From Alphaproteobacteria bacterium (GTDB taxonomy: Bacteria > Pseudomonadota > Alphaproteobacteria > SP197): a DNA stretch of 64,000 nt. A program made the position numbers and the translations under genes. The notes under the pieces are model-generated. The model was not told the origin of the DNA. It searched no databases and saw nothing but the letters and a program-made list of their open reading frames with translations. The stretch is from positions 1,312,001 to 1,376,000 of the forward strand of contig OZ219920.1 of NCBI GenBank assembly GCA_964291415.2, given 5' to 3'. This document shows, piece after piece, positions 1-64,000 of the stretch. The first letter of the stretch is position 1. Each line of letters begins with the position of its first letter.

Positions 1-834
1 TTGAAGCGCTTCCCGATCGGTCTCTACCCGACGTTCATGATGGGCGTCTTCTTCCTCATTCCCTTCTTCATCATGCTCGTGGTGAGTTTCTTCGCGCGGA
101 CGCAATCGACCTACGAGCCCGGCTTCGAGTTCACGCACTATGCCCGGTTCTTCTCACCGCTCTTCACCACGCACCTTCTTGTCTCGGTGCAATTCTCCGT
201 TCTCGCCAGCATTCTGTCCGTTGCGGCAGCGGTTCCCTTCACCTACTTCATAAGCCGGTTCCGGCGGCGCCCGCAGGTCATTGCGCTGGTCTTCCTGTTG
301 TGCGTCCTGACGCTCTCCGAAGTGATCGTCGCCTACTCCCTGTCGGTCGTGATGAGCCGATCGAGCGGTCTGCCGAGCTTTGTGGAGTGGCTCGGTCTGA
401 TTGACAGGGCACGCTCCTGGTATCCTGGATATCTGGCCAATCTCTTCGGCTTGAGCTTCTTCAACATTCCGTTTGCCGTGCTCATCCTGTTTCCCTCCTG
501 CACCAGGCTTGATCGGGAACTGACAGAAGCGGCGCAAACCATGGGGGCATCGCCGATCAGGAGTTTCACGACGATCGTGCTGCCCCTACTCGACCGGACG
601 ATCATGGCAGCCCTCGTACTGCTCTTCGTGTTCACCATGGGAGCCTTCGTCACCCCGACCTGGCTTGGTCGCCCCGAGGACACGATGATGGCCCAGCTGA
701 TCGCCAACCAGGCGCTCAATCGCGGCAACATTCCGTTTGCGGCGGCGCTCTCCATGTTCTTCATGGCGGTGACCATCGTTCTCACCCTCATCACCGTCAG
801 ACTGCGCCGCGGCGATCCGGTGAGGCGGACATGA
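1..834 (+). CDS. ABC transporter permease, PotB-like (polyamine/opine family); 5' end may lie outside the window
   Basis: Hydrophobic helices; EAA motif 'LTEAAQTMGASPIRSF'; 4-nt overlap with the next permease. Confidence 0.85.
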   Translation: MKRFPIGLYPTFMMGVFFLIPFFIMLVVSFFARTQSTYEPGFEFTHYARFFSPLFTTHLLVSVQFSVLASILSVAAAVPFTYFISRFRRRPQVIALVFLLCVLTLSEVIVAYSLSVVMSRSSGLPSFVEWLGLIDRARSWYPGYLANLFGLSFFNIPFAVLILFPSCTRLDRELTEAAQTMGASPIRSFTTIVLPLLDRTIMAALVLLFVFTMGAFVTPTWLGRPEDTMMAQLIANQALNRGNIPFAAALSMFFMAVTIVLTLITVRLRRGDPVRRT

Positions 835-1634
835 ACCTGGTGCGCTGGAGCAAGGCGGCCTTCATCACGGTCATGTTCGGCATGCTCGCCGCGCCGCTGC
901 TCATCGTTGCCGGGGTGTCGCTCAACTCCAAGAAGCTCATGTTCTTTCCGCCCAAGGGGCTCTCGTTGAAGTGGTACCCGGCGGTGTTCGAAACCAACCA
1001 GTGGCTGGAGGCCCTGACCACAAGCGTGATCATCGCCTTTAGCGCGGGCATCATCGCCATTTCGATTGCCTTGCCGACCGCCTACTTCCTGTGGCGCCAC
1101 AAGGTGCTCTACGCCAAGGCACTCTTTCTGGCCGGAGTCGTTCCCTTCGCCTTGCCGCCCGTGATCACGGCGCTTGGCATGCTGATCTTCTGGGTCGAGG
1201 TCGGACATGTCGGGCAGATCTGGAACATCATGATCGGACACGGTGTCTTTCTGGTGACCCTGCCGCTGGTGATGATTTCCCTGGGCCTGGAATCCATCGA
1301 TGACGAGATACTCGAGGCCGCGCGCACCATGGGAGCAGATTCGCGGCGCATCTTCACGACCATCATCTTTCCCATGGTGCTTCCCTACATGGTGGCCGGC
1401 TACGCCTTCGTCGTCGTGCTGTCGATGAACGAATACATCATCTCGTATTTCCTTGGGCAGCACGCCACCATCACCCTGCCGGTGCAGCTTCTTGCCAGCC
1501 TGAGATCCGGCTACTCGCCGATCATCGCTGCCGCTTCGGTGATGTTCATCCTGTTCGCCGTCGTGGTTTTCAGCCTCGTGGCCCGATTTGGTGATCTACC
1601 GAAACTGCTCGGCGCATGGACACCTAAGGAGTAG
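831..1634 (+). CDS. ABC transporter permease, PotC-like
   Basis: 'FPPKGLSLKWY' motif; EAA motif 'ILEAARTMGADSRRIF'. Confidence 0.88.
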   Translation: MNLVRWSKAAFITVMFGMLAAPLLIVAGVSLNSKKLMFFPPKGLSLKWYPAVFETNQWLEALTTSVIIAFSAGIIAISIALPTAYFLWRHKVLYAKALFLAGVVPFALPPVITALGMLIFWVEVGHVGQIWNIMIGHGVFLVTLPLVMISLGLESIDDEILEAARTMGADSRRIFTTIIFPMVLPYMVAGYAFVVVLSMNEYIISYFLGQHATITLPVQLLASLRSGYSPIIAAASVMFILFAVVVFSLVARFGDLPKLLGAWTPKE

Positions 1635-1640
1635 ACGCCC

Positions 1641-2297
1641 TTGTACATTCTCCATGGCGGCAACCTGACCCGGGCGCTGGCAGTCCAGATGGTGCTGGAA
1701 GAATCCTCGCTTGCCTATGAACTGCGCGATGTCGACATCGCGGCCCAGGAGCACCGCAGCGAAGCGTTCCGTGCCATCAATCCGGCCGGATACGTGCCCG
1801 CCCTGGTGACTCCCGAGGGCACGGTGCTGCACGAGGCCGCAGCCATCTGCCTGTGGCTGGCGGACAGACACGCAATCGAGGAGATGGCGCCCCTGCCGAC
1901 GGACCCGCTGCGCGGCATCTTTCTTTCCAAACTCTTCTACTTCACCAACGACATTCAGCCGGCACTCAAGCACTGCTACTATCCCCGGCGCTGGTCGCTG
2001 AGAGACAAAGACGCACAGGCTTTCCGAGAACTCTCACAGGCCATGGCGGCGGAACGCTGGCAGGTCCTCGAGGATTGGCTGGAAGCCAATGGGCCTTATC
2101 ATCTCGGCGATCGCCTCAGTCTGCTGGATCTCCATCTCAGCGTCTGGGTCTGCTATGGTTTCGACACGACCCTCGACATCCTCGTCACCATGCCGGCGAC
2201 ACGACGTCTCTTCGACCTGGTTCACGCCCGCCCGGTCAGCGGACCCTTGCTTGACAACCTGATTGCGACCCTGGAGAGCCACCGGGAGAATCCCTGA
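1641..2297 (+). CDS. Glutathione S-transferase family protein
   Basis: 'INPAGYVPAL...LHEAAAICLWLA' N-domain; 'GDRLSLLDL' C-domain; TTG start with AAGGAG RBS. Confidence 0.85.
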   Translation: MYILHGGNLTRALAVQMVLEESSLAYELRDVDIAAQEHRSEAFRAINPAGYVPALVTPEGTVLHEAAAICLWLADRHAIEEMAPLPTDPLRGIFLSKLFYFTNDIQPALKHCYYPRRWSLRDKDAQAFRELSQAMAAERWQVLEDWLEANGPYHLGDRLSLLDLHLSVWVCYGFDTTLDILVTMPATRRLFDLVHARPVSGPLLDNLIATLESHRENP

Positions 2298-2333
2298 CCC
2301 GCAGTACCCGTGCCAGGGCGAAGGATTACCGGT

Positions 2334-3338
2334 TCATCCCCAGTTGGCGCGAAAGGCCCGCAGGAAGTTGCCGCCGAGGAGCCGGGCAATGTCGGCCTCG
2401 TCCCAGCCGGACCCGAGAAGGCGGTCGGTGATGCGGTGCAGTTCACCATGGCTGCGGCAGTCGGCCAGATAGCGGTCCTCGATACGGTTGCTGAAGGCCT
2501 CGGCGTAAGCCCTGATGGCGGCCGGATAATTCTCCAGGGTGAAGGCGGTGATGTGGTTCACCGCCTTGCTGTCGGCCACCGCCGGCAGATCGGTGCCGAT
2601 GCCGACATGATCGATTCCGGCAAGGGCCACCACATGATCGAGATGACGCATGAAATCATCCAGCGACGGGGGCCGCCGGGTGTCGCCGTCCCAGCACATC
2701 GGTCCATAGATGCTGATGCCGATGACACCCCCCGAATCGGCTATGGCCCGAATGGCGTCGTCGGACTTGTTCCGCAGGGCCGACGTGATCGAGCGGGCGT
2801 TTGCATGGGTGGCGAAGACAGGCCTTGTCGACGCCGCGGCTGCCTCGACGGACGTCTTCTGGCCGACATGGGAAAGATCGATCGCCATGCCAAGGGAGTT
2901 CATCATGGCAACGACCTCGCGGCCGAGCGCCGTCAGACCCCGATCCTCCGGTTCGAGACATCCGTCGCCGAGGAGAGAGCGGCGATTGTAGGTGAGCTGG
3001 GCCACGCGCAGGCCAAGTTCGTGGAGCATCACCAGCCTCTCGAGCCTGTCGCCGATGGGGCGGAGATTCTGCCAACCCATGATGAGACCGGTGTCGCCGT
3101 CCGCGTGGCAGGCCTCGATGTCCGCGACCCGTCTCACCAGACGCCAGCCCGAATCGGGTTTCGCGAGGATGGCAAGCCAGCGCGCCAGACCATCCATGGC
3201 CTCCTCGAAATCGGCCTCGAAGTGGCTCACCGTCATGTTGACCGCCGTCACCCCGGCGCGACGCAGTACGCCCGGGTCACCGTCGCCGTGGAAGTTGAGA
3301 CCATCGATGACGAGAGAGCGCTCATGGAGAGTCGTCAT
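2334..3338 (-). CDS. Membrane dipeptidase (peptidase M19) family protein
   Basis: 'QLTYN', 'IDLSHVG', 'ATHAN...RNKSD', 'HVGIGTD', 'LGGNFLR'. Confidence 0.88.
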   Translation of the reverse strand: MTTLHERSLVIDGLNFHGDGDPGVLRRAGVTAVNMTVSHFEADFEEAMDGLARWLAILAKPDSGWRLVRRVADIEACHADGDTGLIMGWQNLRPIGDRLERLVMLHELGLRVAQLTYNRRSLLGDGCLEPEDRGLTALGREVVAMMNSLGMAIDLSHVGQKTSVEAAAASTRPVFATHANARSITSALRNKSDDAIRAIADSGGVIGISIYGPMCWDGDTRRPPSLDDFMRHLDHVVALAGIDHVGIGTDLPAVADSKAVNHITAFTLENYPAAIRAYAEAFSNRIEDRYLADCRSHGELHRITDRLLGSGWDEADIARLLGGNFLRAFRANWG

Positions 3339-4363
3339 GGCGTCCCCTCTTTCGCGAAGTGGGGCATGACGTCACGGGTGAATCTCTCCATGGAGGCCAT
3401 GACATCCCGGTGACTGGCGCCAAAGGACATGTTGCAGAGGAAATCCATGACGTCGAGGTCTCCATAGACGCCCAGCTTGTCAACGACCTCCCGGGCGGTT
3501 CCGATCGGCAGTGCATCGGCGATGTCATCCACCGTCTCGTCGACATCCAGGGGCACGATCTCCCCGTTCGACACCGTGCCGGACGTGAGGAAGACGTTGC
3601 AGAACCTGCGGTGGTTCTCGTGGGCCATGGCGATCTTCTCCCGCTTGTCGGCCTCGTCTGCCGCGACGTAGACCATGCGCAGCATGGAAAACCGTGCTCC
3701 TCTGCATGCCGCACCACCGTCGCGGCGGGCATCGTTGAAGGCGCCGGCCTGCATCCGGACCGTCTCCAGGCCCCCCCTCAACGGTGTCGTCTGCACGTGA
3801 TAGCCGCGGCGGACACAGTGGTAGATCGCCTCGTAGCCCAGGGCGGCAATCCACAGTGGAATGGATTTCTGTACCGGCCGGGGCGTGATGGTGATGGGCT
3901 CGAAGTCGTACCACCGGCTCTTCCAGCCGGTTTCCCGGCCCGACAGCAGCGCCTCGAGGAGGGCCAGGGCATCGTCGAAACGCTCCCGGCTCTCTTCGGG
4001 CGGCACGTTGAACCTGTCGAACTCGTAAGCGAAGGCGCCGCGACCGACACCAAGTTCCAGTCTGCCTTCCATCAGGCAGTCGGCCTGACAGATCTCACCG
4101 GCGAGTCGGCGCATGTCGTGGACGGGAAGAACGAGGACGGAGGTGATGATGCGGATCGCACGCGTCCGGCTGGCGACCTTGACGGCCGTCAGCAAGGGCT
4201 GGGGGTGCGTGAGATAGTTGATGAAATGATGTTCGGGGATGCACAGGGTGTCGAAACCGAGGGCTTCGGCATGGACGCTTTCCTCGACCGCGTCCTCATA
4301 GAGACGTTGCGCCGAGTAGGAGAGATCGGGCCAGTAGCACGGGAGATAGAAGCTGAATCGCAT
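3335..4363 (-). CDS. LLM-class (luciferase-like) flavin-dependent oxidoreductase
   Basis: 'IPEHHF', 'GRLELGVGRG', 'PRPVQ'; start placed at MRFSFY (4363). Confidence 0.88.
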   Translation of the reverse strand: MRFSFYLPCYWPDLSYSAQRLYEDAVEESVHAEALGFDTLCIPEHHFINYLTHPQPLLTAVKVASRTRAIRIITSVLVLPVHDMRRLAGEICQADCLMEGRLELGVGRGAFAYEFDRFNVPPEESRERFDDALALLEALLSGRETGWKSRWYDFEPITITPRPVQKSIPLWIAALGYEAIYHCVRRGYHVQTTPLRGGLETVRMQAGAFNDARRDGGAACRGARFSMLRMVYVAADEADKREKIAMAHENHRRFCNVFLTSGTVSNGEIVPLDVDETVDDIADALPIGTAREVVDKLGVYGDLDVMDFLCNMSFGASHRDVMASMERFTRDVMPHFAKEGTP

Positions 4364-4522
4364 GACGCGACAAAGGTGACGAATGATCATCCCACGTCAA
4401 CCCGGGATGATGGTTCTTTCGCCATTGGGCCGGATCGCATAAGGTTCCGGCACAGATGGTCCCGTCTCGCAGGCGAGGCCTGCCGCACATGTGGACCAAC
4501 CGCAGCTCACGGGAGGAGCACA

Positions 4523-5686
4523 ATGACCCCGATCATGGATCTTGAAGAATTCCGTTCACGCCTGGCGAACCACGACATTTCGCGCCGCGACATCAACAGG
4601 GTTCTCGCGTCGGCTGGTGTCGCCACCGTTGCCGTGCCGCTCGTCGCGAGCCACGCTCAAGATGAAGAGGACGAGGCAGACTACGAGATCGACAGCGACC
4701 TGACGGTCTTCACCTGGTCCGGTTACGACATTCCGGAGCTTCACACGAGCTACATCGACAAGAACGGCACGACTCCGGCCTTCACGCTGTGGGGTGAGGA
4801 AGAGGAAGGATTCCAGAAGATGCGCGCGGGGTTCAAGCCCGACATTGCAGCGCCTTGCACCTACAGCCTGCAGCGATGGTGGGATGCCGGACTGCTTGCG
4901 CCTCTGGACACCTCCCGTCTCGAGTACTGGGACAACGTGTTTCCCGCCCTGCAGACCGTGACCGGTGCGGTCATCGAGGGGAACCAGGTGTTTCTTCCCG
5001 TCGACTGGGGCAACAGTTCGGTCCTGTTCCGTCCGGACCTGGCGCCGGAGTACGCCGGACCCGAGAACCATTCATGGAAGATCCTGTTCGACGAGAAGTA
5101 TGCCGGACGCCTCGGAATCTATGATTCGGTAGACGGTGTCTTCGGTGTGGTTGGCGCCGTCATCGGCGCGGAGAATCCCTTCGACATGACCGACGAGGAA
5201 CTCGAGGAAGCGGCCAAGTGGATGCGCAAGCAGCGTGAAGTTCTGCGCTGGTACTGGACCGACATCACAGCTGTCGAACAGGGCCTCGCAACGGGCGAAC
5301 TCGTCGCCTCCTATGCATGGAACAGTTCTGTCGTCGAACTCAAGAAGCAGGGTGTTGAAATCGAGTACATGAACCCGAAAGAAGGCATCTACACCTGGGT
5401 GTGTGGAAACGTGCACATCGCCACGGGCGAAGGGTCTGACGACAAGACCTACGATTTCCTCAATGCCATGTCGTCACCCGAAACCGGTGAATACATCATC
5501 ACCAATTACGGGTACGGCCACTGCAACCAGCAGTCCTTCGACCTGGTGGATCAGAGCACGCTCGACGATCTCGGCCTCTCCGATCCGGTCGCTTTCATGA
5601 AGGACAGCCGCTTCTTCGATGAGATCCGGCCCGAAGTCCGCGAGAAGTACATCGCGCTGTTCGACGAGATCAAGGCCGGTTTCTGA
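4523..5686 (+). CDS. Extracellular solute-binding protein, PotD/PotF-like, with Tat-like signal
   Basis: GGAGGAG RBS before ATG 4523; 'ISRRDIN' twin-Arg leader; 'FTWSGY', 'PVDWG', 'PKEG' motifs. Confidence 0.87.
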   Translation: MTPIMDLEEFRSRLANHDISRRDINRVLASAGVATVAVPLVASHAQDEEDEADYEIDSDLTVFTWSGYDIPELHTSYIDKNGTTPAFTLWGEEEEGFQKMRAGFKPDIAAPCTYSLQRWWDAGLLAPLDTSRLEYWDNVFPALQTVTGAVIEGNQVFLPVDWGNSSVLFRPDLAPEYAGPENHSWKILFDEKYAGRLGIYDSVDGVFGVVGAVIGAENPFDMTDEELEEAAKWMRKQREVLRWYWTDITAVEQGLATGELVASYAWNSSVVELKKQGVEIEYMNPKEGIYTWVCGNVHIATGEGSDDKTYDFLNAMSSPETGEYIITNYGYGHCNQQSFDLVDQSTLDDLGLSDPVAFMKDSRFFDEIRPEVREKYIALFDEIKAGF

Positions 5687-5744
5687 TTCTGATCATGATG
5701 CGTCAGCGGGCTTCCAGGGCACGCTGACGCATCAGTTGTGAACG

Positions 5745-7355
5745 ATGCCGCAAAGGGATCCTCCTGACCGGCAGAGTGTGGGACACGTTCTTCGCTGCCG
5801 GGCAGACGCGACGCCGGATGCGCCCTTCATTCTGTCCGACCAGCGCACCCTCACCTATCGTGAGGCACATCGTGACTCCAACAGGCTCGCCAACGGTACG
5901 ACGGCACTTGGGATCAAGTCCGGAGAAGCCGTCCTGGTGGTGATGCCGAATGTCGTCGAGTTCATCCTCGTGTGGCTTGGCCTGGGCAAGACCGGAGCCA
6001 TCCAGGTCCCTGTCAACACCGCACTGCGCGGCACTCTTCTCACCCACATCATCAATGATTCCGCTGCCCGCACGATGATCGTCGCGGCGGGTTTCCTTGA
6101 CCGCATCGGCGAGGTCGCCGGTGATCTCGAGTATCTCGAGCGCCTCATCATCTTCGATCCCACAGGCGTACAAGCCACGCTGCCACGCGCGCTTTCTCAC
6201 CTCGAAAGGATCGATTTCCCTCAGCTGCTCGACGCGGAGGACACACCGCCTGACGACCTCCCTCGCCACCATGATCTCAAGGCGGTTATGTACACTTCGG
6301 GCACCACGGGACCTTCCAAGGGGGTCATGATTTCCCAGCGCCAGGCCTATGGCTACGCCCATGGCAACTTCGAACTCATGGACCTCAAGCCGGGCGATGT
6401 CTACTACGCACCGCTGCCGCTCTTCCACATCGCCGGACAGTGGGCCATGTGCTACTCGTCGATGATCGCCGGCTCGGCGGCTGTGGTGACGGAACGGTTC
6501 AGCGTCGAACGCTTCTGGAGCGATGCCAGACGGTTCGGAGCCACCGTCACGTTCTTTCTCGGGGCCATGGCAAACTTTCTGGCGCGCCAGCCCCGGGAAC
6601 CGGACGACAGCAGCGTCCCCATCGAACGCGCACTCGTCGTCCCGATGTTTCCGGACGCCGGCAGCTTCGCGAAGCGATTCGGCATGAAGATCAAGACCAC
6701 CTACGGATCGACCGAGGTGTCCGCGCCACATCGCATGGACTGGAACGACCCCGACTGGAAGACCTGCGGCAGACTGGCGGACGAGCTCTACGAGGCGCGG
6801 ATCGTCGATGCCGACGACGAGGAGGTGCCGGACGGCACTGTCGGCGAGTTCGTCATTCGAGGCAAGGAACCCTGGCTCCTCATGTCGGGCTACTGGCGGC
6901 ACCCGGAGTGGACGGAGAAGGCCTGGTCCAACCTGTGGCTGCACTCGGGCGATGCCATGATGAAGACCTCGGACGGCCGCTACTACTTCGTCGACCGGAT
7001 GAGTGATTCCATCCGCAGGCGCGGCGAGAACATTTCCTCCCTTGAGGTGGAGAACGAAATCAACCTCCACGCGGATGTCCTTGAATGTGCGGTCTATCCC
7101 GTGCCGAGCGAGCATACCGAGGACGAGGTGATGGCAACGGTGATCCCGCAACCCGGATGCACGCTCGACCCGGAGAGCCTCATCCGTTTCCTGGAACCGA
7201 GGATGGCCCGATTCATGGTGCCGCGTTACATCGATGTTGCAGAGAGCCTTCCCAAGACCCCCACCGGCAAGATCAGGAAGGTGGCCCTGCGCAATGCGGG
7301 TGTCACGTCCTCTACCTTCGACCGCGAGAAGGCAGGTATCATCCTCAAGCGATGA
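5745..7355 (+). CDS. ATP-dependent acyl-CoA ligase (CaiC-like AMP-binding enzyme)
   Basis: 'YTSGTTGPSKG', 'YGSTE', 'WLHSGD', 'RRGENISS', 'PKTPTGKI'. Confidence 0.9.
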   Translation: MPQRDPPDRQSVGHVLRCRADATPDAPFILSDQRTLTYREAHRDSNRLANGTTALGIKSGEAVLVVMPNVVEFILVWLGLGKTGAIQVPVNTALRGTLLTHIINDSAARTMIVAAGFLDRIGEVAGDLEYLERLIIFDPTGVQATLPRALSHLERIDFPQLLDAEDTPPDDLPRHHDLKAVMYTSGTTGPSKGVMISQRQAYGYAHGNFELMDLKPGDVYYAPLPLFHIAGQWAMCYSSMIAGSAAVVTERFSVERFWSDARRFGATVTFFLGAMANFLARQPREPDDSSVPIERALVVPMFPDAGSFAKRFGMKIKTTYGSTEVSAPHRMDWNDPDWKTCGRLADELYEARIVDADDEEVPDGTVGEFVIRGKEPWLLMSGYWRHPEWTEKAWSNLWLHSGDAMMKTSDGRYYFVDRMSDSIRRRGENISSLEVENEINLHADVLECAVYPVPSEHTEDEVMATVIPQPGCTLDPESLIRFLEPRMARFMVPRYIDVAESLPKTPTGKIRKVALRNAGVTSSTFDREKAGIILKR

Positions 7356-7411
7356 CACTGGCCGGCGCGCCACCAACGGTGCATGATGCGCTTCCACCTT
7401 GCGGTTCGGTC

Positions 7412-8269
7412 ATGACACTCGCTCCAGACGACATTGCCCGATATCACCGGGATGGCTATCTGCTGCGACCGGGATTCTTCTCGACGTCGGAACTGGCACC
7501 GCTGTACCAGGCGATCGAAGAGGACCCGGGCATTGGCGGACGCCTTGCGACCATTCACGATGGCAGCGAGAAAACGCGGCACGACTACCTGGGCTGGGTA
7601 CGTCATGGCGACGACTGGCTCGGCACGGCAACGCGCCTCGCCCGAATCGTGGAGGGTGCCGAAGCCCTGATCGGAGAACCCGTGTATCATTACCATTCGA
7701 AGCTCGTCCAGAAACCCGCCGGTCGCAGTGGCCGGGTTGTCTGGCACCAGGACTTCGGCGGCTGGTACCAGGACGGCTGTCTGAAGCCGGACATGCTGAC
7801 CTGTATCGTGGCGTTGACCAGGGCGACGGAGGAAAGCGGATGCCTCCACATGCTGAAGGGCTCGCACCACATGGGACGAGTTGATCGCATCCGTGATGAG
7901 CATGCTTACGCCAACATCCACCCGCAGCGCGTCCAAGCCATGCTGGAACGCTTCGAGGATGTGGCCATCGAACTCGAACCCGGAGATGGCCTCTTTTTTC
8001 ACTGCAATACCGTGCACGCCTCGGGCGACAACCGGGCGTCCTGGAACCGCATTCTCCTGGAGTTCTCCTACAACGCGGTCAGCAACCCTCCAGTGTTCCG
8101 GAACCAGGATCACCATGCATTCAAAACGATGACAAAGGCTGCTGACAATTCACTTCAAGACGGCACGTACGACGGTGTCTTGTCCTCCACCCCGCTCATC
8201 GATCTCGAGGATCCCGACGACGAGGGCTACACGATCTTCGTGCGCGACAGTTTTCCCGACCTCAGCTGA
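7412..8269 (+). CDS. PhyH/EctD-like Fe(II)/2-oxoglutarate dioxygenase
   Basis: 'WHQD', 'GSH', 'FFHCNTVHASGDN...R'; alternative start 7352 overlaps the ligase stop. Confidence 0.85.
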   Translation: MTLAPDDIARYHRDGYLLRPGFFSTSELAPLYQAIEEDPGIGGRLATIHDGSEKTRHDYLGWVRHGDDWLGTATRLARIVEGAEALIGEPVYHYHSKLVQKPAGRSGRVVWHQDFGGWYQDGCLKPDMLTCIVALTRATEESGCLHMLKGSHHMGRVDRIRDEHAYANIHPQRVQAMLERFEDVAIELEPGDGLFFHCNTVHASGDNRASWNRILLEFSYNAVSNPPVFRNQDHHAFKTMTKAADNSLQDGTYDGVLSSTPLIDLEDPDDEGYTIFVRDSFPDLS

Positions 8270-8407
8270 AGACATCCACACCTCCGCGTTGCCGACGGAT
8301 GCGCCGGCACGCGACCAGTGTGACGCCGTCGCTTCATGAACTGATGATGCGGTGAGCGAGGTCGTTCATGATCTCCGCGAAACAGGTTTCCAACTCGGTT
8401 CGGAATC

Positions 8408-8430
8408 GGCTGTGTTCCGTCGGCACAGCC
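8408..8430. terminator. Hairpin between convergent dioxygenase genes
   Basis: GGCTGTG...CACAGCC inverted repeat; no clear U tract. Confidence 0.35.
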
Positions 8431-8483
8431 TGTCGAACTTTGGGGAAACTCCGTCCCGCAATGTCAACCCCGGCCTCGCCGGA

Positions 8484-9377
8484 TCACGCAACCCTGACGC
8501 CAGCTCCCGTTACAGGTCTGGTGGCGCCCTCGGCGTAGAGATCATTGCCACCGGACGACAGTTCCTCGTAACCCCTGATAACGTCGTAGGGATCCTGGAA
8601 ATCCTGAACCCAGCCAAGGAAGGGCCGGTGGATGTTGAAGCCCAGCAGGCGTGCCAGCCGCTCGGGCATCTCCCTCACCTCTTCCGGCGTCACGGAAAGA
8701 TACCAGTTCTGTTCCTGACGCAACCAGCCAAGGGCGAAACCGGTGAACATGCCGATGCGCCAGACGTCGGGTGTGAGATTGCGCCCCCCACCGTGATAGA
8801 CGCCACCGACAAAGACGCAGAACGACCCCTTCGTCATGGCCGCAGCACAGGTGTCGTCGTCACGCGGCACCCTGTGGTCGTCCCACTTGTGGCTTCCCGG
8901 GATGATTCGTGTGGCGCCATTCTCTTCCCGGAAATCGGTGAGGGCCCAGAAGACGGTGGATGTGGCGTTACGTTCGCTGGGATGAGAAAGGGGATAGAGC
9001 AGATCGTCGCGATGCAGCGGCTGTGGCGTTTCGTCCGGCCCGATCGCCGTGATCGAGTTCGAGTTGAGCTGGTAGTTCTCGCACCACGGCAACAGCGTCA
9101 GATCCATGATGTCGAGCACCCTCTCGTGGAGGACAAAGTCCTGGACTCGCCGCGATTTTCCGAAGAGTGAATGCAGGCGCTTGGTCTTGTAGCCGACGAA
9201 GTTGCCGTTGCCGCAGGGCTTGCGCCGGAGATAGGGATCGAGATCCGCGAGAAGGGCGTCGATCGTTGCATGATCGACGGCGTCCCTGACGATGATGCAG
9301 CCATCGCGCTCGAGAATGGCGCCGATCTCTTCGCTCGGCGTATCGGGTTCGACCGTCGTGATGGTGGCAACGCTCAT
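8484..9377 (-). CDS. Phytanoyl-CoA dioxygenase (PhyH) family protein
   Basis: 'QPLHRDD', 'NGATRIIPGSH', 'YHGGGRN'; purine-rich RBS before MSVAT. Confidence 0.87.
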   Translation of the reverse strand: MSVATITTVEPDTPSEEIGAILERDGCIIVRDAVDHATIDALLADLDPYLRRKPCGNGNFVGYKTKRLHSLFGKSRRVQDFVLHERVLDIMDLTLLPWCENYQLNSNSITAIGPDETPQPLHRDDLLYPLSHPSERNATSTVFWALTDFREENGATRIIPGSHKWDDHRVPRDDDTCAAAMTKGSFCVFVGGVYHGGGRNLTPDVWRIGMFTGFALGWLRQEQNWYLSVTPEEVREMPERLARLLGFNIHRPFLGWVQDFQDPYDVIRGYEELSSGGNDLYAEGATRPVTGAGVRVA

Positions 9378-9758
9378 CTTCTCTCCCTCCCCGCAGTCTG
9401 GTCCTTTCGGCAGTCTACATGATTCGGCAGCCACCGGGCACAGGACATTGCCCAGTCCGGTGATGCGACACGAGTGCGAATTCCGGAAATCACTGCCATA
9501 CGGGCCGTCGATGCTTCGATGCCTTCCACGCGTTCCCGGATTGCGCCGGTTGTCCTTCCACCAGACCCTGTCCACCTGCCACCGCTCGCGTGATGGCGGC
9601 GCCTTGAACAGATAATGAGAGAGGTGCCACGACCTCCGCATTCGGACTCACGGCATTGTGGGACATTGACGAGAGGACGTCCCGACATCGCGGGGAATGG
9701 AACCGTGTCACAGCTCATCCCTGGACAATTGCGGCCTTCGTGCCGCCGCACCGGGCGG

Positions 9759-11153
9759 TCAAGACGACCTCCTTGCTCTCCCTTGACGGTCCACGTACTT
9801 GCGTTTCAGTTCGGCCCGATGGCGGCGTTCGCCGACCCACCGGAATCCGCCAAACCAGACCTCGTTCACCTTGCCATCGCGCCCTCGTTCCAGTCGTGCC
9901 GGCTCGCCGTGAAGGCCGTAACCGCCTGAAAGGCTGATGGTCCCCTGGTCCTCTCCGGAAAGGGTAATCTCGTCGGCCGCGTTGAACGGGTCAAGACGGT
10001 CCGGCGGCGCCACGAGGACGCGGTTGCCGAAGGCCACGAGATCGACCGCCTCTCCGGAATTCCACCACCTGCCGGTCCATGAATGTGCGGAGGATCCGGG
10101 AAGTTGATTGTCCCGGAATGTCCTGAGGATTCGCACGATGCCGTCCGCCCACGCCTCGGCGGGGCCGTCGGTGGCATTGGTCAGAACGCAAAAACAGACC
10201 CTCGAGCCCGGCAACATCACCGTGCGGCTTCTGACACCCTGGAACGCACCGCCGTGGCCGGCCCACTCGAGTCCGCCAACGAACCCCAGACACATGCCGA
10301 GGCCATAGCCGTCATCTTCGGAGGTGTGGGGATCACGCCACTGCCAGCGGATCATGGCCCGCCGGCTTTCGGGTGTGAGAACGCTTCGTGGTGAGTCGGG
10401 ATCGAGGCTTGCGAAAAAGCGGACCAGATCGCCTGCCGTCGAGACGAAGCCGGTCGCCGCCGCCAGGGCATGGGTGGGATTGTCGGCGGGAATGACGAAA
10501 CGCCTGTCCAGCGGAAGGTTGGTGCCGTGCCCCCGTGCCAGGGGCGCCCCCCTGGCAACCGGCATGTCGGGCGTCGTTTCGCCGAGACCTGATGCGCGAA
10601 GGATGTTTCGCGTTGTCCACGACGCATAGGTTTCGCCGGTCACCGATTCGATCACCAGGCCGAGCAATCCGAACCCGTGATTGGAGTACTTCATGCGGCT
10701 GTCAGAGGGAATCACGAGCGGCTGGGCAAGGGCAGCGCGAAGTTCAGCCTCGTCGGCGAACGCACGCTCGTCGATCCATTGACCGGCATCCCTGCCGTCC
10801 CGCACCACGCCGGCGCCGTGGGAGAGGAGTTGAGAGAGCGTCGCGCTGGACACAGACGGGTGAAGTCCTTCGATGTAGTCTCCCGCCGGATCATCGAGGC
10901 GCAGCTTGCCTTCCTCCTTCAGACGAAGGATGGCCGCTGCGGTGAAGCTCTTCGAGTGGGAGGCGACCCGGAAACGGTGGCGCGGAGTCATCCGTTGCCG
11001 TCGCACGATGTCGGCATGGCCATAGGCCCTCTCGAACGTGACGCGCCCCTTGTGGGCGAACGCAAGGACACAGCCCGGTTGCCGGGTGAGACGCATCTGG
11101 AAGTCGAGCCACTCGTCCACATAGCGAATTGCGTTGCCGAGCCATTTCCTCAT
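9759..11153 (-). CDS. Serine hydrolase, beta-lactamase class C / PBP-like family
   Basis: SxxK 'ASHSK', YxN 'YSN', 'GHGG'. Confidence 0.88.
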   Translation of the reverse strand: MRKWLGNAIRYVDEWLDFQMRLTRQPGCVLAFAHKGRVTFERAYGHADIVRRQRMTPRHRFRVASHSKSFTAAAILRLKEEGKLRLDDPAGDYIEGLHPSVSSATLSQLLSHGAGVVRDGRDAGQWIDERAFADEAELRAALAQPLVIPSDSRMKYSNHGFGLLGLVIESVTGETYASWTTRNILRASGLGETTPDMPVARGAPLARGHGTNLPLDRRFVIPADNPTHALAAATGFVSTAGDLVRFFASLDPDSPRSVLTPESRRAMIRWQWRDPHTSEDDGYGLGMCLGFVGGLEWAGHGGAFQGVRSRTVMLPGSRVCFCVLTNATDGPAEAWADGIVRILRTFRDNQLPGSSAHSWTGRWWNSGEAVDLVAFGNRVLVAPPDRLDPFNAADEITLSGEDQGTISLSGGYGLHGEPARLERGRDGKVNEVWFGGFRWVGERRHRAELKRKYVDRQGRARRSS

Positions 11154-11199
11154 GCCTTGCCTCCCTTCACCTTCGGGTTTGGTGGATGCCCGTCATGCC

Positions 11200-12142
11200 T
11201 CATTCCGGTGCGTGCATGCGCTCGCCCTCGCGCAGAAGGACACCGGCACGTGTTGCGAGAAGAGTGTCGAGCCAGTCAGGGTCCATCTCCGGCACCGATG
11301 CGAGAAGCATCTCCGTGTACTCGCGATGCGGCGGTTCCAGGATTTCGCTGGTGGCTCCATGCTCGACCACCCTGCCCTCGAGCATGACCACGATCTCGTC
11401 CGAAATGACCTTCACTGTGGCAAGGTCCGTGCGTGATGAAGAGGTAGGATACACCCAGTTCGTTCTGCAGCCGTTGCAGGAGTTTCGGGATCTCCGCCGC
11501 AACGAGCTGGTCGAGTGCCGGCGTCACTTCGTCACAGTTGATGAGATCCGGCTGTGCGGCAAGGGTGCGGGCGATGGCGACATGCTGTTTCTCGCCACCC
11601 GAGAGTTCGGACGGATAGCGGCCGGCATAGTGGTCGGGCAGCTCGATCTGCTCCAGTAGTTCCCTGACCCGGTTCTGTTTCTTTGCACCTCGCATGGTAG
11701 AGAGTCCCAAGAGGATGTGTCCGGCCTCGGCCGGCAGGAGACCGGTGATCACGCGCGCCAACGTACTCGTGCTGCCTCCAGATTCACCAACCAACGCGAC
11801 CGTCTTGCTTCTGGTAACTTCATGTCTGAGCCCCGGGACGCCATCAACGCAGGTAGCCGACACGTCACTCATCTCGAGAAGACGCTGTCCCTTCTCCGGG
11901 TGCGCAACCCTCTCACCACCTCCCTTGCGTACTGACAGGAGTTCCCGCGGGTCGCTCCTGCGAGGATTGGCACGAAGGAACTCCGTGCGGCCTTCCTCCA
12001 CGAGATCGCCCTGGCGCAGGACCATGATGCGATCGGCGACCTGCGGGACCACGGCCAGATCACGTGTGATGCACATGGCTGCCGAATTGAGATCCTTGAT
12101 GGCCGCGAGGACCTCGATCTGCGTGGTCACGTTGAGTGCCAT
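11200..12142 (-). pseudogene. Degraded fused dipeptide/oligopeptide ABC ATPase (two NBDs)
   Basis: First NBD reduced to 'ALNVTTQ...DRIMVL'; Walker A degenerate (GESGGSTST); internal deletion; +1 frameshift near 11428 (FITH / DLATVK). Confidence 0.85.
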
Positions 12143-12354
12143 TGTCGTCCCTCGAGCCGGTTCTGGGCACGCATCATGATGGCGGGATCGACCGCTGTGG
12201 CAACGAGCCTCGACAACCAGGTCATATGGCCTCATTCCATGTGTTCCGGCGCGGAAGATCCGGCGTGAGCAGCCGGCTGCGTTCACGCGATTGATCGCGT
12301 GACGGAGTTCGGATTAGGGTGCCGCTGACCCGTCACTTCAGGAAGACATCGACC

Positions 12355-13545
12355 GTGAACACGATCCCTTCCCGCCCCTCCTTCAAGTGGGACGACCCGT
12401 TTCTGCTCGACGAACAGCTCGACGAGGACGAACGCATGATCCGCGATTCCACGCGGCAGTTCTGCGAGGACTACCTGGCGCAGCGGGTGACGAAGGACTT
12501 TCGCGAGGAGGCCGGGGACCGCGAGATCATCCGCCGCATGGGCGAGATGGGACTGCTTGGGGCGACAATCGACGGCTATGGCTGTGCGGGCATCAGTCAG
12601 GTCGCATACGGTCTCATCGCCTTCGAGATCGAGCGGATCGACAGCGCCTACCGTTCCTCGGCCTCGGTGCAGTCGAGCCTGGTGATGCACCCCATCCACG
12701 CTTTCGGAACCGAGGAACAGCGCCAGAAGTACCTCCCGGCACTGGCCAGCGGCGCCATGGTCGGGGCATTCGGTCTCACCGAGCCCGATCACGGCTCCGA
12801 TCCCGGTTCCATGACCACCCGGGCGCGCGCGGTGGCCGGCGGATACCGGTTGAACGGCGCGAAGATGTGGATCTCGAATTCGCCAATCGCCGATGTGATG
12901 GTGGTCTGGGCCAAGGATGACGAGGGCGCCATCAGGGGTTTCCTTATCGAACGAGGCATGGAGGGACTGTCGACTCCGGAAATCGAGGGAAAATTCAGTC
13001 TGCGCGCCAGTCCGACCGGCGAGATCGTCATGGAGAATGTCTTCTGTCCGGAGGAGAACGCATTCCCGGAGATCCGCGGTCTGAAAGGCCCCTTCAGCTG
13101 TCTCAACAACGCCCGCTACGGCATCGCCTGGGGAGCACTCGGGGCAGCGACCTACTGCTGGCAGGCAGCCCGCTCCTACACGCTGGAACGCACCCAGTTC
13201 GGGCGGCCGCTGGCCGCCAACCAGCTCATTCAGAAAAAACTTGCCGACATGCAAACGGAGATTGCCGTCGGACTGCAGGCCTGCCTGAGGGTGGGTCGCC
13301 TCAAGGCAGAAGGCCGGGCAACACCGGAGATGGTCTCTCTCATCAAGCGCAATTCATGCGGCAAGGCACTCGATGTTGCCCGCGCATCCCGCGACATGCA
13401 CGGCGGCAACGGGGTGAGCGATCAGTACGGTGTCATTCGCCACGTGCTGAACCTCGAAGCCGTCAACACCTACGAGGGCACTCATGACATCCACGCCCTC
13501 ATTCTCGGCCGCGCCCAGACCGGAATTCAGGCCTTCACTGGCTGA
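12355..13545 (+). CDS. gcdH: Glutaryl-CoA dehydrogenase (acyl-CoA dehydrogenase)
   Basis: '[13 protein letters not shown]', '[15 protein letters not shown]', '[29 protein letters not shown]'. Confidence 0.9.
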
Positions 13546-13553
13546 CGAGAGCG

Positions 13554-13582
13554 TTGACAATTGCGATCCGGAGACATAGTTA
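13554..13582 (+). promoter_or_regulatory. Candidate sigma70 promoter
   Basis: TTGACA (13554-59), 17-nt spacer, TAGTTA (13577-82). Confidence 0.5.
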
Positions 13583-13636
13583 ACCGGATCAAGGGGAATG
13601 ATCGCCCCTGGATGATCCGCCTTCTCAAGGCGGGTC

Positions 13637-13684
13637 CGCGGGATTTGATAGGGCAGCTTGCGTCCGCGATACCAACCGCTAAAG
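13637..13684 (+). ncRNA. SAM-II (SAM-alpha)-like riboswitch aptamer
   Basis: CGCGG-GATTTG-N8-GCTTGCG-TCCGCG...GCTAAAG matches the SAM-II pattern; P1 (CGCGG/CCGCG) intact, pseudoknot P2 imperfect. Confidence 0.6.
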
Positions 13685-13851
13685 CGCCACGGATCGTTCT
13701 CCGTGGGCCCTGAAGGGACCGGAGACCGATCTTGCCTTCTCCTACAGCATTACAGGATCACCACTGTCGGCGCGAGACGGCAGCGGAGTTCCACGGGATT
13801 GTCCCGGCAGCGGCCATGCCTTCTGGCGGCGGAGCGGCCCTGACGGGATAG

Positions 13852-14976
<1,125 letters not shown>

Positions 14977-15035
14977 TGGACGAAAGGCCCTGCTTCATGT
15001 GATGGTCCGGCCCCACTCCAGGAGGGTTGCCGTTC

Positions 15036-16199
15036 ATGCCCGACGGGCCGCTCAATGACATCACGGTCATCGACCTGACACGGGTCCTCGCCGGACCCTA
15101 CTGCACCATGATGCTGCACGACCTCGGTGCGCGGGTCATCAAGGTCGAACAACCGGGATCAGGCGATGATGCCAGGGAAATCGGACCATTCCTGGGGCCG
15201 CTCTCGGGCTACTTTGCCTCGATCAACCGCGGCAAGGAGAGTATCGCGCTCGATCTCAGGAACGACAGTGACCGCAAGGTGTTCGAGCTGCTTCTTGGTT
15301 CCGCCGACGTGCTCATCGAGAATTTCCGGCCCGGCGTCATGGAGCGCCTCGGCTATCCGTGGGCAGTTCTGAAGGAACGGCATCCAGGCCTCGTCTATGC
15401 TGCCGTGTCCGGATTCGGCCAGAATGGCCCCTACAGCAACCGACCGGCATACGATCTGGTTGTCCAGGCCATGGGCGGGGTCATGAGTCTCACCGGACAT
15501 CCGGGAGGCGAACCGACGCGTGTCGGCACCTCGATCGGTGACATTGCGGCGGCTCTCTTCACGACAGTCGGCATCACGTCGGCCCTCCACCACAGGGCGC
15601 GAACCGGTGAAGGGGGCATGATCGACGTGGCGATGCTCGATTGCCAGATCGCCATACTGGAGAATGCGATCGTCCGCCATGCCGCCACCGGCGAGATCCC
15701 CGGTCCGCTTGGCACACGCCACCCTTCGATCGTGCCCTTTGACGCATTCAGGACCGGTGACGGCCACATCGTCATTGCGGCAGGAAATGACGACCTCTTC
15801 CAGAAGCTCTGCGATGTCCTCGAACTCCCGCACCTTGCCGCCGACGGCCGCTTTGCCACCAACGCCATGCGGGCGGGTCACGTCGATGCCCTCCAGGAGG
15901 AGCTCGAGAAGGTGCTGACCGGCAGACCGGGTGAGCACTGGCTCGCCCTGCTTCAGGATGCCGGGGTTCCCTGCGGTTCCATCAACACGGTCGCGGATGT
16001 CATGGCTGACCCACACGTTGCGTCGCGCAACATGATCGTCACTGCCGAGGATGCCCGGGCGGGTGCCATCAGGATGTCAGGCAACCCCATCAAGTTTTCC
16101 GCGTTCGATGATCCTGCGCGACGCGGCAACGTCCCGGGTCTCGACGAACATCGCGAGTCGATTCTCCGGGAACTTCGCGACAGGGAATCAGCCGGATGA
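15036..16199 (+). CDS. CaiB/BaiF family III CoA-transferase
   Basis: 'DLTRVLAGP', 'NRGKESIALDL', 'ENFRPG', 'YDLVVQAMGG'. Confidence 0.92.
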   Translation: MPDGPLNDITVIDLTRVLAGPYCTMMLHDLGARVIKVEQPGSGDDAREIGPFLGPLSGYFASINRGKESIALDLRNDSDRKVFELLLGSADVLIENFRPGVMERLGYPWAVLKERHPGLVYAAVSGFGQNGPYSNRPAYDLVVQAMGGVMSLTGHPGGEPTRVGTSIGDIAAALFTTVGITSALHHRARTGEGGMIDVAMLDCQIAILENAIVRHAATGEIPGPLGTRHPSIVPFDAFRTGDGHIVIAAGNDDLFQKLCDVLELPHLAADGRFATNAMRAGHVDALQEELEKVLTGRPGEHWLALLQDAGVPCGSINTVADVMADPHVASRNMIVTAEDARAGAIRMSGNPIKFSAFDDPARRGNVPGLDEHRESILRELRDRESAG

Positions 16200-18586
16200 G
16201 GAGATTCGTGCGCCGTATGGCCAGCGTCCTCCTTGTCATCCTGCTGATGGTGCCGGCCATCGGCGCCGGCCTTTACGTCTGGCTCAGGACCTCGCTTCCC
16301 GACATTGACGGCACGATTGCAGTCGAAGGCGTCTCCGGGCCCGTCGACATCCTGCGCGATGAATGGGGCATTCCCCACATCCACGCAAGCTCGCCCGAGG
16401 ACGCCTACTTCGGACTCGGTTTCGTTCACGCCCAGGACCGCTTCTTCCAGATGGAGATGCAACGCCGTGGCGCTCAGGGACGGATCGCGGAACTCGTGGG
16501 TTCGCTGGCTGTCGACAACGACCGGTTCCTGCGCTTGCTTGATCTCTACCGAGCGGCACGTTCGTCCCTTGCCTCCCTTTCTCCCGAAACGCGTGCCGTC
16601 CTCGAGGCCTATTCGGCAGGCGTGAATGCCTGGCTCGCCACACACTCCGGGCCTCCGGCGCCGGAACTGGCGCTTCTGCTGGCCGGCGAGCCTGGACCCT
16701 GGCATCCCGCCGATTCCGTCTCCTGGCTGAAGGTCATGGCCCTATTGCTCTCGGGAAACTGGCGCGAAGAGGCGCTGCATGCGGCGCTGGTGCAGCGACT
16801 GGGAGCGGAGAAGGCTGCGAGTTTCTTTCCCTCCTCTCCCGACAGTGGCACAACCGTCATCGGCCTCGATGAAGGCTTTGATTTCGCGGAATTCGCGACA
16901 CTCTTCGCCCGTCTCCTTCCCGACACCAACAACGGCTCCAACAACTGGGCGGTGAGCGGCGAACATACAGTTTCGGGATTCCCGCTCGCCGCCAACGACC
17001 CCCATCTCGGCTTCGCCATCCCCGCGGTCTGGTATCTCGCCCACCTGGCGGCGCCCGGACTGAACGTTGCCGGCGCCACCATGCCCGGCTTGCCGCTGGT
17101 TCTCGTCGGCACCAACGGCGCCATCGCCTGGACGCTTTCCAACACCGGACCCGACACCCAGGATCTCTTCATCGAACGTCGTGACCCCGACAACCCGGAT
17201 CGCTACCTGACGCCTTCCGGATCGCTGCCCTTTGCGGTGCGCGATGAAACCATCGCCGTCAGGTTTGCCAGAAATCAGCAGGTCACGATGCTTGAAACCC
17301 GCCACGGTCCGGTCCTGACAGGCATGGTCAGTTCCCTCGAAGGCGACACCGACGACGACGAAGTGCTCGCACTCGCCTGGACCATGCTGCATGACGATGA
17401 TCAGAGCGCGACTGCGGCACTTCTCCTCCACACGGCCGAGAACTGGCAGGCCTTCAACAGCGCAGGCCGCAACTTCGCCGGTCCGATGCAGAACATCATC
17501 TATGCCGACAGGGACGGTTCAATCGGAATGCTGTCTCCAGGGCTCGTGCCCGTGCGCCGCTCCGGTGACGGCCGCCTTCCGGTCGAAGGGAGTTCCGGCG
17601 AAGCGGACTGGATAGGACGCATCCCCTTCGACGAACTGCCCCGCGTGCTGGACCCGCCGTCCGGAATCGTCGCTGCGGCCAACAGCCGCCCGGTCGGCAA
17701 GGACTACCCCTACTTCCTCAGTCATCGTTGGGAACCTGAATGGCGGGCGCAGCGCATTCATGGCGTTCTGGAAGGCGGGACACCTCACGACCCGACCAGC
17801 TTCTTCCGCCTCCAGCTTGACACATGGTCGGGTCTTGCCTCGGCCCTGGTTCCCCATGCGCTGGCCGGCGAACCGCAGACCACGGCCGGCCGATTGTTGC
17901 AGATTCGCCTGGAGGACTGGGACTACTCCATGGATGCCGACCTTGTAGCGCCCACGATCTTTCATACCTGGTATCGCGCTCTCACGCGGGCCATCTACGC
18001 GGACGAACTGGGCGACCTCTTCGCAAGGGCATGGAGGGACCGCCCGCTCTTTACTCTTGCAACGCTCGGCGATGACGTCCATGGCTGGTGCAACGATACC
18101 CTGACCGGCGAGACCCTCACGTGTGCCGAGGTCTCCGGCCGCGCCCTTGACGAGGCAGCGGACACGCTTGCCAGGGCACATGGCAGTGACCCGTCCCGCT
18201 GGGTCTGGGGTGATGTCCACGCGATGCACCTGCACCACCCTCTGTTTGGTCTCGTTCCCGTTCTCGACGCCCTGACCGGTGTCAGCATCCCGTTGGGCGG
18301 TGACGGCTACAGCGTCGCTGCCACGAGCTACCGTCTCGCGTCCGGAGAGGAGACGTTCAACACCTTCCACGGTCCGGTACTGCGCGCCGTGATCGACCTC
18401 GACGATCCCGTGACAGGACACTTCATCACCATGCCCGGACAGTCAGGCAACCCCCTGTCGCCGTACTATGACAACCTGGTTGAGCGCTGGCATGCCAATC
18501 AACCTGTGGCCATTGTTCCAGGCGGCAGGATCGCCAATGCCGCCCATCACCTCGTTCTCACGCCCGCCAGCCCGACAACACCGTAA
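16196..18586 (+). CDS. Penicillin acylase family Ntn-hydrolase (membrane-anchored)
   Basis: 'RDEWGIPHI', 'HAQDR', nucleophile 'GSNNW', 'ANDPHL', 'GQSGNP'. Confidence 0.92.
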   Translation: MRRFVRRMASVLLVILLMVPAIGAGLYVWLRTSLPDIDGTIAVEGVSGPVDILRDEWGIPHIHASSPEDAYFGLGFVHAQDRFFQMEMQRRGAQGRIAELVGSLAVDNDRFLRLLDLYRAARSSLASLSPETRAVLEAYSAGVNAWLATHSGPPAPELALLLAGEPGPWHPADSVSWLKVMALLLSGNWREEALHAALVQRLGAEKAASFFPSSPDSGTTVIGLDEGFDFAEFATLFARLLPDTNNGSNNWAVSGEHTVSGFPLAANDPHLGFAIPAVWYLAHLAAPGLNVAGATMPGLPLVLVGTNGAIAWTLSNTGPDTQDLFIERRDPDNPDRYLTPSGSLPFAVRDETIAVRFARNQQVTMLETRHGPVLTGMVSSLEGDTDDDEVLALAWTMLHDDDQSATAALLLHTAENWQAFNSAGRNFAGPMQNIIYADRDGSIGMLSPGLVPVRRSGDGRLPVEGSSGEADWIGRIPFDELPRVLDPPSGIVAAANSRPVGKDYPYFLSHRWEPEWRAQRIHGVLEGGTPHDPTSFFRLQLDTWSGLASALVPHALAGEPQTTAGRLLQIRLEDWDYSMDADLVAPTIFHTWYRALTRAIYADELGDLFARAWRDRPLFTLATLGDDVHGWCNDTLTGETLTCAEVSGRALDEAADTLARAHGSDPSRWVWGDVHAMHLHHPLFGLVPVLDALTGVSIPLGGDGYSVAATSYRLASGEETFNTFHGPVLRAVIDLDDPVTGHFITMPGQSGNPLSPYYDNLVERWHANQPVAIVPGGRIANAAHHLVLTPASPTTP

Positions 18587-18598
18587 AGGACCCCGCTT

Positions 18599-19456
18599 GT
18601 GCAGACATCCATCGTGAAACGCGGTCAAGCCCCTCTACTCGTCAGTTTCCCTCACGTCGGCACCTGGCTTCCCGCGGCAATCGCCGACCGGATGACACCG
18701 ATTGCCCGGCACCTTCCTGACACCGACTGGCATGTCGACAGGCTCTACACCTGCACTGATGACCTCGATGCGACCGTGGTGACCGCCACCCATTCCCGCT
18801 ATGTCGTCGACCTCAACCGGGCGACGGACGAACGGATCCTCTATCCGGGAGAGGACACCTCCGAACTGGTCCCCCTCACGACCTTCGACCACGAGGAAAT
18901 CTACCTCCCCGGACAGCGTCCCGACTCCCGGGCAATCGAGGAACGCATCGCGCTTTACTGGAAGCCCTGGCACGACACTCTCGCTGGCGAAATCGCCAGG
19001 CTGCGGAAGCACCATCGGCAGATCGTCCTTCTCGATGGTCACTCGATCCGCTCCGAAGTGCCGCGCCTCTTCGATGGCAGGCTGGCCGACTTCAATGTCG
19101 GAACGGCGGACGGCGCGGCGGCCCACCCGGAACTCCTCGAGCAGGTGGTGGCCCCTCTGACAGCGCAGAACGCGTTCAGCGTCGCCGTCAATGGTCGCTT
19201 CAAGGGGGGCTACATCACCCGCCACTACGGCAGGCCATCACGCGGTGTCCATGCCATCCAGCTGGAACTCTCCCAGGCGATCTACATGGAAGAGATCCTG
19301 CCCCTGCGCTGGCGTGACGACTCTGCGCGGAGCGTTTGCGACATCATCAGGCGATACGTGACAGCAGCCCTCGACTGGATCAACAGCGACACCGGCTCCG
19401 GCGTACCTCTTCAGGACCATTCAAGGTCTGAAACATCGGGTGTCAGCGAACGGTAG
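18599..19456 (+). CDS. hutG: N-formylglutamate deformylase/amidohydrolase
   Basis: 'PHVGT', 'DTDWHVDRLY', 'SRYVVDLNR', 'NGRFKGGYITRHYG', 'HAIQLE'. Confidence 0.9.
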   Translation: MQTSIVKRGQAPLLVSFPHVGTWLPAAIADRMTPIARHLPDTDWHVDRLYTCTDDLDATVVTATHSRYVVDLNRATDERILYPGEDTSELVPLTTFDHEEIYLPGQRPDSRAIEERIALYWKPWHDTLAGEIARLRKHHRQIVLLDGHSIRSEVPRLFDGRLADFNVGTADGAAAHPELLEQVVAPLTAQNAFSVAVNGRFKGGYITRHYGRPSRGVHAIQLELSQAIYMEEILPLRWRDDSARSVCDIIRRYVTAALDWINSDTGSGVPLQDHSRSETSGVSER

Positions 19457-19926
19457 TGTCCCTGGAAGTAGAGAAGAGGATCGGCCGGATCACCCAGCAT
19501 CATCGAAAAGGCCTCGCCGACAAAGATGACGTGATCACCGCCATCGTAGTGGAACCGCGTGTAGCACTCGAAGCGCGCCAGTGAACCCGGAAACATCGGG
19601 CATCCCGTCACGCCGGTCTCATAGGCGACATCCTTCCACTTGTCGACCGATGCCCGGGCGAAACGATCGGAGAGGGCGCGCTGGCGCGTCGACAGGATGT
19701 TCACGGCGAAGAAATCCGATGTTTCGAACTTGTTGAGACTGTGCGCTTCGCGGGACAGGCTGAACAGCACCATGGGCGGATCGAGCGACACCGCGTTGAA
19801 GGAATTCGCCGTGATTCCGAGGAGTTCGCCGTCGCGCGTCGAGGACGTGATGATCGTCACGCCAGTCGCGAACATGCCCAGTGCATCGCGCAACTGGCGT
19901 TTGGTGAAGGTCCGCTTGCGACTCAT
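19411..19926 (-). CDS. Flavin reductase (HpaC/DszD-like)
   Basis: 'LRDALGMFATGVTIIT', 'SFNAVSLDPP', 'GGDHVIFVG'. Confidence 0.92.
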   Translation of the reverse strand: MSRKRTFTKRQLRDALGMFATGVTIITSSTRDGELLGITANSFNAVSLDPPMVLFSLSREAHSLNKFETSDFFAVNILSTRQRALSDRFARASVDKWKDVAYETGVTGCPMFPGSLARFECYTRFHYDGGDHVIFVGEAFSMMLGDPADPLLYFQGHYRSLTPDVSDLEWS

Positions 19927-20069
19927 GCCACCACCCATGCCTCCCCAGCCGTTGTACCAGCTAAGGCTGCCAACCGCCACTAGGACCTTTGTCTCGTGGA
20001 ACGCAACCGTGGCCGGCTACACCTGTCAGCCGGCCTGGCGCGGGCGCGCAGTGCGCCGCCAGATGCCGG

Positions 20070-20960
20070 TCACGTCTGCGCTGTTCTGCGTTCCGTGACG
20101 AGATACATCGCCACGGCCAGCAGGGCGACCGCTCCCCAGACCCACGCCGAATGGCTCTCCTGCCACAGCACGATGCCCCAGATGACACCGGACACCATGA
20201 CGAGGTAACCGGCGAACATCGCGAATACCGGACCCGCCGCAGAGATCAGGTAGAGAAAGATCACGTAAGAGGTCACGTTGATGACGGCAATGCTGCCCAC
20301 GGCCGCGGACACTCTATCCCACCCGGGCAGCAGGGCATCTGCAGAACCGCCAAGCAGCACCACTGGCAGCAACACAAGAGCGCTGGAAAGCAGCATGCCC
20401 GCCACCAGCATGATGGCATCGCCTTCCGGTGGTCGCCTGAGAGCAACGATCAGGCCTTCAATGGCATAGCACGTGGGAATGAACAATGTGATGAGGAGCC
20501 ACGCGGTCAGGGACTCCAGCCCGATCTCGAGATCCGGGAGAACGATGAGAAGCACGGCGGCAAAGCCCAGGGCAACGCCGGCAAGACGCCAGAATCTGTG
20601 CGGTTCAAATCCGAGAACGAGTGCGCCGAAGTAGGTGAAGATGGGTGCAAGCGCGATCACTATGGCGATCATGCCGGCCCCGACTTCGGGGGAGGCCGCA
20701 AAGATGATGGCCGTCGGGATCGTGGTCCCGGTGAAGCCGCACACCGTGTAGAACCACATGTGACGCCAGGACAGGTGGAACCTCTTGCCACGCACAAGCG
20801 TCAGGGCCAGGAGCACAAGTCCGCCGGCCAGGGATTGCAGGAACGTTGCATTGAGAGTATCCGCCCCCTCGGTCGTGGCCAGCCGCGCCAGACTTGGCAC
20901 CACGCCCCAGGCGATACCGATGAAGAGCAGGCAGGCTGTCAGCCACAACTGTCGACCCAT
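20070..20960 (-). CDS. DMT/EamA family transporter
   Basis: About 10 TM helices in two EamA repeats; start placed at MGRQLW. Confidence 0.85.
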   Translation of the reverse strand: MGRQLWLTACLLFIGIAWGVVPSLARLATTEGADTLNATFLQSLAGGLVLLALTLVRGKRFHLSWRHMWFYTVCGFTGTTIPTAIIFAASPEVGAGMIAIVIALAPIFTYFGALVLGFEPHRFWRLAGVALGFAAVLLIVLPDLEIGLESLTAWLLITLFIPTCYAIEGLIVALRRPPEGDAIMLVAGMLLSSALVLLPVVLLGGSADALLPGWDRVSAAVGSIAVINVTSYVIFLYLISAAGPVFAMFAGYLVMVSGVIWGIVLWQESHSAWVWGAVALLAVAMYLVTERRTAQT

Positions 20961-21329
20961 GGTGATGCACTCTTCACTGTCGTTCCGTCGCCAGGAAGAC
21001 AGCTGAGCTCTCGTCCCGTGAGTGGCGCAAACCACTCTATCCCGGGAACCCCTGCCAGCAACAGGGTCCGATGATCGGGGTCCCGCATCCGGGTGCATCG
21101 GCGATCAACGCCCTGAACACCTGCGTTCCGTTTTGCCAACAGCGCGTCGAGGCGCAGGCTCTCGCCGGAAGCACCGTTCAACCCAACCGGTGTTCGCGCG
21201 GACGTGCGCCGTTCCCGTCACCGCATGGCCGCAATGCGACGTAGTGCTCGGCGATCGGATGTTTCGGACGAGCGAGGCTTGCCCGTTTTCGGAATTGCAC
21301 CTGCACCCGGGGCGTGACAACAATTTTCC

Positions 21330-22859
21330 ATGAGCCGGACCGACAACCAGCAGGCGGCGCGGTCGAGAAGCCGAAGATCGGCCAGCCCCCCGGCAAGCGC
21401 TCCCCGCAGGGACCGGGGCGGCCGGTTCTCGCCGCTCGATGACACGTCCCGCGACACGATCATCGACAGCGCGTTTTCCATTCTGGAAAGGATCGGCATG
21501 GCATCGGCTCCGGACTGGTTCATGCGGCTGGCGATCGACGATGGCGCCAGGCGGCACGGGGACGGGCGCATTCTCTTCCCCCGGCTGCGGGTCGAGAAGG
21601 CCGTGGCGCGGGCGGCGAAGAGCGTGACCGTGCCGGGCTTTGTGGAGGACCGGGGTATCGATGCGGGCAACGGTCTGGTCCATACCGGCACCGGCGGTGC
21701 CGCGATCGATGTGCTCGATGCCGCCACCGGATGCTATCGGGCCTCCACACTTCGTGATCTCCTTGCCATCATGCGGGTGGTGGATGCGTGTCCCAACGTG
21801 CATTACGGCATCCGCCCCCTGGTGGCGCGGGACATGACCGACACCTTCGAAATCGACATCAACACCGCCTATGCCTGCCTTGCCGGAACAGGCAAGCCCA
21901 TCGGCACGTCATTCGTTCATGCCGACCACGTCGCCCCGGTGGCATCCATGTTCGACTGCGCTCTTGGGGCCGAAGGCAGCTTTCGCCGGCACCCCTTCTG
22001 CATGGCGGTTGTGGTGCATGCGGTCTCGCCTCTTCGCTATGCACCCGATGGTGTCGACATCATGCGTGCCGCCATGGCCGAAGGCATGCCGCTGCAGACA
22101 TGTTCGGCGGGCCAGGCGGGCGCCACAAGCCCCGTCACACTGGCCGGCGCCCTCGCCCAGGGACTCGCCGAGACCCTCGCCGGCCTCATGGTGGTGGACC
22201 TCCTCAAGCCCGGCTATCCCGCCATCCACGCCTTCATGCCATTCATCTCCGATCTCAGAACCGGCGCCATGAGTGGTGGAGGCGGCGAATCGGCCATTGC
22301 GAATGCCGCGGCGGCCCAGCTCCTGCGCCATCTCCAGCTGCCGTCCACGGTTGCCGCCGGCATGACAGACTCCAAGGAGGCGGACGCCCAGGCCGGGTAT
22401 GAGAAGGCCTACACCATTGCCCTGGCGGCTCACGCGGGAGCAGACATGATCAACCTTTCCGTCGGCATGCTGGGATCCATCACGGTGGCCTCACCCGAGG
22501 CCCTGGTCATCGATGACGAAATGCTGGGGGCCATCCTGCGCTCCGTGCGCGGCGTTGACGTCACGCCGGACGCCATCGATCTTGACGGCATGAAGCGTGT
22601 TGTCCTCGGTGATGGCCACTATCTTGGCGAACCGCAGACACTGGCGCTCATGAAAAGCGAGTATGTCTATCCGTGCCTGGGTGACAGGCGCAGCGTTCAC
22701 GAGTGGGTGGAGTCCGGTCCGGTGTCAATCTGGGACAAGGCACGGTCCAGGGTCACCCGCATCGTCGACGCCCCGGCACCGGCTCACCTCGAGGCAGCGG
22801 CGGATCAGGCCATCCGCTCGCGCTTCCCCATCAGACTTTCGGCAACTGGAGACACGTAA
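21330..22859 (+). CDS. MttB (trimethylamine methyltransferase) family protein, pyrrolysine-lacking type
   Basis: 'SPLRY', 'AGATSPVTLAGAL', 'SDLRTGAMSGG', 'GMTDSK...DAQAGYEK'; no in-frame TAG. Confidence 0.9.
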   Translation: MSRTDNQQAARSRSRRSASPPASAPRRDRGGRFSPLDDTSRDTIIDSAFSILERIGMASAPDWFMRLAIDDGARRHGDGRILFPRLRVEKAVARAAKSVTVPGFVEDRGIDAGNGLVHTGTGGAAIDVLDAATGCYRASTLRDLLAIMRVVDACPNVHYGIRPLVARDMTDTFEIDINTAYACLAGTGKPIGTSFVHADHVAPVASMFDCALGAEGSFRRHPFCMAVVVHAVSPLRYAPDGVDIMRAAMAEGMPLQTCSAGQAGATSPVTLAGALAQGLAETLAGLMVVDLLKPGYPAIHAFMPFISDLRTGAMSGGGGESAIANAAAAQLLRHLQLPSTVAAGMTDSKEADAQAGYEKAYTIALAAHAGADMINLSVGMLGSITVASPEALVIDDEMLGAILRSVRGVDVTPDAIDLDGMKRVVLGDGHYLGEPQTLALMKSEYVYPCLGDRRSVHEWVESGPVSIWDKARSRVTRIVDAPAPAHLEAAADQAIRSRFPIRLSATGDT

Positions 22860-23297
22860 ATGAACGTTTATCGCAGTATCGTCATCGAGGCCCCCATCGA
22901 CAGGACATGGGCAGCCGTCAGGGAATTCGACAGCGTGGGAGTGTGGAATCCGGCCGTCTCGTCCGCCCGCATGGAGACAGGAACATCGACCTCGGTCGGG
23001 TCGGTGCGGCATCTCGACGTTGTCGACGGCACCATCTTTCGCGAAACGCTGCTGGCGCATTCCGATGTCGACCATTTCTACACCTACGACATCATCGAGG
23101 GCCCTCTGCCCTGCACCGGTTATCTCTCGACCCACCGCTTCGTCCCCATTACGGAAGGCAACTGGACGCTTGGCATCTGGGAGGGAACATTCGACTGTGC
23201 CAGGGAGGATGAAGCGAAGCTGGAATCGATCGTCGGCGATCTCATCTACCGCGACGGGATGAAAGGGCTCGCCGCCTGGCTGATGGAAAACAGCTGA
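22860..23297 (+). CDS. SRPBCC (polyketide cyclase/MxaD-like) family protein
   Basis: 'IEAPIDRTWAAVREF...WNP', 'VGSVR', 'ETLLAHSD...YTY'. Confidence 0.82.
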   Translation: MNVYRSIVIEAPIDRTWAAVREFDSVGVWNPAVSSARMETGTSTSVGSVRHLDVVDGTIFRETLLAHSDVDHFYTYDIIEGPLPCTGYLSTHRFVPITEGNWTLGIWEGTFDCAREDEAKLESIVGDLIYRDGMKGLAAWLMENS

Positions 23298-24002
23298 ATG
23301 ACCGACACTCTGGGCTATCGCTCGATCATCGGTGTGATGACACCGGCGATGAACACCGTCGTGCAGCCGGAACTCGAATCCCTGCGCCCACCTGGCGTGA
23401 CAAACCAGATGCAGAGATTCCGTCTGGGCGGCGAGAGGATTTCGGACGACCTCGACAGCGAGGCCGCCAGGTTGATGGACTGCAATCCGACAGCCCTGGC
23501 GATCGGCCTGACCACGGACGCCGGGCGAGGTGGCGTGACGAAACTCCAGGAGCGCTGCCGCGGTCTGGCTTCGTCGCTGGGAGTCCCGGTCTTCAATGCC
23601 TCATCCGCCTGTCACGAGGCCCTGCGGCGCCTCGATGCCAGCACGATCTCCATCGTCACACCCTTCAATGCCGCCACCAACGAGGCTGTCGCCGGCAATG
23701 CGGTGGATGCCGGGTTCACCGTGGCTGCGGTCGCCGGTACCGACGCTCCATCTCTGCCGGAGATCTGCGAGACGTCGCCGGAGGACATCGAGGCGGCCTT
23801 TCTCGAGGTCGCAGCCAGTGACTGCGATGCCATCCTCCAGGTGGGAACGGCTCTTCCGGTCTGTCACCTCCTCGCCTCCCTGGAGACACTGACCGGCAAA
23901 CCCGTGGTTGCCTGCAATGCGGCCCTCTACTGGCAGACCCTGCGGCATCTCGGGATCACGGACCCGATCGACGGCTTCGGTCAACTCCTGGCAGAACACT
24001 AG
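23298..24002 (+). CDS. Arylmalonate decarboxylase/maleate isomerase (Asp/Glu racemase) family protein
   Basis: 'GVMTPAMNTVVQPE', 'SIVTPF', 'KPVVACNAALYWQTLR...GFGQLL'. Confidence 0.8.
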   Translation: MTDTLGYRSIIGVMTPAMNTVVQPELESLRPPGVTNQMQRFRLGGERISDDLDSEAARLMDCNPTALAIGLTTDAGRGGVTKLQERCRGLASSLGVPVFNASSACHEALRRLDASTISIVTPFNAATNEAVAGNAVDAGFTVAAVAGTDAPSLPEICETSPEDIEAAFLEVAASDCDAILQVGTALPVCHLLASLETLTGKPVVACNAALYWQTLRHLGITDPIDGFGQLLAEH

Positions 24003-24007
24003 AGACG

Positions 24008-26413
24008 ATGCGGAGAACGGCCAGGGTCGTTGTCATCGGCGGCGGCGCCGTCGGTGTTTCCTGCTTGTGGCACCTGGTCAGGGCCGGTGTCACCGAGTGC
24101 CTGCTGATCGAAAGGGACGAGCTCACATCCGGTTCCACATGGCATGCTGCGGGCAACATTCCGATCTATGCGACAAGCTGGCTCGGAATGCGTGCAGGGG
24201 CCTATGCCCGGCGTCTCTATGGCGATCTCGGAGAGGACGTCACTTATCACCATACCGGCGCCTTCTGGCCGGCGCACGGTGAGGATCGCATCGATCTGTT
24301 CCGGCATCTCGCCGGCCTGGCGATCTCGGCGGGCGTGGAACTCGTGATGATCACGCCTGGCGAGATGGAGGCGCTGCATCCTCACTACACAGCCGGACCG
24401 GACGTCATCGGCGGCATTCTCGATCCCGGTGAAGGGGACATCGATCCCTCCCAACTCACGCAGGCGCTCGCCGGACAGGCCCGCCAGGCCGGTGCTGCAA
24501 TCGAGCGGTTCACCCGGGTCACGGAGCTATCAGCCACGCGCAGCGGTGAATGGCGCGTGACGACCGACAAGGGTGACGTGATCGCCGACACCATCGTCAA
24601 TGCCGCCGGCTTCTACGGCGGAGCCGTGGCGCGCCTTGCCGGGCAGTCCATTCCGGTGGCGACACTCAAGCACCAGTACCTGGTCACCGAGCCCCTCCCC
24701 GCTCTCGGGGAATCACATGACGCCTTCCCCCTGGTGCGGGATCCCGATCTTGGGTTCTACCTGAGGCGCGAAGGCGACGGAATGCTGGTGGGTTCCTATG
24801 ATCATCCAGGCAGGCCTGCCTTCACCGACGGGCTGCCACGGGACTTTGCCCACCAGCTCTTCAACGAGTCGCCCGATGATATCGCCGTGGCCTTCGAAAA
24901 GGCGCTTGGTCATTTTCCGCTGCTTCGGGAGGCCGGAGTCCGGCGTTTCGTCAATGGCCCCATCGCCTACGCCCCGGATGCCCTGCCGCTGTGCGGTCCG
25001 GCCTATGGCCTGAGGAACTTCTTTCATGCCTGTGGCATCCAGATCGGCATCACCCATTCCGCCGCCGCCGGCAAGGCCATCGCGGAGTGGATCAGCGAAG
25101 GCGAAACCGAGTGGGACATGGCGGCCTGGGATCCCCGCCGCTTTGGCGACTGGGCCACGCAAGAGATGGCTGTCGAGAGAGCTGTCGAGGTCTACGGCCT
25201 GCAGTACGCCATCCCCTACCCCCGGCGCCTTCTCTCCTCATCGCGGCCCATGAGGACAACTCCCCTCTATCACTCCCTGGCTTCCAGGGGAGCGGTCTTC
25301 GGTGAAATCGGTGGCTGGGAGCGCGCCTTCTGGTTCGACACCGACGGCAGAAGGGACGATAAACGCTTGAGTTTCCGCGACTGTGAACCGTGGCGCGACG
25401 CGGTGCGGCGCGAGTGCCAGGGAGTCCGCGATCGTGTCGGCATCATGGACCACGGCGGTTTCTCCAAGTTCGAGGTCGAGGGACCGGATGCAACGCGCTA
25501 TCTGGAGCGGGTGTTCTGCGGGCGGATTCCGGGAGATCTCCGCACGCGCCTTGCCTACATGCTCACCCCGTCAGGCCGGATCTGGAGCGAAGCCACCATC
25601 ACCCGCCTTGACGAGAACCGCTATCTTCTGTGTGGCCCGACCCTGGCCGAGCAGCGTGACCACGACTGGTTGCGAGAAGCCCTTCCGGCGGGATGGCGTG
25701 TCACACTGCGACGCGGATATGCGCAGGACGCCACCCTCATGATCGCCGGGCCCCTGTCACGCGACCTTCTGGCAACCGTGACCGATGCCGATCTAGGGAA
25801 CGATGTCATGCCCTGGCTCAGCGCGGCCACCGTAACTGTCGCGGGATATGCGGCGACGGCCCTGCGTGTCTCCTATGCCGGCGAACTGGGCTGGGAACTT
25901 CATCTCGCTTCAGCCGATCTCCAGGCGGTCCATGACGCCTTGCGGCACTCCGGACGGGGCCTTGGTCTCATCGACTTCGGCTCATGGGCCCTTGATTCAC
26001 TGCGGCTCGAAAAGGGTTATCACGCCTGGGGTCTCGACATCGGGATCGAGTACACCCCGTTCGATGCCGGACTGGACCGCTTCATTGCCTTCAACAAGAC
26101 GGACTTCATGGGCTGCGATGCCGTGGCGCGACAGCGCCGGACCGGGCCCACCTGGCGATTCGCCGGATTCACCATAGACGACAGCGACGCGGACGCGCTG
26201 CCCGGTGATCCGATACTCCTCGATTCGGTGCCGGTTGGCTACGTGACATCGGCCGGCACCGGCTTTCGCATGATGAAACGCCTTGCCCTGGGTTATGTCA
26301 GGGCCAACACGCCACCGGGCGCCTGGTCCATCAGGATCCTCGGGAACGACTGTCCCGCGGCACCGTCGCCCCTACCCTTCTACGATCCCGACAACGCCCG
26401 CCTGAAAGCCTGA
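24008..26413 (+). CDS. FAD-dependent dimethylglycine/sarcosine dehydrogenase-like protein with GcvT folate domain
   Basis: 'VIGGGAVG', 'LTSGSTWHAAG', 'GWERAFWF', 'SYAGELGWELH', 'SLRLEKGY'. Confidence 0.9.
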   Translation: MRRTARVVVIGGGAVGVSCLWHLVRAGVTECLLIERDELTSGSTWHAAGNIPIYATSWLGMRAGAYARRLYGDLGEDVTYHHTGAFWPAHGEDRIDLFRHLAGLAISAGVELVMITPGEMEALHPHYTAGPDVIGGILDPGEGDIDPSQLTQALAGQARQAGAAIERFTRVTELSATRSGEWRVTTDKGDVIADTIVNAAGFYGGAVARLAGQSIPVATLKHQYLVTEPLPALGESHDAFPLVRDPDLGFYLRREGDGMLVGSYDHPGRPAFTDGLPRDFAHQLFNESPDDIAVAFEKALGHFPLLREAGVRRFVNGPIAYAPDALPLCGPAYGLRNFFHACGIQIGITHSAAAGKAIAEWISEGETEWDMAAWDPRRFGDWATQEMAVERAVEVYGLQYAIPYPRRLLSSSRPMRTTPLYHSLASRGAVFGEIGGWERAFWFDTDGRRDDKRLSFRDCEPWRDAVRRECQGVRDRVGIMDHGGFSKFEVEGPDATRYLERVFCGRIPGDLRTRLAYMLTPSGRIWSEATITRLDENRYLLCGPTLAEQRDHDWLREALPAGWRVTLRRGYAQDATLMIAGPLSRDLLATVTDADLGNDVMPWLSAATVTVAGYAATALRVSYAGELGWELHLASADLQAVHDALRHSGRGLGLIDFGSWALDSLRLEKGYHAWGLDIGIEYTPFDAGLDRFIAFNKTDFMGCDAVARQRRTGPTWRFAGFTIDDSDADALPGDPILLDSVPVGYVTSAGTGFRMMKRLALGYVRANTPPGAWSIRILGNDCPAAPSPLPFYDPDNARLKA

Positions 26414-26415
26414 CA

Positions 26416-27288
26416 TCACCCCGTCATCGGGCCACGACGGATGGTTCGATAGATGGCGGAGATGTCGAGGTCACCATGCCCGGAGGCGTCGAAGCGTGCG
26501 AAACGCCGTGCGGCCTCGGCTCCGAAGGGGGTTGTCTGACCACAGATCGTGGCCGCCTGCTGGGCAAGGGAAAGATCCTTGGCCATCAGCCGTGCGGCAA
26601 ACCCCGGGGCGTAGCCATGGGTTGCCGGCGCATCGGGCATCAGACCGGGTACCGGACAGCGGTTGTCCAGAATCCAGCTCTGCGCCGCGGCTCCGCGGCA
26701 CAGCTCGTGGAACTTCCCGGCATCGAGATCGAGGGACTCCGCCAGCGCGAAGGCCTCGCACACACCAAGCATGGTGATGCCGCAGATCATGTTGTGGCAG
26801 GCCTTGGCGGCCTGGCCCGACCCGGTCTCACCGAAATGAATGACCCGCTTTCCCATGATGTCGAGCAGGGGCCGGACTCGGGCGACATGGTCCGGCGCTC
26901 CGCCAACCATGAAACTCAGGGTTCCGTTCGCGGCGCCTTCGGGGCCACCCGACATTGGCGCGTCGACAAAGCCGCAATCCGCCCCATCGGCCATGATGGC
27001 AAGGCGGCGCGTGGCAGCAACGTCGATGGAAGAACAGTCGAGGAAGATTCGTCCCTCTCTCTGCCCGTGAAGAGCTTCGACAACGCTCGTGACACTCTCG
27101 CCGTCCGGCAGCACGGTGATCACGGTGTCCGCTTCAAGCGCTGTCTCCTCGAGGGATGCTGTGTCCAGTGCCCTTCTCACGTCGGCATCGGTGTCCCAGC
27201 CAGCGACGCTGCATCCCGCTGCAGCCAGGCGCCGGATCATCGGCCGACCCATGGTGCCCAGCCCGACCAAACAGATCTGTCCCGACAT
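26416..27288 (-). CDS. mmsB: 3-hydroxyisobutyrate dehydrogenase
   Basis: 'GLGTMG', 'DAPMSGG', 'AAKACHNMI', 'CPVPGL...GFAARLMAKDL'; AGGAGG RBS. Confidence 0.82.
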   Translation of the reverse strand: MSGQICLVGLGTMGRPMIRRLAAAGCSVAGWDTDADVRRALDTASLEETALEADTVITVLPDGESVTSVVEALHGQREGRIFLDCSSIDVAATRRLAIMADGADCGFVDAPMSGGPEGAANGTLSFMVGGAPDHVARVRPLLDIMGKRVIHFGETGSGQAAKACHNMICGITMLGVCEAFALAESLDLDAGKFHELCRGAAAQSWILDNRCPVPGLMPDAPATHGYAPGFAARLMAKDLSLAQQAATICGQTTPFGAEAARRFARFDASGHGDLDISAIYRTIRRGPMTG

Positions 27289-27489
27289 GACACTCCTCCT
27301 TCGTTCATGCAACCACGCTCATCCGGCCGGCATGCGCGGCGAGCTGACACGCATTATCCTCATTCTCACACGGGCAGCATTCCGTAGCCGAGACCATGCT
27401 GGTGGAGGTAAAGAAGCGCGTTGCGCTGACGTTCCGGATCCCTTTCTTCCCCATTGTGGTCATCCTGTCGGGCCGGTGTGTCGGCGGCT

Positions 27490-27549
27490 CGCAGCTGGCG
27501 GGTTGAAGAACAGCTCTTGTCGACCTGTCCTGGATTCTCCAAATGAATG
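27490..27549 (+). pseudogene. Left fragment of a type I R-M methyltransferase (HsdM) C-terminus
   Basis: Reads RSWRVEEQLLSTCPGFSK*, resembling HsdM 'HAWRGE...DVPGFCKS', which normally precedes the segment at 28884. Confidence 0.5.
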
Positions 27550-27553
27550 CATG

Positions 27554-27578
27554 GGGAATTGTATACGAAACTTGACAG
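27554..27578 (+). repeat. Left terminal inverted repeat
   Basis: GGGAATTGTATACGAAACTTGACAG. Confidence 0.72.
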
Positions 27579-27585
27579 AATAGAC

Positions 27586-27614
27586 TTGACATCCAATGGT
27601 GTTATCGATATGAA
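27586..27614 (+). promoter_or_regulatory. Candidate sigma70 promoter for tnpB
   Basis: TTGACA (27586-91), 17 nt, TATGAA (27609-14); GGAG RBS at 27645-48. Confidence 0.55.
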
Positions 27615-27655
27615 TTCGTGTCGTAAATCAGTGTTCGCAACACCGGAGTCCCCGC

Positions 27656-28855
27656 ATGTCGTCCTCTGTCGCCTATCGACAGATCACCTTTCGCCTGCTG
27701 CCCGAGAAACGCAGCACCTGGCGGCGGCTGGAGGCCATGCTCGACACGCAGCGCTGTCTCTACAACGCGGCGCTGGAAGAACGGATCGACTGCTACCGGA
27801 AGACCGGCAAGTCACTCACCTACTTCGATCAGGCGAAGTCCCTGACCGTGTGCCGCGAGGCGCTGCCGGACATGGCGGCGGTGCCGGTGGCCATTCAGCG
27901 CGGGACGCTCAAGCGCCTCGATCATGCCTTCAAGGGCTTCTTCCGGCGGGTGAAGCAGGGTGGGGCCGGGTTCCCCCGGTTCCAGGGACGCCGGCACTTC
28001 AACAGCCTTTCCGTGGTCTCCGGCGTCAGGGTCGAGGGCAGTCGCCTGCGCATCCCCGGCCTGGGCTGGCTGACCATCCGCCGCCGGGGCGGCAATCCCT
28101 GGCCGCAGGGCACGCCGGTGAGTGCGGTCCTCAAGCGCGAGGAGGGACGCTGGAAGGCTGTGGTATGCCATGCGGTGTCGCTGCCGGAATCCGACGACAA
28201 CGGCCATGCCGTCGGCGTGGACGTGAATGCGGGCCAGGTGGCGACCTCGGACGGGGAGATCCTGCGCCTGGAGAGGAGCCGGCGTCTCGAGGCCCGTGCC
28301 CGGCGCTGCGCCAAGCAACTGGCGCGGCAGCGCCGTGGCAGCAGGCGGCGGGAGAAGACGCGGCGGCGTCTGGCGAAGACCACCCGGCACATGGCCATGA
28401 AGCGCCATGACTGGCAGCACCACGTCAGTCGCCGGCTCAGTGAGACGGCCGGGACGGTGGTGGTCGAGGATCTGAAGGTCCGCACCATGACCCGCAGCGC
28501 CAGGGGCACGAAGGAGGAGCCGGGACGTCACGTGCGCTCCAAGGCGGGTCTCAACCGCGTCATCCTGGAGACGGGCTGGTCGTCGTTCCGGAGAATGCTG
28601 GACTACAAGGTTCACCGCGTCATCGCGGTGAACCCGGCCTACAGCAGCCAGACCTGTGCAGCGTGCGGCGTCACGAGCGCCCAATCACGCAGGACGCGGG
28701 ACCTGTTTCAATGCGTGGCGTGCGGCCATGCGGATCACGCCGACCTCAATGCAGCGGCGAACATCCTGGCCTCGGGGACTGAGGCATCTGCGCGGGGAGG
28801 TTGCCGGGTTGCCGGGCCTGTGAACCGCGAAATCGATCGGAGGATGGCAGCATGA
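27656..28855 (+). CDS. tnpB: RNA-guided endonuclease TnpB
   Basis: 'LYNAALEER', 'GFPRF', RuvC-I 'VGVDVN', RuvC-II 'VVVEDL', Zn ribbon CAAC/CVAC, RuvC-III 'HADLNAAANIL'. Confidence 0.95.
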   Translation: MSSSVAYRQITFRLLPEKRSTWRRLEAMLDTQRCLYNAALEERIDCYRKTGKSLTYFDQAKSLTVCREALPDMAAVPVAIQRGTLKRLDHAFKGFFRRVKQGGAGFPRFQGRRHFNSLSVVSGVRVEGSRLRIPGLGWLTIRRRGGNPWPQGTPVSAVLKREEGRWKAVVCHAVSLPESDDNGHAVGVDVNAGQVATSDGEILRLERSRRLEARARRCAKQLARQRRGSRRREKTRRRLAKTTRHMAMKRHDWQHHVSRRLSETAGTVVVEDLKVRTMTRSARGTKEEPGRHVRSKAGLNRVILETGWSSFRRMLDYKVHRVIAVNPAYSSQTCAACGVTSAQSRRTRDLFQCVACGHADHADLNAAANILASGTEASARGGCRVAGPVNREIDRRMAA

Positions 28856-28882
28856 CGCTGTCAACTTCTCGATATAAGTCCC
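28769..28882 (+). ncRNA. Putative omega-RNA scaffold core overlapping the tnpB 3' end and right TIR
   Basis: Hairpin GCCTCG-GGGAC-TGAGGC whose loop is complementary to terminal GTCCC (28878-82); true 5' boundary unknown. Confidence 0.55.
28858..28882 (-). repeat. Right terminal inverted repeat
   Basis: Reverse complement GGGACTTATATCGAGAAGTTGACAG; starts 2 nt after the tnpB stop. Confidence 0.72.
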
Positions 28883-28883
28883 C

Positions 28884-29081
28884 ATGAATAATCAGGGCTG
28901 CGTGCTAACGTTGGGCTGCCATGCTGGCGCGGCTCCTGTGGAGGACGACGACGAGCCGTTCGAGGACAAGACGCTATGCCTCGTCAAGCAATTGCGTGAA
29001 CAGCAGGCCGAAGGCTCGCGGCTGTACCGGACTATCGAAGCGAGTCTCGAGGTGCTGGGGTTCGGGAGTGGCGGATCGTGA
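28884..29081 (+). pseudogene. hsdM: C-terminal relic of type I R-M methyltransferase HsdM
   Basis: 'VLTLGCHAGAAPVEDDDEPFEDK...QLREQQAEG..L...IEASLEVLGFG' resembles HsdM 'VLTPGRYVG...EDDGEPFEEKM...LGF'. Confidence 0.75.
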
Positions 29082-29503
29082 CTATCGACACAACATTCCT
29101 GCGACGCTGCATCGGCGTGCTGGAGTGTGCCTCGGAGGAAATCTGTGCACACGACGAGTCGGACGACTTCGTCTACGACATCTATCGCGCGGCCTGCGTC
29201 AAGGAGTTCGAGCTGGTTCTGGAGCAGAGTGGCAAGCTGCTGCGCAAACGACTCGCGGCTTACTTCGCCAGCAATCGGCGGGCGGACCGTCTGACATTCA
29301 GGGATCTCTTCCGTCATGCCGGGAAACACGGCTTGATGGAACCGGAAGCGGTCGAACGCTGGTTCCACTACCGCGACAACCGAAACGATACCGCGCATGA
29401 CTACGGCAAGGACTTCGCCGAAGCGACGCTCAAGCTGTTGCCTGCGTTCATCGCCGACGCGAAGGCGCTGGCCGACGCGATCGAGGCGGGAAACGATGGC
29501 TGA
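29078..29503 (+). CDS. HEPN protein (HI0074-like nucleotidyltransferase substrate-binding family), putative RNase toxin
   Basis: 'KEFELVLE', Rx4H motif 'RNDTAH'; overlaps the hsdM relic stop and the MNT start. Confidence 0.87.
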   Translation: MTIDTTFLRRCIGVLECASEEICAHDESDDFVYDIYRAACVKEFELVLEQSGKLLRKRLAAYFASNRRADRLTFRDLFRHAGKHGLMEPEAVERWFHYRDNRNDTAHDYGKDFAEATLKLLPAFIADAKALADAIEAGNDG

Positions 29504-29825
29504 TCGGCTGCATCTGAAACCGGAGCATCGCCGTACCCTTGAGGCGCTGTTGCAGAAGCACCTGCCCAAGACCGAAGTCTGGGCCTACGGCAGTCGCGTG
29601 GACGGTCGGAGCCACGATGGCAGCGATCTCGATCTCGTTCTGCGCGGCCCGGGCCTGAAGGAGATTCCGATCCTTCAGCTCGGAGACTTCGAGGATGCTG
29701 TGCGGGAATCGAGCATCCCCTTCCTGGTCGAGGCCCGCGACTGGGCCCGTCTGCCAGAGCGGTTTCATCGGGAGATCGAGCGCAATCATGAGGTGTTCTA
29801 TCAACACAATGAACAAGGCAAATAG
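29496..29825 (+). CDS. Minimal nucleotidyltransferase (MNT, HI0073-like), putative antitoxin
   Basis: GSx10DxD 'YGSRVDGRSHDGSDLDL'. Confidence 0.87.
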   Translation: MADRLHLKPEHRRTLEALLQKHLPKTEVWAYGSRVDGRSHDGSDLDLVLRGPGLKEIPILQLGDFEDAVRESSIPFLVEARDWARLPERFHREIERNHEVFYQHNEQGK

Positions 29826-30090
29826 GTTGAAATTTCGCCAGACGACATGTGTGGTCGGGTAGGCACTGGCGCGAGCGTGCGCGGGTGGAGGCCTGTTTGG
29901 TCCTGCTCTTTCGATTGCAGGTGGATTCACAGTCCCACGATGGACCACATTTCGGGCAGCCGAGAAGGTGTCCAGTTCGTGCACGCCAGCCTCCGCCGTA
30001 CGGTCAAGCGCGGCCGTCCGCCTGTTGAGCAGGAGAGTGCGGCACGAGCCGTGCTCGAACAGGCCGAACTGCTGTCCGACGGCTGGGCGT
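29826..30090 (+). pseudogene. Fused relics of HsdS N-terminus and HsdR C-terminus
   Basis: In frame past the MNT TAG: 'VEISPDDMCGRVGTGASVRG' (HsdS-like); later 'LRRTVKR..PP..QE.A...VLEQAELLSDGWA' (HsdR C-terminus-like). Confidence 0.68.
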
Positions 30091-30150
30091 CAGTCCTTCT
30101 TGCGACCCGCCTGTCACTCCCGAAGATGCGGCAAATGGAGAGTCCGGCCG

Positions 30151-31269
30151 TCAGGCGAGCAGGGCCGCCTTGCAATCTTTCCACGCCATGGCGTTGATGT
30201 GCTGTGCCGGTGCCTCACGCCCGGCGACATAGCGGTTGTGGTGCTGACGGGCACACTTGAGATTCTCGTACTGCACCGCCGTCATCTCGTTGTCCTCGCG
30301 ATAGGTGTCATCCCAGATCCTGAACCAGCCTTCGAGCCGTTCCTCGTCTGCTCCCCTGCGCGCCATGTAGAAGGCGGTGTGCCGCGTCAGGCCGGGTTCC
30401 AGCGGCGTCATGCCGGTCATGTGCATGAACTCATCCTGCGCGATGTAGGTCATGCCGGGAAAAAGCTGGAACGAGATATAGCTGTTCGCCATCAGGTCGT
30501 TGGCCGACCTTTCTGTCGGGCCCGTGAACGTGTACGACGTGAAGCCCTCGCCCAGGCGCATGTCGGTCAGACCGGGGTCCACGTTGAAGGCCTTGCCGAA
30601 GGATTCCGAGTGGATGTTGGGACAGTGGTAGCACTCGGTACCGTTGTCGTACCACAGCTTCCAATTGGTGGGGATGTCGTAGACGACCTCCCTGTAGGGG
30701 ATCCAGTCGTCCGTATCGATGTCGAATCCGGTCTCGCGGGCCGTGCGGAACATCTCCGGGTAGGTATCGCGCAGGGGTGCCGCATCGGGGTCGGGATGGA
30801 CCAGCACCATGGCGCCCCACTCGTCGACTGCCACCCGTCTGAGACCAAGGTCTGCAGAACAGAACCCGGCCTCTCCGGCGGCATCAGGCGCATGAGCCAA
30901 CGAACCATCGAGGTTGTAGGACCACCCGTGGTACCGGCAGACGAGGCGCACGCAGGAACGCTTGTCCCTCTCGACGACGGTGTAGCCGCGATGCCGGCAG
31001 ACATTGAGAAATCCGTTGAGGCGCCCGTCACGGCCGCGCACGACGACGACAGGATAGCGTCCAACCTGTCTCACCGCCGCATCTCCCGGATTCTTCACCT
31101 TGTGGAGCGGGCAGAAGAACTGCCAGCGCCGCGCAAAGATCGCTTCGAGCTCGAGACTGAAGATGTCCGGATCCGAGTAGAATCGGGTGGGCAGACTCCA
31201 GTTCTCCGCAAGTCTGCGGTCAATCTCCTCGATATCGATGCCCAGTGCAGCTGCTGAATGCGATGTCAT
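30151..31269 (-). CDS. Rieske non-heme iron oxygenase alpha subunit (choline/carnitine monooxygenase-like)
   Basis: 'NVCRHRG...CRYHGW', 'ECYHCPNIH', 'ED'. Confidence 0.9.
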   Translation of the reverse strand: MTSHSAAALGIDIEEIDRRLAENWSLPTRFYSDPDIFSLELEAIFARRWQFFCPLHKVKNPGDAAVRQVGRYPVVVVRGRDGRLNGFLNVCRHRGYTVVERDKRSCVRLVCRYHGWSYNLDGSLAHAPDAAGEAGFCSADLGLRRVAVDEWGAMVLVHPDPDAAPLRDTYPEMFRTARETGFDIDTDDWIPYREVVYDIPTNWKLWYDNGTECYHCPNIHSESFGKAFNVDPGLTDMRLGEGFTSYTFTGPTERSANDLMANSYISFQLFPGMTYIAQDEFMHMTGMTPLEPGLTRHTAFYMARRGADEERLEGWFRIWDDTYREDNEMTAVQYENLKCARQHHNRYVAGREAPAQHINAMAWKDCKAALLA

Positions 31270-31280
31270 CAGGACCTCCG

Positions 31281-32264
31281 CTACAGGTCGAGGTTCTTGT
31301 CGTCGCCATGAGCCTGGCGATAACGCAGCGCCGCATACTCACCATAGGTGATGGGCGGGTACTTCGGCTGACACCCCGCCTGGCGAAACGGTTCCAGGCA
31401 CTCGATGGTGGTATCACGCGGCAGATTGTGGAAGTAGGCGATCGACTGGCGGCGCGTGGGCCTTGTCGAGTCACGCGGCGGGTTGACCACTCGGTGCCGG
31501 GTCGACACCCAGTGATCATCGGTCCAGCGCATCATCGCGTCCCCGATGTTGACCACGAATGTGCCGGCCACGTGGGGGACGGCACACCAGGAACCGTCCC
31601 GTTTGAGGACTTCAAGACCGCCCGGCGCATCATCCGTCGCGAGAATTGTCAGGACGCCATAGTCCGAGTGGGCGCCGGCCCGCAACTGGCCCGGACGTGG
31701 CGGGCAGGTCTGCTCCGGATAGTTGATGACCCTCAATGACGACAGATGCCCCTCAAAAAGCTCGTCGAAACTGTCGGCGTCAAGATCGAGGGCCCTGGCG
31801 AAAACATGGCGCAATGTCCGCGCCAGATCCGACATCGCCCGGTAATACGCCCGCCACGCCAACTCCAGATCCACCGGCTCGCGAGGCCACGCGTCGCCGT
31901 GGAATCCTGGTCCGAAGTCAAGGGTCTCCTTGAAGTCGCCGATCGATTCCGCACCCAGGGTGGCGCCAAGCGCTTCGGCGCCACGCCCGAAATACATCAA
32001 TCCGCCCGGGACGGGTCCGCTCTCGCCAACCCGCCTCTTCTGCTCCAACGGGAGATCGAAGAACTCGCGCGATGCCGCGCCGATGCGGTCGAGGAGCGCC
32101 CAGGAGAAACCGTGACCGGAAATCAGGAAGAACCCGGTATCCTCGCACGCCGCACGAACCCTCGCTGCAACGAGGTCGCGAGCCTCCTCATCGCGCTCAC
32201 CGAAAGGCCCGATGTCGATCACCGGTATGGCGCCGTTCGCCGGGGGGTGTCTGCTATACTGCAT
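31281..32264 (-). CDS. Isopenicillin N synthase-family Fe(II)/2OG oxygenase
   Basis: 'IPVIDI', 'HSDYGVLTIL', 'HRVV', 'RQS'. Confidence 0.9.
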   Translation of the reverse strand: MQYSRHPPANGAIPVIDIGPFGERDEEARDLVAARVRAACEDTGFFLISGHGFSWALLDRIGAASREFFDLPLEQKRRVGESGPVPGGLMYFGRGAEALGATLGAESIGDFKETLDFGPGFHGDAWPREPVDLELAWRAYYRAMSDLARTLRHVFARALDLDADSFDELFEGHLSSLRVINYPEQTCPPRPGQLRAGAHSDYGVLTILATDDAPGGLEVLKRDGSWCAVPHVAGTFVVNIGDAMMRWTDDHWVSTRHRVVNPPRDSTRPTRRQSIAYFHNLPRDTTIECLEPFRQAGCQPKYPPITYGEYAALRYRQAHGDDKNLDL

Positions 32265-32333
32265 GGCTCAATCCCGCATCGCGTCACCATGCCATGATCG
32301 GGAACAACCGGAAAGCGGGAGTCCGCGTCTCAC

Positions 32334-33074
32334 ATGAAGGAAAGAAGGGACAACGGCAGGCCACTTGTCCTGTTTTCCGCCTCGAGGGAGCGTACCTGTT
32401 CCTACCTGCCGGACCGTGAGGAGCAGATGGTGCTGACCGACCTCAAGGCGTCGGACGAGCCGGCACGGCTCCACGACGTTCTGAGCCAGGCCGGGTTCCG
32501 ACGTTCCCACCAGGTGGCCTACCGGCCCGCGTGTGTCGGTTGCGATGCCTGCGTTCCGGTCAGGATACCGGTGACGGACTACCGGGCGTCGCGCAGCCAC
32601 CGCCGCATCCTGCGCCGCAACCGGGATCTCGAGGTCAACGTTGCCGCGCCGGAGGCCACGCCGGAACACCATGCGCTTTTCCGTCGCTACATCGAGGCGC
32701 GCCATCAGGGTGGTGGCATGTCGATGATGGACTACGGCGACTTCAGGGAGATGGTCTGTGACACGCCTGTCGATACCCGCCTTGTCGAGGCCCGCACCTC
32801 CGACGGTACCCTCGTCGCCGTCTCGCTCACCGACTGGATGGAGAACGGGCTTTCCGGAGTCTACAAGTTCTACGATCCGCAGATGGCGCGCAGGAGCCTC
32901 GGCACCTGGCTCATTCTCTGGCACATCGCCCACGCGCTGGAATCAGGCCGCGACCATGTCTATCTGGGCTACTGGATCGCGGACAGCGAAACGATGTCCT
33001 ACAAGGGCAACTTCCGGCCGCTGCAGGCCCTGACCGACGACGGCTGGATCAATCTCCCGCCAAGATCCGGCTGA
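32334..33074 (+). CDS. bpt: Aspartate/glutamate leucyltransferase (Bpt; bacterial ATE-like)
   Basis: 'CSYLPDR', 'GFRRS...YRPAC..C..C', 'RHQGGGM', 'SLGT', 'YLGYWI....M.YK..FRP'. Confidence 0.88.
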   Translation: MKERRDNGRPLVLFSASRERTCSYLPDREEQMVLTDLKASDEPARLHDVLSQAGFRRSHQVAYRPACVGCDACVPVRIPVTDYRASRSHRRILRRNRDLEVNVAAPEATPEHHALFRRYIEARHQGGGMSMMDYGDFREMVCDTPVDTRLVEARTSDGTLVAVSLTDWMENGLSGVYKFYDPQMARRSLGTWLILWHIAHALESGRDHVYLGYWIADSETMSYKGNFRPLQALTDDGWINLPPRSG

Positions 33075-33169
33075 ATGGCTGACGGGCGAAGGCAAGCACC
33101 GAGGACTCTGCCGCGATGACGCGACGCTGTCGACGGCCGTGCAACCGGAGGGACATGAAGCTGAGCTGA

Positions 33170-35524
33170 TCAGTGCTCCGGCAGGAGTTCCGGGAGGAAC
33201 GTGGTGATGTCGGGGATGAGCCACATCAGTGTGAGCGCGATCAACTGGATGATGACGAAAGGCACCACGCCCCTGTAGATCTGGCCCGTGGTAATGCCCG
33301 GCGGCGCCACGCCGCGCAGGTAGAAGAGCGCAAAGCCGAAGGGCGGTGTCAGGAAGGAGGTCTGCAGGTTGACGGCGATCATGATCGTCACCCACTTGGG
33401 ATCGAGTGTACCGCCGTAGATCACCGGCCCGACAATGGGAATGACGATGTAGATGATCTCCAGGAAATCAAGGACGAATCCCAAAATGAAGAGCACGGCC
33501 ATGACCACCAGGAAAACGACCATCTCGTCGTCGAACGAGCGCAGGAACTCCTGGATGTGCTCTTCTCCGCCATAGGAGATCACCACCAGGTTGAGCATCT
33601 GGGAGCCGATCAGGATGGCGAACACCATCGCCGTCACCTTCGCCGTATCGCGCACCACGGAACCCAGAATCCCGTCGCGATAGAGAATGACGCAGGAGTA
33701 GATCAGCCCCGCGAAGGCAATGTGGTAGGCGACGACGGAAACGATGAAGGCCAGCCAGTTCTCGAAACCGACCACCTCGATCGACGTTCTGAGATCGAAA
33801 CTGGTGCCGACGAGCAGGAACACCACCACGGCCCACGCCGACATGATGATGAATTTGCCCTTGCGGCGGTCCTTGCGCTCGGAGAGGCGACGGTAGGCCG
33901 ACAGCATCAGCGCTCCCGACGCGCCGAGGCCGGCAGCGGCGGTCGGGCTCGTCACGCCACCAAGTATGGAACCGAGCACGGCAACGATGAGAACGAGAGG
34001 CGGGAAGACGACGCGCAGGACTTCGACCTCGGCAAGGCGTGGCAGCGCATGGCGCACGCCATAGAGCACGGCAACGACCGGCAGCGCGAGGATGAGCCAG
34101 GCGGTGCCGGTGCTCATCACCGGTGTCACGAGCCAGGCATCCGCCGCCAGCGTGGCGGCAATCCCGCCGGCGCCAACGAGAAGGGGCCGGCGGGACGCGG
34201 ATGGCGCGACACCCCACGCGATCGACATGACCAGCCCCAGGATGACGAGGCCGATCAAGAGTTTCTCGGACACCGGGGGCAGGAAGGCGATCGCTTCGGC
34301 CTCGAGAACATCGAGCTCCTCGTCCGTCGGCGTCACGAATTCAGCCGCCGCGCCGGATCCCGCCACGACCACCGACCGGTCCCACTTTTCCTGCCCGTGG
34401 AGCTCGATCATTGATTTCTTGCAATCGTCGGTAACGTTGGTGCGCAGCTCCGGTGATTCGGGCCGCTCGACGAGAGCCAGCCGGTCAACCGTTTGCGGGC
34501 CGGCAATGCCGGCGGTCACCATTCCTCCTGCCAGGGCAATCACCAGACCCGGGACGGCGAGGAACCAGAAGAGACGATGGTTGAGAGTGGCACCCTCATC
34601 CGCCAGGCTGGCGGCGGTGACGCGCACGGGAGGCGCCTTCGAGGGGCGCACCAAGGCATAGCAGAACACATAGGCGGCGTAGATGAACGCCAGAAGCAGA
34701 CCGGGAATGATTGCCGCCTTGAAGAGAGTGCCCACGGAGACCACGGCCGCTTCGCCGAGATATGTGAGAGCATCTCGGCACCCCGCTGTCACCGCACGTT
34801 CCTCCTGGGCGGTCGAGTAGAGGTCGCCGGCGAGGGTTCCGAGGAGAACGATCACGATCGATGGCGGGATAATCTGCCCCAGGGTACCCGAGGCCGATAT
34901 CACTCCGGTCGCCAGCTCGGGTGAGTACCGGTTGCGCAGCATGGTGGGCAGGGACAGCAGCCCCATGGTGACGACGGTGGCGCCGACTATACCGGTCGAA
35001 GCGGCGAGAAAGGCGCCCACCACCACCACCGAGACAGCCAGGCCACCGGGGAGAGCGCCGAAGACGCGGGCCATGGAGGTCAACAGGTCCTGGGCGATCC
35101 GGGAGCGCTCCAGGGAGATGCCCATGAGAATGAACATGGCGACAGCCAGGAGCAGTTCGATGGAGGGGCCCGCGAGCACGCGTTCATTCATCCGGTTGAC
35201 GATGAAGGTCAGGATGCGAAAGAAGGCGCCATCCACACCCTTCTCGAAGACCGGAACGGTCAATGTCGGCAGGTCGGGATAACGAAAGAGGGTGATCGCG
35301 TGTTCTTTCACGCCCGAGCCGATCAGTGCCGCATAGTCGTCGCTGCGGCTGTCGATGACTTCCTTGACCAGCAGGCCGGATTCACTCAGGCCGGCAATGA
35401 TGGCAAAGGCGACGAGGGCCGACCCGCCGATGGCGAAGGCCACGGGATACCCGGAGAGGATACCGGCAAAGAGGCACACCAGGGTAATGAGAAGTCCGAC
35501 CTCGACACCATCGAATCCGAACAT
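33170..35524 (-). CDS. TRAP transporter large permease (DctM), long form
   Basis: 'AASTGIVGATVV', 'SGTLGQIIPPS', 'QTSFLTPPFGFALFYL'. Confidence 0.92.
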   Translation of the reverse strand: MFGFDGVEVGLLITLVCLFAGILSGYPVAFAIGGSALVAFAIIAGLSESGLLVKEVIDSRSDDYAALIGSGVKEHAITLFRYPDLPTLTVPVFEKGVDGAFFRILTFIVNRMNERVLAGPSIELLLAVAMFILMGISLERSRIAQDLLTSMARVFGALPGGLAVSVVVVGAFLAASTGIVGATVVTMGLLSLPTMLRNRYSPELATGVISASGTLGQIIPPSIVIVLLGTLAGDLYSTAQEERAVTAGCRDALTYLGEAAVVSVGTLFKAAIIPGLLLAFIYAAYVFCYALVRPSKAPPVRVTAASLADEGATLNHRLFWFLAVPGLVIALAGGMVTAGIAGPQTVDRLALVERPESPELRTNVTDDCKKSMIELHGQEKWDRSVVVAGSGAAAEFVTPTDEELDVLEAEAIAFLPPVSEKLLIGLVILGLVMSIAWGVAPSASRRPLLVGAGGIAATLAADAWLVTPVMSTGTAWLILALPVVAVLYGVRHALPRLAEVEVLRVVFPPLVLIVAVLGSILGGVTSPTAAAGLGASGALMLSAYRRLSERKDRRKGKFIIMSAWAVVVFLLVGTSFDLRTSIEVVGFENWLAFIVSVVAYHIAFAGLIYSCVILYRDGILGSVVRDTAKVTAMVFAILIGSQMLNLVVISYGGEEHIQEFLRSFDDEMVVFLVVMAVLFILGFVLDFLEIIYIVIPIVGPVIYGGTLDPKWVTIMIAVNLQTSFLTPPFGFALFYLRGVAPPGITTGQIYRGVVPFVIIQLIALTLMWLIPDITTFLPELLPEH

Positions 35525-36432
35525 CAGGCGCCTGCCCCGGCGCCTTCGGCCGGCTTGTCGGGCACGACGTCCGGTATCGTGTCGAGATCCTTGTAGCGGT
35601 TGGCCGATCCTTCTCCTTCCCTGAACTCCAGAAGGCTGCGGTAGAAGTGCCCAAGTCCCTGGAGGAACATCAGCCCGGCGAATGAAACCAGCAGGACCTT
35701 GAAGAGGAAGTAGGCATCGAAGCCATTCGGCGAGAATCCGATGGTCTCGACATTCCAGCGGAGCAGCTGCGCCTTGCGCTCCAGGAGCTCGAGGGTATCA
35801 ATCGCCGACACCTTCGGCGTGACGAGGTGGCGCCACAGGAAGAACCAGCCGAACAGCCACACCACGCCGCAGAACGGCATCACGAAGAAGACTGAACCGA
35901 ACATGTCCAGCAGCCGCTTCGTGCGGAAGGACACCGAAGCATAGACGAGGTCGACCCGCACATGGCCGCCCTGGACGAACGTGTAGGCCGCGCACAGGGT
36001 TACGATCGCCGCATTGTAGAGCTTGAGTTCCTCGCTGAACCAGCTGAGATCCCTGGTGAACACGACGCCGAACGGGCCAACGGTGATTTCCGACACGAGA
36101 AAGATGCGCTGCAGGGCGATGATCATGATCTGCTGGATGACCATGACGAGAACTGCCCATGCGGCCACGCGGCCGATGACGTTGGAGAGACCCTCGATTC
36201 CACGCACCACGAGCCAGAGGAATCCGGGTTTCAGGAGGCCGATGACGAGGATGATGAGGGCAAGATCGATGATGACGAACAGGAACTCGAGGGAGGCGCC
36301 GAAGTAGACAATCCTGACCAGGCCGATGCCATCGGAAGGGTCAGGCCACGCTCCCGGTTCGATCAACAGGTAAAAGAGATTGGCCAGCCCGTCGAGAAGA
36401 TGGCGCAGGGGCCAGAGAATGGCTTCCGGCAT
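35524..36432 (-). CDS. TRAP transporter small permease (DctQ), long form
   Basis: 'GGHVRVDLVY'; lies between DctP and DctM. Confidence 0.88.
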   Translation of the reverse strand: MPEAILWPLRHLLDGLANLFYLLIEPGAWPDPSDGIGLVRIVYFGASLEFLFVIIDLALIILVIGLLKPGFLWLVVRGIEGLSNVIGRVAAWAVLVMVIQQIMIIALQRIFLVSEITVGPFGVVFTRDLSWFSEELKLYNAAIVTLCAAYTFVQGGHVRVDLVYASVSFRTKRLLDMFGSVFFVMPFCGVVWLFGWFFLWRHLVTPKVSAIDTLELLERKAQLLRWNVETIGFSPNGFDAYFLFKVLLVSFAGLMFLQGLGHFYRSLLEFREGEGSANRYKDLDTIPDVVPDKPAEGAGAGA

Positions 36433-36489
36433 GTGTCGCCCACGGGGACCGGCGCCCGCACCGTGTCACGATGCGGGCGCCCTTGGAAT

Positions 36490-37584
36490 TCAGATACCCA
36501 TGACGCGGTTGCGCTGCTGCGCATAGGCAATGGACGACAGCGCATTCCAGCTCGCCGACTTGACGAGCGAGTCGCGATAGGAGTCGTAGATCGTCTTGAA
36601 CAGAGGATCCCCCATGTTCTCCGCGTAGACCTTCTCGGCGGCCACGCCAAAGGCGTCCCAGACACTGTCGGGGAAGGCGAAAGTCTGGACGCCGGAAGAG
36701 ATCAGCCTCTGCAGGGCGGCCGAGTTGTTGGCGAGGAACTGCGAGAGGTTCCACACGTTGGCCTCGCCTGCCGCGCACTCGATGATCTTCTGTTCAGAGG
36801 CCGAAAGCCCGTCGAAGACCTGCCGGTTGACGGCAAGCGAGAGGCCCGGACCCGGCTCATGGAAGCCGGAGGTATAGTAGATCTTCGTGATCTCGAAGAA
36901 TCCGGCTTTCTCGTCGGCCCACGGGCCGATCCACTCCGTACCATCGATCTCGCCCTTGGAGAGCGCGTTGTAGACCTCGGCTCCGGGAATGTTCTGGACG
37001 GAGGCGCCAAGTTCGCCGAGCGCCTTGCCACCGAGACCGGGCATGCGGAACCGCAGGCCCTCGAAATCATCCGGCCCGTTGATTTCCTTGTGGAACCAGC
37101 CGCCGGCCTGAGATCCGGTGTTTCCGGCAAGGAAAGTCTTCAGGTTGAAGATCGAGGTGAGCTCGTCCTGCAGCTCGCGGCCACCCATGTGGTAGTACCA
37201 GTTGTTCAGTTCCTCGGCCGTCATGCCGAAGGGAACCGATGTGTAGAAGGCGAAAGCCGGATGCTGACCGACGAAATAGTAGTCGGCGGCATGGTAGATG
37301 TCGGCCTGTCCGGACGACACCGCATCGAAACACTCGAAGGCGCCAACGAGTTCGCCTGCCGCCTTGAAGTCGATTTCGATCATGCCGTCGGACATGGCGG
37401 TAATGTTGTCCGCACAGCGCTGGGCGGCGTCATGGACGCCGGCGAGGCCGCGACCCCACGACGTCACCATGGTCAGGGTCTTGCGGCCCTGTGATATCGC
37501 CGGTGTCGGAAATGCTGTGGCCACAGTGCCAGCGGCGCCTGCCGCCGCGATACCGGTGCCAGCCAGGAATCTGCGTCTGTTCAT
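36490..37584 (-). CDS. TRAP substrate-binding protein (DctP, TakP-like) with Tat signal
   Basis: 'MNRRRFL', 'GNTGSQAGGWF', 'RMPGLGG', 'EWIGP'. Confidence 0.92.
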   Translation of the reverse strand: MNRRRFLAGTGIAAAGAAGTVATAFPTPAISQGRKTLTMVTSWGRGLAGVHDAAQRCADNITAMSDGMIEIDFKAAGELVGAFECFDAVSSGQADIYHAADYYFVGQHPAFAFYTSVPFGMTAEELNNWYYHMGGRELQDELTSIFNLKTFLAGNTGSQAGGWFHKEINGPDDFEGLRFRMPGLGGKALGELGASVQNIPGAEVYNALSKGEIDGTEWIGPWADEKAGFFEITKIYYTSGFHEPGPGLSLAVNRQVFDGLSASEQKIIECAAGEANVWNLSQFLANNSAALQRLISSGVQTFAFPDSVWDAFGVAAEKVYAENMGDPLFKTIYDSYRDSLVKSASWNALSSIAYAQQRNRVMGI

Positions 37585-37726
37585 GGTACTCCTTCTCCCA
37601 GTTCTTCAGGGTTCCACATGACATGTTAGCCGTACCCGTATGGAGGGACAGCACTTGCTTTCCTGAAACATCATTATGCATACCGACGAGGCACATGCAC
37701 GATCAGTCTGCAACCGCGCCCATCCT

Positions 37727-38410
37727 TCAGGACAAGGTATCAACCGCCTCGAGATAGGAGTCGTAGAGGTCGACGTTGACGAGGTCCGATGCGGCTGCGT
37801 CCGCACCCCACAACTCGCGAGCCCTGAATGTCACCGTGTAGCAGTGTTCCGGACACTCGCCGAGGTCACGGGCATGAGTATCGGGATACACGAAGACACC
37901 GTGGTCGCTGACGATCTCGCCGATGCGCCCCCTCGTGTAGCGCGGTGCGCGGGTATGATGCCAAGGGTGTTCATTGAGGACCCGCACCCGGTCGCCGGGG
38001 CGAAATCGCGCCGGTGTTCCGGTACCGTCGCGCCGCGTCGATGCTCCTTTCGCCACGGCTTCCTCGATGTCGTCGAGAGTGGTACCCCGGCCACCACGGG
38101 GACGCTCGGGCACAGCCATGTTCGTCACGCAGGCCTCGACTTCGGCCGGTGACAGGAGGCCACGTTCCTCGAGAAAGGACTCCAGCGCGCGCGTCCATCG
38201 CTCGTAGTAACTCGCCTCGAGGTAGGCGAGAGGCGGAATGCGTTCGATGTGGGCGCGCAGGTGATCGTCCGAGAATCCGACCCGTCCCGACACCTGCAGG
38301 AGGATTCCGAAGGCCACCCTTTCCCAGTCGTCGTGGAACAGGGGTTCGTCCGCCTCGCGCGCGATGGCGCCAAAACCCATCATGCCGCCCATGTCGTGAA
38401 TGCCATCCAT
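37727..38410 (-). CDS. nthB: Nitrile hydratase beta subunit
   Basis: 'MDGIHDMGG', 'YYERW', 'HTRAPRYTRG', 'YTVTF...ELWG', 'YLE'. Confidence 0.93.
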   Translation of the reverse strand: MDGIHDMGGMMGFGAIAREADEPLFHDDWERVAFGILLQVSGRVGFSDDHLRAHIERIPPLAYLEASYYERWTRALESFLEERGLLSPAEVEACVTNMAVPERPRGGRGTTLDDIEEAVAKGASTRRDGTGTPARFRPGDRVRVLNEHPWHHTRAPRYTRGRIGEIVSDHGVFVYPDTHARDLGECPEHCYTVTFRARELWGADAAASDLVNVDLYDSYLEAVDTLS

Positions 38411-38420
38411 GATGCCCTCG

Positions 38421-39008
38421 TCACACCATGGCCACGCCGATCATGCCGTCTCGTGTCACGAGACCGGCAAGTTCCTCACGGGTGAGTTCGTCGCTGCCAG
38501 CGGGGCGCTGCGGCAGGACCATGTAGCGCAGGTCCGCACTCGAGTCCCAGACGCGGATCTCGACATCGTCCGCCACGTCACATCCCATCTCGGCGAGCAC
38601 GGCTCGCGGCTCACGCACGACGCGTGCCCGGTAGGGCTCACTCTTGTACCAGCGCGGCGGCAGTCCGAGCACGGGCCACGGGTAACAGGAACACAGGGTG
38701 CAGACGACCACGTTGTGGACACCCGGCGTGTTCTCCACAACCACCATGTTCTCACCCTGCATGCCCGATATGCCGAGCCCCGCCATGGCTCCCGAAGCGT
38801 TGGTGAGGAGGCGTTCACGAAAAGCGGCGTCACTCCATGCCTCGGCCACCACCCTGGCGCCATGGTGCGGCCCGACCCTGGTCTCGTAGAGTTCCACGAG
38901 ACGATCAATGGTGTCGGGATCGCAATAGCCCTTGTCCGTCAGAAGCTGCTCGAGGGCGGCGACGCGCAGGGCCATGGCCGAAGGGGGCTGATGATGGTGC
39001 TGCGACAT
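38421..39008 (-). CDS. nthA: Nitrile hydratase alpha subunit, cobalt type
   Basis: '[10 protein letters not shown]', 'WYKS..YRAR.VREPR', 'VWDSSA..RY.VLP.RP'. Confidence 0.94.
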
Positions 39009-39066
39009 CTCCCTCGCCGGGGCAGGTTCACTCCCGTTCGAGTATTCCCGCCCCGGCCGCCCGGCG

Positions 39067-41289
39067 TCAACTGAAGCGGTTGTTCCGGGAAAAGCCGGCG
39101 GGAGCAGGCTGGCCTGCCTGGCCGCGCTTGCCGAGCCATCTTGCAAGGTCGTGCTGTGTACGTGTGCGGGTCCCCGATTGCCAGGAAAGGCCGGCATCGA
39201 GTGCAAAGACCGTCGCATCCGAGACGCCACCCTGCCGGTAGCGCTGCAGGATGACGCCCGAACCCCTGGCCTGTTCCGGCACGTCCCGGAGCGGAAAGAC
39301 GAGCAGCCTGCCATTCTCGCCGACGACGGCCACATGGTCCCCCTCGACGATCTTCAGCACCTTCGCCTCATCGCCGGAGGCGGGATTGAGCACCTGCTTT
39401 CCTCCGCGTTTTCGGGACTCCACGAGATCTTCGCCTACCACGAACCCCTTGCCGCGGGAGGACGCCACCAGGAACTTGCGACCGCCCTGGAAGACGACCA
39501 TGGCGGCGACATCGACATCGTTGCCCATATCGAGCATGAGTCGCAGCGGGTCGCCGAAACCTCTCGCTGCAGGCAGCCTTTCGCAGGCCAGGGTGAAGAA
39601 CTTTCCGTCGGTTGCGAGTACAAGCAACCTGTCGGTCGTCCACGCCTCGAGGCGCAACCTCTCGCGATCGCCTTCCTTGAAACGCAGTTCGCCCACCTGG
39701 TCGCCATGTCCCTTGGCCGCGCGGATCCAGCCCTTGTCGGAGAGCACCACCGTGACGGCCTCCCGGTGCACCGTGGCGTCGACCGGGATGTCGTCGACCA
39801 GCGGCGGACGGCCGAAGACGGTGCGCCGCCTGCCAAGCCCGTCATCTCCCCCGAACTGCCGGGCGATATCCGAGAACTCGGCCTTCAGCGCCTCTTTCTG
39901 CCTTTCGTCCGATTCCAGAAGACGCCGGAGATCGCCCGATTCCGCCTTCAGCTCCTTCCTCTCACGCGCGATTCTCATCTCCTCCAGACGGCGCAGCGAG
40001 CGCAGACGCATGTTGAGAATGGCCTCTGTCTGGACCTCGGTGAGACCGAAGCGCAGGGCCAGCGCCGCGGCCGGGTCGTCCTCGTCGCGGATGATGCGAA
40101 TCACCTCGTCGAGATTGAGATAGACAATGCGATGTCCCTCGAGGACTTCCAAACGGCGGCGGATGGCAGCAAGGCGGTTGCGCGACCGGCGCACCAGAAC
40201 GTCGCGCCGATGGCCGATGAAGGCGGTCAGTACGCGACTGAGATCCATGACTCCGGGAATGCCGGAGGCGTCGAGCACGTTCATGTTGAGGGCGAACCGC
40301 GACTCCAGGTCCGTGACACGGAACAGCGACTCCATGAGGATTGCGGGATCCACAGACCGGTTTCTCGGTTGCAGGACGAGACGAATGTCTTCGGTCGACT
40401 CGTCGCTCACACCCTCCAGCAACGGCAGTTTGCGGGCCTCGATGAGTTCGGCGATGCGTTCGATCAGGCGTGACTTCTGGACCTGGAAGGGCAGCTCGGT
40501 CACGACGATTCGCCAGGTGCCCCGAGCCTGTTTCTCGATGGTCCAGCGTGCCCTGACGCGGAACGATCCCCGTCCCGTTTCATAGGCCTCGCGGATGGTG
40601 TCGGAATCGTCCACGAGCTCGCCGCCGGTGGGAAAGTCCGGTCCCTTCACGATGGTCACGAGTTCGGCAACGGAGGCCTCGGGCGTCCCCACGAGGTGGA
40701 TCAGCGCCGCGCACAGCTCTGCGACATTGTGGGGCGGGATACTCGTCGCCATGCCCACGGCAATGCCGCTTGCTCCGTTGGCCAGAAGATTGGGGAAGCG
40801 CGATGGCAGCACCACCGGTTCCGATTCCGAGCCGTCGTAGGTGTCGCGGAAATCGACGACATCGTCGTCGAGTCCGTCAAGCAGGGCCACCGCTACCGCG
40901 GTCAGGCGCGCCTCGGTGTAGCGCATGGCCGCGGCATTGTCGCCGTCGACATTGCCGAAGTTGCCCTGGCCGTCAACCAGCGGGTAGCGCGCCGCAAACT
41001 CCTGGGCGAGACGCACGAGGGCGTCGTAGATGGCCTGGTCGCCGTGGGGATGGTACTTGCCGATGACATCACCCACCACGCGCGCCGACTTCTTGAATCC
41101 CTCATTCGGATCGAGGCGGAGTTGCCGCATGGCATAGAGTATCCGCCGATGGACCGGCTTGAGGCCGTCCCTGACGTCAGGCAGAGAGCGCGACGTGATG
41201 GTCGACATCGCGTAGGCGAGATAGCGTTGCGTGAGCGCATCGGCGAGACCGACAGTCTCGACGGCGCCATCATGGTCCCGATCGATCAT
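39067..41289 (-). CDS. parC: DNA topoisomerase IV subunit A
   Basis: 'DGLKPVHRR', '[10 protein letters not shown]', '[10 protein letters not shown]'; no GyrA box. Confidence 0.95.
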
Positions 41290-42038
41290 GACTCCAGGGT
41301 GCCACTATATGTGGTGGGCTGTCCAGAAAGAACATCTACAAAGCGTTGTCGGGCCGGGGGCAGTCCGGTTGTTTCCCCGGCCAGGACATGGCGCTCGAGA
41401 AAGTACCCGGACAATCTGAGGCCGGCGAGAACGTCGTCCGCCCGGGCCTCCGGCGCCCCAACCAGAAATCCGGGAAGATCGAGAAGTTTCTCCTTCCACG
41501 GCTCGCCCGCTGCAGCCGAGACGGCGCGACCGCTGCGCGGCGACACCCAGACGAGATCTTCCGTGGATCCGGTGAGCGCACAGCGCTTGAGATCAAGTCC
41601 GTACCCGAGAACGTCCAGCAGGCCGAGTTCCCATCTGACATAGGCGGCGTCCCAGTGGCTGACACCCAGCCGCAACTGCCGCACCAGCACCTCCGTGGCG
41701 GTGAACAGCGCTTCACAGGGAAGGCGATCGGCCAATGTCCTTTCGGCAAGCGCACAGGCGCTGGCAAGGCAGGCAAGGCGCGGTGGATCTCCCAGCAGGG
41801 CCGACGCCACGGCGTCCTCGGGCTCGATGACGAAGGTTCCGAGGTGATCAGGCAACCGGGCGCGCCACCGCGCAGCGACGATGTTGCCGGTCTGCAGCAC
41901 GCCGGCATGACGGCGGCTGCGCCCTCCCCGCACGAGACCGGTGTGGCGTCCGTGGCCGGTCGTCAACAGGCTGGCAATCACGGAGGTTTCGCCATGCGGT
42001 CGCACGCCGAGCACGATGGCGCGATCGTGCCATTCCAT
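41286..42038 (-). CDS. recO: DNA repair protein RecO
   Basis: 'MEWHD...HGE', 'W.ARL..HLG', '[10 protein letters not shown]'. Confidence 0.93.
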
Positions 42039-42043
42039 CGCCG

Positions 42044-42940
42044 TCAGCCCGGAAACTCGAGACCGATCTCGCGGTATCGCGCCGGATCGTCGAGCCAGCC
42101 GGTCCGCACCTTCACGTGGAGAAAGAGATGCACCCTGCACTCGAGCAACGTCTCGAGTTCCCGGCGTGCCGCCTTGCCGACCTCGCGGATGGTGCGGCCG
42201 TTCCTGCCCAGGACGATGGCCTTGTGGCCGCGCCGTGCCACGTAGATCACCTGATCGATCCTGACCGCCCCCTCCTCCTGAAGATCGGTCCACAGCTCTG
42301 TCTCCACGGAGAGTTCATAGGGAAGTTCCTGATGCACCCTGACAAAGAGCTTCTCGCGGGTGATCTCGGCCGCAAGACGGGCCAACGGCTGGTCGCTCAG
42401 ATGATCGGCGGGAAACAGCCATGGCTGGGAAGGCAGCTTTTCGGCGAGCGCCGTCACGACATCATCGACGCCATCACCGTGCAGCGCCGAAATGTAGAAG
42501 ATCTCCTCGACCACCTCATGCTCGCCGATTCGCCCGGCAAGGGGCAGCAGGGCGTCGCGGGACACCAGGTCGATCTTGTTGATGGCGCACAACACATGTC
42601 GGTGCCGGTTCAGGCGAGAGAGGATGGACGTCGCGGAGTTATCAAGGCCGCGTCGCGCATCGATGACCAGCAGTGTGGCATCGGCGTCAACGGCCCCGTT
42701 CCACGCCGTCTTGACCAGAGCTCGTTCCAGGCGCTTCCTGGGCTGGAAAATACCTGGTGTGTCGACAAGCACAATCTGCGTGATGCCGACATTGCAGATG
42801 CCGCTGACGCGCCCTCGGGTGGTCTGCACCTTGTGGGTGACGATCGAGACCTTGGCACCGACCAGCGTGTTGACGAGAGTCGACTTTCCGGCGTTCGGTG
42901 CTCCGAGGATGGCCACATGGCCGCACCGTTGCGCTGTCAC
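42044..42940 (-). CDS. era: GTPase Era
   Basis: 'GAPNAGKST', 'QTTR', 'DTPG', 'NKID', KH domain. Confidence 0.95.
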   Translation of the reverse strand: MTAQRCGHVAILGAPNAGKSTLVNTLVGAKVSIVTHKVQTTRGRVSGICNVGITQIVLVDTPGIFQPRKRLERALVKTAWNGAVDADATLLVIDARRGLDNSATSILSRLNRHRHVLCAINKIDLVSRDALLPLAGRIGEHEVVEEIFYISALHGDGVDDVVTALAEKLPSQPWLFPADHLSDQPLARLAAEITREKLFVRVHQELPYELSVETELWTDLQEEGAVRIDQVIYVARRGHKAIVLGRNGRTIREVGKAARRELETLLECRVHLFLHVKVRTGWLDDPARYREIGLEFPG

Positions 42941-43614
42941 CGCGGCACATCCATCAGAAAGGTGCGGGCAGCCAGCTGTTCCGCCGCCCGCCTGGTTCGT
43001 CCGCTCGCCCGGACGCCGGCAAAACCCTGGACGTGAACTTCCACGGTAATGAGTGGAGCATGGGCCGGGCCGGTCATGTCGAGCACGCGGTATCCGGGCA
43101 GGGCCAGGCCCTGCTTGAGCGCCCATTCCTGGAGGCGGGTCTTGTCGTCACGTGCACTGCCACTCTCCAGACGCATGCGCGTCATCCAGCAGCGATGAAC
43201 AAAGGACTCCGCGGCAGGGTACCCGGCATCGAGATAGAGGGCGCCGATCAACGCCTCGATGACGTCTGCGAGAATCGAGGCGTTGCGTCGCATCCCGCCT
43301 TTTTGTTCGTGAGCACCTACCACAACGAAACGGTCAATCCCCAACTCCAGGGCGATGTCGCCGAGGGTCTGGTTGGCGACCAGTTTCGCGTAGCGCCTGG
43401 AAAGCTCTCCCTCGGTCGCCTTCATGTGGTCGCGGAACACCATGGCGGCGATGATGGCGCCCAGAACGTGGTCACCGAGAAACTCGAGGCGCTGATAGCC
43501 GCGACTGTCGACCGCGCACGCGGCACTGCGGTGGGTCACGGCCTGTCTGAGGAGATTCCTGTCGGTGAAGGCATGCCCGAGAATGGCCTCGAGTTCACCG
43601 GTTTCCGCCCTCAT
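42937..43614 (-). CDS. rnc: Ribonuclease III
   Basis: 'QRLEFLGD', 'DVIEALIGA', dsRBD 'KTRLQEW'. Confidence 0.95.
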   Translation of the reverse strand: MRAETGELEAILGHAFTDRNLLRQAVTHRSAACAVDSRGYQRLEFLGDHVLGAIIAAMVFRDHMKATEGELSRRYAKLVANQTLGDIALELGIDRFVVVGAHEQKGGMRRNASILADVIEALIGALYLDAGYPAAESFVHRCWMTRMRLESGSARDDKTRLQEWALKQGLALPGYRVLDMTGPAHAPLITVEVHVQGFAGVRASGRTRRAAEQLAARTFLMDVPR

Positions 43615-44540
43615 GAAATCGACCGGAACAGACGGTCCCAGCGAATCGATCCCGGCCACGACAGGGGATTGATGAGCGAGCCACAGCCATTCGTGGAAAA
43701 GAAGAGGAATTCGGCGCGGCCGATGAGGTTCTCCTTTGGCACGAATCCGACGACATGCGTGACTCTGCTGTCGTTCGAACTGTCGCGATTGTCTCCCATC
43801 ATGAAGTAGTGATCCTGCGGCACCACGTATTCGGGCGTATTGTCGAGCCGTCCGCTGTTCGTGATGTTGAGAACGCTGTGGCGCGTCCCGTTCGGCAGAG
43901 TTTCGGTCTGGCGCTCGATGGGCCTCGACGCAGAACACGAGCGGTCCTCGAAAACGGAGTCCTCTTCGAGGGTGACCGCCATGCCATTGACGTGGAGGAC
44001 GCCGTCGATCATGCGAATGCGATCGCCTGGAAGTCCGACGAGCCGCTTGATGAAGTCCACTGAGGTGTCGGTCGGCTGGCGGAACACGATGACGTCGCCA
44101 CGCTGCGGTTCGCCGTCGAACAGGCGCTCGTCAAGGAGTCCGAGGTCCGTGCCGAACCCCAGGGAGTAGTCGCTGTACCCGTAGGAGAACTTCGAGACAA
44201 ACAGATAGTCCCCGACCAGCAAGGTGGGTTTCATGGAGCCGGAGGGAATGTTGAAGGGTTCGTAGGCGAGCGTGCGCACGGCCAGCGCAATGATGACCGC
44301 ATAGACCATGGTCTTGACGGTGCCAACCATCCCCTCGTCCCCCCTCAGGCCAGCGGGGAGCAGGCGTTCCACGGGACTGAACACCACCTTCAGCAACCAC
44401 TCCACCGGTCTCAGCATGAGGCCGATCAGACTGAACGGCAGCAACAGCACGGCCAGAACGATCCGCAGGACAGACGAGGGCCCCTCTCCGGGGTGAACCC
44501 CCGTCAGCCGGGTCATGACGGCGCGCAACGCAGCCTTCAC
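43611..44540 (-). CDS. lepB: Signal peptidase I (start uncertain)
   Basis: 'IPSGSMKPTL', 'FIKR', 'GDNRDSSNDSR'. Confidence 0.92.
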   Translation of the reverse strand: MKAALRAVMTRLTGVHPGEGPSSVLRIVLAVLLLPFSLIGLMLRPVEWLLKVVFSPVERLLPAGLRGDEGMVGTVKTMVYAVIIALAVRTLAYEPFNIPSGSMKPTLLVGDYLFVSKFSYGYSDYSLGFGTDLGLLDERLFDGEPQRGDVIVFRQPTDTSVDFIKRLVGLPGDRIRMIDGVLHVNGMAVTLEEDSVFEDRSCSASRPIERQTETLPNGTRHSVLNITNSGRLDNTPEYVVPQDHYFMMGDNRDSSNDSRVTHVVGFVPKENLIGRAEFLFFSTNGCGSLINPLSWPGSIRWDRLFRSIS

Positions 44541-44633
44541 CGGTTACATTCCCGGGCGCTGATGGTGGTCGTTCGCGGCGCGTTTGCGCCGGATGGAACT
44601 GACTGTCGCAATGATCCTTGACCCTTGGTTCGT

Positions 44634-46754
44634 TCAGGGAGCCCTGGAAATGTCCATGACAATCGCAATCGACCGCAGGGCGGCGATTATGGATGTCAGG
44701 TGATGGACGTCATGGACCTCAAGGTCAATGAGCATGCCGAAGAAATCGGCGGTACGCGCATTGATCTTCAGGTTGGTGATGTTGGCGTCCTGATTGCCGA
44801 TTGCGGTGGTGATCTCGCCCAGGGCGCCGGGCTGGTTGATGACGTCAACGGCAATGCGCCCGACATAGTGTTCAGGAGCGGCGCCATCGGGCGACCACGA
44901 GACATCGAGCCACTCCTCGACCGAATCCTCGTGCTTTTGCAGGGTGTCGCAGTCGATTGTATGGATGGCGACACCCTTGCCGGATTCGACAATGCCGACG
45001 ATGCGATCGCCGGGAAGAGGATGACAGCACTCGGCATGGTGCACGGTTATTCCGGGGGTGAGACCGTCGATCGAGACAGCATGCTTGCCCGACGACTGGA
45101 AGCGTCGGCGCTTGCGCGATGGCGACCGTTTCGATGTCAGGAGACGGCGAATCCGTTCGCTGGTGATCTCGCCACGTCCCACGGCCTCGAGGAGATCATC
45201 CACGGTGCGCTTGCCGATGGCCTCCGCAAACTTCTCGAGAAGGTCGTCGTCGGCCACGCGACGCAGCGAGGCGCATGTCTGCTGGACGATGGCCCGCCCC
45301 AGCCTGATGTACTCGCCGCGTTCCTTGATGCGGATGTGGCGGCGGATCCTTGAGTGGGCACGGCCGGTGACGACGAATCGCGCCCACAACGGGTTGGGCG
45401 AGGCGTAGCGCGACCGCATGATCTCCACCTGGTCGCCATTCTGCAGAATCGTGTCAAGGCGCTTGGACACGCCATTGATCTTGGCGCCGACACAGGTGTC
45501 CCCGATCCTGGTGTGAATGGCGTAGGCAAAGTCGACGGGAGTCGCGTTGCGCGGCAATTCGTGGATTTCGCCCATGGGGGTGAAACAGTACACCCTGTCC
45601 TGGAAGAGCTGCAGTTTGGTGTTCTTGATGAATTCCTCGGGATCCGACGTGCTGTCGATGGAATCCAGCAACTGGCGTACCCACTGGTACTGGCTGCCCT
45701 CGCTTGCCGAGGCACGGTCCTCGCCGGCCGTGTAGCTCCAGTGGGCGGCGACTCCATACTCGGCGACCTCGTCCATCTCCTGGGTCCGTATCTGGATCTC
45801 GAGACGCTTGCCCTCGGGCCCGTGCACCGTCGTATGGATGGAACGGTAGCCATTGGGTTTCGGCGTCGAGATGTAGTCCTTGAAGCGATCGGGAATCATC
45901 GGCCAGACACCGTGAATGACGCCGAGCGCCGCATAGCAGTCTGGAACCCGTGAGACCACCACCCGGAAGGCGACGATATCCGAAAGCTGATCGAAGGAGA
46001 CATTCTTGCGCTGCATCTTGCGCCAGATGGCATGCGGTTTCTTCTCGCGACCGTCGACCCTGGCCGTGAGGCCGCCCTTCTTGAGGACGCCCTTGAGATG
46101 GCATTCGATCTTCGCAAGGTTGGAGTCCGGCCGCAGGAAGCGCAGGCGTTCCAGGATGGAGTTGCGGGCGTCCTCGTTGATATGGCTGAAGGCGAGATCC
46201 TCAAGTTCTTCCTTGAGCCATTGCATGCCGATCCGTTCGGCCATGGGAACGTAGATCTCCATGGTCTCGCGGGCGATACGCAAGCGCTTGTCCTCGCGCC
46301 GCACGTGGTGCAGCGTACGCATGTTGTGGAGCCGGTCCGCGAGCTTGATCAGGAGGACACGAAGGTCCTCCGACATGGCCAGAAACAGCTTGGCGTAGTT
46401 GCCCATGGTGCGCTGGCCTTCCTCGGCCTGGCTCTCGAGGAGCGAAAGCTTGGTGACACCGTCAACCAACTGGGCAATCTGGGGTCCGAACTTGCCGGAT
46501 ATCTCGTCGAGCGTGGTGTCGGTGTCCTCGACGGTATCGTGCAACAGGCCTGTGATGATGGACTCGCTGTCCAGCTTCATGTCGGCGAGGATGCCGGCGA
46601 CCTCAACGGGGTGGGAAAAGTAGGGATCGCCTGAGTCACGTGTCTGGGAACCGTGCTTGACCATGGCGAATACGTAAGCACTGTTGAGAGCCGCCTCGTC
46701 GACGCCTGCGTCGTAGCTCCTGACCCGTTCAACCAGTTCAAACTGCCGGAGCAT
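44634..46754 (-). CDS. spoT: Bifunctional (p)ppGpp synthetase/hydrolase (Rel/SpoT)
   Basis: HD 'LLHDTVED', 'RFKD', 'EIQIRT', TGS and ACT domains. Confidence 0.95.
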   Translation of the reverse strand: MLRQFELVERVRSYDAGVDEAALNSAYVFAMVKHGSQTRDSGDPYFSHPVEVAGILADMKLDSESIITGLLHDTVEDTDTTLDEISGKFGPQIAQLVDGVTKLSLLESQAEEGQRTMGNYAKLFLAMSEDLRVLLIKLADRLHNMRTLHHVRREDKRLRIARETMEIYVPMAERIGMQWLKEELEDLAFSHINEDARNSILERLRFLRPDSNLAKIECHLKGVLKKGGLTARVDGREKKPHAIWRKMQRKNVSFDQLSDIVAFRVVVSRVPDCYAALGVIHGVWPMIPDRFKDYISTPKPNGYRSIHTTVHGPEGKRLEIQIRTQEMDEVAEYGVAAHWSYTAGEDRASASEGSQYQWVRQLLDSIDSTSDPEEFIKNTKLQLFQDRVYCFTPMGEIHELPRNATPVDFAYAIHTRIGDTCVGAKINGVSKRLDTILQNGDQVEIMRSRYASPNPLWARFVVTGRAHSRIRRHIRIKERGEYIRLGRAIVQQTCASLRRVADDDLLEKFAEAIGKRTVDDLLEAVGRGEITSERIRRLLTSKRSPSRKRRRFQSSGKHAVSIDGLTPGITVHHAECCHPLPGDRIVGIVESGKGVAIHTIDCDTLQKHEDSVEEWLDVSWSPDGAAPEHYVGRIAVDVINQPGALGEITTAIGNQDANITNLKINARTADFFGMLIDLEVHDVHHLTSIIAALRSIAIVMDISRAP

Positions 46755-46773
46755 CGTCCGGACTCACATTCTG

Positions 46774-47139
46774 CTAACGGGTGGATCCGTCTTCGATGCC
46801 GGTGCCCCAGGCTTCGTTGTGCTGATCGCTGTCGAGGTCGAGATTGGCAAACGCCCGATCCAGTGGATTGTCCGCCGCCAGGCCGAGTTCCTCGACATTG
46901 TCAGCGTTCTCGTCCTCTTCGGTTTCGCTGCCATAGACGAGCTTGCGGCGCACCGCATCCAGCGAAATCGTGTCGTCGGCGATCTCGCGCAGGGCGATGA
47001 CAGGATGCTTGTCGTTGTCCCTGTCGACAGTCAGTTCCGCGCCCTTGCCCAAATCGCGGGCCCGCTGGGCAGCCAGGAGAACCAGTTCGAAACGGTTGCT
47101 CACGCGTTCGACACAGTCTTCAACAGTCAATCGGGCCAT
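46774..47139 (-). CDS. rpoZ: RNA polymerase omega subunit
   Basis: 'MARLTVEDC', '[14 protein letters not shown]', 'ALREI'. Confidence 0.96.
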
Positions 47140-47195
47140 TCATCACCTCGATCTTGGGAGCCGGAGCAGGGTCTGAAAATGCCAGCATCGCGTCC

Positions 47196-47756
47196 TCATG
47201 ACAAGCCCCGACGGGAGTCGGGGGCAAGACGCTCGATATCGCCCTCGTGCCTGGGGAGCGCCCGGATGAGACAATCGATGGACTGTCCGGTCACCGGATG
47301 TCTCCACGCCGGCGCCACATCGTTGAGTGGCAGCAGTACGAAGAGCCTCTCGACCGCACCGGGATGGGGCAGCACGAGAGGCGGGCCGGTTCTCTCAAGA
47401 CCCCGGTAGTCGATGAGGTCGAGATCCACCGTGCGCGATTCCCAGCGCCGGCGACGCTGGCGGCCGAGACCCTCCTCGATGCCGTGCAGGAGTTCGAGCA
47501 GGGACTCCGGATCGAGCTCCGTGGCGACCTCGGCGACCCCGTTGACGTACCGGGGTTGATCACGGCCACCCAAGGGTCGCGTTTCGTACCAGGGCGATAC
47601 GTCAAGGACGTCCACACCGGCACCGCGGATTCGCGCCAGCGCCTCCTCGAGCGTACGCCGAGGTGGTCCAACCGCCGAAGCAAGGTTGGCCCCCAGTGCC
47701 ACGTATATGCCGCCCTGGAGGCGGGAGGAGATTGCCGACATTTGCGGATGCTTCAT
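47196..47756 (-). CDS. folK: 2-amino-4-hydroxy-6-hydroxymethyldihydropteridine diphosphokinase
   Basis: 'ALGANL', 'YVNGV', 'RTVDLDLI', 'LPHP..R.FVL.PL'; start 47756 or 47741. Confidence 0.92.
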   Translation of the reverse strand: MKHPQMSAISSRLQGGIYVALGANLASAVGPPRRTLEEALARIRGAGVDVLDVSPWYETRPLGGRDQPRYVNGVAEVATELDPESLLELLHGIEEGLGRQRRRRWESRTVDLDLIDYRGLERTGPPLVLPHPGAVERLFVLLPLNDVAPAWRHPVTGQSIDCLIRALPRHEGDIERLAPDSRRGLS

Positions 47757-47838
47757 ATAGAGTGCCTCGGGGCACCTGCAACCCTTTGCCATGCGACGAA
47801 GGGTTGCAGGTGCCGCCTCACAGTGACGAGACGCCTTG

Positions 47839-48480
47839 ATGACCGCCGGCGAGCCCCTTCCCGACTGCCCCCTGTGCCCGCGCCTCATGACCTTTCGCCA
47901 CACCTGGCGGGAGAGGGAACCGGGCTGGTTCAATGCCCCTGTTCCCGCATTCGGACCCCGGGATGCCCGTCTTCTGGTGGTGGGACTCGCTCCGGGCCTG
48001 AGGGGCGCCAACGCAACCGGACGTCCCTTCACGGGTGACGGTGCAGGAGATTTCCTTTACCCGGCACTGATCGAGGCAGGCTACGCCAGGGGCAGCTATG
48101 GCGCCCGCCCGGATGACGGCCTGGAGCTGGTGGACTGCCGGATCACCAATGCGGTGAAATGCGTCCCTCCCGGGAACAGACCGCTGGCTGCCGAAATCCG
48201 GTCCTGCAGCACCTTCCTGTCCCGCGAACTGAAGTCTCTGCCGCACCTTGATACCGTACTCGCCCTCGGTGGTCTCGCTCACCAGGCCATCCTCGATGCC
48301 GTCGGTGCCAGGCGCTCCGCCTTCCCGTTCGCTCACGGCGCTGTCCATGACCCGGCCGATGGCCTCCTCCTCGTCGACAGCTACCACTGCTCGCGGCTGA
48401 ACACCAACACCGGCCGCCTGACATGGAAGATGTTCACACGCATCTTCACCACGATCGCCGAGAGGCACGCGGCAGGCTGA
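47839..48480 (+). CDS. Uracil-DNA glycosylase (family 5, Fe-S type)
   Basis: 'C..CPRL', 'GLAPG...NATGRPFTGD', 'KCVPP', 'YHCS'. Confidence 0.9.
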   Translation: MTAGEPLPDCPLCPRLMTFRHTWREREPGWFNAPVPAFGPRDARLLVVGLAPGLRGANATGRPFTGDGAGDFLYPALIEAGYARGSYGARPDDGLELVDCRITNAVKCVPPGNRPLAAEIRSCSTFLSRELKSLPHLDTVLALGGLAHQAILDAVGARRSAFPFAHGAVHDPADGLLLVDSYHCSRLNTNTGRLTWKMFTRIFTTIAERHAAG

Positions 48481-49330
48481 CGACGATGGCCGCAAGGATC
48501 GCGATCGCGCCCGCCGCGGCTTGCCAGTGCAGCGTCTCGCCGAACAGCAACCAGCCGGTGAGAAGTACGGTGACCAGTTCGGCCGATCCGGCCACGGCGG
48601 AACGACCGCTTCCTGCCATCGCGGTGCCGGCCACCACCAGGCAGGTTGCCAGGATCCCGGTGCCCAGACCCACCCAGCCAAGGGATATCCAGCCATTCGT
48701 CGAAGCCGGCCAGGAGAGCGAGGCATCCGACACGAGGTGCCAGACCAGGGTCACGACGCAGGCAGCCATGCTGACGACAAGGGTGCGCCACAGGACATGG
48801 CCATCCGCCGCGCCCAGGCAGGCGAGATAGAGCCCGTAGCCCAACGGCGCGCCGAACGTGATCAGCACGGCGCCAAGCGGTGTCGCTTCAAGATTGCCGG
48901 GGGTGACGATGAGTCCCGCCGCGCCCAGAACCAGGGCGATGGCCAGGATCGTGCGCCACTCCAGGCCGGCCCGGAACAGGAGGCTTGCCAGAACGAGCGT
49001 AAAAGCAGGGTAGGTGTAGAAGACGAGAATGGTGGTCGCGGCCGGCAGCCGCGCGTAACCCTCGAAGAGAAAGATCGTGGCGGCCCCGATACCGAGACCA
49101 GCGAAGAAGGGTGCGCTCAAGGCGCCCCCGGGGCATCGCTGCCAGGCCACGATGGCTCCGAGAACCACGACGGAAACGCCAAACCTCACCAGGAGTGATG
49201 ACGTCGAGCCAACTCCCTCATCCCTCAGGATCTCCAGGGGCAGCGGAAGCAGTCCGTAACAGACCGCCCCGGCAGCGACCAGGAGCACACCCGCCACCAT
49301 GGCCGGCCGGTTTGCCTCGTTGACGCTCAC
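48446..49330 (-). CDS. DMT/EamA family transporter
   Basis: About 10 TM helices; 'FYTYP', 'LLFGE'. Confidence 0.85.
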   Translation of the reverse strand: MSVNEANRPAMVAGVLLVAAGAVCYGLLPLPLEILRDEGVGSTSSLLVRFGVSVVVLGAIVAWQRCPGGALSAPFFAGLGIGAATIFLFEGYARLPAATTILVFYTYPAFTLVLASLLFRAGLEWRTILAIALVLGAAGLIVTPGNLEATPLGAVLITFGAPLGYGLYLACLGAADGHVLWRTLVVSMAACVVTLVWHLVSDASLSWPASTNGWISLGWVGLGTGILATCLVVAGTAMAGSGRSAVAGSAELVTVLLTGWLLFGETLHWQAAAGAIAILAAIVVSLPRASRRSW

Positions 49331-49387
49331 GCATGAACTCCTTTATGCAGGCGACCCGACGATGGCACTTGAGGAAAGGCAACGATC

Positions 49388-49855
49388 ATGGCTGGGAAGA
49401 TCGAAGCACGTCTCGCCGAACTCGGCATCAGGCTTCCCGAAGCCGCCGCTCCCGCGGCGAATTATGTGCCCTGGGCCGTGACTGGCAACCTGGTCTTCGT
49501 GGCCGGGCAGATCACCCTTGCCGATGGCGTGCTGAAACACCAGGGCAAGCTCGGCGCGGACATCACCCTGGAGGAGGGCTACGCAGCCGCCCGCCTGTGC
49601 GGCCTCAATGTCATCGCCCAGCTCAAGGCTGCCTGTGGCGGTGATCTCGACCGGGTCGTCAGAATTGTGAGACTTGGCGGATTCGTGAACGCCTCGGGGG
49701 ACTTTCATGACCATCCGAAGGTCATCAACGGCGCCAGCGATCTCATGGTCGAGGTGTTCGGCGACAAGGGTCACCACGCGAGGGCTGCGGTGGGGTGCGC
49801 GTCACTGCCGCTCAATGTCGCGACCGAGGTTGAAGCCGTGGCCGAAATCGCCTGA
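49388..49855 (+). CDS. RidA/YjgF family protein
   Basis: 'PAANYVP', 'NGASDL', 'HARAAVG..LP'. Confidence 0.9.
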   Translation: MAGKIEARLAELGIRLPEAAAPAANYVPWAVTGNLVFVAGQITLADGVLKHQGKLGADITLEEGYAAARLCGLNVIAQLKAACGGDLDRVVRIVRLGGFVNASGDFHDHPKVINGASDLMVEVFGDKGHHARAAVGCASLPLNVATEVEAVAEIA

Positions 49856-49859
49856 TCCG

Positions 49860-51482
49860 ATGAATGGCGGCGAGGCGCTTGTCGCCACCCTTCTTGAACA
49901 CGATGTCACAACGGCATTCTGCGTTCCCGGAGAAAGCTATCTCGCCGTTCTCGAGGCGTTGCGCCGCCACGGCAACGCCATACGCCTCGTCACCCATCGC
50001 CACGAATCGGGGGCGGCCTTCGCCGCCAACGGCTACGCCAAGATCTCGAGGCGCCCCGGCATTGCCCTGGTAAGCCGCGGTCCGGGCGCGACCAATGCCG
50101 CCATCGGCATTCACACGGCCGCCCAGGACAGCGTGCCGGTGGTTCTCTTCGTCGGTCAGGTGCCGACCCACGAGATCGGCCACGAGGCGTTTCAGGAGAT
50201 CGACTACGCCTCCTTCTACGGCACCGTCGCCAAGTCGGTGATCGAACCGGCCAGCGCCACGGACGTGGCAGACGCCACGGCACGTGCCCTCACGGTCGCC
50301 ACCACGGGCAGACCGGGTCCGGTGGTCGTGGTGCTTCCCGAGGACGTCACCCTTGGCGATGCCGAAACCCCCGTCATTCCGGGACCGACTGCCGGATTCG
50401 CCACCAGGGCATCGGCGGATGAATTCGAGCGTGCCGCATCGATGATCGAAGGAGTCGACCGCGTCCTCGTTCTGGCAGGCGAGATGGTGCGCCATGAAGC
50501 GGCCCACGACCAGCTCGACCGCCTGGCACGGCGGTCCGGCGCTGCGGTGGTCTCGGCATTTCGCTGCCAGGACTGCCTCTCCAACGACCATGAGGCCTAT
50601 GCGGGGTCGTTTGCCACTGGCCGCGCAGCGTTCCTCGACGAAGCCTGGGACGAGGCGGACCTCGTAGTGGTCGCCGGCGCCAGGTTCGACGCCATCAGCT
50701 CAGCCGACTTCCACTTCAGAGACGGACCGAAGCCCCTCGTCGTCATCCACCCGGACGCTGCCACCGTCGCCGCCCTTCGTCCCCGCCTTGGTCTGGTTTC
50801 GGATGTCGGGCCGGCTCTCGATGCCATCGCCAGCCGGCTCGCCGAACCGACCCCTGACCGGCTCGCATGGCGGGACGACCTGAGACGTGCGTGGACTCGA
50901 TTCCAGCAGGCAGCGCCGGCAGCCAGGGGACTCGTCGACATGACGGCAGTCGTCCGACACGTCAACCGGCAGCTCGAATCACGGGACCACGTCATCACCA
51001 ACGACGCCGGCAACTTCTCGACCTGGGTGCAGCGCCACTTCCGCTACCGGCTGCCGGCAAGCCAGGCCGGACCCATGTCGGGCGCCATGGGCTACGGTGT
51101 CCCGGCCGCCATTGGCGCGGCGCTCGCCCGGCCCGGCGCACGGGTTGTGGCCTTTGCCGGCGATGGCGGTTTCATGATGACCGGCCAGGAACTCACCATC
51201 GCCGTCGAAAATGGCCTCAAGGTCATCGCCGTTGTCTGCGACAACGGACACTACGGCACCATCCTGATGCACCAGCAACGCTATGCCGGACCGCGGAACA
51301 CCATCGCCGTGGCTCTTGACAGCCCGGATTTCCGGGCCATCGGCGCGGCCTACGGGGCGACTTCCTGGCGTGTCGAGCGCACCGAGGAGTTCGCGCCTGC
51401 CTTCGATGAGGCCCTCGGCCTCGACGGCCCTGCCCTCATCCATGTCGTCACCGACATCCGGGACCTCTCCGCCGGCGACTGA
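49860..51482 (+). CDS. Thiamine diphosphate-dependent enzyme (acetolactate synthase-like)
   Basis: 'VPGESY', 'RHESGA', 'RGPGATN', 'GDGGF...N'. Confidence 0.9.
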   Translation: MNGGEALVATLLEHDVTTAFCVPGESYLAVLEALRRHGNAIRLVTHRHESGAAFAANGYAKISRRPGIALVSRGPGATNAAIGIHTAAQDSVPVVLFVGQVPTHEIGHEAFQEIDYASFYGTVAKSVIEPASATDVADATARALTVATTGRPGPVVVVLPEDVTLGDAETPVIPGPTAGFATRASADEFERAASMIEGVDRVLVLAGEMVRHEAAHDQLDRLARRSGAAVVSAFRCQDCLSNDHEAYAGSFATGRAAFLDEAWDEADLVVVAGARFDAISSADFHFRDGPKPLVVIHPDAATVAALRPRLGLVSDVGPALDAIASRLAEPTPDRLAWRDDLRRAWTRFQQAAPAARGLVDMTAVVRHVNRQLESRDHVITNDAGNFSTWVQRHFRYRLPASQAGPMSGAMGYGVPAAIGAALARPGARVVAFAGDGGFMMTGQELTIAVENGLKVIAVVCDNGHYGTILMHQQRYAGPRNTIAVALDSPDFRAIGAAYGATSWRVERTEEFAPAFDEALGLDGPALIHVVTDIRDLSAGD

Positions 51483-51489
51483 ACCGGGT

Positions 51490-53355
51490 TCAGGTGCCTT
51501 CGGTTGTCGGTATCAGGCCGCCCGCATCGCCGATATCGTCAAAGCTGGCGTAGTTCATGCGATAGAGAATGCTGTAGAGACCGCCGGAAGCCATGAGGTC
51601 GTCGTGGGGGCCTTCCTCGACGATGCGACCGTCCTGCAGCACGATGATGCGGTCCGCTCCCCTGATGGTGGTCAGGCGGTGAGCGATCACCAGGGCCGTG
51701 CGTCCCTCAAGAAGCCGGGCGAGGGCCTGCTGGATCTTCAGTTCCGTGTAGCTGTCGACGTTTGCGGTTGCCTCGTCCAGCACGAGAATGGGCGCATCGG
51801 CCACCAGGGCCCGGGCAAAGCTCAGCAGCTGGCGTTCGCCGAGCGACAGGGTCACCGCACCCTGATCCAGCAGGGTGTCGTATCCCTTCGGCAGATTCAT
51901 GATGAAGTCGTGGGCTCCGACCGCACGCGCCGCTTCCGCCACCAGGTGGCGGCTGGCGTCGGCCCTGTTGTAGCGGATGTTCTCGTACACCGTCCCCGTG
52001 AAGAGATAGGGTTCCTGCAGGACCATGGCCACGTGGCGGCCGAGAGACTCCTGGGTGACATCACGGACATCGTGACCGCCAACCCTGACGGATCCCTCCC
52101 AGACATCGTAGAAGCGGTGAATCAGCGCCATGGCGCTGGTCTTTCCCGAACCGGTGGGTCCGACCAGGGCGACGGTCTCCCCGTCCTTCACCCGGAAGCT
52201 CACGTCCCTGAGGACCGGCTGATCCTCGACGTATCCGAAGGTGACATTCGCGAAGTCGACGGCGCCGTTGTTGCGGTCGAGTTCGATGGCGTCCCGTCGG
52301 TCACGCACGTCCACGTCCACATCAAGGACCTCGAAGATACGCTGACCGGCCGCCATGGCACGTTGCATGATGCTGTACTGGATGGAGAGCGACCGAATGG
52401 GATCGAAGAAGCGCTGCACGTAGAAGAGGAAAGCGACCATGACGCCAATGTCGAGGCTGTTGTCCAGCACCAGTCGCCCGCCGACGATGACGACGATCGC
52501 CATGGCGCAGCCGGTCAGAAGGTCGACCACGGGGATCAGGACATTGGCAAAGCGTGACGCTCTCAAGTGGGCATTGCGATTGTCGGCCGCCATCTCCTCG
52601 AAGAGGTCAAGATTGACGCCTTCGCGGCCGAGCTCCTGTATGGCCCGGATGCCATGGACATTTTCTGCCAGCGCGGCGTTGACGGCGCTGCTGGTTTCGC
52701 GGGCATGCAGGAACGCCCGGCGGGCCATGGGAAGCCAGACCATGCGGACGACGATCAGGACCGGCAGGACGGCGAGCGTCAGGGAAGCAAGCCGGACATC
52801 GAGGACGAGAAGAACCAAAATGATGCCCACAAGGAGGACCAGGTCGCCGATAGCGAAGATCGAGGACTCGAGGAACTCCTGGAGAGCGTAGACGTCTCCC
52901 TGCAGGCGCGACATCAGTCGGCCGACTTCCGTCTGGTCCATGAACCCCAGGGACACCACCTGCAGGTGGGCATACATGGCTCGGCGCAGGTCGAACAGCA
53001 GGTGCCCTGCGATACGCCCGACAATGCTCTCGAGAAGGAACATTGAAACGTAGTTGACGACGACAACGCTGAAGAACACACCCATGATGACGACAAGGAG
53101 GACGCGGGCACCGTCGCCTGCCGTCAGCGCATCGTCGATCGCCCAGCGTATGACGAGCGGCACCATGAGTTGCGTGGCAATGAAGAAGAGGACGGCGATC
53201 ACCGCGAGGGCGATCCGCGCGCGATAGGGAGCCAGGTGCAACAGGAAACGCGCAATCACCCAGCGATCGAAGGCACGGCCGAAGAGTTCCTCGTCGCGCG
53301 ACACCTGAGCGCCGACGACGGCAAGAGCAGGTTTCCGACTGGCCGTCACCATCAT
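51490..53355 (-). CDS. ABC exporter (TMD+NBD), heterodimer subunit
   Basis: 'GPTGSGKT', 'LSLGERQ', 'LDEATA', 'IAHRL'. Confidence 0.92.
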   Translation of the reverse strand: MMVTASRKPALAVVGAQVSRDEELFGRAFDRWVIARFLLHLAPYRARIALAVIAVLFFIATQLMVPLVIRWAIDDALTAGDGARVLLVVIMGVFFSVVVVNYVSMFLLESIVGRIAGHLLFDLRRAMYAHLQVVSLGFMDQTEVGRLMSRLQGDVYALQEFLESSIFAIGDLVLLVGIILVLLVLDVRLASLTLAVLPVLIVVRMVWLPMARRAFLHARETSSAVNAALAENVHGIRAIQELGREGVNLDLFEEMAADNRNAHLRASRFANVLIPVVDLLTGCAMAIVVIVGGRLVLDNSLDIGVMVAFLFYVQRFFDPIRSLSIQYSIMQRAMAAGQRIFEVLDVDVDVRDRRDAIELDRNNGAVDFANVTFGYVEDQPVLRDVSFRVKDGETVALVGPTGSGKTSAMALIHRFYDVWEGSVRVGGHDVRDVTQESLGRHVAMVLQEPYLFTGTVYENIRYNRADASRHLVAEAARAVGAHDFIMNLPKGYDTLLDQGAVTLSLGERQLLSFARALVADAPILVLDEATANVDSYTELKIQQALARLLEGRTALVIAHRLTTIRGADRIIVLQDGRIVEEGPHDDLMASGGLYSILYRMNYASFDDIGDAGGLIPTTEGT

Positions 53356-55253
53356 GAACTTCCGCCGCTGGCCTGCAGATCCCAGAGCGCGCGGTAGCGT
53401 CCCTCGAGCGCCAGCAGTTCCTCGTGACTCCCGCGCTCAACGATCCGTCCCTCCTCCAGGAAGATGATCTCATCGGCGTGGAGCAGCGATCGCAGACGGT
53501 GCGCGATGATGATGACGGCCCGCTCGCTGGTCAGGTCATGCAGGGACTCGTGGATGCGCTGTTCGGTGGCCGCATCCACGGCGGCGGTGGAATCGTCGAA
53601 CACGATCACGGCGCTGTCCGGCAGGACGCCACGGGCGATCGAGAGGCGCTGGCGCTGGCCTCCTGACAGCGACACGCCCCGTTCTCCGACAAGGGTGGAG
53701 TATCCGGTCGGCAGCTTCCTGATGTAGTTGTGAAGCTGCGCCGCCGCAGCGGAATGCTCGATGGCCGCCCTTCCCGCCCAGGGATCCCCATAGGCGACGT
53801 TGTGATCGATGCCTGCGGTGAACAGGAACGGCTGCTGCGGCACGATGCTGACCTGCCGGCGCAAACTGGCGAGAGTCACCGAGCGAATGTCGGCACCATC
53901 GATGGTAATGCGTCCGGCCGTCACGTCGTAGTACCTGCCGACCAGCTGTCCGATGGTGCTCTTGCCGCTGCCGGGAGGGCCCACAATGCCGAGTGTCCTG
54001 CCGGGACCCACCTCGAAATCGATGTCGCTCAACGTGCGCCTGTCGCGCGCCGAGGCAGGGTAGGCGAAGTCCACCTGCTCGAACCTCAGGACGCCCTCGC
54101 GCACCTCGAGCGGTACGGCATCCGGGTGATCGGCGATACTTGGCTCGAGGTCCAGCACGTTGAAGAGGCGTCCGCCGCACGTCGAGGCACGGGCGACGGA
54201 GTTGATCATCCAGCCGATCTGGCGCACCGGCATCTGCAGGATGGCCATGAAGGCGAGGCACTCGGCGAGCTGGCCGAGCGTGATCTCGCCGGCCATCGCC
54301 TTTTCTCCGCCGACCCACAGGACAAGGCCCATGGCGGCAAGGAAAATGAATGTCATGCGCGTGCTGGAGCGCACGAAGAGGGCTATCCGGCGATGCGACA
54401 GGGCCAACGCGCGTGCGGCGATGGTGTCGTAGCGCAACATCTCATAGGCCGTTGAGGCAAAGGCGCGAACCACGCGAATCCCGCCCAGGTTTTCCTCCAT
54501 GACCTTGGTGAGCTGCGAAAGCTCCTCCTGCAGGGCAAGCCAGGCATCACGCAACTTCAGACGGGCGCCCGAGGCCATCACGGCAATGACGGGAACGAAC
54601 CCGAGGGCCAGTACTCCCAGCACCAGGTCGATGCGGACAAGCAGGATGGCGCCGCCGACAACCAGGGTCGACAACAGCACGCACCGCAGGATCCCTGTAT
54701 CCACCCAGAGGCGCACACCCTCGATATCGAGGATTCCCCTGGTCATCAGTTCGCCGGAGTGAACGCGGTCGTGCCACGACAGGCTCAGGGACTGCAACTG
54801 CCTGTAATAGGCCATGCGCAGGTCGTAGCCGATGATCTGGCCGACCGATTCACCCTGATAGTTCTGCACCATGGCGAAGAGGCCGCGCAGAACGCTCGTG
54901 GCGATCAGCAGCATGGCGGTCGTCATCAGCGCTTCGCCTGCGAGGTCCCGGCTGATCCCGCCTCCCAGCAGACCCTGTGCTTCGTCCACCGCGCGCCCGA
55001 GGAACTGCGGGACGAACAACTGGAAGAAACCTGCGGCGAGCGCGGCAACGATGCCGAGGGCCATGCGCCAGCGGTTGCGGAACGCCATGGCCGTGATTCG
55101 CCACAGCACCCCGGCGTCAACCCGCGAAACATCGATGTTGTAGCGACCGTCGAACTCGATATCGATGCGACGCCCGGTTCGGGTCCTGTCTGAAGCCATG
55201 TTGGTGTTGTCTGGAACGTCAGGCGACGGGCCCCGGTGAACCGCTCCTGTCAC
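53352..55253 (-). CDS. ABC exporter (TMD+NBD), heterodimer subunit with degenerate Walker B
   Basis: 'GPPGSGKS', 'LSGGQRQ', 'FDDST' (Asp in place of catalytic Glu); start 55253 or 55199. Confidence 0.92.
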   Translation of the reverse strand: MTGAVHRGPSPDVPDNTNMASDRTRTGRRIDIEFDGRYNIDVSRVDAGVLWRITAMAFRNRWRMALGIVAALAAGFFQLFVPQFLGRAVDEAQGLLGGGISRDLAGEALMTTAMLLIATSVLRGLFAMVQNYQGESVGQIIGYDLRMAYYRQLQSLSLSWHDRVHSGELMTRGILDIEGVRLWVDTGILRCVLLSTLVVGGAILLVRIDLVLGVLALGFVPVIAVMASGARLKLRDAWLALQEELSQLTKVMEENLGGIRVVRAFASTAYEMLRYDTIAARALALSHRRIALFVRSSTRMTFIFLAAMGLVLWVGGEKAMAGEITLGQLAECLAFMAILQMPVRQIGWMINSVARASTCGGRLFNVLDLEPSIADHPDAVPLEVREGVLRFEQVDFAYPASARDRRTLSDIDFEVGPGRTLGIVGPPGSGKSTIGQLVGRYYDVTAGRITIDGADIRSVTLASLRRQVSIVPQQPFLFTAGIDHNVAYGDPWAGRAAIEHSAAAAQLHNYIRKLPTGYSTLVGERGVSLSGGQRQRLSIARGVLPDSAVIVFDDSTAAVDAATEQRIHESLHDLTSERAVIIIAHRLRSLLHADEIIFLEEGRIVERGSHEELLALEGRYRALWDLQASGGSS

Positions 55254-55390
55254 CGGGACCTTTTGCGTCAGGCACTTTACTATGCCGAGGCATCATCTGA
55301 CAATCCGTTCGGCCTGGCCGCTGTCAGCGGCAAAGAATCGCCTGAGCGGTCTCGTCACCTGAGGAACAGGCCGCCATAACCGAGGGCAGG

Positions 55391-56572
55391 ATGGCTCCAG
55401 GAACAGACAGAGGCGGACAGGACCGTTACAGCGCACGCTGCATTGCCAGCATCCACGACGTCGATCGAGAACAGTGGAACCGCCTTGCAGGCACCGACAA
55501 TCCATTCGTCCTCCATGACTTTCTCGCCTGCCTCGAGGACAGCGGCTCCGCGTCCCCCGAAACGGGATGGGGACCGGCACACGTCCTTCTCGAGGACGCC
55601 CGCCAACACCTCGTCGGTGCTGCTCCCGCCTGGTTCAAGAGTCATTCGATGGGCGAATATGTCTTCGATCAGGGACTTGCCGACGCCTTCGAGCGCGCTG
55701 GTGGTCACTACTACCCCAAACTCCTCGTCGCGGTGCCCTTCACCCCGGTCACCGGACCGAGGCTGCTGGTCGGAGAGACGGAGCCCGCCGAGTGTGAGGT
55801 GCGGCAGCGCGCGCTGGCGTCCGCCGTTGTCGGTCTGGCCAGGAACGCGGAAGTCTCGTCGGCCCACATCAACTTTCTGACATCGCGGGAAGAGCGCGTG
55901 GTCTCCCGCCTCGGGTTCCTCCAGCGGACCGGTATCCAGTTTCACTGGGAGAACAGGGGATACGCATCCTTCGACGGGTTTCTTGCCAGTCTGTCATCGC
56001 GCAAGCGCAAGGCCATCCGGCGCGAGCGCCGCGAGATAGCGGCCAGCGATATCGCCATCCATCGGTTGACCGGTGAGGCGCTGACCGACGAGGTCTGGGA
56101 CGCCTTCTACGGCTTCTACCGCGATACCGGGAACCGCAAGTGGGGCATACCCTACCTCACCCGCGCCTTCTTCGAACAGCTTGGCCAGCGCATGGCCGAC
56201 AACGTCGTCCTTGTCATGTGCCGGCGGGACAACCGCTGGATCGCGGGCGCCCTCAACATCAGGGGCTCATCGACACTCTTCGGCCGCTACTGGGGCTGCA
56301 TCGAGGATCACCGGATGCTTCATTTCGAATGCTGCTACTATCAGGCAATCGAGCATGCCATCTGCAACGGACTTGCCCGGGTCGAGGCCGGCGCCCAGGG
56401 CGGGCACAAGATCCAGCGTGGCTACATGCCGGTCACGACCCGTTCGTCGCACTGGTTTGCCAACCGCAGCATGCACGATGCCGTGTCCAGGTTCTTTGCT
56501 GATGAAGATGTTCACATCGGAGAGCAGGCCGACTACATCGAACGTGAACTGTCACCCTTCCGGCACACCTGA
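55391..56572 (+). CDS. FemAB-like GNAT protein (DUF482 family)
   Basis: 'KSHSMGEYVFD', 'YYPKL..VPFTP..GPR', 'GRYWG', 'HFE.CYYQ', 'EAGAQG.HK'. Confidence 0.9.
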   Translation: MAPGTDRGGQDRYSARCIASIHDVDREQWNRLAGTDNPFVLHDFLACLEDSGSASPETGWGPAHVLLEDARQHLVGAAPAWFKSHSMGEYVFDQGLADAFERAGGHYYPKLLVAVPFTPVTGPRLLVGETEPAECEVRQRALASAVVGLARNAEVSSAHINFLTSREERVVSRLGFLQRTGIQFHWENRGYASFDGFLASLSSRKRKAIRRERREIAASDIAIHRLTGEALTDEVWDAFYGFYRDTGNRKWGIPYLTRAFFEQLGQRMADNVVLVMCRRDNRWIAGALNIRGSSTLFGRYWGCIEDHRMLHFECCYYQAIEHAICNGLARVEAGAQGGHKIQRGYMPVTTRSSHWFANRSMHDAVSRFFADEDVHIGEQADYIERELSPFRHT

Positions 56573-58882
56573 TCCGCTGTTTCCGGTCACCCTTGCCGGC
56601 ACGCGTTCGCCCCTGGCGGAGTCCGCGGGGAGATTGCGCACCTGCATCTCGAAATCGAGCGCGTCGTTGTCGGTCACGATCACGGTGACATGCCCGCCAC
56701 CAACGAGATTTCCAAACAGAAGTTCGTCGGCCAGCGGCTTCTTGACATGTTCCTGGATCACGCGCGCCAGCGGTCTGGCACCGTAGGTCTCGTCATAGCC
56801 GTGGCGGCAGAGCCACTCCCTGGCCTGTGGCGACAGCGAGATCGAGACCTTGCGCTCGGCGAGCTGCGTGCCGAGCTCGCCGATGAACTTGTCGACAACA
56901 TGGCCGACGGTCTCGAGGGTCAGCGACGAGAAGGAAACGATCGCGTCAAGGCGGTTGCGGAACTCCGGCGTGAACAGCTTCTCGATGGCCTCCGTGTCTT
57001 CACCCTGGCGCGTCGCCCTGCCGAATCCCATGGGCGACCTGGCGAGTTCACTGGCCCCGATATTCGTCGTCATGATGATGATGACGTTTCTGAAATCGAC
57101 CTTCTTGCCGTTGTGATCGGTGAGTTTGCCGTAGTCCATCACCTGGAGAAGGACGTTGAAGAGATCGGGATGGGCCTTTTCTATTTCGTCCAGCAGAAGG
57201 ACGACGTGGGGATTCTGGTCCACGGCATCGGTGAGCAGTCCGCCCTGATCAAACCCGACATAGCCGGGCGGGGCACCGATCAGGCGCGAAACGGTGTGCC
57301 GTTCCATGTACTCGGACATGTCGAACCGGACGAGTTCCATGCCCGAGAACTCGGCGAGGCGCCGCGCCACCTCGGTCTTGCCGACGCCGGTCGGTCCGCT
57401 GAAGAGGTAGCTGCCGACAGGTTTCTCCGTCTCACGCAAGCCCGCACGGGAGAGCTTGATGGCATCGGTGAGCGCGTCGATCGCCTGGTCCTGCCCGAAG
57501 ACCACACCCTTGAGCTGCGCCGGGAGTTCAATCAGGGACGCCTTGTCCTGGCGTGATACCTTCCGCGGCGGAATGCGCGCCATGCGGGCGATCACCGCTT
57601 CCACATCAGCCACACCGATACTCTTGCGGCGCCGGTTCTTGGGCACCAGCATCTGTGCCGCGCCGGCCTCGTCCATCACGTCTATCGCCTTGTCAGGCAG
57701 CTTGCGGTCATGGAGGTAGCGGTCGGAGAGTTCCACCGCCGTCCTGATGGCGTCATGGGTGTAGCGAATCGCATGGAACTCTTCGTAGTAGGGCTTGAGA
57801 CCACGCAGAATCTTCACCGTATCGCCGACGGAGGGTTCCGCCACGTCGATCTTCTGGAAGCGGCGCGACAGGGCGCGATCCTTCTCGAACACGGAACGGA
57901 ATTCCTTGTAGGTGGTCGAGCCCATGCACCGCAGCGTGCCGCTCTGCAGGGCGGGCTTGAGCATGTTGGAGGCGTCCAGCGATCCTCCGGAAGCCGCCCC
58001 GGCGCCAATGACCGTGTGGATTTCGTCGATGAAGACAATGGCATTGCGATCGGCTTCGAGCGTGGTGATGACCGACTTCAGCCTCTCCTCGAAATCGCCC
58101 CGGTAGCGTGTTCCGGCGAGCAGCGCCCCCATGTCCACGGCCCAGATCGTGCACTCCGCCAACACCTCGGGCACGTCGTCTTCGGTAATCCTCCGCGCAA
58201 GGCCCTCGGCGATCGCCGTCTTGCCGACGCCCGGATCACCCACAAGAAGGGGATTGTTCTTGGTACGCCGGCACAGCACCTGGATGGTGCGCTCAACCTC
58301 CCGTTGCCGCCCGACCAGAGGGTCGGTCTTTCCGGACCTTGCCTTCTCGTTGAGATTGACACAGTAGGCTTCGAGCGCTTCGTCTCCCTGGCGGACCTCC
58401 CCCTCGCCCTCCTGCGTTCCGCGCACAACTCTGGGTTCCGACTGCCCCGGAACCTTTGAAACACCATGGCTGATGTAGCTCACGGCATCGAGTCGCGTCA
58501 TGTCCTGCTTCTGCAGGAACCAGACGACGTGACTCTCCCGTTCCGAGAACATCGCCACCAGGACGTTCGCGCCGGTCACCGCGTCCGCACCCGATGACTG
58601 GACGTGGGCTACCGCCCTGCGGAGCGTCCTCTGGAAGCCCTGGGTGGGTTTCGCCTCGACGGCCTCTTCCAGAGTGATGGAGTCAAGATTGTGTTCGATG
58701 AAATCCTCGACCTCGCTGCGGATGCGTTCGAGGTCGACATTGCAGGCCCTGAGAACCGCCACCGCATCCTCATCCTCGGTCAGCGCCAGCATCAGATGCT
58801 CGAGCGTGGCATACTCGTGGCATCGCATGTTGGCGTGCTCCAGGGCCTTGCGCAGCGTCTGTTCGAGGTTGGGCGAGATCAT
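56552..58882 (-). CDS. clpA: ATP-dependent Clp protease ATP-binding subunit
   Basis: Two AAA modules (GDPGVGKT, GPTGVGKT), 'MGF' loop, downstream of clpS. Confidence 0.96.
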   Translation of the reverse strand: MISPNLEQTLRKALEHANMRCHEYATLEHLMLALTEDEDAVAVLRACNVDLERIRSEVEDFIEHNLDSITLEEAVEAKPTQGFQRTLRRAVAHVQSSGADAVTGANVLVAMFSERESHVVWFLQKQDMTRLDAVSYISHGVSKVPGQSEPRVVRGTQEGEGEVRQGDEALEAYCVNLNEKARSGKTDPLVGRQREVERTIQVLCRRTKNNPLLVGDPGVGKTAIAEGLARRITEDDVPEVLAECTIWAVDMGALLAGTRYRGDFEERLKSVITTLEADRNAIVFIDEIHTVIGAGAASGGSLDASNMLKPALQSGTLRCMGSTTYKEFRSVFEKDRALSRRFQKIDVAEPSVGDTVKILRGLKPYYEEFHAIRYTHDAIRTAVELSDRYLHDRKLPDKAIDVMDEAGAAQMLVPKNRRRKSIGVADVEAVIARMARIPPRKVSRQDKASLIELPAQLKGVVFGQDQAIDALTDAIKLSRAGLRETEKPVGSYLFSGPTGVGKTEVARRLAEFSGMELVRFDMSEYMERHTVSRLIGAPPGYVGFDQGGLLTDAVDQNPHVVLLLDEIEKAHPDLFNVLLQVMDYGKLTDHNGKKVDFRNVIIIMTTNIGASELARSPMGFGRATRQGEDTEAIEKLFTPEFRNRLDAIVSFSSLTLETVGHVVDKFIGELGTQLAERKVSISLSPQAREWLCRHGYDETYGARPLARVIQEHVKKPLADELLFGNLVGGGHVTVIVTDNDALDFEMQVRNLPADSARGERVPARVTGNSGSGVPEG

Positions 58883-58889
58883 GGAGGGC

Positions 58890-59216
58890 TCAATCCTTCT
58901 CGAGCGTGGCCTGCAGGGGATGCTCGTTGTGCCGGGCAAAGTCGATGACCTGGGTCACCTTACTCTCGGCCACATCGAAGGGATAGACACCGCACAGTCC
59001 GACCCCGTGACGGTGCACGTGAAGCATGATGCGGGCCGCCTCCTCGGGACCCTTGTGGAAGAACCTGACCAGCACGTGAACGACAAACTCCATCGGCGTG
59101 TAGTCGTCGTTGAGCAGAAACACCTTGTACATGGACGGTTTCTGCGTCTTTTGCCGAACCTGGGTCGCGACACCAGTTCCGCTGCCATCATCGTTCTGGC
59201 GCTTGTCGTCACTCAT
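58890..59216 (-). CDS. clpS: Clp protease adaptor
   Basis: '[12 protein letters not shown]', 'IMLHVH..G', 'HPL'. Confidence 0.96.
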
Positions 59217-59485
59217 GAGGCACCATCGGACGCTACGAATGCTACGAGAGCAACCATACTCCCAAAGTTATTGGCAGACCACACAGGGACGTTTGCGCCA
59301 TCGCGATCCTTGGCGTCCCGGCCGCCACAGTCACCACCGAGCTATCCGTCACGATTACGGAGTGGCGCCGAACGGCTGGAACCGTGACGGCACCACGGTT
59401 GTCTCGGGGCGGATTTGCCCCTTGGTTCTTATCGAACTTATGTCATATTATCTTCACAAGAAAAACTCAGGTAAGAAGACTTAAA

Positions 59486-60664
59486 CTGGATCCCAGGCAG
59501 AACCCCTATGCGCCGGGCGCCGGCACGCCCCCGCCCGAACTTGCAGGGCGAGACGAACTGATCGAGCGAGCCGCCATCGCGCTGGACCGCATTCGCGCGG
59601 GGAAGTCGGCTCGAAGCATCATCCTCCATGGGATGCGCGGGGTCGGCAAGACGGTCCTGCTCAACCGCATGCGGCTGGACGCCGAGGCGCGCGGTATCGC
59701 CAGTGTCAAGGTGGAAGCTCCCGAGGGGCGGTCTCTGCCGGCCCTGCTTGTTCCGGCGTTGCGGACAACCCTCTTGCGCCTGAGCCGGGGAGAGGCGCTC
59801 AAGGATGGTTTGCTGAAAGGCATGAGGACCCTGGCAAGTTTCACCAGGGCTCTCAAGGTCAAGTATGAGGACATTGAACTCAGCGTCGATGTCGATCCCG
59901 AAACCGGACTGGCTGACAGCAGCGACCTCGACACGGATCTCATGGATCTCGTTGTAACCCTCGGCAATGTCGCCGGCGAGCGCGCCACCGCAATCGTACT
60001 CTTCATTGACGAATTGCAGTATGTGCCGGAAGACCAGCTCGCTTCCCTGATATCTGCATTCCATGGCGCCGGTCAGGAGCAACTGCCCATCACCATGGTG
60101 GCGGCAGGACTGCCCCAGCTGGTCGGGCGAACCGGAGACGCCAAGTCCTATGCAGAACGCCTCTTTGAGTTCGCGTCCGTCGATCGCCTCGACGACGAGG
60201 ACGCCCGTGACGCCATCGTCGTGCCTGCTTCCAGAGAGGGGGTAGCCTTCGAACCCGGTGCAGTATGCGAGATTCTGCGCCAGACACGTGGCTATCCCTA
60301 CTTCCTCCAGGAGTGGGGCAAGCACAGTTGGGACGTCGCCGAAGCTTCCCCGATTGAACTCGACGATGCGTTGCGCGCAACGACCGACGCGCTCGCTGAA
60401 CTCGATGCGAGCTTTTTCCGCGTGCGCTTTGATCGGCTGACGCCGACGCAAAAGCGCTACATGCGCGCCATGGCCGAACTTGGGCCCGGACCCCACCGAT
60501 CCGGCGATATCTCCCACATCCTGAATCGGCAGGTCACCTCGGTCGCCCCCATACGCAACGCGCTGATCGCCAAGGGTATGATCTACAGCCCCGCCCACGG
60601 CGACACGGCATTCACAGTACCGCTCTTCGATGGTTTCATGAAGCGGATCATGCCGCAGTTCTGA
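59486..60664 (+). CDS. AAA-family (AAA_16/archaeal ATPase-like) P-loop ATPase with C-terminal wHTH
   Basis: 'NPYAPGAG', Walker A 'GMRGVGKT', Walker B 'FIDELQ', 'GYPYFLQEWG'; start codon uncertain. Confidence 0.82.
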   Translation: MDPRQNPYAPGAGTPPPELAGRDELIERAAIALDRIRAGKSARSIILHGMRGVGKTVLLNRMRLDAEARGIASVKVEAPEGRSLPALLVPALRTTLLRLSRGEALKDGLLKGMRTLASFTRALKVKYEDIELSVDVDPETGLADSSDLDTDLMDLVVTLGNVAGERATAIVLFIDELQYVPEDQLASLISAFHGAGQEQLPITMVAAGLPQLVGRTGDAKSYAERLFEFASVDRLDDEDARDAIVVPASREGVAFEPGAVCEILRQTRGYPYFLQEWGKHSWDVAEASPIELDDALRATTDALAELDASFFRVRFDRLTPTQKRYMRAMAELGPGPHRSGDISHILNRQVTSVAPIRNALIAKGMIYSPAHGDTAFTVPLFDGFMKRIMPQF

Positions 60665-60779
60665 GGAAGTCACTCACCGAGAAGTGGCGCAACTCCCGGA
60701 CCCCGATGCATGCAGCCCTTTGCAGGACGTCGGGTGCCAGACGGTGCGGTCAATGACACCGTGGACGATGCCGATCTGC

Positions 60780-61030
60780 AAGGCCCCCTGGCTAGCGGCA
60801 ATGTCTTCGCCGAAGACATCGTGCTCATCGCCGCGAAGCACGCGGTCGGAGTCACCGACCGGATTTCTGTGGTCGAGATGAGCCTTCCTTCACGACCGTG
60901 CGGCGGCCGGCGGCTGAGATCGGCGAAACAGCGGCGGATGTCCGGCTCGAGCTCGCAGTGCGCAACTCCACGGTCGCGCTTCCCGATTTCCGTATCAAGG
61001 GCGCAACAATGGCCGCAACACCACGGCGCG
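60780..61030 (+). pseudogene. Relic of a LacI/PurR-family regulator C-terminal domain
   Basis: 'SGNVFA...VGVTDRISVV', then a frameshift, then 'EPSFTTVRRPAAEIGETAAD...LPDFRIKGAT'. Confidence 0.6.
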
Positions 61031-61179
61031 TCATTACATGGTCCGAGTGGTTGCGCCCGATCGAACGGGGATCGCGGACATCGTTGACGAGAAGAGTCCG
61101 TCAACTGGCTTGGACGATCATGCCAGTGAACCCAGACACCAATGGTGGCCGGCAGGTCCCTGCCAGGACGCCACAACGA

Positions 61180-61221
61180 CAACACCCCCTTGGGGCCCTT
61201 GTTGACCCGTCGGGGGTGTTG
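61180..61221 (-). terminator. Hairpin downstream of the phasin gene
   Basis: CAACACCCCC...GGGGGTGTTG 10-bp inverted repeat 17 nt after the stop. Confidence 0.5.
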
Positions 61222-61238
61222 CCCGGGAGGAACGCCGC

Positions 61239-61775
61239 TCAGGCGGTCTGGCGAACGGCCCGGCTCCAGGCATCGGTGAACCGCTGGCCGAGCGGCTGGC
61301 CACTTTCCGTGGCGATGCGCAGCCAGGCATTCGTCATGTCCATGCTGTCCTGGATGGCGTGGTCGAGGGTCTTGCGCACGTAACCCTGCTGGATCTCGAC
61401 CGCCTCGCCGAACGACTTCGCGCCGGCGAGCGCCTTGCGGGTCTCGGCGCCTTCGGCAGCACGCCGCCTGGCAATCTCGAGGACGCAGCCGTTGAATCCC
61501 TCGACGCCCTTCATGAACGTGGCGCCGGCCTCCACCATCGCTTCGAAGTTGGCGCGACGGATGTCGTTGATCTGTTCGAAAACGGTGTTGTCGCCACCCG
61601 TCCGGGCGGCGGTATCGAACGCGTCACGCCCCATGGTGACCATGGTCTCGAAGCCCTTCCTGGTGGCATCCGTGTTGCACTTCACGACATCTTCCGAAAC
61701 CTTGAAGCCGGTTTCGATCACTTCGTCCACTCCCGGGATCTGCGTCGTCTCACTGGTTGTCTTGGCGTTGGCCAT
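61239..61775 (-). CDS. phaP: Phasin (PHA granule-associated protein)
   Basis: Ala-rich amphipathic protein, 'ALAGAKSFGEAVEIQQGY'; usual position upstream of clpS; PhaR-type boxes upstream. Confidence 0.8.
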   Translation of the reverse strand: MANAKTTSETTQIPGVDEVIETGFKVSEDVVKCNTDATRKGFETMVTMGRDAFDTAARTGGDNTVFEQINDIRRANFEAMVEAGATFMKGVEGFNGCVLEIARRRAAEGAETRKALAGAKSFGEAVEIQQGYVRKTLDHAIQDSMDMTNAWLRIATESGQPLGQRFTDAWSRAVRQTA

Positions 61776-61802
61776 GTTTCGTCTCCGCTTGGACAGGCAA
61801 TA

Positions 61803-61872
61803 TTGCACTGCAACATGCTCGATATGGGCACTATGACGGGGGTTGTCAAGAATAAATTGTGCACTGCACAAT
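61803..61872. promoter_or_regulatory. Two PhaR-type TGC-N3-GCA boxes
   Basis: TTGCACTGCAA (61803-13) and ATTGTGCACTGCACAAT (61856-72). Confidence 0.7.
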
Positions 61873-61949
61873 ACACTGGGAATGGCTGTTTGACGCAAGG
61901 GGCGCAATCCACGATAAGGCAGCCGACATCAGCCACCGGGCGACTCTCC

Positions 61950-63098
61950 ATGCCTCTTCCATTCAGTTTCGCGGCACCGGTACCTCTTGCATTCGGCGAC
62001 AATCGCCTGATGAAACTCGGCCGCGACGTCCGACGTCTTGCCGGTGACGGCGCCGAGGTCCTCCTCGTGACGGACCCCGTTCACATCGGCAACGGCCTCG
62101 CCGAGCGTGCCGCCGGAGTCCTCGGCGAGGCAGGGCACGGCTTCAGTGTGTTCAGCGACATCGCCAGTGATCCCGCGGCCGAGACGGTCGATGCCATTGC
62201 GGAACAGGGGCGTTCACAGGCCGCGACCTGCATCGTTGCCATGGGAGGCGGTTCGACGCTCGATGCCGCCAAACTCGCCGCCTGCCTTGCACCTGACGGC
62301 CGGGGTGCGATGACCTTTGCCCTCGGCGGAACGCCCGTTCCTTCAGGCGGACTTCCCAAGATCGCCGTGCCAACCACCGCAGGCACCGGGTCCGAGGTGA
62401 CGCGCACCTCTGTCTTCAGTACGGGAGAGCGCAAGTTGTGGGCCTGGGGAGAGAACCTGCAGTTCAACCTTGCTCTCCTCGACCCGCTCCTCACGGTGTC
62501 CATGCCGGTGTCCCTGACTGCCGCCACGGGAGTCGACGCCATGGTCCATGCGATCGAATCGGCGACGTGCCGGCGGCGCAATCCGGTGTCCTCGACCATT
62601 GCGCTCGGCGCCATCAGGACACTTCGCGAGTGGCTCCCGGAGGCGGTGCGTGATCCGGCCGACACGCAGGCGCGCGGTCATGTCCAGATCGCCGCCACGC
62701 TGGCCGGTGTTGCCTTCGACGTGACGGGTGTCGCCGTCGCCCATGCCATCGGTCATGCCCTGGGACAGCATTCCGGAATTCACCACGGACGCGCCGTCGG
62801 CCTCGCCCTTGCCGCCACCATGGAGCACTCGGCCGAAGCGGCGGCTGACGCCTATGCGGCAGTCTCGGCGGCTCTCGGTGGAGAAGGAGGGGCAACGGCG
62901 AGACAGGCGCCGTCGCTCTATCGGCGTTTTCTCGCGGACATCGGCTTCGATCTGACGCTTGAGGAACTCGGCACGGAGGATGCCAGGGCGATCGCCACAC
63001 TTTGTTTCGAGCCCGAGAACATGGTGATGCTCAAGGGGGACGCCCATGACTTCACCCCCGACTCGCTGCTCGAGACCGTCAACCGCATGGTCAGCTGA
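61950..63098 (+). CDS. Iron-containing alcohol dehydrogenase
   Basis: 'GGGSTLDAAK', 'PTTAGTGSE', 'DAMVHAIE', 'HAIGH', 'HHG'. Confidence 0.92.
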   Translation: MPLPFSFAAPVPLAFGDNRLMKLGRDVRRLAGDGAEVLLVTDPVHIGNGLAERAAGVLGEAGHGFSVFSDIASDPAAETVDAIAEQGRSQAATCIVAMGGGSTLDAAKLAACLAPDGRGAMTFALGGTPVPSGGLPKIAVPTTAGTGSEVTRTSVFSTGERKLWAWGENLQFNLALLDPLLTVSMPVSLTAATGVDAMVHAIESATCRRRNPVSSTIALGAIRTLREWLPEAVRDPADTQARGHVQIAATLAGVAFDVTGVAVAHAIGHALGQHSGIHHGRAVGLALAATMEHSAEAAADAYAAVSAALGGEGGATARQAPSLYRRFLADIGFDLTLEELGTEDARAIATLCFEPENMVMLKGDAHDFTPDSLLETVNRMVS

Positions 63099-63286
63099 AC
63101 TTGAGCCGACCACCGACCCGGACCTGGCAATCTTCAAAGTTCCAGCAGAGAGGGCCGAACAGGGATGATCGGGAGGTCTTCGCCCTCTCAGGTCACCTGG
63201 CACCAGCCCGCGTGCACGTCCGTCAAACCCGAGCAAGAGCCATCAATCCGGGCACTCGACACAACTGCGATGCCGTTCACGGTTGC

Positions 63287-64000
63287 TCAGGACTCGCCCG
63301 TGTAGATCACCGAGCAAGGGCGGTCATGGTGGTTGAGAAGGCGGCAACTCTCCCGCGCCTGGTGTTCGCCGAGATTGAGAATGCGAACCCGGTAAAGCGT
63401 GGTGCCGTCCGTCTCGACGGTCGCCAGGACGGTCTCGCTGTCGCTGGCCAGCAGAGGCGCCAGAAAACGGCCGGTATCAGCGCTTGCCCGCACTGCGTTG
63501 TCGCGCTGGGCAAAGGCGCCCACCTGGATGGCCCAGCTGCGATCATCACCGGCGCTGCCTTCGTCAGCACCAACGCCCGGCGATCCGAGCCCGAGCGACT
63601 CCTCGAGGCTGGCAACAAGCGCATCATCATCAAGACCACTGTTGAGAGCGGCGGCAAACTGTGCCGCCACGTCGCGCCGCGGGTGCGACGTTGGCAGGGG
63701 CACAGTCCTGTCGACGGAAGCGGCCGTAACAAAGGCCTTGCGGACCAGGTCCGTCATCAGCCTGTCTCTTGAAATCCGGTCCTTGCCGCCAATCACGACG
63801 CCAACGATGCGCCTGCCGTCCACGACGGCCGACGCCGCGAGATTCCACCCGGCCGCTTTCGTGTATCCGGTCTTGATACCATCGACACCGTCGACTCTGC
63901 CCAGAAGCTTGTTGTGACTCCTGTAGGTCCTGTCGCCGTAGGTAAACGACCGGGAGGAGAAGAGAGGGTAGTACTCCGGAAAATCGAACTGCAGGCGCAG
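63287..64000 (-). CDS. D-alanyl-D-alanine carboxypeptidase (S11) with C-terminal SPOR domain; 5' part outside window
   Basis: Frame open to the edge: 'FPEYY', 'HNKLL', 'DGIKTGYT'; SPOR 'WAIQVGAF...LYRVR'. Confidence 0.88.
   Translation of the reverse strand: MRLQFDFPEYYPLFSSRSFTYGDRTYRSHNKLLGRVDGVDGIKTGYTKAAGWNLAASAVVDGRRIVGVVIGGKDRISRDRLMTDLVRKAFVTAASVDRTVPLPTSHPRRDVAAQFAAALNSGLDDDALVASLEESLGLGSPGVGADEGSAGDDRSWAIQVGAFAQRDNAVRASADTGRFLAPLLASDSETVLATVETDGTTLYRVRILNLGEHQARESCRLLNHHDRPCSVIYTGES

Follow-up and report, generated by a model that had tools for sequence, protein, structure and literature searches.

A TnpB gene with a predicted omegaRNA scaffold in a probable non-autonomous IS1595-type element

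The 1329 bp element at positions 27554-28882 of the window (the whole 64,000-nucleotide stretch of alphaproteobacterial DNA analysed here) is most probably a non-autonomous member of an IS1595-type lineage, and its cargo appears to consist only of a TnpB gene and an omegaRNA scaffold. An intact tnpB is its sole gene and no transposase gene is encoded within it; since an IS1595-type transposase gene is absent from 27554-28882, the element is a derivative of the IS1595 family rather than a full member. Given its IS1595-type ends and 8-bp target-site duplications and the absence of a transposase of its own, the element is most likely moved by a transposase that is encoded elsewhere. The original prediction, a non-autonomous DDE-type derivative mobilised in trans, is supported, and none of the three findings that had been named as refuting it was made (below). 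Cas12 descends from TnpB, which is also of interest as a compact genome editor, and the relatives described below form a widespread clade in which TnpB is found only in IS1595-type elements that lack their own transposase. The features of the locus are listed in Table 1.

Table 1. Coordinates of the element, its gene, its candidate RNA and its flanks in the window
Feature	Position	Strand	Remarks
Whole non-autonomous element	27554..28882	+	First and last bases common to the 5 full-length genomic copies
Left terminal inverted repeat	27554..27578	+	GGGAATTGTATACGAAACTTGACAG; 18/25 identical to right end; 20/25 to transposase-proximal end of IS1595 Element A
tnpB, 399 aa	27656..28855	+	RuvC D189/E271/D363 and zinc finger intact; dN/dS 0.16-0.43
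Candidate omegaRNA scaffold, five helices	28768..28882	+	Last helix predicted to pair 28840-28848 with inner part of right inverted repeat
Right terminal inverted repeat	28858..28882	-	Reverse complement GGGACTTATATCGAGAAGTTGACAG; tnpB stop codon 3 nt upstream
G directly 5′ of the left-duplication 8-bp position, candidate TnpB target-adjacent motif	27545..27545	+	Site statistics
Left flanking 8 bp, expected duplication site	27546..27553	.	AATGCATG; last 4 bp (CATG) alone recur at right
Right flank: degenerate duplication and presumed guide-encoding stretch	28883..28902	+	Begins with CATGAATA; position follows the canonical TnpB layout

Boundaries, target-site duplications and relatives

Five full-length copies of the element, the window copy included, are present in its own genome and all have the same ends: the GGG...CCC termini are identical in the four other copies, and contigs from other public runs depart from the window sequence exactly at 27554 and 28882. 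The 25-nt inverted ends at 27554-78 and 28858-82, which are imperfect and match at 18 of 25 positions when aligned without gaps, were correctly placed by the original prediction, and the same end bases were found in every full-length copy when the boundaries of the other copies were checked, as it had proposed. The own-genome copies are 92–97% identical, and differences of 3–8% indicate that there has been no very recent burst. An IS110-family insertion splits one copy of the tnpB element, and other copies are fragments. A tblastn search of plasmid records with TnpB (E ≤ 1e-30) returned zero matches.

Perfect 8-bp duplications flank four of the five own-genome copies (c2a, AAAAAATG; c1, CTTCCTTT; c2b, AATCGGAG; c2c, ATCGACAA). 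The 8 bp outside the window copy are AATGCATG on the left and CATGAATA on the right, whose common part is CATG (27550-27553 and 28883-28886). CATG had been noticed directly outside both ends and is indeed there, but it is not the duplication, which is 8 bp long, and the other readings offered at the time, a 2-bp AT duplication or a longer inverted repeat, are contradicted by the 8-bp duplications of the other copies. A 4-bp loss adjoining the right end would yield the CATG-only remnant of the window copy. The empty site of this copy was not found in same-genus genomes, in which its left-flank gene has orthologues and its right flank is located elsewhere. The locus of copy c1 is uninterrupted in relatives; the right-flank homology begins at the duplication and the left side has diverged. 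Duplications of 8 bp are typical of the IS1595 family as catalogued in ISfinder, and with the 8-bp length established here the one caveat originally attached to an IS1595 assignment, that this family usually duplicates 8 bp, is lifted.

The same ends and 8-bp duplications flank relatives of this TnpB down to about 30% identity in at least five phyla, and the clade has members among Alphaproteobacteria, Gammaproteobacteria, Chloroflexota, Thermodesulfobacteriota and Spirochaetota, so the inverted ends are conserved around homologous TnpB genes. Both inverted ends are present at 29 of 39 full-length, tree-placed TnpB genes of relatives from other genomes and one end at two of the 39; the duplications of these relatives are perfect (8/8) in 14 cases and 7/8 in six. 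Ends with a 7/8 or better duplication were also found in 11 of 20 further same-genus regions, and there are many independent insertion sites inside this one genus. As a negative control, 76 distant metagenome TnpB loci, whose proteins are 26–40% identical in all but one locus and which mostly lack these ends, were put through the same scan; no pair with a good inverted repeat and a duplication of at least 7/8 was found, and IS1595-like ends were seen in just two of the 76 (L170 and L206). Among the relatives checked, a Y1 gene lies beside tnpB only at the long-branch locus L047, and close homologues are without Y1 or serine transposase partners.

TnpB, the predicted omegaRNA and the flanking G

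That the sole gene encodes a TnpB with an intact RuvC triad, as first proposed, is upheld by several lines of evidence. The protein has the Pfam matches Cas12f1-like_TNB and OrfB_IS605 (PF07282, 67.5 bits, cut-off 26.3; PF01385, 48.6 bits, cut-off 30.5) and matches the NCBIfam model NF040570 guided_TnpB with 205.4 bits (cut-off 100). The ISDra2 TnpB chains 8h1j and 8exa match it with E about 2e-33, and alignment to them shows the RuvC D-E-D triad and a CxxC..CxxC zinc finger. Residues D189, E271, D363, C334, C337, C353 and C356 do not vary among 10 diverse relatives, and the dN/dS range in Table 1, obtained from the 36 pairs of nine intact copies, indicates purifying selection on tnpB.

The last 115 nt of the element carry a conserved predicted RNA structure that extends to the final bases of the element. 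Its 26 base pairs have 94.9% of cells paired and compensatory changes in 12 of the 26; this covariation score was reached by none of 500 shuffles, and slid controls were at most 41% paired. Folding of the single sequence returns these helices as well (-50.5 kcal/mol, z -2.4), and third-codon-position variability is 0.13 in codons 361-390 versus 0.27–0.50 elsewhere in the gene, a constraint on synonymous sites. An Rfam scan of 27000-29500 (E ≤ 1) gave zero matches. Consensus scans of 27450-29000 found no sigma-70 promoter or terminator, and no terminator-like site was seen by consensus scan between tnpB and the right flank. Contigs from three metatranscriptome runs map on the element, but they show neither strand nor ends and could reflect DNA carry-over; for a related copy, a contig from an RNA library crosses the end into the flank, which does not prove transcription.

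Where a TnpB element is flanked by a duplication of at least 7/8, the left duplication is directly preceded on its 5′ side by G in 34 of 35 cases (19/20 and 15/15) and by T in the remaining one, never by C. At the mirror-image position, directly beyond the right duplication, C is found at just 15 of these 35 sites. In transposase-bearing IS1595-type elements, a small and mixed sample of 14, the base at the same position is G in six, C in six and T in two; the full ends of these autonomous elements were not found within the ±1.5-kb loci, so larger regions were used, and 13 of the 14 GGG-type elements have a 7/8 or 8/8 duplication; for the remaining one, L236, an 8-bp repeat was read by hand. 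The G recurs in TnpB subfamilies whose inner end sequences differ greatly, and from these site counts it looks like the TnpB target-adjacent motif or a part of it. Known TnpB motifs are 4–5 nt long, and a single-base motif would be much shorter. Survivorship alone does not easily explain 97% G, since transposase-bearing elements persist without G. No earlier account of the flanking G was found in the literature examined.

These features suggest how the nuclease might act at its own insertion sites. Transcription of tnpB would continue through the right end of the element, so that the guide would consist of the right duplication copy and the adjoining flank. The TnpB-omegaRNA complex could then cut its own empty site, in which G is followed by one duplication copy and the right flank, and a copy in which the element is still present could serve as the template for repair of the break, as with IS605-type TnpB. 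The strand-specific, nearly invariant G 5′ of the left duplication would make up all or some of the target-adjacent motif; because the occupied site has C (the ...CCC end) in place of this G, the element itself would be spared from its own cutting. Cutting of empty donor sites by TnpB with copy-back is established in the scarless Y1 and serine transposons. We put forward tentatively, as a possibility that falls somewhat short of probable, that this TnpB clade left Y1/serine transposons for IS1595-type elements and rebuilt its guide system, in which the inverted repeat would also be the last omegaRNA helix, the guide would begin with the 8 nt of the variable duplication, and a single strand-specific G lying upstream would be the motif that tells an empty (G) from an occupied (C) site. 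If this is true, RNA-guided retention or homing operates with DDE transposons in bacteria, and the near-absence of non-G copies would mean that the activity of TnpB, not of the transposase, sets which insertions persist.

The flanking G also bears on an alternative that we think unlikely, namely that TnpB is passive cargo of an element moved by an IS1595-type transposase and that the G is a target preference of the moving transposases. G or C at 12 of the 14 transposase-bearing sites does imply that the transposase has a preference at this position, but at TnpB elements the bias follows the strand of tnpB (G 34, C 0, T 1), in contrast to that of the autonomous elements (G 6, C 6), and it is kept across TnpB subfamilies whose inner ends are very different. 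Passengers are routine in the IS1595-type elements of these genomes, and the co-resident ones (2.4–3.8 kb) carry unrelated ORFs; however, the tnpB described here is intact and under purifying selection (above). Cleavage by TnpB and the guide RNA are predictions here, which suits a passive-cargo reading, but the RNA structure covaries. The strand-specific G that is missing in the transposase-bearing relatives provides a testable handle on the role of TnpB in a cut-and-paste element, and it suggests a very short target-adjacent motif; nucleases with such motifs would be useful for editing.

The probable partner transposase

Two IS1595-family transposases (PF12762, NF033547) are encoded in the own genome, and both sit in elements bounded by inverted repeats (3161 and 2468 bp). 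The end of Element A, one of these two, matches the left end of TnpB-element copy c2b at 23 of 25 positions and that of the window copy at 20 of 25, which bears out the original guess that the ends are of IS1595 type, and similarity between Element A and the TnpB element ends after about 26 nt. A resemblance of the 5′ leader and ribosome site to those of Elements A and B was dropped, the alignment being without homology past the ~26-nt inverted repeat. In other genomes the ends of co-resident IS1595 elements match those of the TnpB elements at 20 of 25 positions in two cases and 17 of 25 in a third, and gave no good match in a fourth; two genomes with TnpB elements have no IS1595 transposase at the thresholds used (E ≤ 0.001 for the fifth genome, G005, and E ≤ 1e-25 for G034). 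Literature searches on TnpB together with IS1595 and on ISNwi1 found nothing relevant; the narrower ISNwi1 label first given to these ends is no more than a suggestion.

In none of 68 related loci do tnpB and a transposase lie inside one pair of ends, so the IS1595 link is drawn solely from the ends and the duplication length. The word "captured", as first applied to this element, would call for a visible parent, and among these 68 loci there is no element with both genes. Locus L040 was considered as a tnpB/transposase composite and rejected, since the IS1595 transposase next to it is part of another IS, of ~1.06 kb and with different ends. We suppose that the ends are bound by an IS1595-family DDE transposase encoded elsewhere, in this genome probably that of Element A (contig C2; gene at 3462-4445 of locus L020, minus strand), and that the element would be moved in a cut-and-paste manner by this trans-acting enzyme.

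It is very unlikely that the mover is a transposase of another type or that the copies are immobile relics. The copies are not near-identical, one of them is split and others are fragments (above), and some genomes with TnpB elements have no detectable IS1595 transposase, all of which would fit such a view; yet the ends resemble those of co-resident IS1595 elements at 20–23 of 25 positions in three genomes, the duplication has the same 8-bp length as in IS1595 elements, and the insertion sites within one genus are many and independent. Still less credible, to the point of being extremely improbable, is an ordinary IS200/IS605 (IS1341-type) or IS607 solo tnpB with incidental ends and flanking repeats: the NCBIfam IS200_TnpB match is 161 bits (under its cut-off of 425), the right end forms a hairpin and the distant relative L047 adjoins a Y1 transposase, but the IS607_TnpB match (NF038280) is only 96.6 bits (cut-off 350), the own genome, rated 100% complete, has no Y1 transposase, none of the 76 distant TnpB loci gave such end and duplication pairs, and perfect 8-bp duplications at four of the five own copies and 14 relatives, with inverted ends throughout, are not what IS200/IS605 and IS607 produce, as these families are described in the portions considered of PMC13565253 and PMC6188088.

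Comparison with known systems

IS1595 elements with passengers, and transposase-less insertion cassettes derived from insertion sequences, have ends and 8-bp duplications of the same kind as those described here. The present elements differ from IS1595 passenger elements in that the cargo is an RNA-guided nuclease, the predicted RNA overlaps the transposon end, there is no transposase, and there is an additional strand-specific G. Solo tnpB elements of the IS1341 type (IS200/IS605) are similar in having a single tnpB, a 3′ omegaRNA and a mover encoded elsewhere. However, IS1341-type elements have hairpin ends and a fixed target motif of 4–5 nt, make no duplication and are moved by Y1 enzymes, whereas those analysed here have inverted ends and 8-bp duplications, and their own genome has no Y1 gene.

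The occurrence of TnpB within DDE transposons is already known, and the IS1595-type form with 8-bp duplications is a variant of it. Altae-Tran et al. (2023) describe, in the portion of their paper considered here, TnpB in DDE-type transposons (branches DDE-1 to DDE-6), including solo copies that they infer to be moved in trans; common to those and to the present elements are the inverted terminal repeats, a TnpB 3′ end close to the transposon end and such solo copies. The corresponding portion of their main text names IS630 as the only transposase and does not name IS1595, nor does it contain an 8-bp duplication, an inverted repeat within the last RNA helix or a flanking G; relative to their DDE branches, the set analysed here has a transposase within the same ends in none of 68 loci. 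A 2026 review (PMC13565253) names ISL2, IS630 and IS1031, and not IS1595, in the part considered, where it also asks why TnpB rarely accompanies DDE transposases, which already produce a break when they excise.

The elements of Fanzor1 and Fanzor2* (Bao and Jurka 2013, PMC3627910; Yoon et al. 2023 NAR, PMC10711439), as far as the sections considered describe them, are alike in that a lone nuclease of the TnpB family is carried by non-autonomous elements that have inverted ends and duplications, and in that the guide-RNA scaffold is predicted to include the inverted repeat. Their hosts are eukaryotes, in which they belong to cut-and-paste transposons, and the hosts here are bacteria. According to the same sections of these two papers, the Fanzor elements have a short, sequence-specific duplication, which is described as becoming part of the scaffold or as being read as the motif. 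The 8-bp duplication here is variable, and it would therefore have to belong to the guide, with the motif upstream of the duplication.

Ends, target-site duplication and gene of the TnpB element

The two ends of the TnpB element in the window, the left compared with the reverse strand of the right, are identical at 18 of 25 positions as originally noted, and CATG directly adjoins both on the outer side. A DNA search of the 4.44 Mb, five-contig genome that holds the window (G000) found four further full-length copies (92–97% identity), one 5' fragment and several small pieces; one copy is split by a 1.8-kb insertion, and all copies start with GGG(G)A and finish with GTCCC at the same positions as the ends first noted. 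Perfect 8-bp direct repeats lie just outside the ends in four of the five copies (AAAAAATG, CTTCCTTT, AATCGGAG and ATCGACAA); the duplication is therefore 8 bp, and the earlier observation is real except for its reading of CATG as the target-site duplication. The window copy is the exception, since its outer 8-mers, AATGCATG and CATGAATA, have CATG alone in common; losing 4 bp next to the right end would yield this shorter repeat. An empty site for the window copy was looked for and not found. The site of another copy in this genome, c1, is uninterrupted in same-genus genomes, where right-flank homology begins at the duplication, and the support from these sites is only partial because their left side has diverged. 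The points where metatranscriptome contigs from public runs part from the window sequence are exactly 27554 and 28882, confirming the element boundaries at other sites.

The encoded protein matches Pfam OrfB_IS605 and Cas12f1-like_TNB and scores 205 bits against the NCBIfam guided_TnpB model (cut-off 100), and it falls under the cut-offs of the IS200- and IS607-specific NCBIfam TnpB models. Its alignment with ISDra2 TnpB (8h1j, 8exa; E about 2e-33) runs the full length and shows the three RuvC motifs and both CxxC pairs. The intact RuvC triad originally noted in the element's sole gene is confirmed (D189, E271 and D363), and aligning ten diverse relatives shows no variation in these residues or in C334, C337, C353 and C356. 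In all 36 pairs drawn from nine closely related intact copies, dN/dS is 0.16–0.43. G000 carries a second, distant TnpB gene; its fifth copy of the element is interrupted, and the IS110-family insert there has a 374-aa ORF with PF01548 and PF02371 and is flanked on both sides by CT. In same-genus genomes the small ORF pair just right of the window copy turns up elsewhere as one block (query positions 2379-2970).

Coordinates of the TnpB element and associated features (window numbering unless a contig or locus is named)
Feature	Location	Strand	Description
TnpB element	27554-28882		left end GGGAATTGTATACGAAACTTGACAG; right end, other strand, GGGACTTATATCGAGAAGTTGACAG
tnpB	27656-28855	+	399 aa; sole long gene within element
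Small ORF pair	29078-29825		two overlapping ORFs, 141 and 142 aa
Element A (IS1595 family)	locus L020 (G000 C2:45000-53500) 1359-4519		3161 bp, 28-nt inverted repeats
Second IS1595-family element	locus L020 4529-6996		2468 bp, perfect 24-nt inverted repeats
Second, distant TnpB gene	G000 C1:387871-389019	-	37% identical over 388 aa
Fifth TnpB-element copy	G000 C2:85682-87486; L005 2681-4180, L007 1-1500		tnpB interrupted by ~1.8-kb IS110-family element
MITE-like repeat with scaffold piece	G000 C2:344456-344804; C4:1169271-1169582		
MITE-like repeat without scaffold piece	C4:883416-883589; C4:560972-561137		

A probable mover and the spread of the ends

A Pfam search of G000 gave two IS1595-family transposase genes, which are neighbours on contig C2 and both match NF033547; their elements have unrelated passenger ORFs, share an A-tract location and lie 9 bp apart. 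The passenger of Element A is a 464-aa ORF with an HExxH motif, a lipoprotein-like start and no Pfam family above cut-off; that of the second is a 130-aa ORF of no known family. The transposase-proximal end of Element A is identical at 23 of 25 positions to the left end of another TnpB-element copy, c2b, and at 20 of 25 to that of the window copy, and homology is absent past about 26 nt. G000, rated 100% complete, has no Y1 transposase. These results support the original interpretation of a non-autonomous DDE-type derivative with IS1595-like ends that is mobilised in trans, and Element A is an autonomous element with such ends. IS1595 transposases are present in four of five other genomes holding TnpB elements. 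Compared with the co-resident TnpB-element ends, the ends of these IS1595 elements match at 20/25 in two of the four genomes and at 17/25 in a third, and the remaining genome has no good match. A complete same-genus genome with at least three TnpB elements (L228–L230) has no IS1595 transposase at E ≤ 1e-25, and the copies there may have been left with no mover. One genome has two copies of a 3.2-kb IS1595-type element (L233 4233-7439 and L234 3102-6308) with the same flanks in inverted order, as though both belonged to a nested element or to an inverted duplication of larger size.

Scanning one genome per species gave 68 loci with TnpB relatives, of which 41 with near-full-length matches were examined. 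Conservation of the ends at homologous loci bears the prediction out: among the 39 full-length proteins in our tree (the window's included), GGGnnTTATAT-type inverted ends are present at both ends in 29, at one in 2 and at neither in 8, and end-bearing relatives are as little as about 30% identical to the window protein. They come from Alphaproteobacteria (several Paracoccaceae), Gammaproteobacteria, Dehalococcoidia, Thermodesulfobacteriota and Spirochaetia, and the duplications around relatives' elements are perfect (8/8) in 14 and 7/8 in 6. The eight without ends are those of Nonomuraea, Kribbella, Ferrovum and Tundrisphaera together with one Paracoccaceae locus and a long-branch Marinobacter locus, which a Y1 transposase adjoins. 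In none of the 68 loci does an IS1595 transposase share one pair of ends with tnpB; the one near the TnpB element of L040 is part of a separate IS with other ends. The same end-and-duplication scan of 76 distant metagenomic TnpB loci gave no convincing pair, with IS1595-like ends in two loci only. Many runs that several studies labelled sponge metagenome contain parts of window 27400-29000 (sampled-word shares 0.15–0.38), and of four public runs compared along this interval a sponge metatranscriptome (X5) covers 28 of 30 bins.

A candidate omegaRNA scaffold and the G beside the duplication

Of the 22 relatives listed, 21 have the tnpB stop codon 5–56 nt from the element end, and the other one, L038, has a disrupted reading frame; in five of those listed the inverted repeat's own TAA is the stop. 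The nucleotide sequence of the final 112–119 nt is conserved between elements whose proteins are just 45–60% identical, and third-codon-position variability in the nine close intact copies is 0.13 in codons 361–390 and 0.27–0.50 elsewhere. RNAalifold on 15 sequences predicts five helices with 94.9% of cells paired and compensatory changes in 12 of 26 pairs; the covariation score was reached by none of 500 shuffles, and sliding partners by 1–3 columns reduced pairing to 28–41%. In the last helix, coding sequence is paired to the inner right inverted repeat (compensatory changes in 4 of 7 pairs), and the window sequence folded alone gives the same helices (-50.5 kcal/mol, z -2.4). There is no terminator-like site between tnpB and the right flank. 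By these predictions the 3' region has the layout of a candidate omegaRNA scaffold finishing at the transposon boundary, and the guide would be the right duplication copy plus flank. Metatranscriptome contigs lie on the element, although such contigs are no proof of transcription. A 69-nt scaffold piece (window 28768-28835, 91–94% identical) also occurs within two copies of a small MITE-like repeat, and an X5 contig joins the same sequence upstream of this piece to position 28768.

Of 20 TnpB-element sites whose duplication is 7/8 or better, 19 have G immediately 5' of the left duplication, and the mirror base past the right duplication is C in only 10. In a second set independent of discovery (11 same-genus elements of other subfamilies and four further loci) the values are 15 and 5 of 15. 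We compared 14 transposase-bearing IS1595-type elements with GGG-type ends, taking the orientation from the transposase gene (in 13 the duplication is 7/8 or better, and one was read by hand), and found G in 6, C in 6 and T in 2; A stands there in two further elements whose ends are of other types. From this mix the transposases seem to favour an AT-rich 8-mer bordered on either side by G or C, and TnpB elements are found almost only at sites with G on the tnpB strand. This pattern is the one expected if TnpB reads the G as a target-adjacent motif on the empty site; the occupied site has C there. We hold this reading tentatively, at slightly under an even chance, because few autonomous elements were sampled and known TnpB motifs are far longer than one base.

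Relation to known TnpB and Fanzor elements

This kind of element, a TnpB in a DDE-type transposon with solo copies, is already published. The sections available of Altae-Tran et al. 2023 (PMC10691335) describe DDE-associated TnpBs in six branches, every one of which has inverted terminal repeats, and solo TnpBs with the same ends for which trans movement was inferred; there IS630 alone is named and IS1595 is not. A 2026 review (PMC13565253) lists ISL2, IS630 and IS1031 in the portion available, with IS1595 unnamed, and our literature search found no paper joining TnpB and IS1595. In Fanzor1 elements the inverted repeat and duplication were predicted to be parts of the RNA scaffold, according to the accessible text of Yoon et al. 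2023 (PMC10711439); unlike those, the bacterial TnpB element has a variable duplication, which therefore cannot belong to its scaffold. The IS1595 form, the inverted repeat's dual role and the G adjoining the duplication are additions that merit testing.

What the first reader, a model, noticed from the sequence alone, without database searches (positions are those of the whole stretch)
28769..28902. Predicted omega-RNA pseudoknot locks onto the TIR tip, predicting guide and TAM
Seen: in the last 30 codons of tnpB, GCCTCG-GGGAC-TGAGGC (28769-85) forms a hairpin with one G-U pair. Its loop GGGAC is complementary to GTCCC (28878-82), the last five bases of the right TIR. The stop codon is only 2 nt from that TIR. 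Established: TnpB omega-RNAs overlap the ORF 3' end, form a pseudoknot with the element terminus, and take their guide from the flanking DNA. Inference: the scaffold has co-adapted to the TIR. The guide would begin CAUGAAUAAUCAGGGC, and the TAM would lie in TGAATG just left of the left CATG. The nuclease would then cut the empty site but not the occupied one.
Basis: partly seen in the sequence, partly recalled or inferred. Interest (0 to 1): 0.75.

Follow-up and report, generated by a model that had tools for sequence, protein, structure and literature searches.

The report
TnpB guide RNA pairs transposon tip
The end of an RNA-guided nuclease gene folds so that a hairpin loop can pair with the last bases of its transposon, and that transposon is a cut-and-paste type rarely linked to such nucleases in bacteria.

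Summary
The hairpin (28769-28785), its loop GGGAC, the tip GTCCC (28878-28882) and the TGA stop 2 nt before the right inverted repeat are all present.

The gene is an intact TnpB, similar along nearly its whole length to ISDra2 TnpB. Its carrier is not an IS200/IS605 element. It is a 1.33-kb element with 25-nt IS1595-type inverted repeats and 8-bp target duplications. It lacks a transposase; an IS1595-family DDE transposase with matching ends lies elsewhere in the same genome.

Across 33 relatives from two phyla:
- The hairpin stem covaries.
- Three loop-tip G:C pairs never or almost never vary.
- The fourth pair changed on both sides in three lineages and is broken in five single rows.
- The loop is read in two reading frames.

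The geometry, -5..-1 pairing with -108..-104, matches the solved ISDra2 omega-RNA pseudoknot.

Sixty of 61 independent insertions have G immediately 5' of the left duplication, where the predicted TAM must lie. Only 3 of 10 end-flanks of tnpB-less IS1595 copies do.

RNA ends and cleavage are untested. I rate it a new variant of a known kind, because DDE-associated TnpBs are already published.

The parts
27543..27549 (+). Left-flank bases holding the TAM-like motif: ATG at 27543-45 before the 8-mer 27546-53, or TG at 27548-49 before the 4-nt CATG.
Evidence: Base -1 before the left duplication is G in 60 of 61 insertions with an 8/8 duplication. In the alphaproteobacterial set, T is the commonest base at -2 (9 of 22).
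27546..27553 (.). Left copy of the target duplication (8-mer position). Only its last 4 nt, CATG at 27550-53, recur on the right at 28883-86.
   Evidence: The other four copies in this genome have 8-bp duplications (the fourth after a one-base shift of the left boundary).
27554..27578 (+). Left terminal inverted repeat, IS1595-type, starting GGG.
   Evidence: Copy boundaries. It matches the ends of an IS1595-family element at G000:C2:46358-49518.
27656..28855 (+). tnpB, 399 aa, intact.
   Evidence: Pfam PF01385 and PF07282. NCBIfam NF040570 scores 205 bits against a cut-off of 100. ISDra2 TnpB 8h1j matches at E 2e-33 over residues 8-374.
28769..28785 (+). Hairpin 1 of the predicted omega-RNA scaffold. 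Loop GGGAC (28775-79) is the 5' strand of the pseudoknot, at -108..-104 from the element end.
   Evidence: (stem pair 8:20 is GC 24 / CG 8).
28791..28829 (+). Long-range stem (28791-95 with 28825-29) enclosing an inner hairpin (28798-28819).
   Evidence: RNAalifold. Pair 29:84 is AU 30 / GC 3. The minimum-energy fold agrees.
28836..28873 (+). 3' hairpin formed by the ORF end and the inner half of the right inverted repeat. The TGA stop (28853-55) sits in its apical loop.
   Evidence: Minimum-energy fold of the window. An equivalent hairpin appears in most single-sequence folds of the 33 relatives. RNAalifold did not recover it because the alignment register differs.
28858..28882 (+). Right terminal inverted repeat. 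Its last 5 nt, GTCCC (28878-82), are the 3' strand of the pseudoknot.
28883..28898 (+). Predicted guide: the first 16 nt of flank after the element end.
   Evidence: Inferred from the TnpB rule that the guide follows the scaffold (PMC10097598). One metatranscriptome contig runs from the element across the tip into 145 nt of another copy's flank. That shows presence only.

Best explanation
The window holds a non-autonomous transposon, 27554-28882. Its only gene is an intact TnpB RNA-guided nuclease. Its ends are IS1595-type inverted repeats, moved in trans by an IS1595-family DDE transposase that makes 8-bp target duplications.

The last ~114 nt of the element (28769-28882) encode the omega-RNA scaffold. 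It comprises hairpin 1, a long-range stem around an inner hairpin, a 3' hairpin built partly from the inverted repeat, and a free tail. The last bases of that tail (GUCCC) pair with the loop of hairpin 1 (GGGAC) to close a pseudoknot next to the guide, as in ISDra2 TnpB. The transposon tip therefore serves two functions: transposase substrate as DNA, and pseudoknot strand as RNA.

The guide would be read from the flank, that is the right duplication copy plus what follows it. An empty site would then be cut when the base 5' of the duplication is G (TG in this clade). The occupied site is spared because the same position there is the C of the tip.

Shown: the element anatomy, the partner transposase, the covariation, the conserved geometry and the asymmetric G. 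Inferred: that the RNA is made and processed to these ends, that G is the TAM, and that cleavage restores lost copies.
For: Anatomy:
- There are 5 copies in the genome at 92-100% identity, all ending at the same bases.
- 8-bp duplications flank four of them.
- An IS1595-family transposase element with matching ends lies in the same genome.
- In a Rhodothermales genome, 3.7-kb units made of the IS1595 transposase plus the tnpB element are flanked by a single 8-bp duplication. That genome has 271 right-end motifs.

Protein:
- Family models score above their cut-offs.
- The protein aligns along nearly its whole length with ISDra2 TnpB, and the three acidic positions are conserved.

RNA:
- On 33 relatives, 95.4% of cells are paired, against 89.0% in shuffles (0 of 500 shuffles reach the observed value) and 23-46% when the partners are slid.
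- Loop-tip helix: three G:C pairs that hardly vary (33, 33 and 32 of 33). The fourth pair is AU 22, GC 3, CG 2.
- Changes on both sides of that pair occur in three separate lineages on the protein tree.
- The loop is read in phase 0 in the window clade and phase 1 in 19 other rows.
- The window's fold (-50.5 kcal/mol, z -2.06) leaves the tail free.
- In ISDra2, -5..-3 pair with -103..-105. Here -5..-1 pair with -108..-104.

TAM position:
- G at -1 in 21 of 22 alphaproteobacterial sites and 27 of 27 Rhodothermales sites, plus 12 of 12 newly sampled sites.
- The base after the right duplication is C in only 13 of 49 sites, so the signal is one-sided.
- tnpB-less IS1595 copies have G at 3 of 10 end-flanks. 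Fisher p = 3e-6, computed on the first 49 sites.
Against: - The fourth loop-tip pair is broken in 5 rows (L057, L062, L064, L071, L084). The fifth is unpaired in 9 of 33 rows, including all Rhodothermales rows but one.
- Loop and tip lie 100 nt apart and can be inherited or exchanged together. In Paracoccaceae the whole 3' module switches as a block against the protein tree. Part of the covariation is therefore linkage.
- 'Loop complementary to the tip' is formally the same statement as 'loop identical to the reverse complement of the repeat end'. Sequence alone cannot separate RNA pairing from a DNA-level repeat.
- Some single-sequence folds pair the tip with the conserved GGGGAGG stretch instead.
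- No Rfam family matches.
- RNA evidence is contigs from RNA libraries only, which show neither ends nor strand.
- The tnpB-less control for the G is small, at 5 elements.
- Three small tnpB-less elements with one left-type and one right-type end in this genome also have G on the left-type side.
- The window copy has only a 4-nt duplication.
Confidence: 0.65

Rival explanations
1. The loop-tip match is a DNA-level feature or a by-product of linkage. The internal GGGACT would be a subterminal copy of the repeat end, for example an extra transposase-binding site. Alternatively the two sites simply travel together, and no RNA pseudoknot forms.
For: The loop plus the next base equals the reverse complement of the tip in most rows. 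The 3' module is exchanged as a block in Paracoccaceae. There are 5 uncompensated rows at pair 4 and 9 at pair 5.
Against: A covarying stem presents the motif in a loop, which a DNA site does not need (GC 24 / CG 8). The position matches the solved ISDra2 pseudoknot. Whenever the loop base changed (3 lineages), the tip base was its Watson-Crick partner.
Confidence: 0.12
2. An omega-RNA is made from this region, but the tip pairs elsewhere, for example with the conserved GGGGAGG stretch at 28794-28800. Alternatively the scaffold ends before the tip and hairpin 1 plays another role.
For: Minimum-energy folds of 9 of 33 relatives pair the tip with G-runs other than the hairpin-1 loop. L067's tip CTCCC complements GGGAG of that stretch, not the loop.
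Against: That stretch does not change where the tip changes. It is GGCGAGG in Rhodothermales and Paracoccaceae, with tips TTCCC or GTCCC. The loop does change: GGGCC with GGCCC, and GGGGA with TCCCC.
Confidence: 0.1
3. The G before the left duplication reflects target choice by the IS1595 transposase, not a TAM. The top-strand bond between that G and the duplication is the one attacked by the 3' OH of the right end. An element with a distinct right-type end could therefore insert asymmetrically.
For: The chemistry places the G at the bond joined to the right tip (inference from DDE strand transfer). Three tnpB-less small elements with one left-type and one right-type end have G on the corresponding side. 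G in 60 of 61 sites is hard to reach by selection after insertion alone.
Against: The right-type tips differ between clades (AAGTCCC, AAGGCCC, AATTCCC), yet the G is the same in all. DDE target preferences are normally two-fold symmetric (general knowledge). The symmetric part of the preference, A/T at positions 2, 3, 6 and 7, is visible separately. tnpB-less copies show G at 3 of 10 end-flanks.
Confidence: 0.25

Closest known systems
ISDra2 TnpB with its omega-RNA (IS200/IS605 family; PDB 8h1j, 8exa)
   Same: The protein family is the same, with alignment along nearly the whole length (E 2e-33). The scaffold overlaps the ORF 3' end and is about 115 nt long. Its pseudoknot joins the bases just 5' of the guide to bases about 105 nt upstream (PMC10097598, passages).
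   Different: ISDra2 has no inverted repeats and no target duplications. It is moved by a Y1 TnpA and has a 5-nt TAM equal to the transposase target (PMC13565253, passages). Here the carrier has inverted repeats and 8-bp duplications, the pseudoknot strand is the repeat tip, and the TAM-like signal is a single G (TG in this clade).
DDE-transposase-associated TnpB branches (Altae-Tran et al. 2023, PMC10691335)
   Same: All six DDE branches have inverted terminal repeats. The TnpB 3' end lies close to the transposon end. Solo TnpBs carry the same ends as copies that have a transposase (passages).
   Different: The passages I read name IS630. A later review lists ISL2, IS630 and IS1031. IS1595 does not occur in the main text, and supplements were closed. 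The passages I read do not mention the tip-loop pseudoknot or the one-sided G next to the duplication.
Fanzor nucleases in eukaryotic DDE transposons with inverted repeats and target duplications
   Same: A TnpB-family nuclease rides in DDE transposons that make target duplications, and the 5' duplication copy lies at the TAM (review PMC13565253, passages).
   Different: Fanzors are eukaryotic or viral and are longer proteins. Here the host is bacterial and the protein is a compact ISDra2-like TnpB.
IS1595 family insertion sequences
   Same: 8-bp duplications, repeats starting GG, and a transposase with a zinc ribbon plus the DDE_Tnp_IS1595 domain (PMC8101967, passages).
   Different: Family members are described as having a single transposase gene. 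This element carries tnpB instead and depends on a transposase supplied in trans, or sits beside one in 3.7-kb composites.

Membership tests
TnpB RNA-guided endonuclease | Family profile matches above the curated cut-offs | tested here: met
   PF01385 scores 48.6 bits (cut-off 30.5) and PF07282 scores 67.5 (26.3). NF040570 scores 205 bits (100).
TnpB RNA-guided endonuclease | RuvC acidic triad and zinc-finger cysteines | tested here: met
   D189, E271 and D363 align with acidic residues of ISDra2 TnpB. E271, D363 and C334/C337/C353/C356 are invariant in 6 relatives. D189 is D in 5 of the 6 and A in L030. That these are the catalytic positions of ISDra2 is recalled.
TnpB RNA-guided endonuclease | Omega-RNA scaffold overlapping the ORF 3' end, with a pseudoknot next to the guide | tested here: inconclusive
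   Covariation and geometry fit. No RNA ends were seen.
TnpB RNA-guided endonuclease | RNA-guided, TAM-dependent DNA cleavage | not testable with these tools
   Needs a biochemical or interference assay.
IS200/IS605 (IS1341 group) | No inverted repeats, no target duplication, subterminal hairpins | tested here: not met
   25-nt inverted repeats and 8-bp duplications are present. NF038281 scores 161 bits, below its 425 cut-off.
IS607 | No inverted repeats or duplications, and a serine recombinase | tested here: not met
   As for IS200/IS605. NF038280 scores 97 bits, below its 350 cut-off.
IS1595-family element (non-autonomous) | Inverted repeats starting GG and 8-bp target duplication | tested here: met
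   61 insertions have 8/8 duplications. The window copy itself has only 4 nt duplicated.
IS1595-family element (non-autonomous) | Mobilised by a DDE_Tnp_IS1595 transposase that recognises the same ends | tested here: inconclusive
   A transposase with matching ends lies in the same genome. Composites move as one unit in another genome. Transposition itself was not assayed.
Published DDE-associated TnpB branches | Placement of this TnpB in one of the six branches | not testable with these tools
   Branch membership is in supplements that were closed. The main text has no IS1595.

The most novel reading that the evidence does not exclude
A bacterial TnpB is fully integrated into the life cycle of a DDE (IS1595) transposon. 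The transposon's inverted-repeat tip doubles as the pseudoknot strand of the guide RNA. The TAM has shrunk to a single G, because the transposase has no fixed target. That G marks essentially every surviving insertion, up to about 270 copies in one genome. Either the nuclease decides which insertions persist, or target choice has been tuned to create a TAM. This would be a natural, compact, nearly TAM-free RNA-guided nuclease and a bacterial counterpart of Fanzor-bearing transposons.
Probability: 0.4. Interest if true: 0.75.

Novelty: new variant of a known kind. Interest (0 to 1): 0.6.

Why it matters
TnpB homing is understood for IS605 and IS607, which excise without scars and whose target motif is the TAM. 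How, or whether, it works in cut-and-paste DDE transposons that duplicate an arbitrary target is an open question raised in a recent review (PMC13565253).

This family offers a concrete and testable case. The scaffold is defined. The repeat tip has two functions. There are 61 mapped insertions. A one-base signal sits exactly where a TAM must be.

If the TAM really is G or TG, the enzyme would have far looser targeting limits than ISDra2 TnpB, which matters for compact genome editors.

Tried and rejected
- Rfam scan with permissive thresholds over 27300-29200: only a chance snoRNA hit at E 6.
- My first IUPAC pattern for the repeat was mis-specified and found nothing. I replaced it with a fuzzy search in the laid genome.
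- Search for an empty site of the window insertion in 22 other genomes of the genus: only the neighbouring dehydrogenase gene matched and the intergenic flank is not conserved, so no empty allele was found.
- Search for more copies of the small tnpB-less element, as a control for the G: none in 22 other genomes of the genus.
- RNA libraries: contigs of one sponge metatranscriptome cover most of the element, and one crosses the tip. Contigs show no ends, strand or level, and DNA may be present in such libraries.
- RNAalifold did not recover the 3' hairpin, because the alignment register differs between clades.
- Sliding nucleotide identity between clades peaks at 28727-28786 (0.74), but not clearly above coding stretches.
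- Earlier notes of this scan: none for this genome.
- Not run: structure prediction, complex prediction and the large protein searches. The family assignment was already clear.

Full report
OBSERVATION.
- GCCTCG (28769-74), GGGAC (28775-79) and TGAGGC (28780-85) form a 6-bp hairpin whose closing pair is G-U.
- GTCCC occupies 28878-82.
- The tnpB ORF runs 27656-28855. Its TGA (28853-55) lies 2 nt before the right inverted repeat (28858-82).
- 28882 is the real end of the element, because homology among five copies in the same genome stops there.

For the single sequence the match is only suggestive. In 5000 dinucleotide-preserving shuffles of the 178 nt upstream, the tip's complement occurs somewhere in 31%. 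It sits in the loop of a hairpin of 5 bp or more in 2.2%.

WHAT THE ELEMENT IS. The protein is a TnpB.
- Pfam OrfB_IS605 and Cas12f1-like_TNB match. NCBIfam NF040570 scores 205 bits against a cut-off of 100.
- It aligns with ISDra2 TnpB over residues 8-374 at E 2e-33, with the three acidic RuvC positions and four zinc-finger cysteines present.

The carrier, however, is not IS200/IS605-like.
- The 1329-bp element has 25-nt inverted repeats that agree at 18 of 25 positions.
- In the other four copies of this genome it is flanked by 8-bp direct duplications of unrelated sequence.
- The IS200- and IS607-specific TnpB models score far below their cut-offs.
- The same genome holds an IS1595-family element at G000:C2:46358-49518. 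Its transposase carries the DDE_Tnp_IS1595 and zinc-ribbon domains. Its ends match the tnpB element's left repeat with 4-6 mismatches in 25.
- IS1595-family elements are described as having 8-bp duplications (PMC8101967, passages).

Relatives of the TnpB at 43-97% identity occur in 12 of 33 genomes of the family, all in one genus. They also occur in Thalassobaculaceae, Paracoccaceae and Rhodothermales assemblies (447 relatives, best 80 kept). In those I could delimit, a repeat follows the stop directly and 8-bp duplications flank the element.

One Rhodothermales genome has 271 right-end motifs and 55 IS1595-transposase matches. It also has 3.7-kb units, made of the transposase element plus the tnpB element, that are flanked by a single duplication. 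The tnpB element therefore belongs to the IS1595 system and is non-autonomous in the window.

THE RNA MODEL. I aligned 33 non-identical 3' regions, running from 5 nt before the hairpin to the tip, and counted pairs on a structure that includes the pseudoknot.
- Overall, 95.4% of cells pair, against 89.0% after shuffling (0 of 500 shuffles reach it) and 23-46% when partners are slid by 1-3 columns.
- The hairpin stem covaries: pair 8:20 is GC 24 / CG 8.
- A long-range stem (28791-95 with 28825-29) is AU 30 / GC 3 at one pair.
- In the loop-tip helix three G:C pairs hardly vary (33, 33 and 32 of 33). The fourth pair is AU 22, GC 3, CG 2 and unpaired 6. One of those 6 is an alignment artefact in L065. 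The fifth pair is CG 22, AU 1, UA 1 and unpaired 9.
- On a protein tree the fourth pair changed on both sides in three separate lineages: L028+L035, L030 and L059/L065/L066. In each lineage where the loop base changed, the tip base is its Watson-Crick partner.
- The loop is read as a GGG codon in the window clade, but one base out of phase in 19 other rows. The conservation is therefore at the nucleotide level.
- The window's minimum-energy fold (-50.5 kcal/mol, z -2.06) gives hairpin 1, the long-range stem with an inner hairpin, and a 3' hairpin with the stop codon in its loop. The 3' strand of that hairpin is the inner half of the repeat. A free 9-nt tail ends in GUCCC. Many relatives fold the same way on their own.
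- In the solved ISDra2 complex the 116-nt scaffold forms its pseudoknot between -5..-3 (flanked by non-canonical pairs at -6 and -2) and -103..-105 (PMC10097598, passages). Here -5..-1 pair with -108..-104, and the scaffold from hairpin 1 is 114 nt.

AGAINST THE RNA MODEL, OR LIMITING IT.
- Five rows break the fourth pair without compensation (L057, L062, L064, L071, L084).
- The fifth pair is U.U in the Rhodothermales rows and in three of the five Paracoccaceae rows, so only 3-4 pairs are solid.
- Loop and tip are 100 nt apart and can be exchanged together. In Paracoccaceae the whole 3' module switches against the protein tree, so some of the covariation is linkage.
- Sequence alone cannot tell RNA pairing from an internal DNA copy of the repeat end. 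The covarying stem that presents the loop argues for RNA.
- Some folds pair the tip with a conserved G-rich stretch instead. That stretch does not change when the tip changes.
- Rfam has no matching family.

GUIDE AND TAM. If the guide starts after the tip, it is the right copy of the duplication plus the flank. In an empty site the TAM must then be the last bases of the left flank. I collected insertions with perfect 8/8 duplications.
- There are 22 alphaproteobacterial and 27 Rhodothermales sites. A further 12 came from 20 newly sampled right ends.
- The base before the left duplication is G in 21/22, 27/27 and 12/12 sites, that is 60 of 61.
- In the alphaproteobacterial set, T is the commonest base at -2 (9 of 22).
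- The first base of the duplication is never G (0 of 49).
- Positions 2, 3, 6 and 7 are A or T. This is a symmetric preference of the kind expected from the transposase.
- The base after the right duplication is C in only 13 of 49 sites, so the G is one-sided.
- The five tnpB-less IS1595 copies with perfect duplications in the same Rhodothermales genome have G at 3 of 10 end-flanks. Fisher p = 3e-6 against the first 49 sites.
- At the occupied right junction the same position is always the C of the tip.

Both readings give the same empty site, namely the left flank through 27553 followed by the right flank from 28887.

Caveats on the TAM reading:
- The tnpB-less control is small.
- Three small tnpB-less elements in this genome, with one left-type and one right-type end, also show G on the left-type side.
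- The bond 3' of that G is the one joined to the right tip during strand transfer, so a transposase-side cause is possible.
- A frequency of 60 in 61 is hard to reach by selection after insertion alone.

I give the TAM reading about 0.6 and the transposase reading about 0.25.

RNA EVIDENCE. Contigs from a sponge metatranscriptome cover 27569-28882. One 523-nt contig runs from 28505 across the tip into 145 nt of a different flank. This shows only that such sequence is present in an RNA library.

WHAT IS KNOWN. TnpBs associated with DDE transposases, with inverted terminal repeats and with solo copies that keep the same ends, were reported by Altae-Tran et al. 2023 (PMC10691335, passages).
- That text names IS630. 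A 2026 review lists ISL2, IS630 and IS1031 and calls such cases rare in prokaryotes (PMC13565253, passages).
- IS1595 does not occur in that paper's main text. Supplements were closed, so this family may already be among the six branches.
- My full-text searches for TnpB with IS1595 (9 papers, none on this by title or abstract start) and for TnpB with DDE, TAM and TSD found no description of the tip-loop pseudoknot or of the one-sided G.

VERDICT. Two corrections apply: the carrier is an IS1595-type DDE element, and the family duplication is 8 bp. It is a new variant of a known kind. The untested steps are the RNA's existence and ends, the TAM, and cleavage.

Noticed in passing
L012:1407-1704 (G000:C4:1169275-1169572) and G000:C2:344481-344778: A 298-bp element with IS1595-type ends carries a 69-nt copy (91-94% identity) of window 28768-28835, comprising hairpin 1, the conserved stretch and the inner hairpin. 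Two shorter copies (167-174 bp) lack this insert. A metatranscriptome contig contains the junction. The element is absent from 22 other genomes of the genus.
   Followed up: partly
G000:C2:85681-87487 (between L005 and L007): One tnpB copy is interrupted by a 1.8-kb insertion with a 415-aa ORF. Its N-terminal motif looks like an IS110-family transposase. That motif is recalled and was not scanned.
   Followed up: no
window 28883-28886, and G000:C4:883416-883589: The window copy and one small element each share only 4 nt, not 8, between their flanks. In both, the missing 4 nt would lie next to the right-type tip. It is unexplained whether this is a variant stagger or a junction deletion.
   Followed up: partly
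G033 (Rhodothermales genome behind L072): The genome has 271 right-end motifs of the tnpB element in 5.9 Mb. Of 20 newly sampled ends, 12 belong to near-full-length tnpB copies (about 1.4-1.5 kb) and most others to internally deleted, truncated or diverged copies. If most ends mark full-length copies, the family would make up roughly 6% of the genome. In this clade the tnpB stop codon lies inside the right repeat, 5 nt from the tip.
   Followed up: partly
window 29078-29825: Two overlapping ORFs downstream match NTase_sub_bind (PF08780) and nucleotidyltransferase (PF01909) domains. They look like a HEPN/MNT-type pair.
   Followed up: no
L020:1580-2974 (G000:C2:46579-47973): The IS1595-family element with matching ends carries a 464-aa passenger ORF that has no Pfam or NCBIfam match.
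   Followed up: no
window 27416-27492: A roughly 70-nt stretch of the left flank recurs at about 80% identity at several places in other genomes of the genus. It is probably another small repeat.
   Followed up: no
window 28884-29081: A 65-aa ORF starts at the ATG immediately after the element tip and has no family match. It may be a chance ORF in the flank.
   Followed up: no
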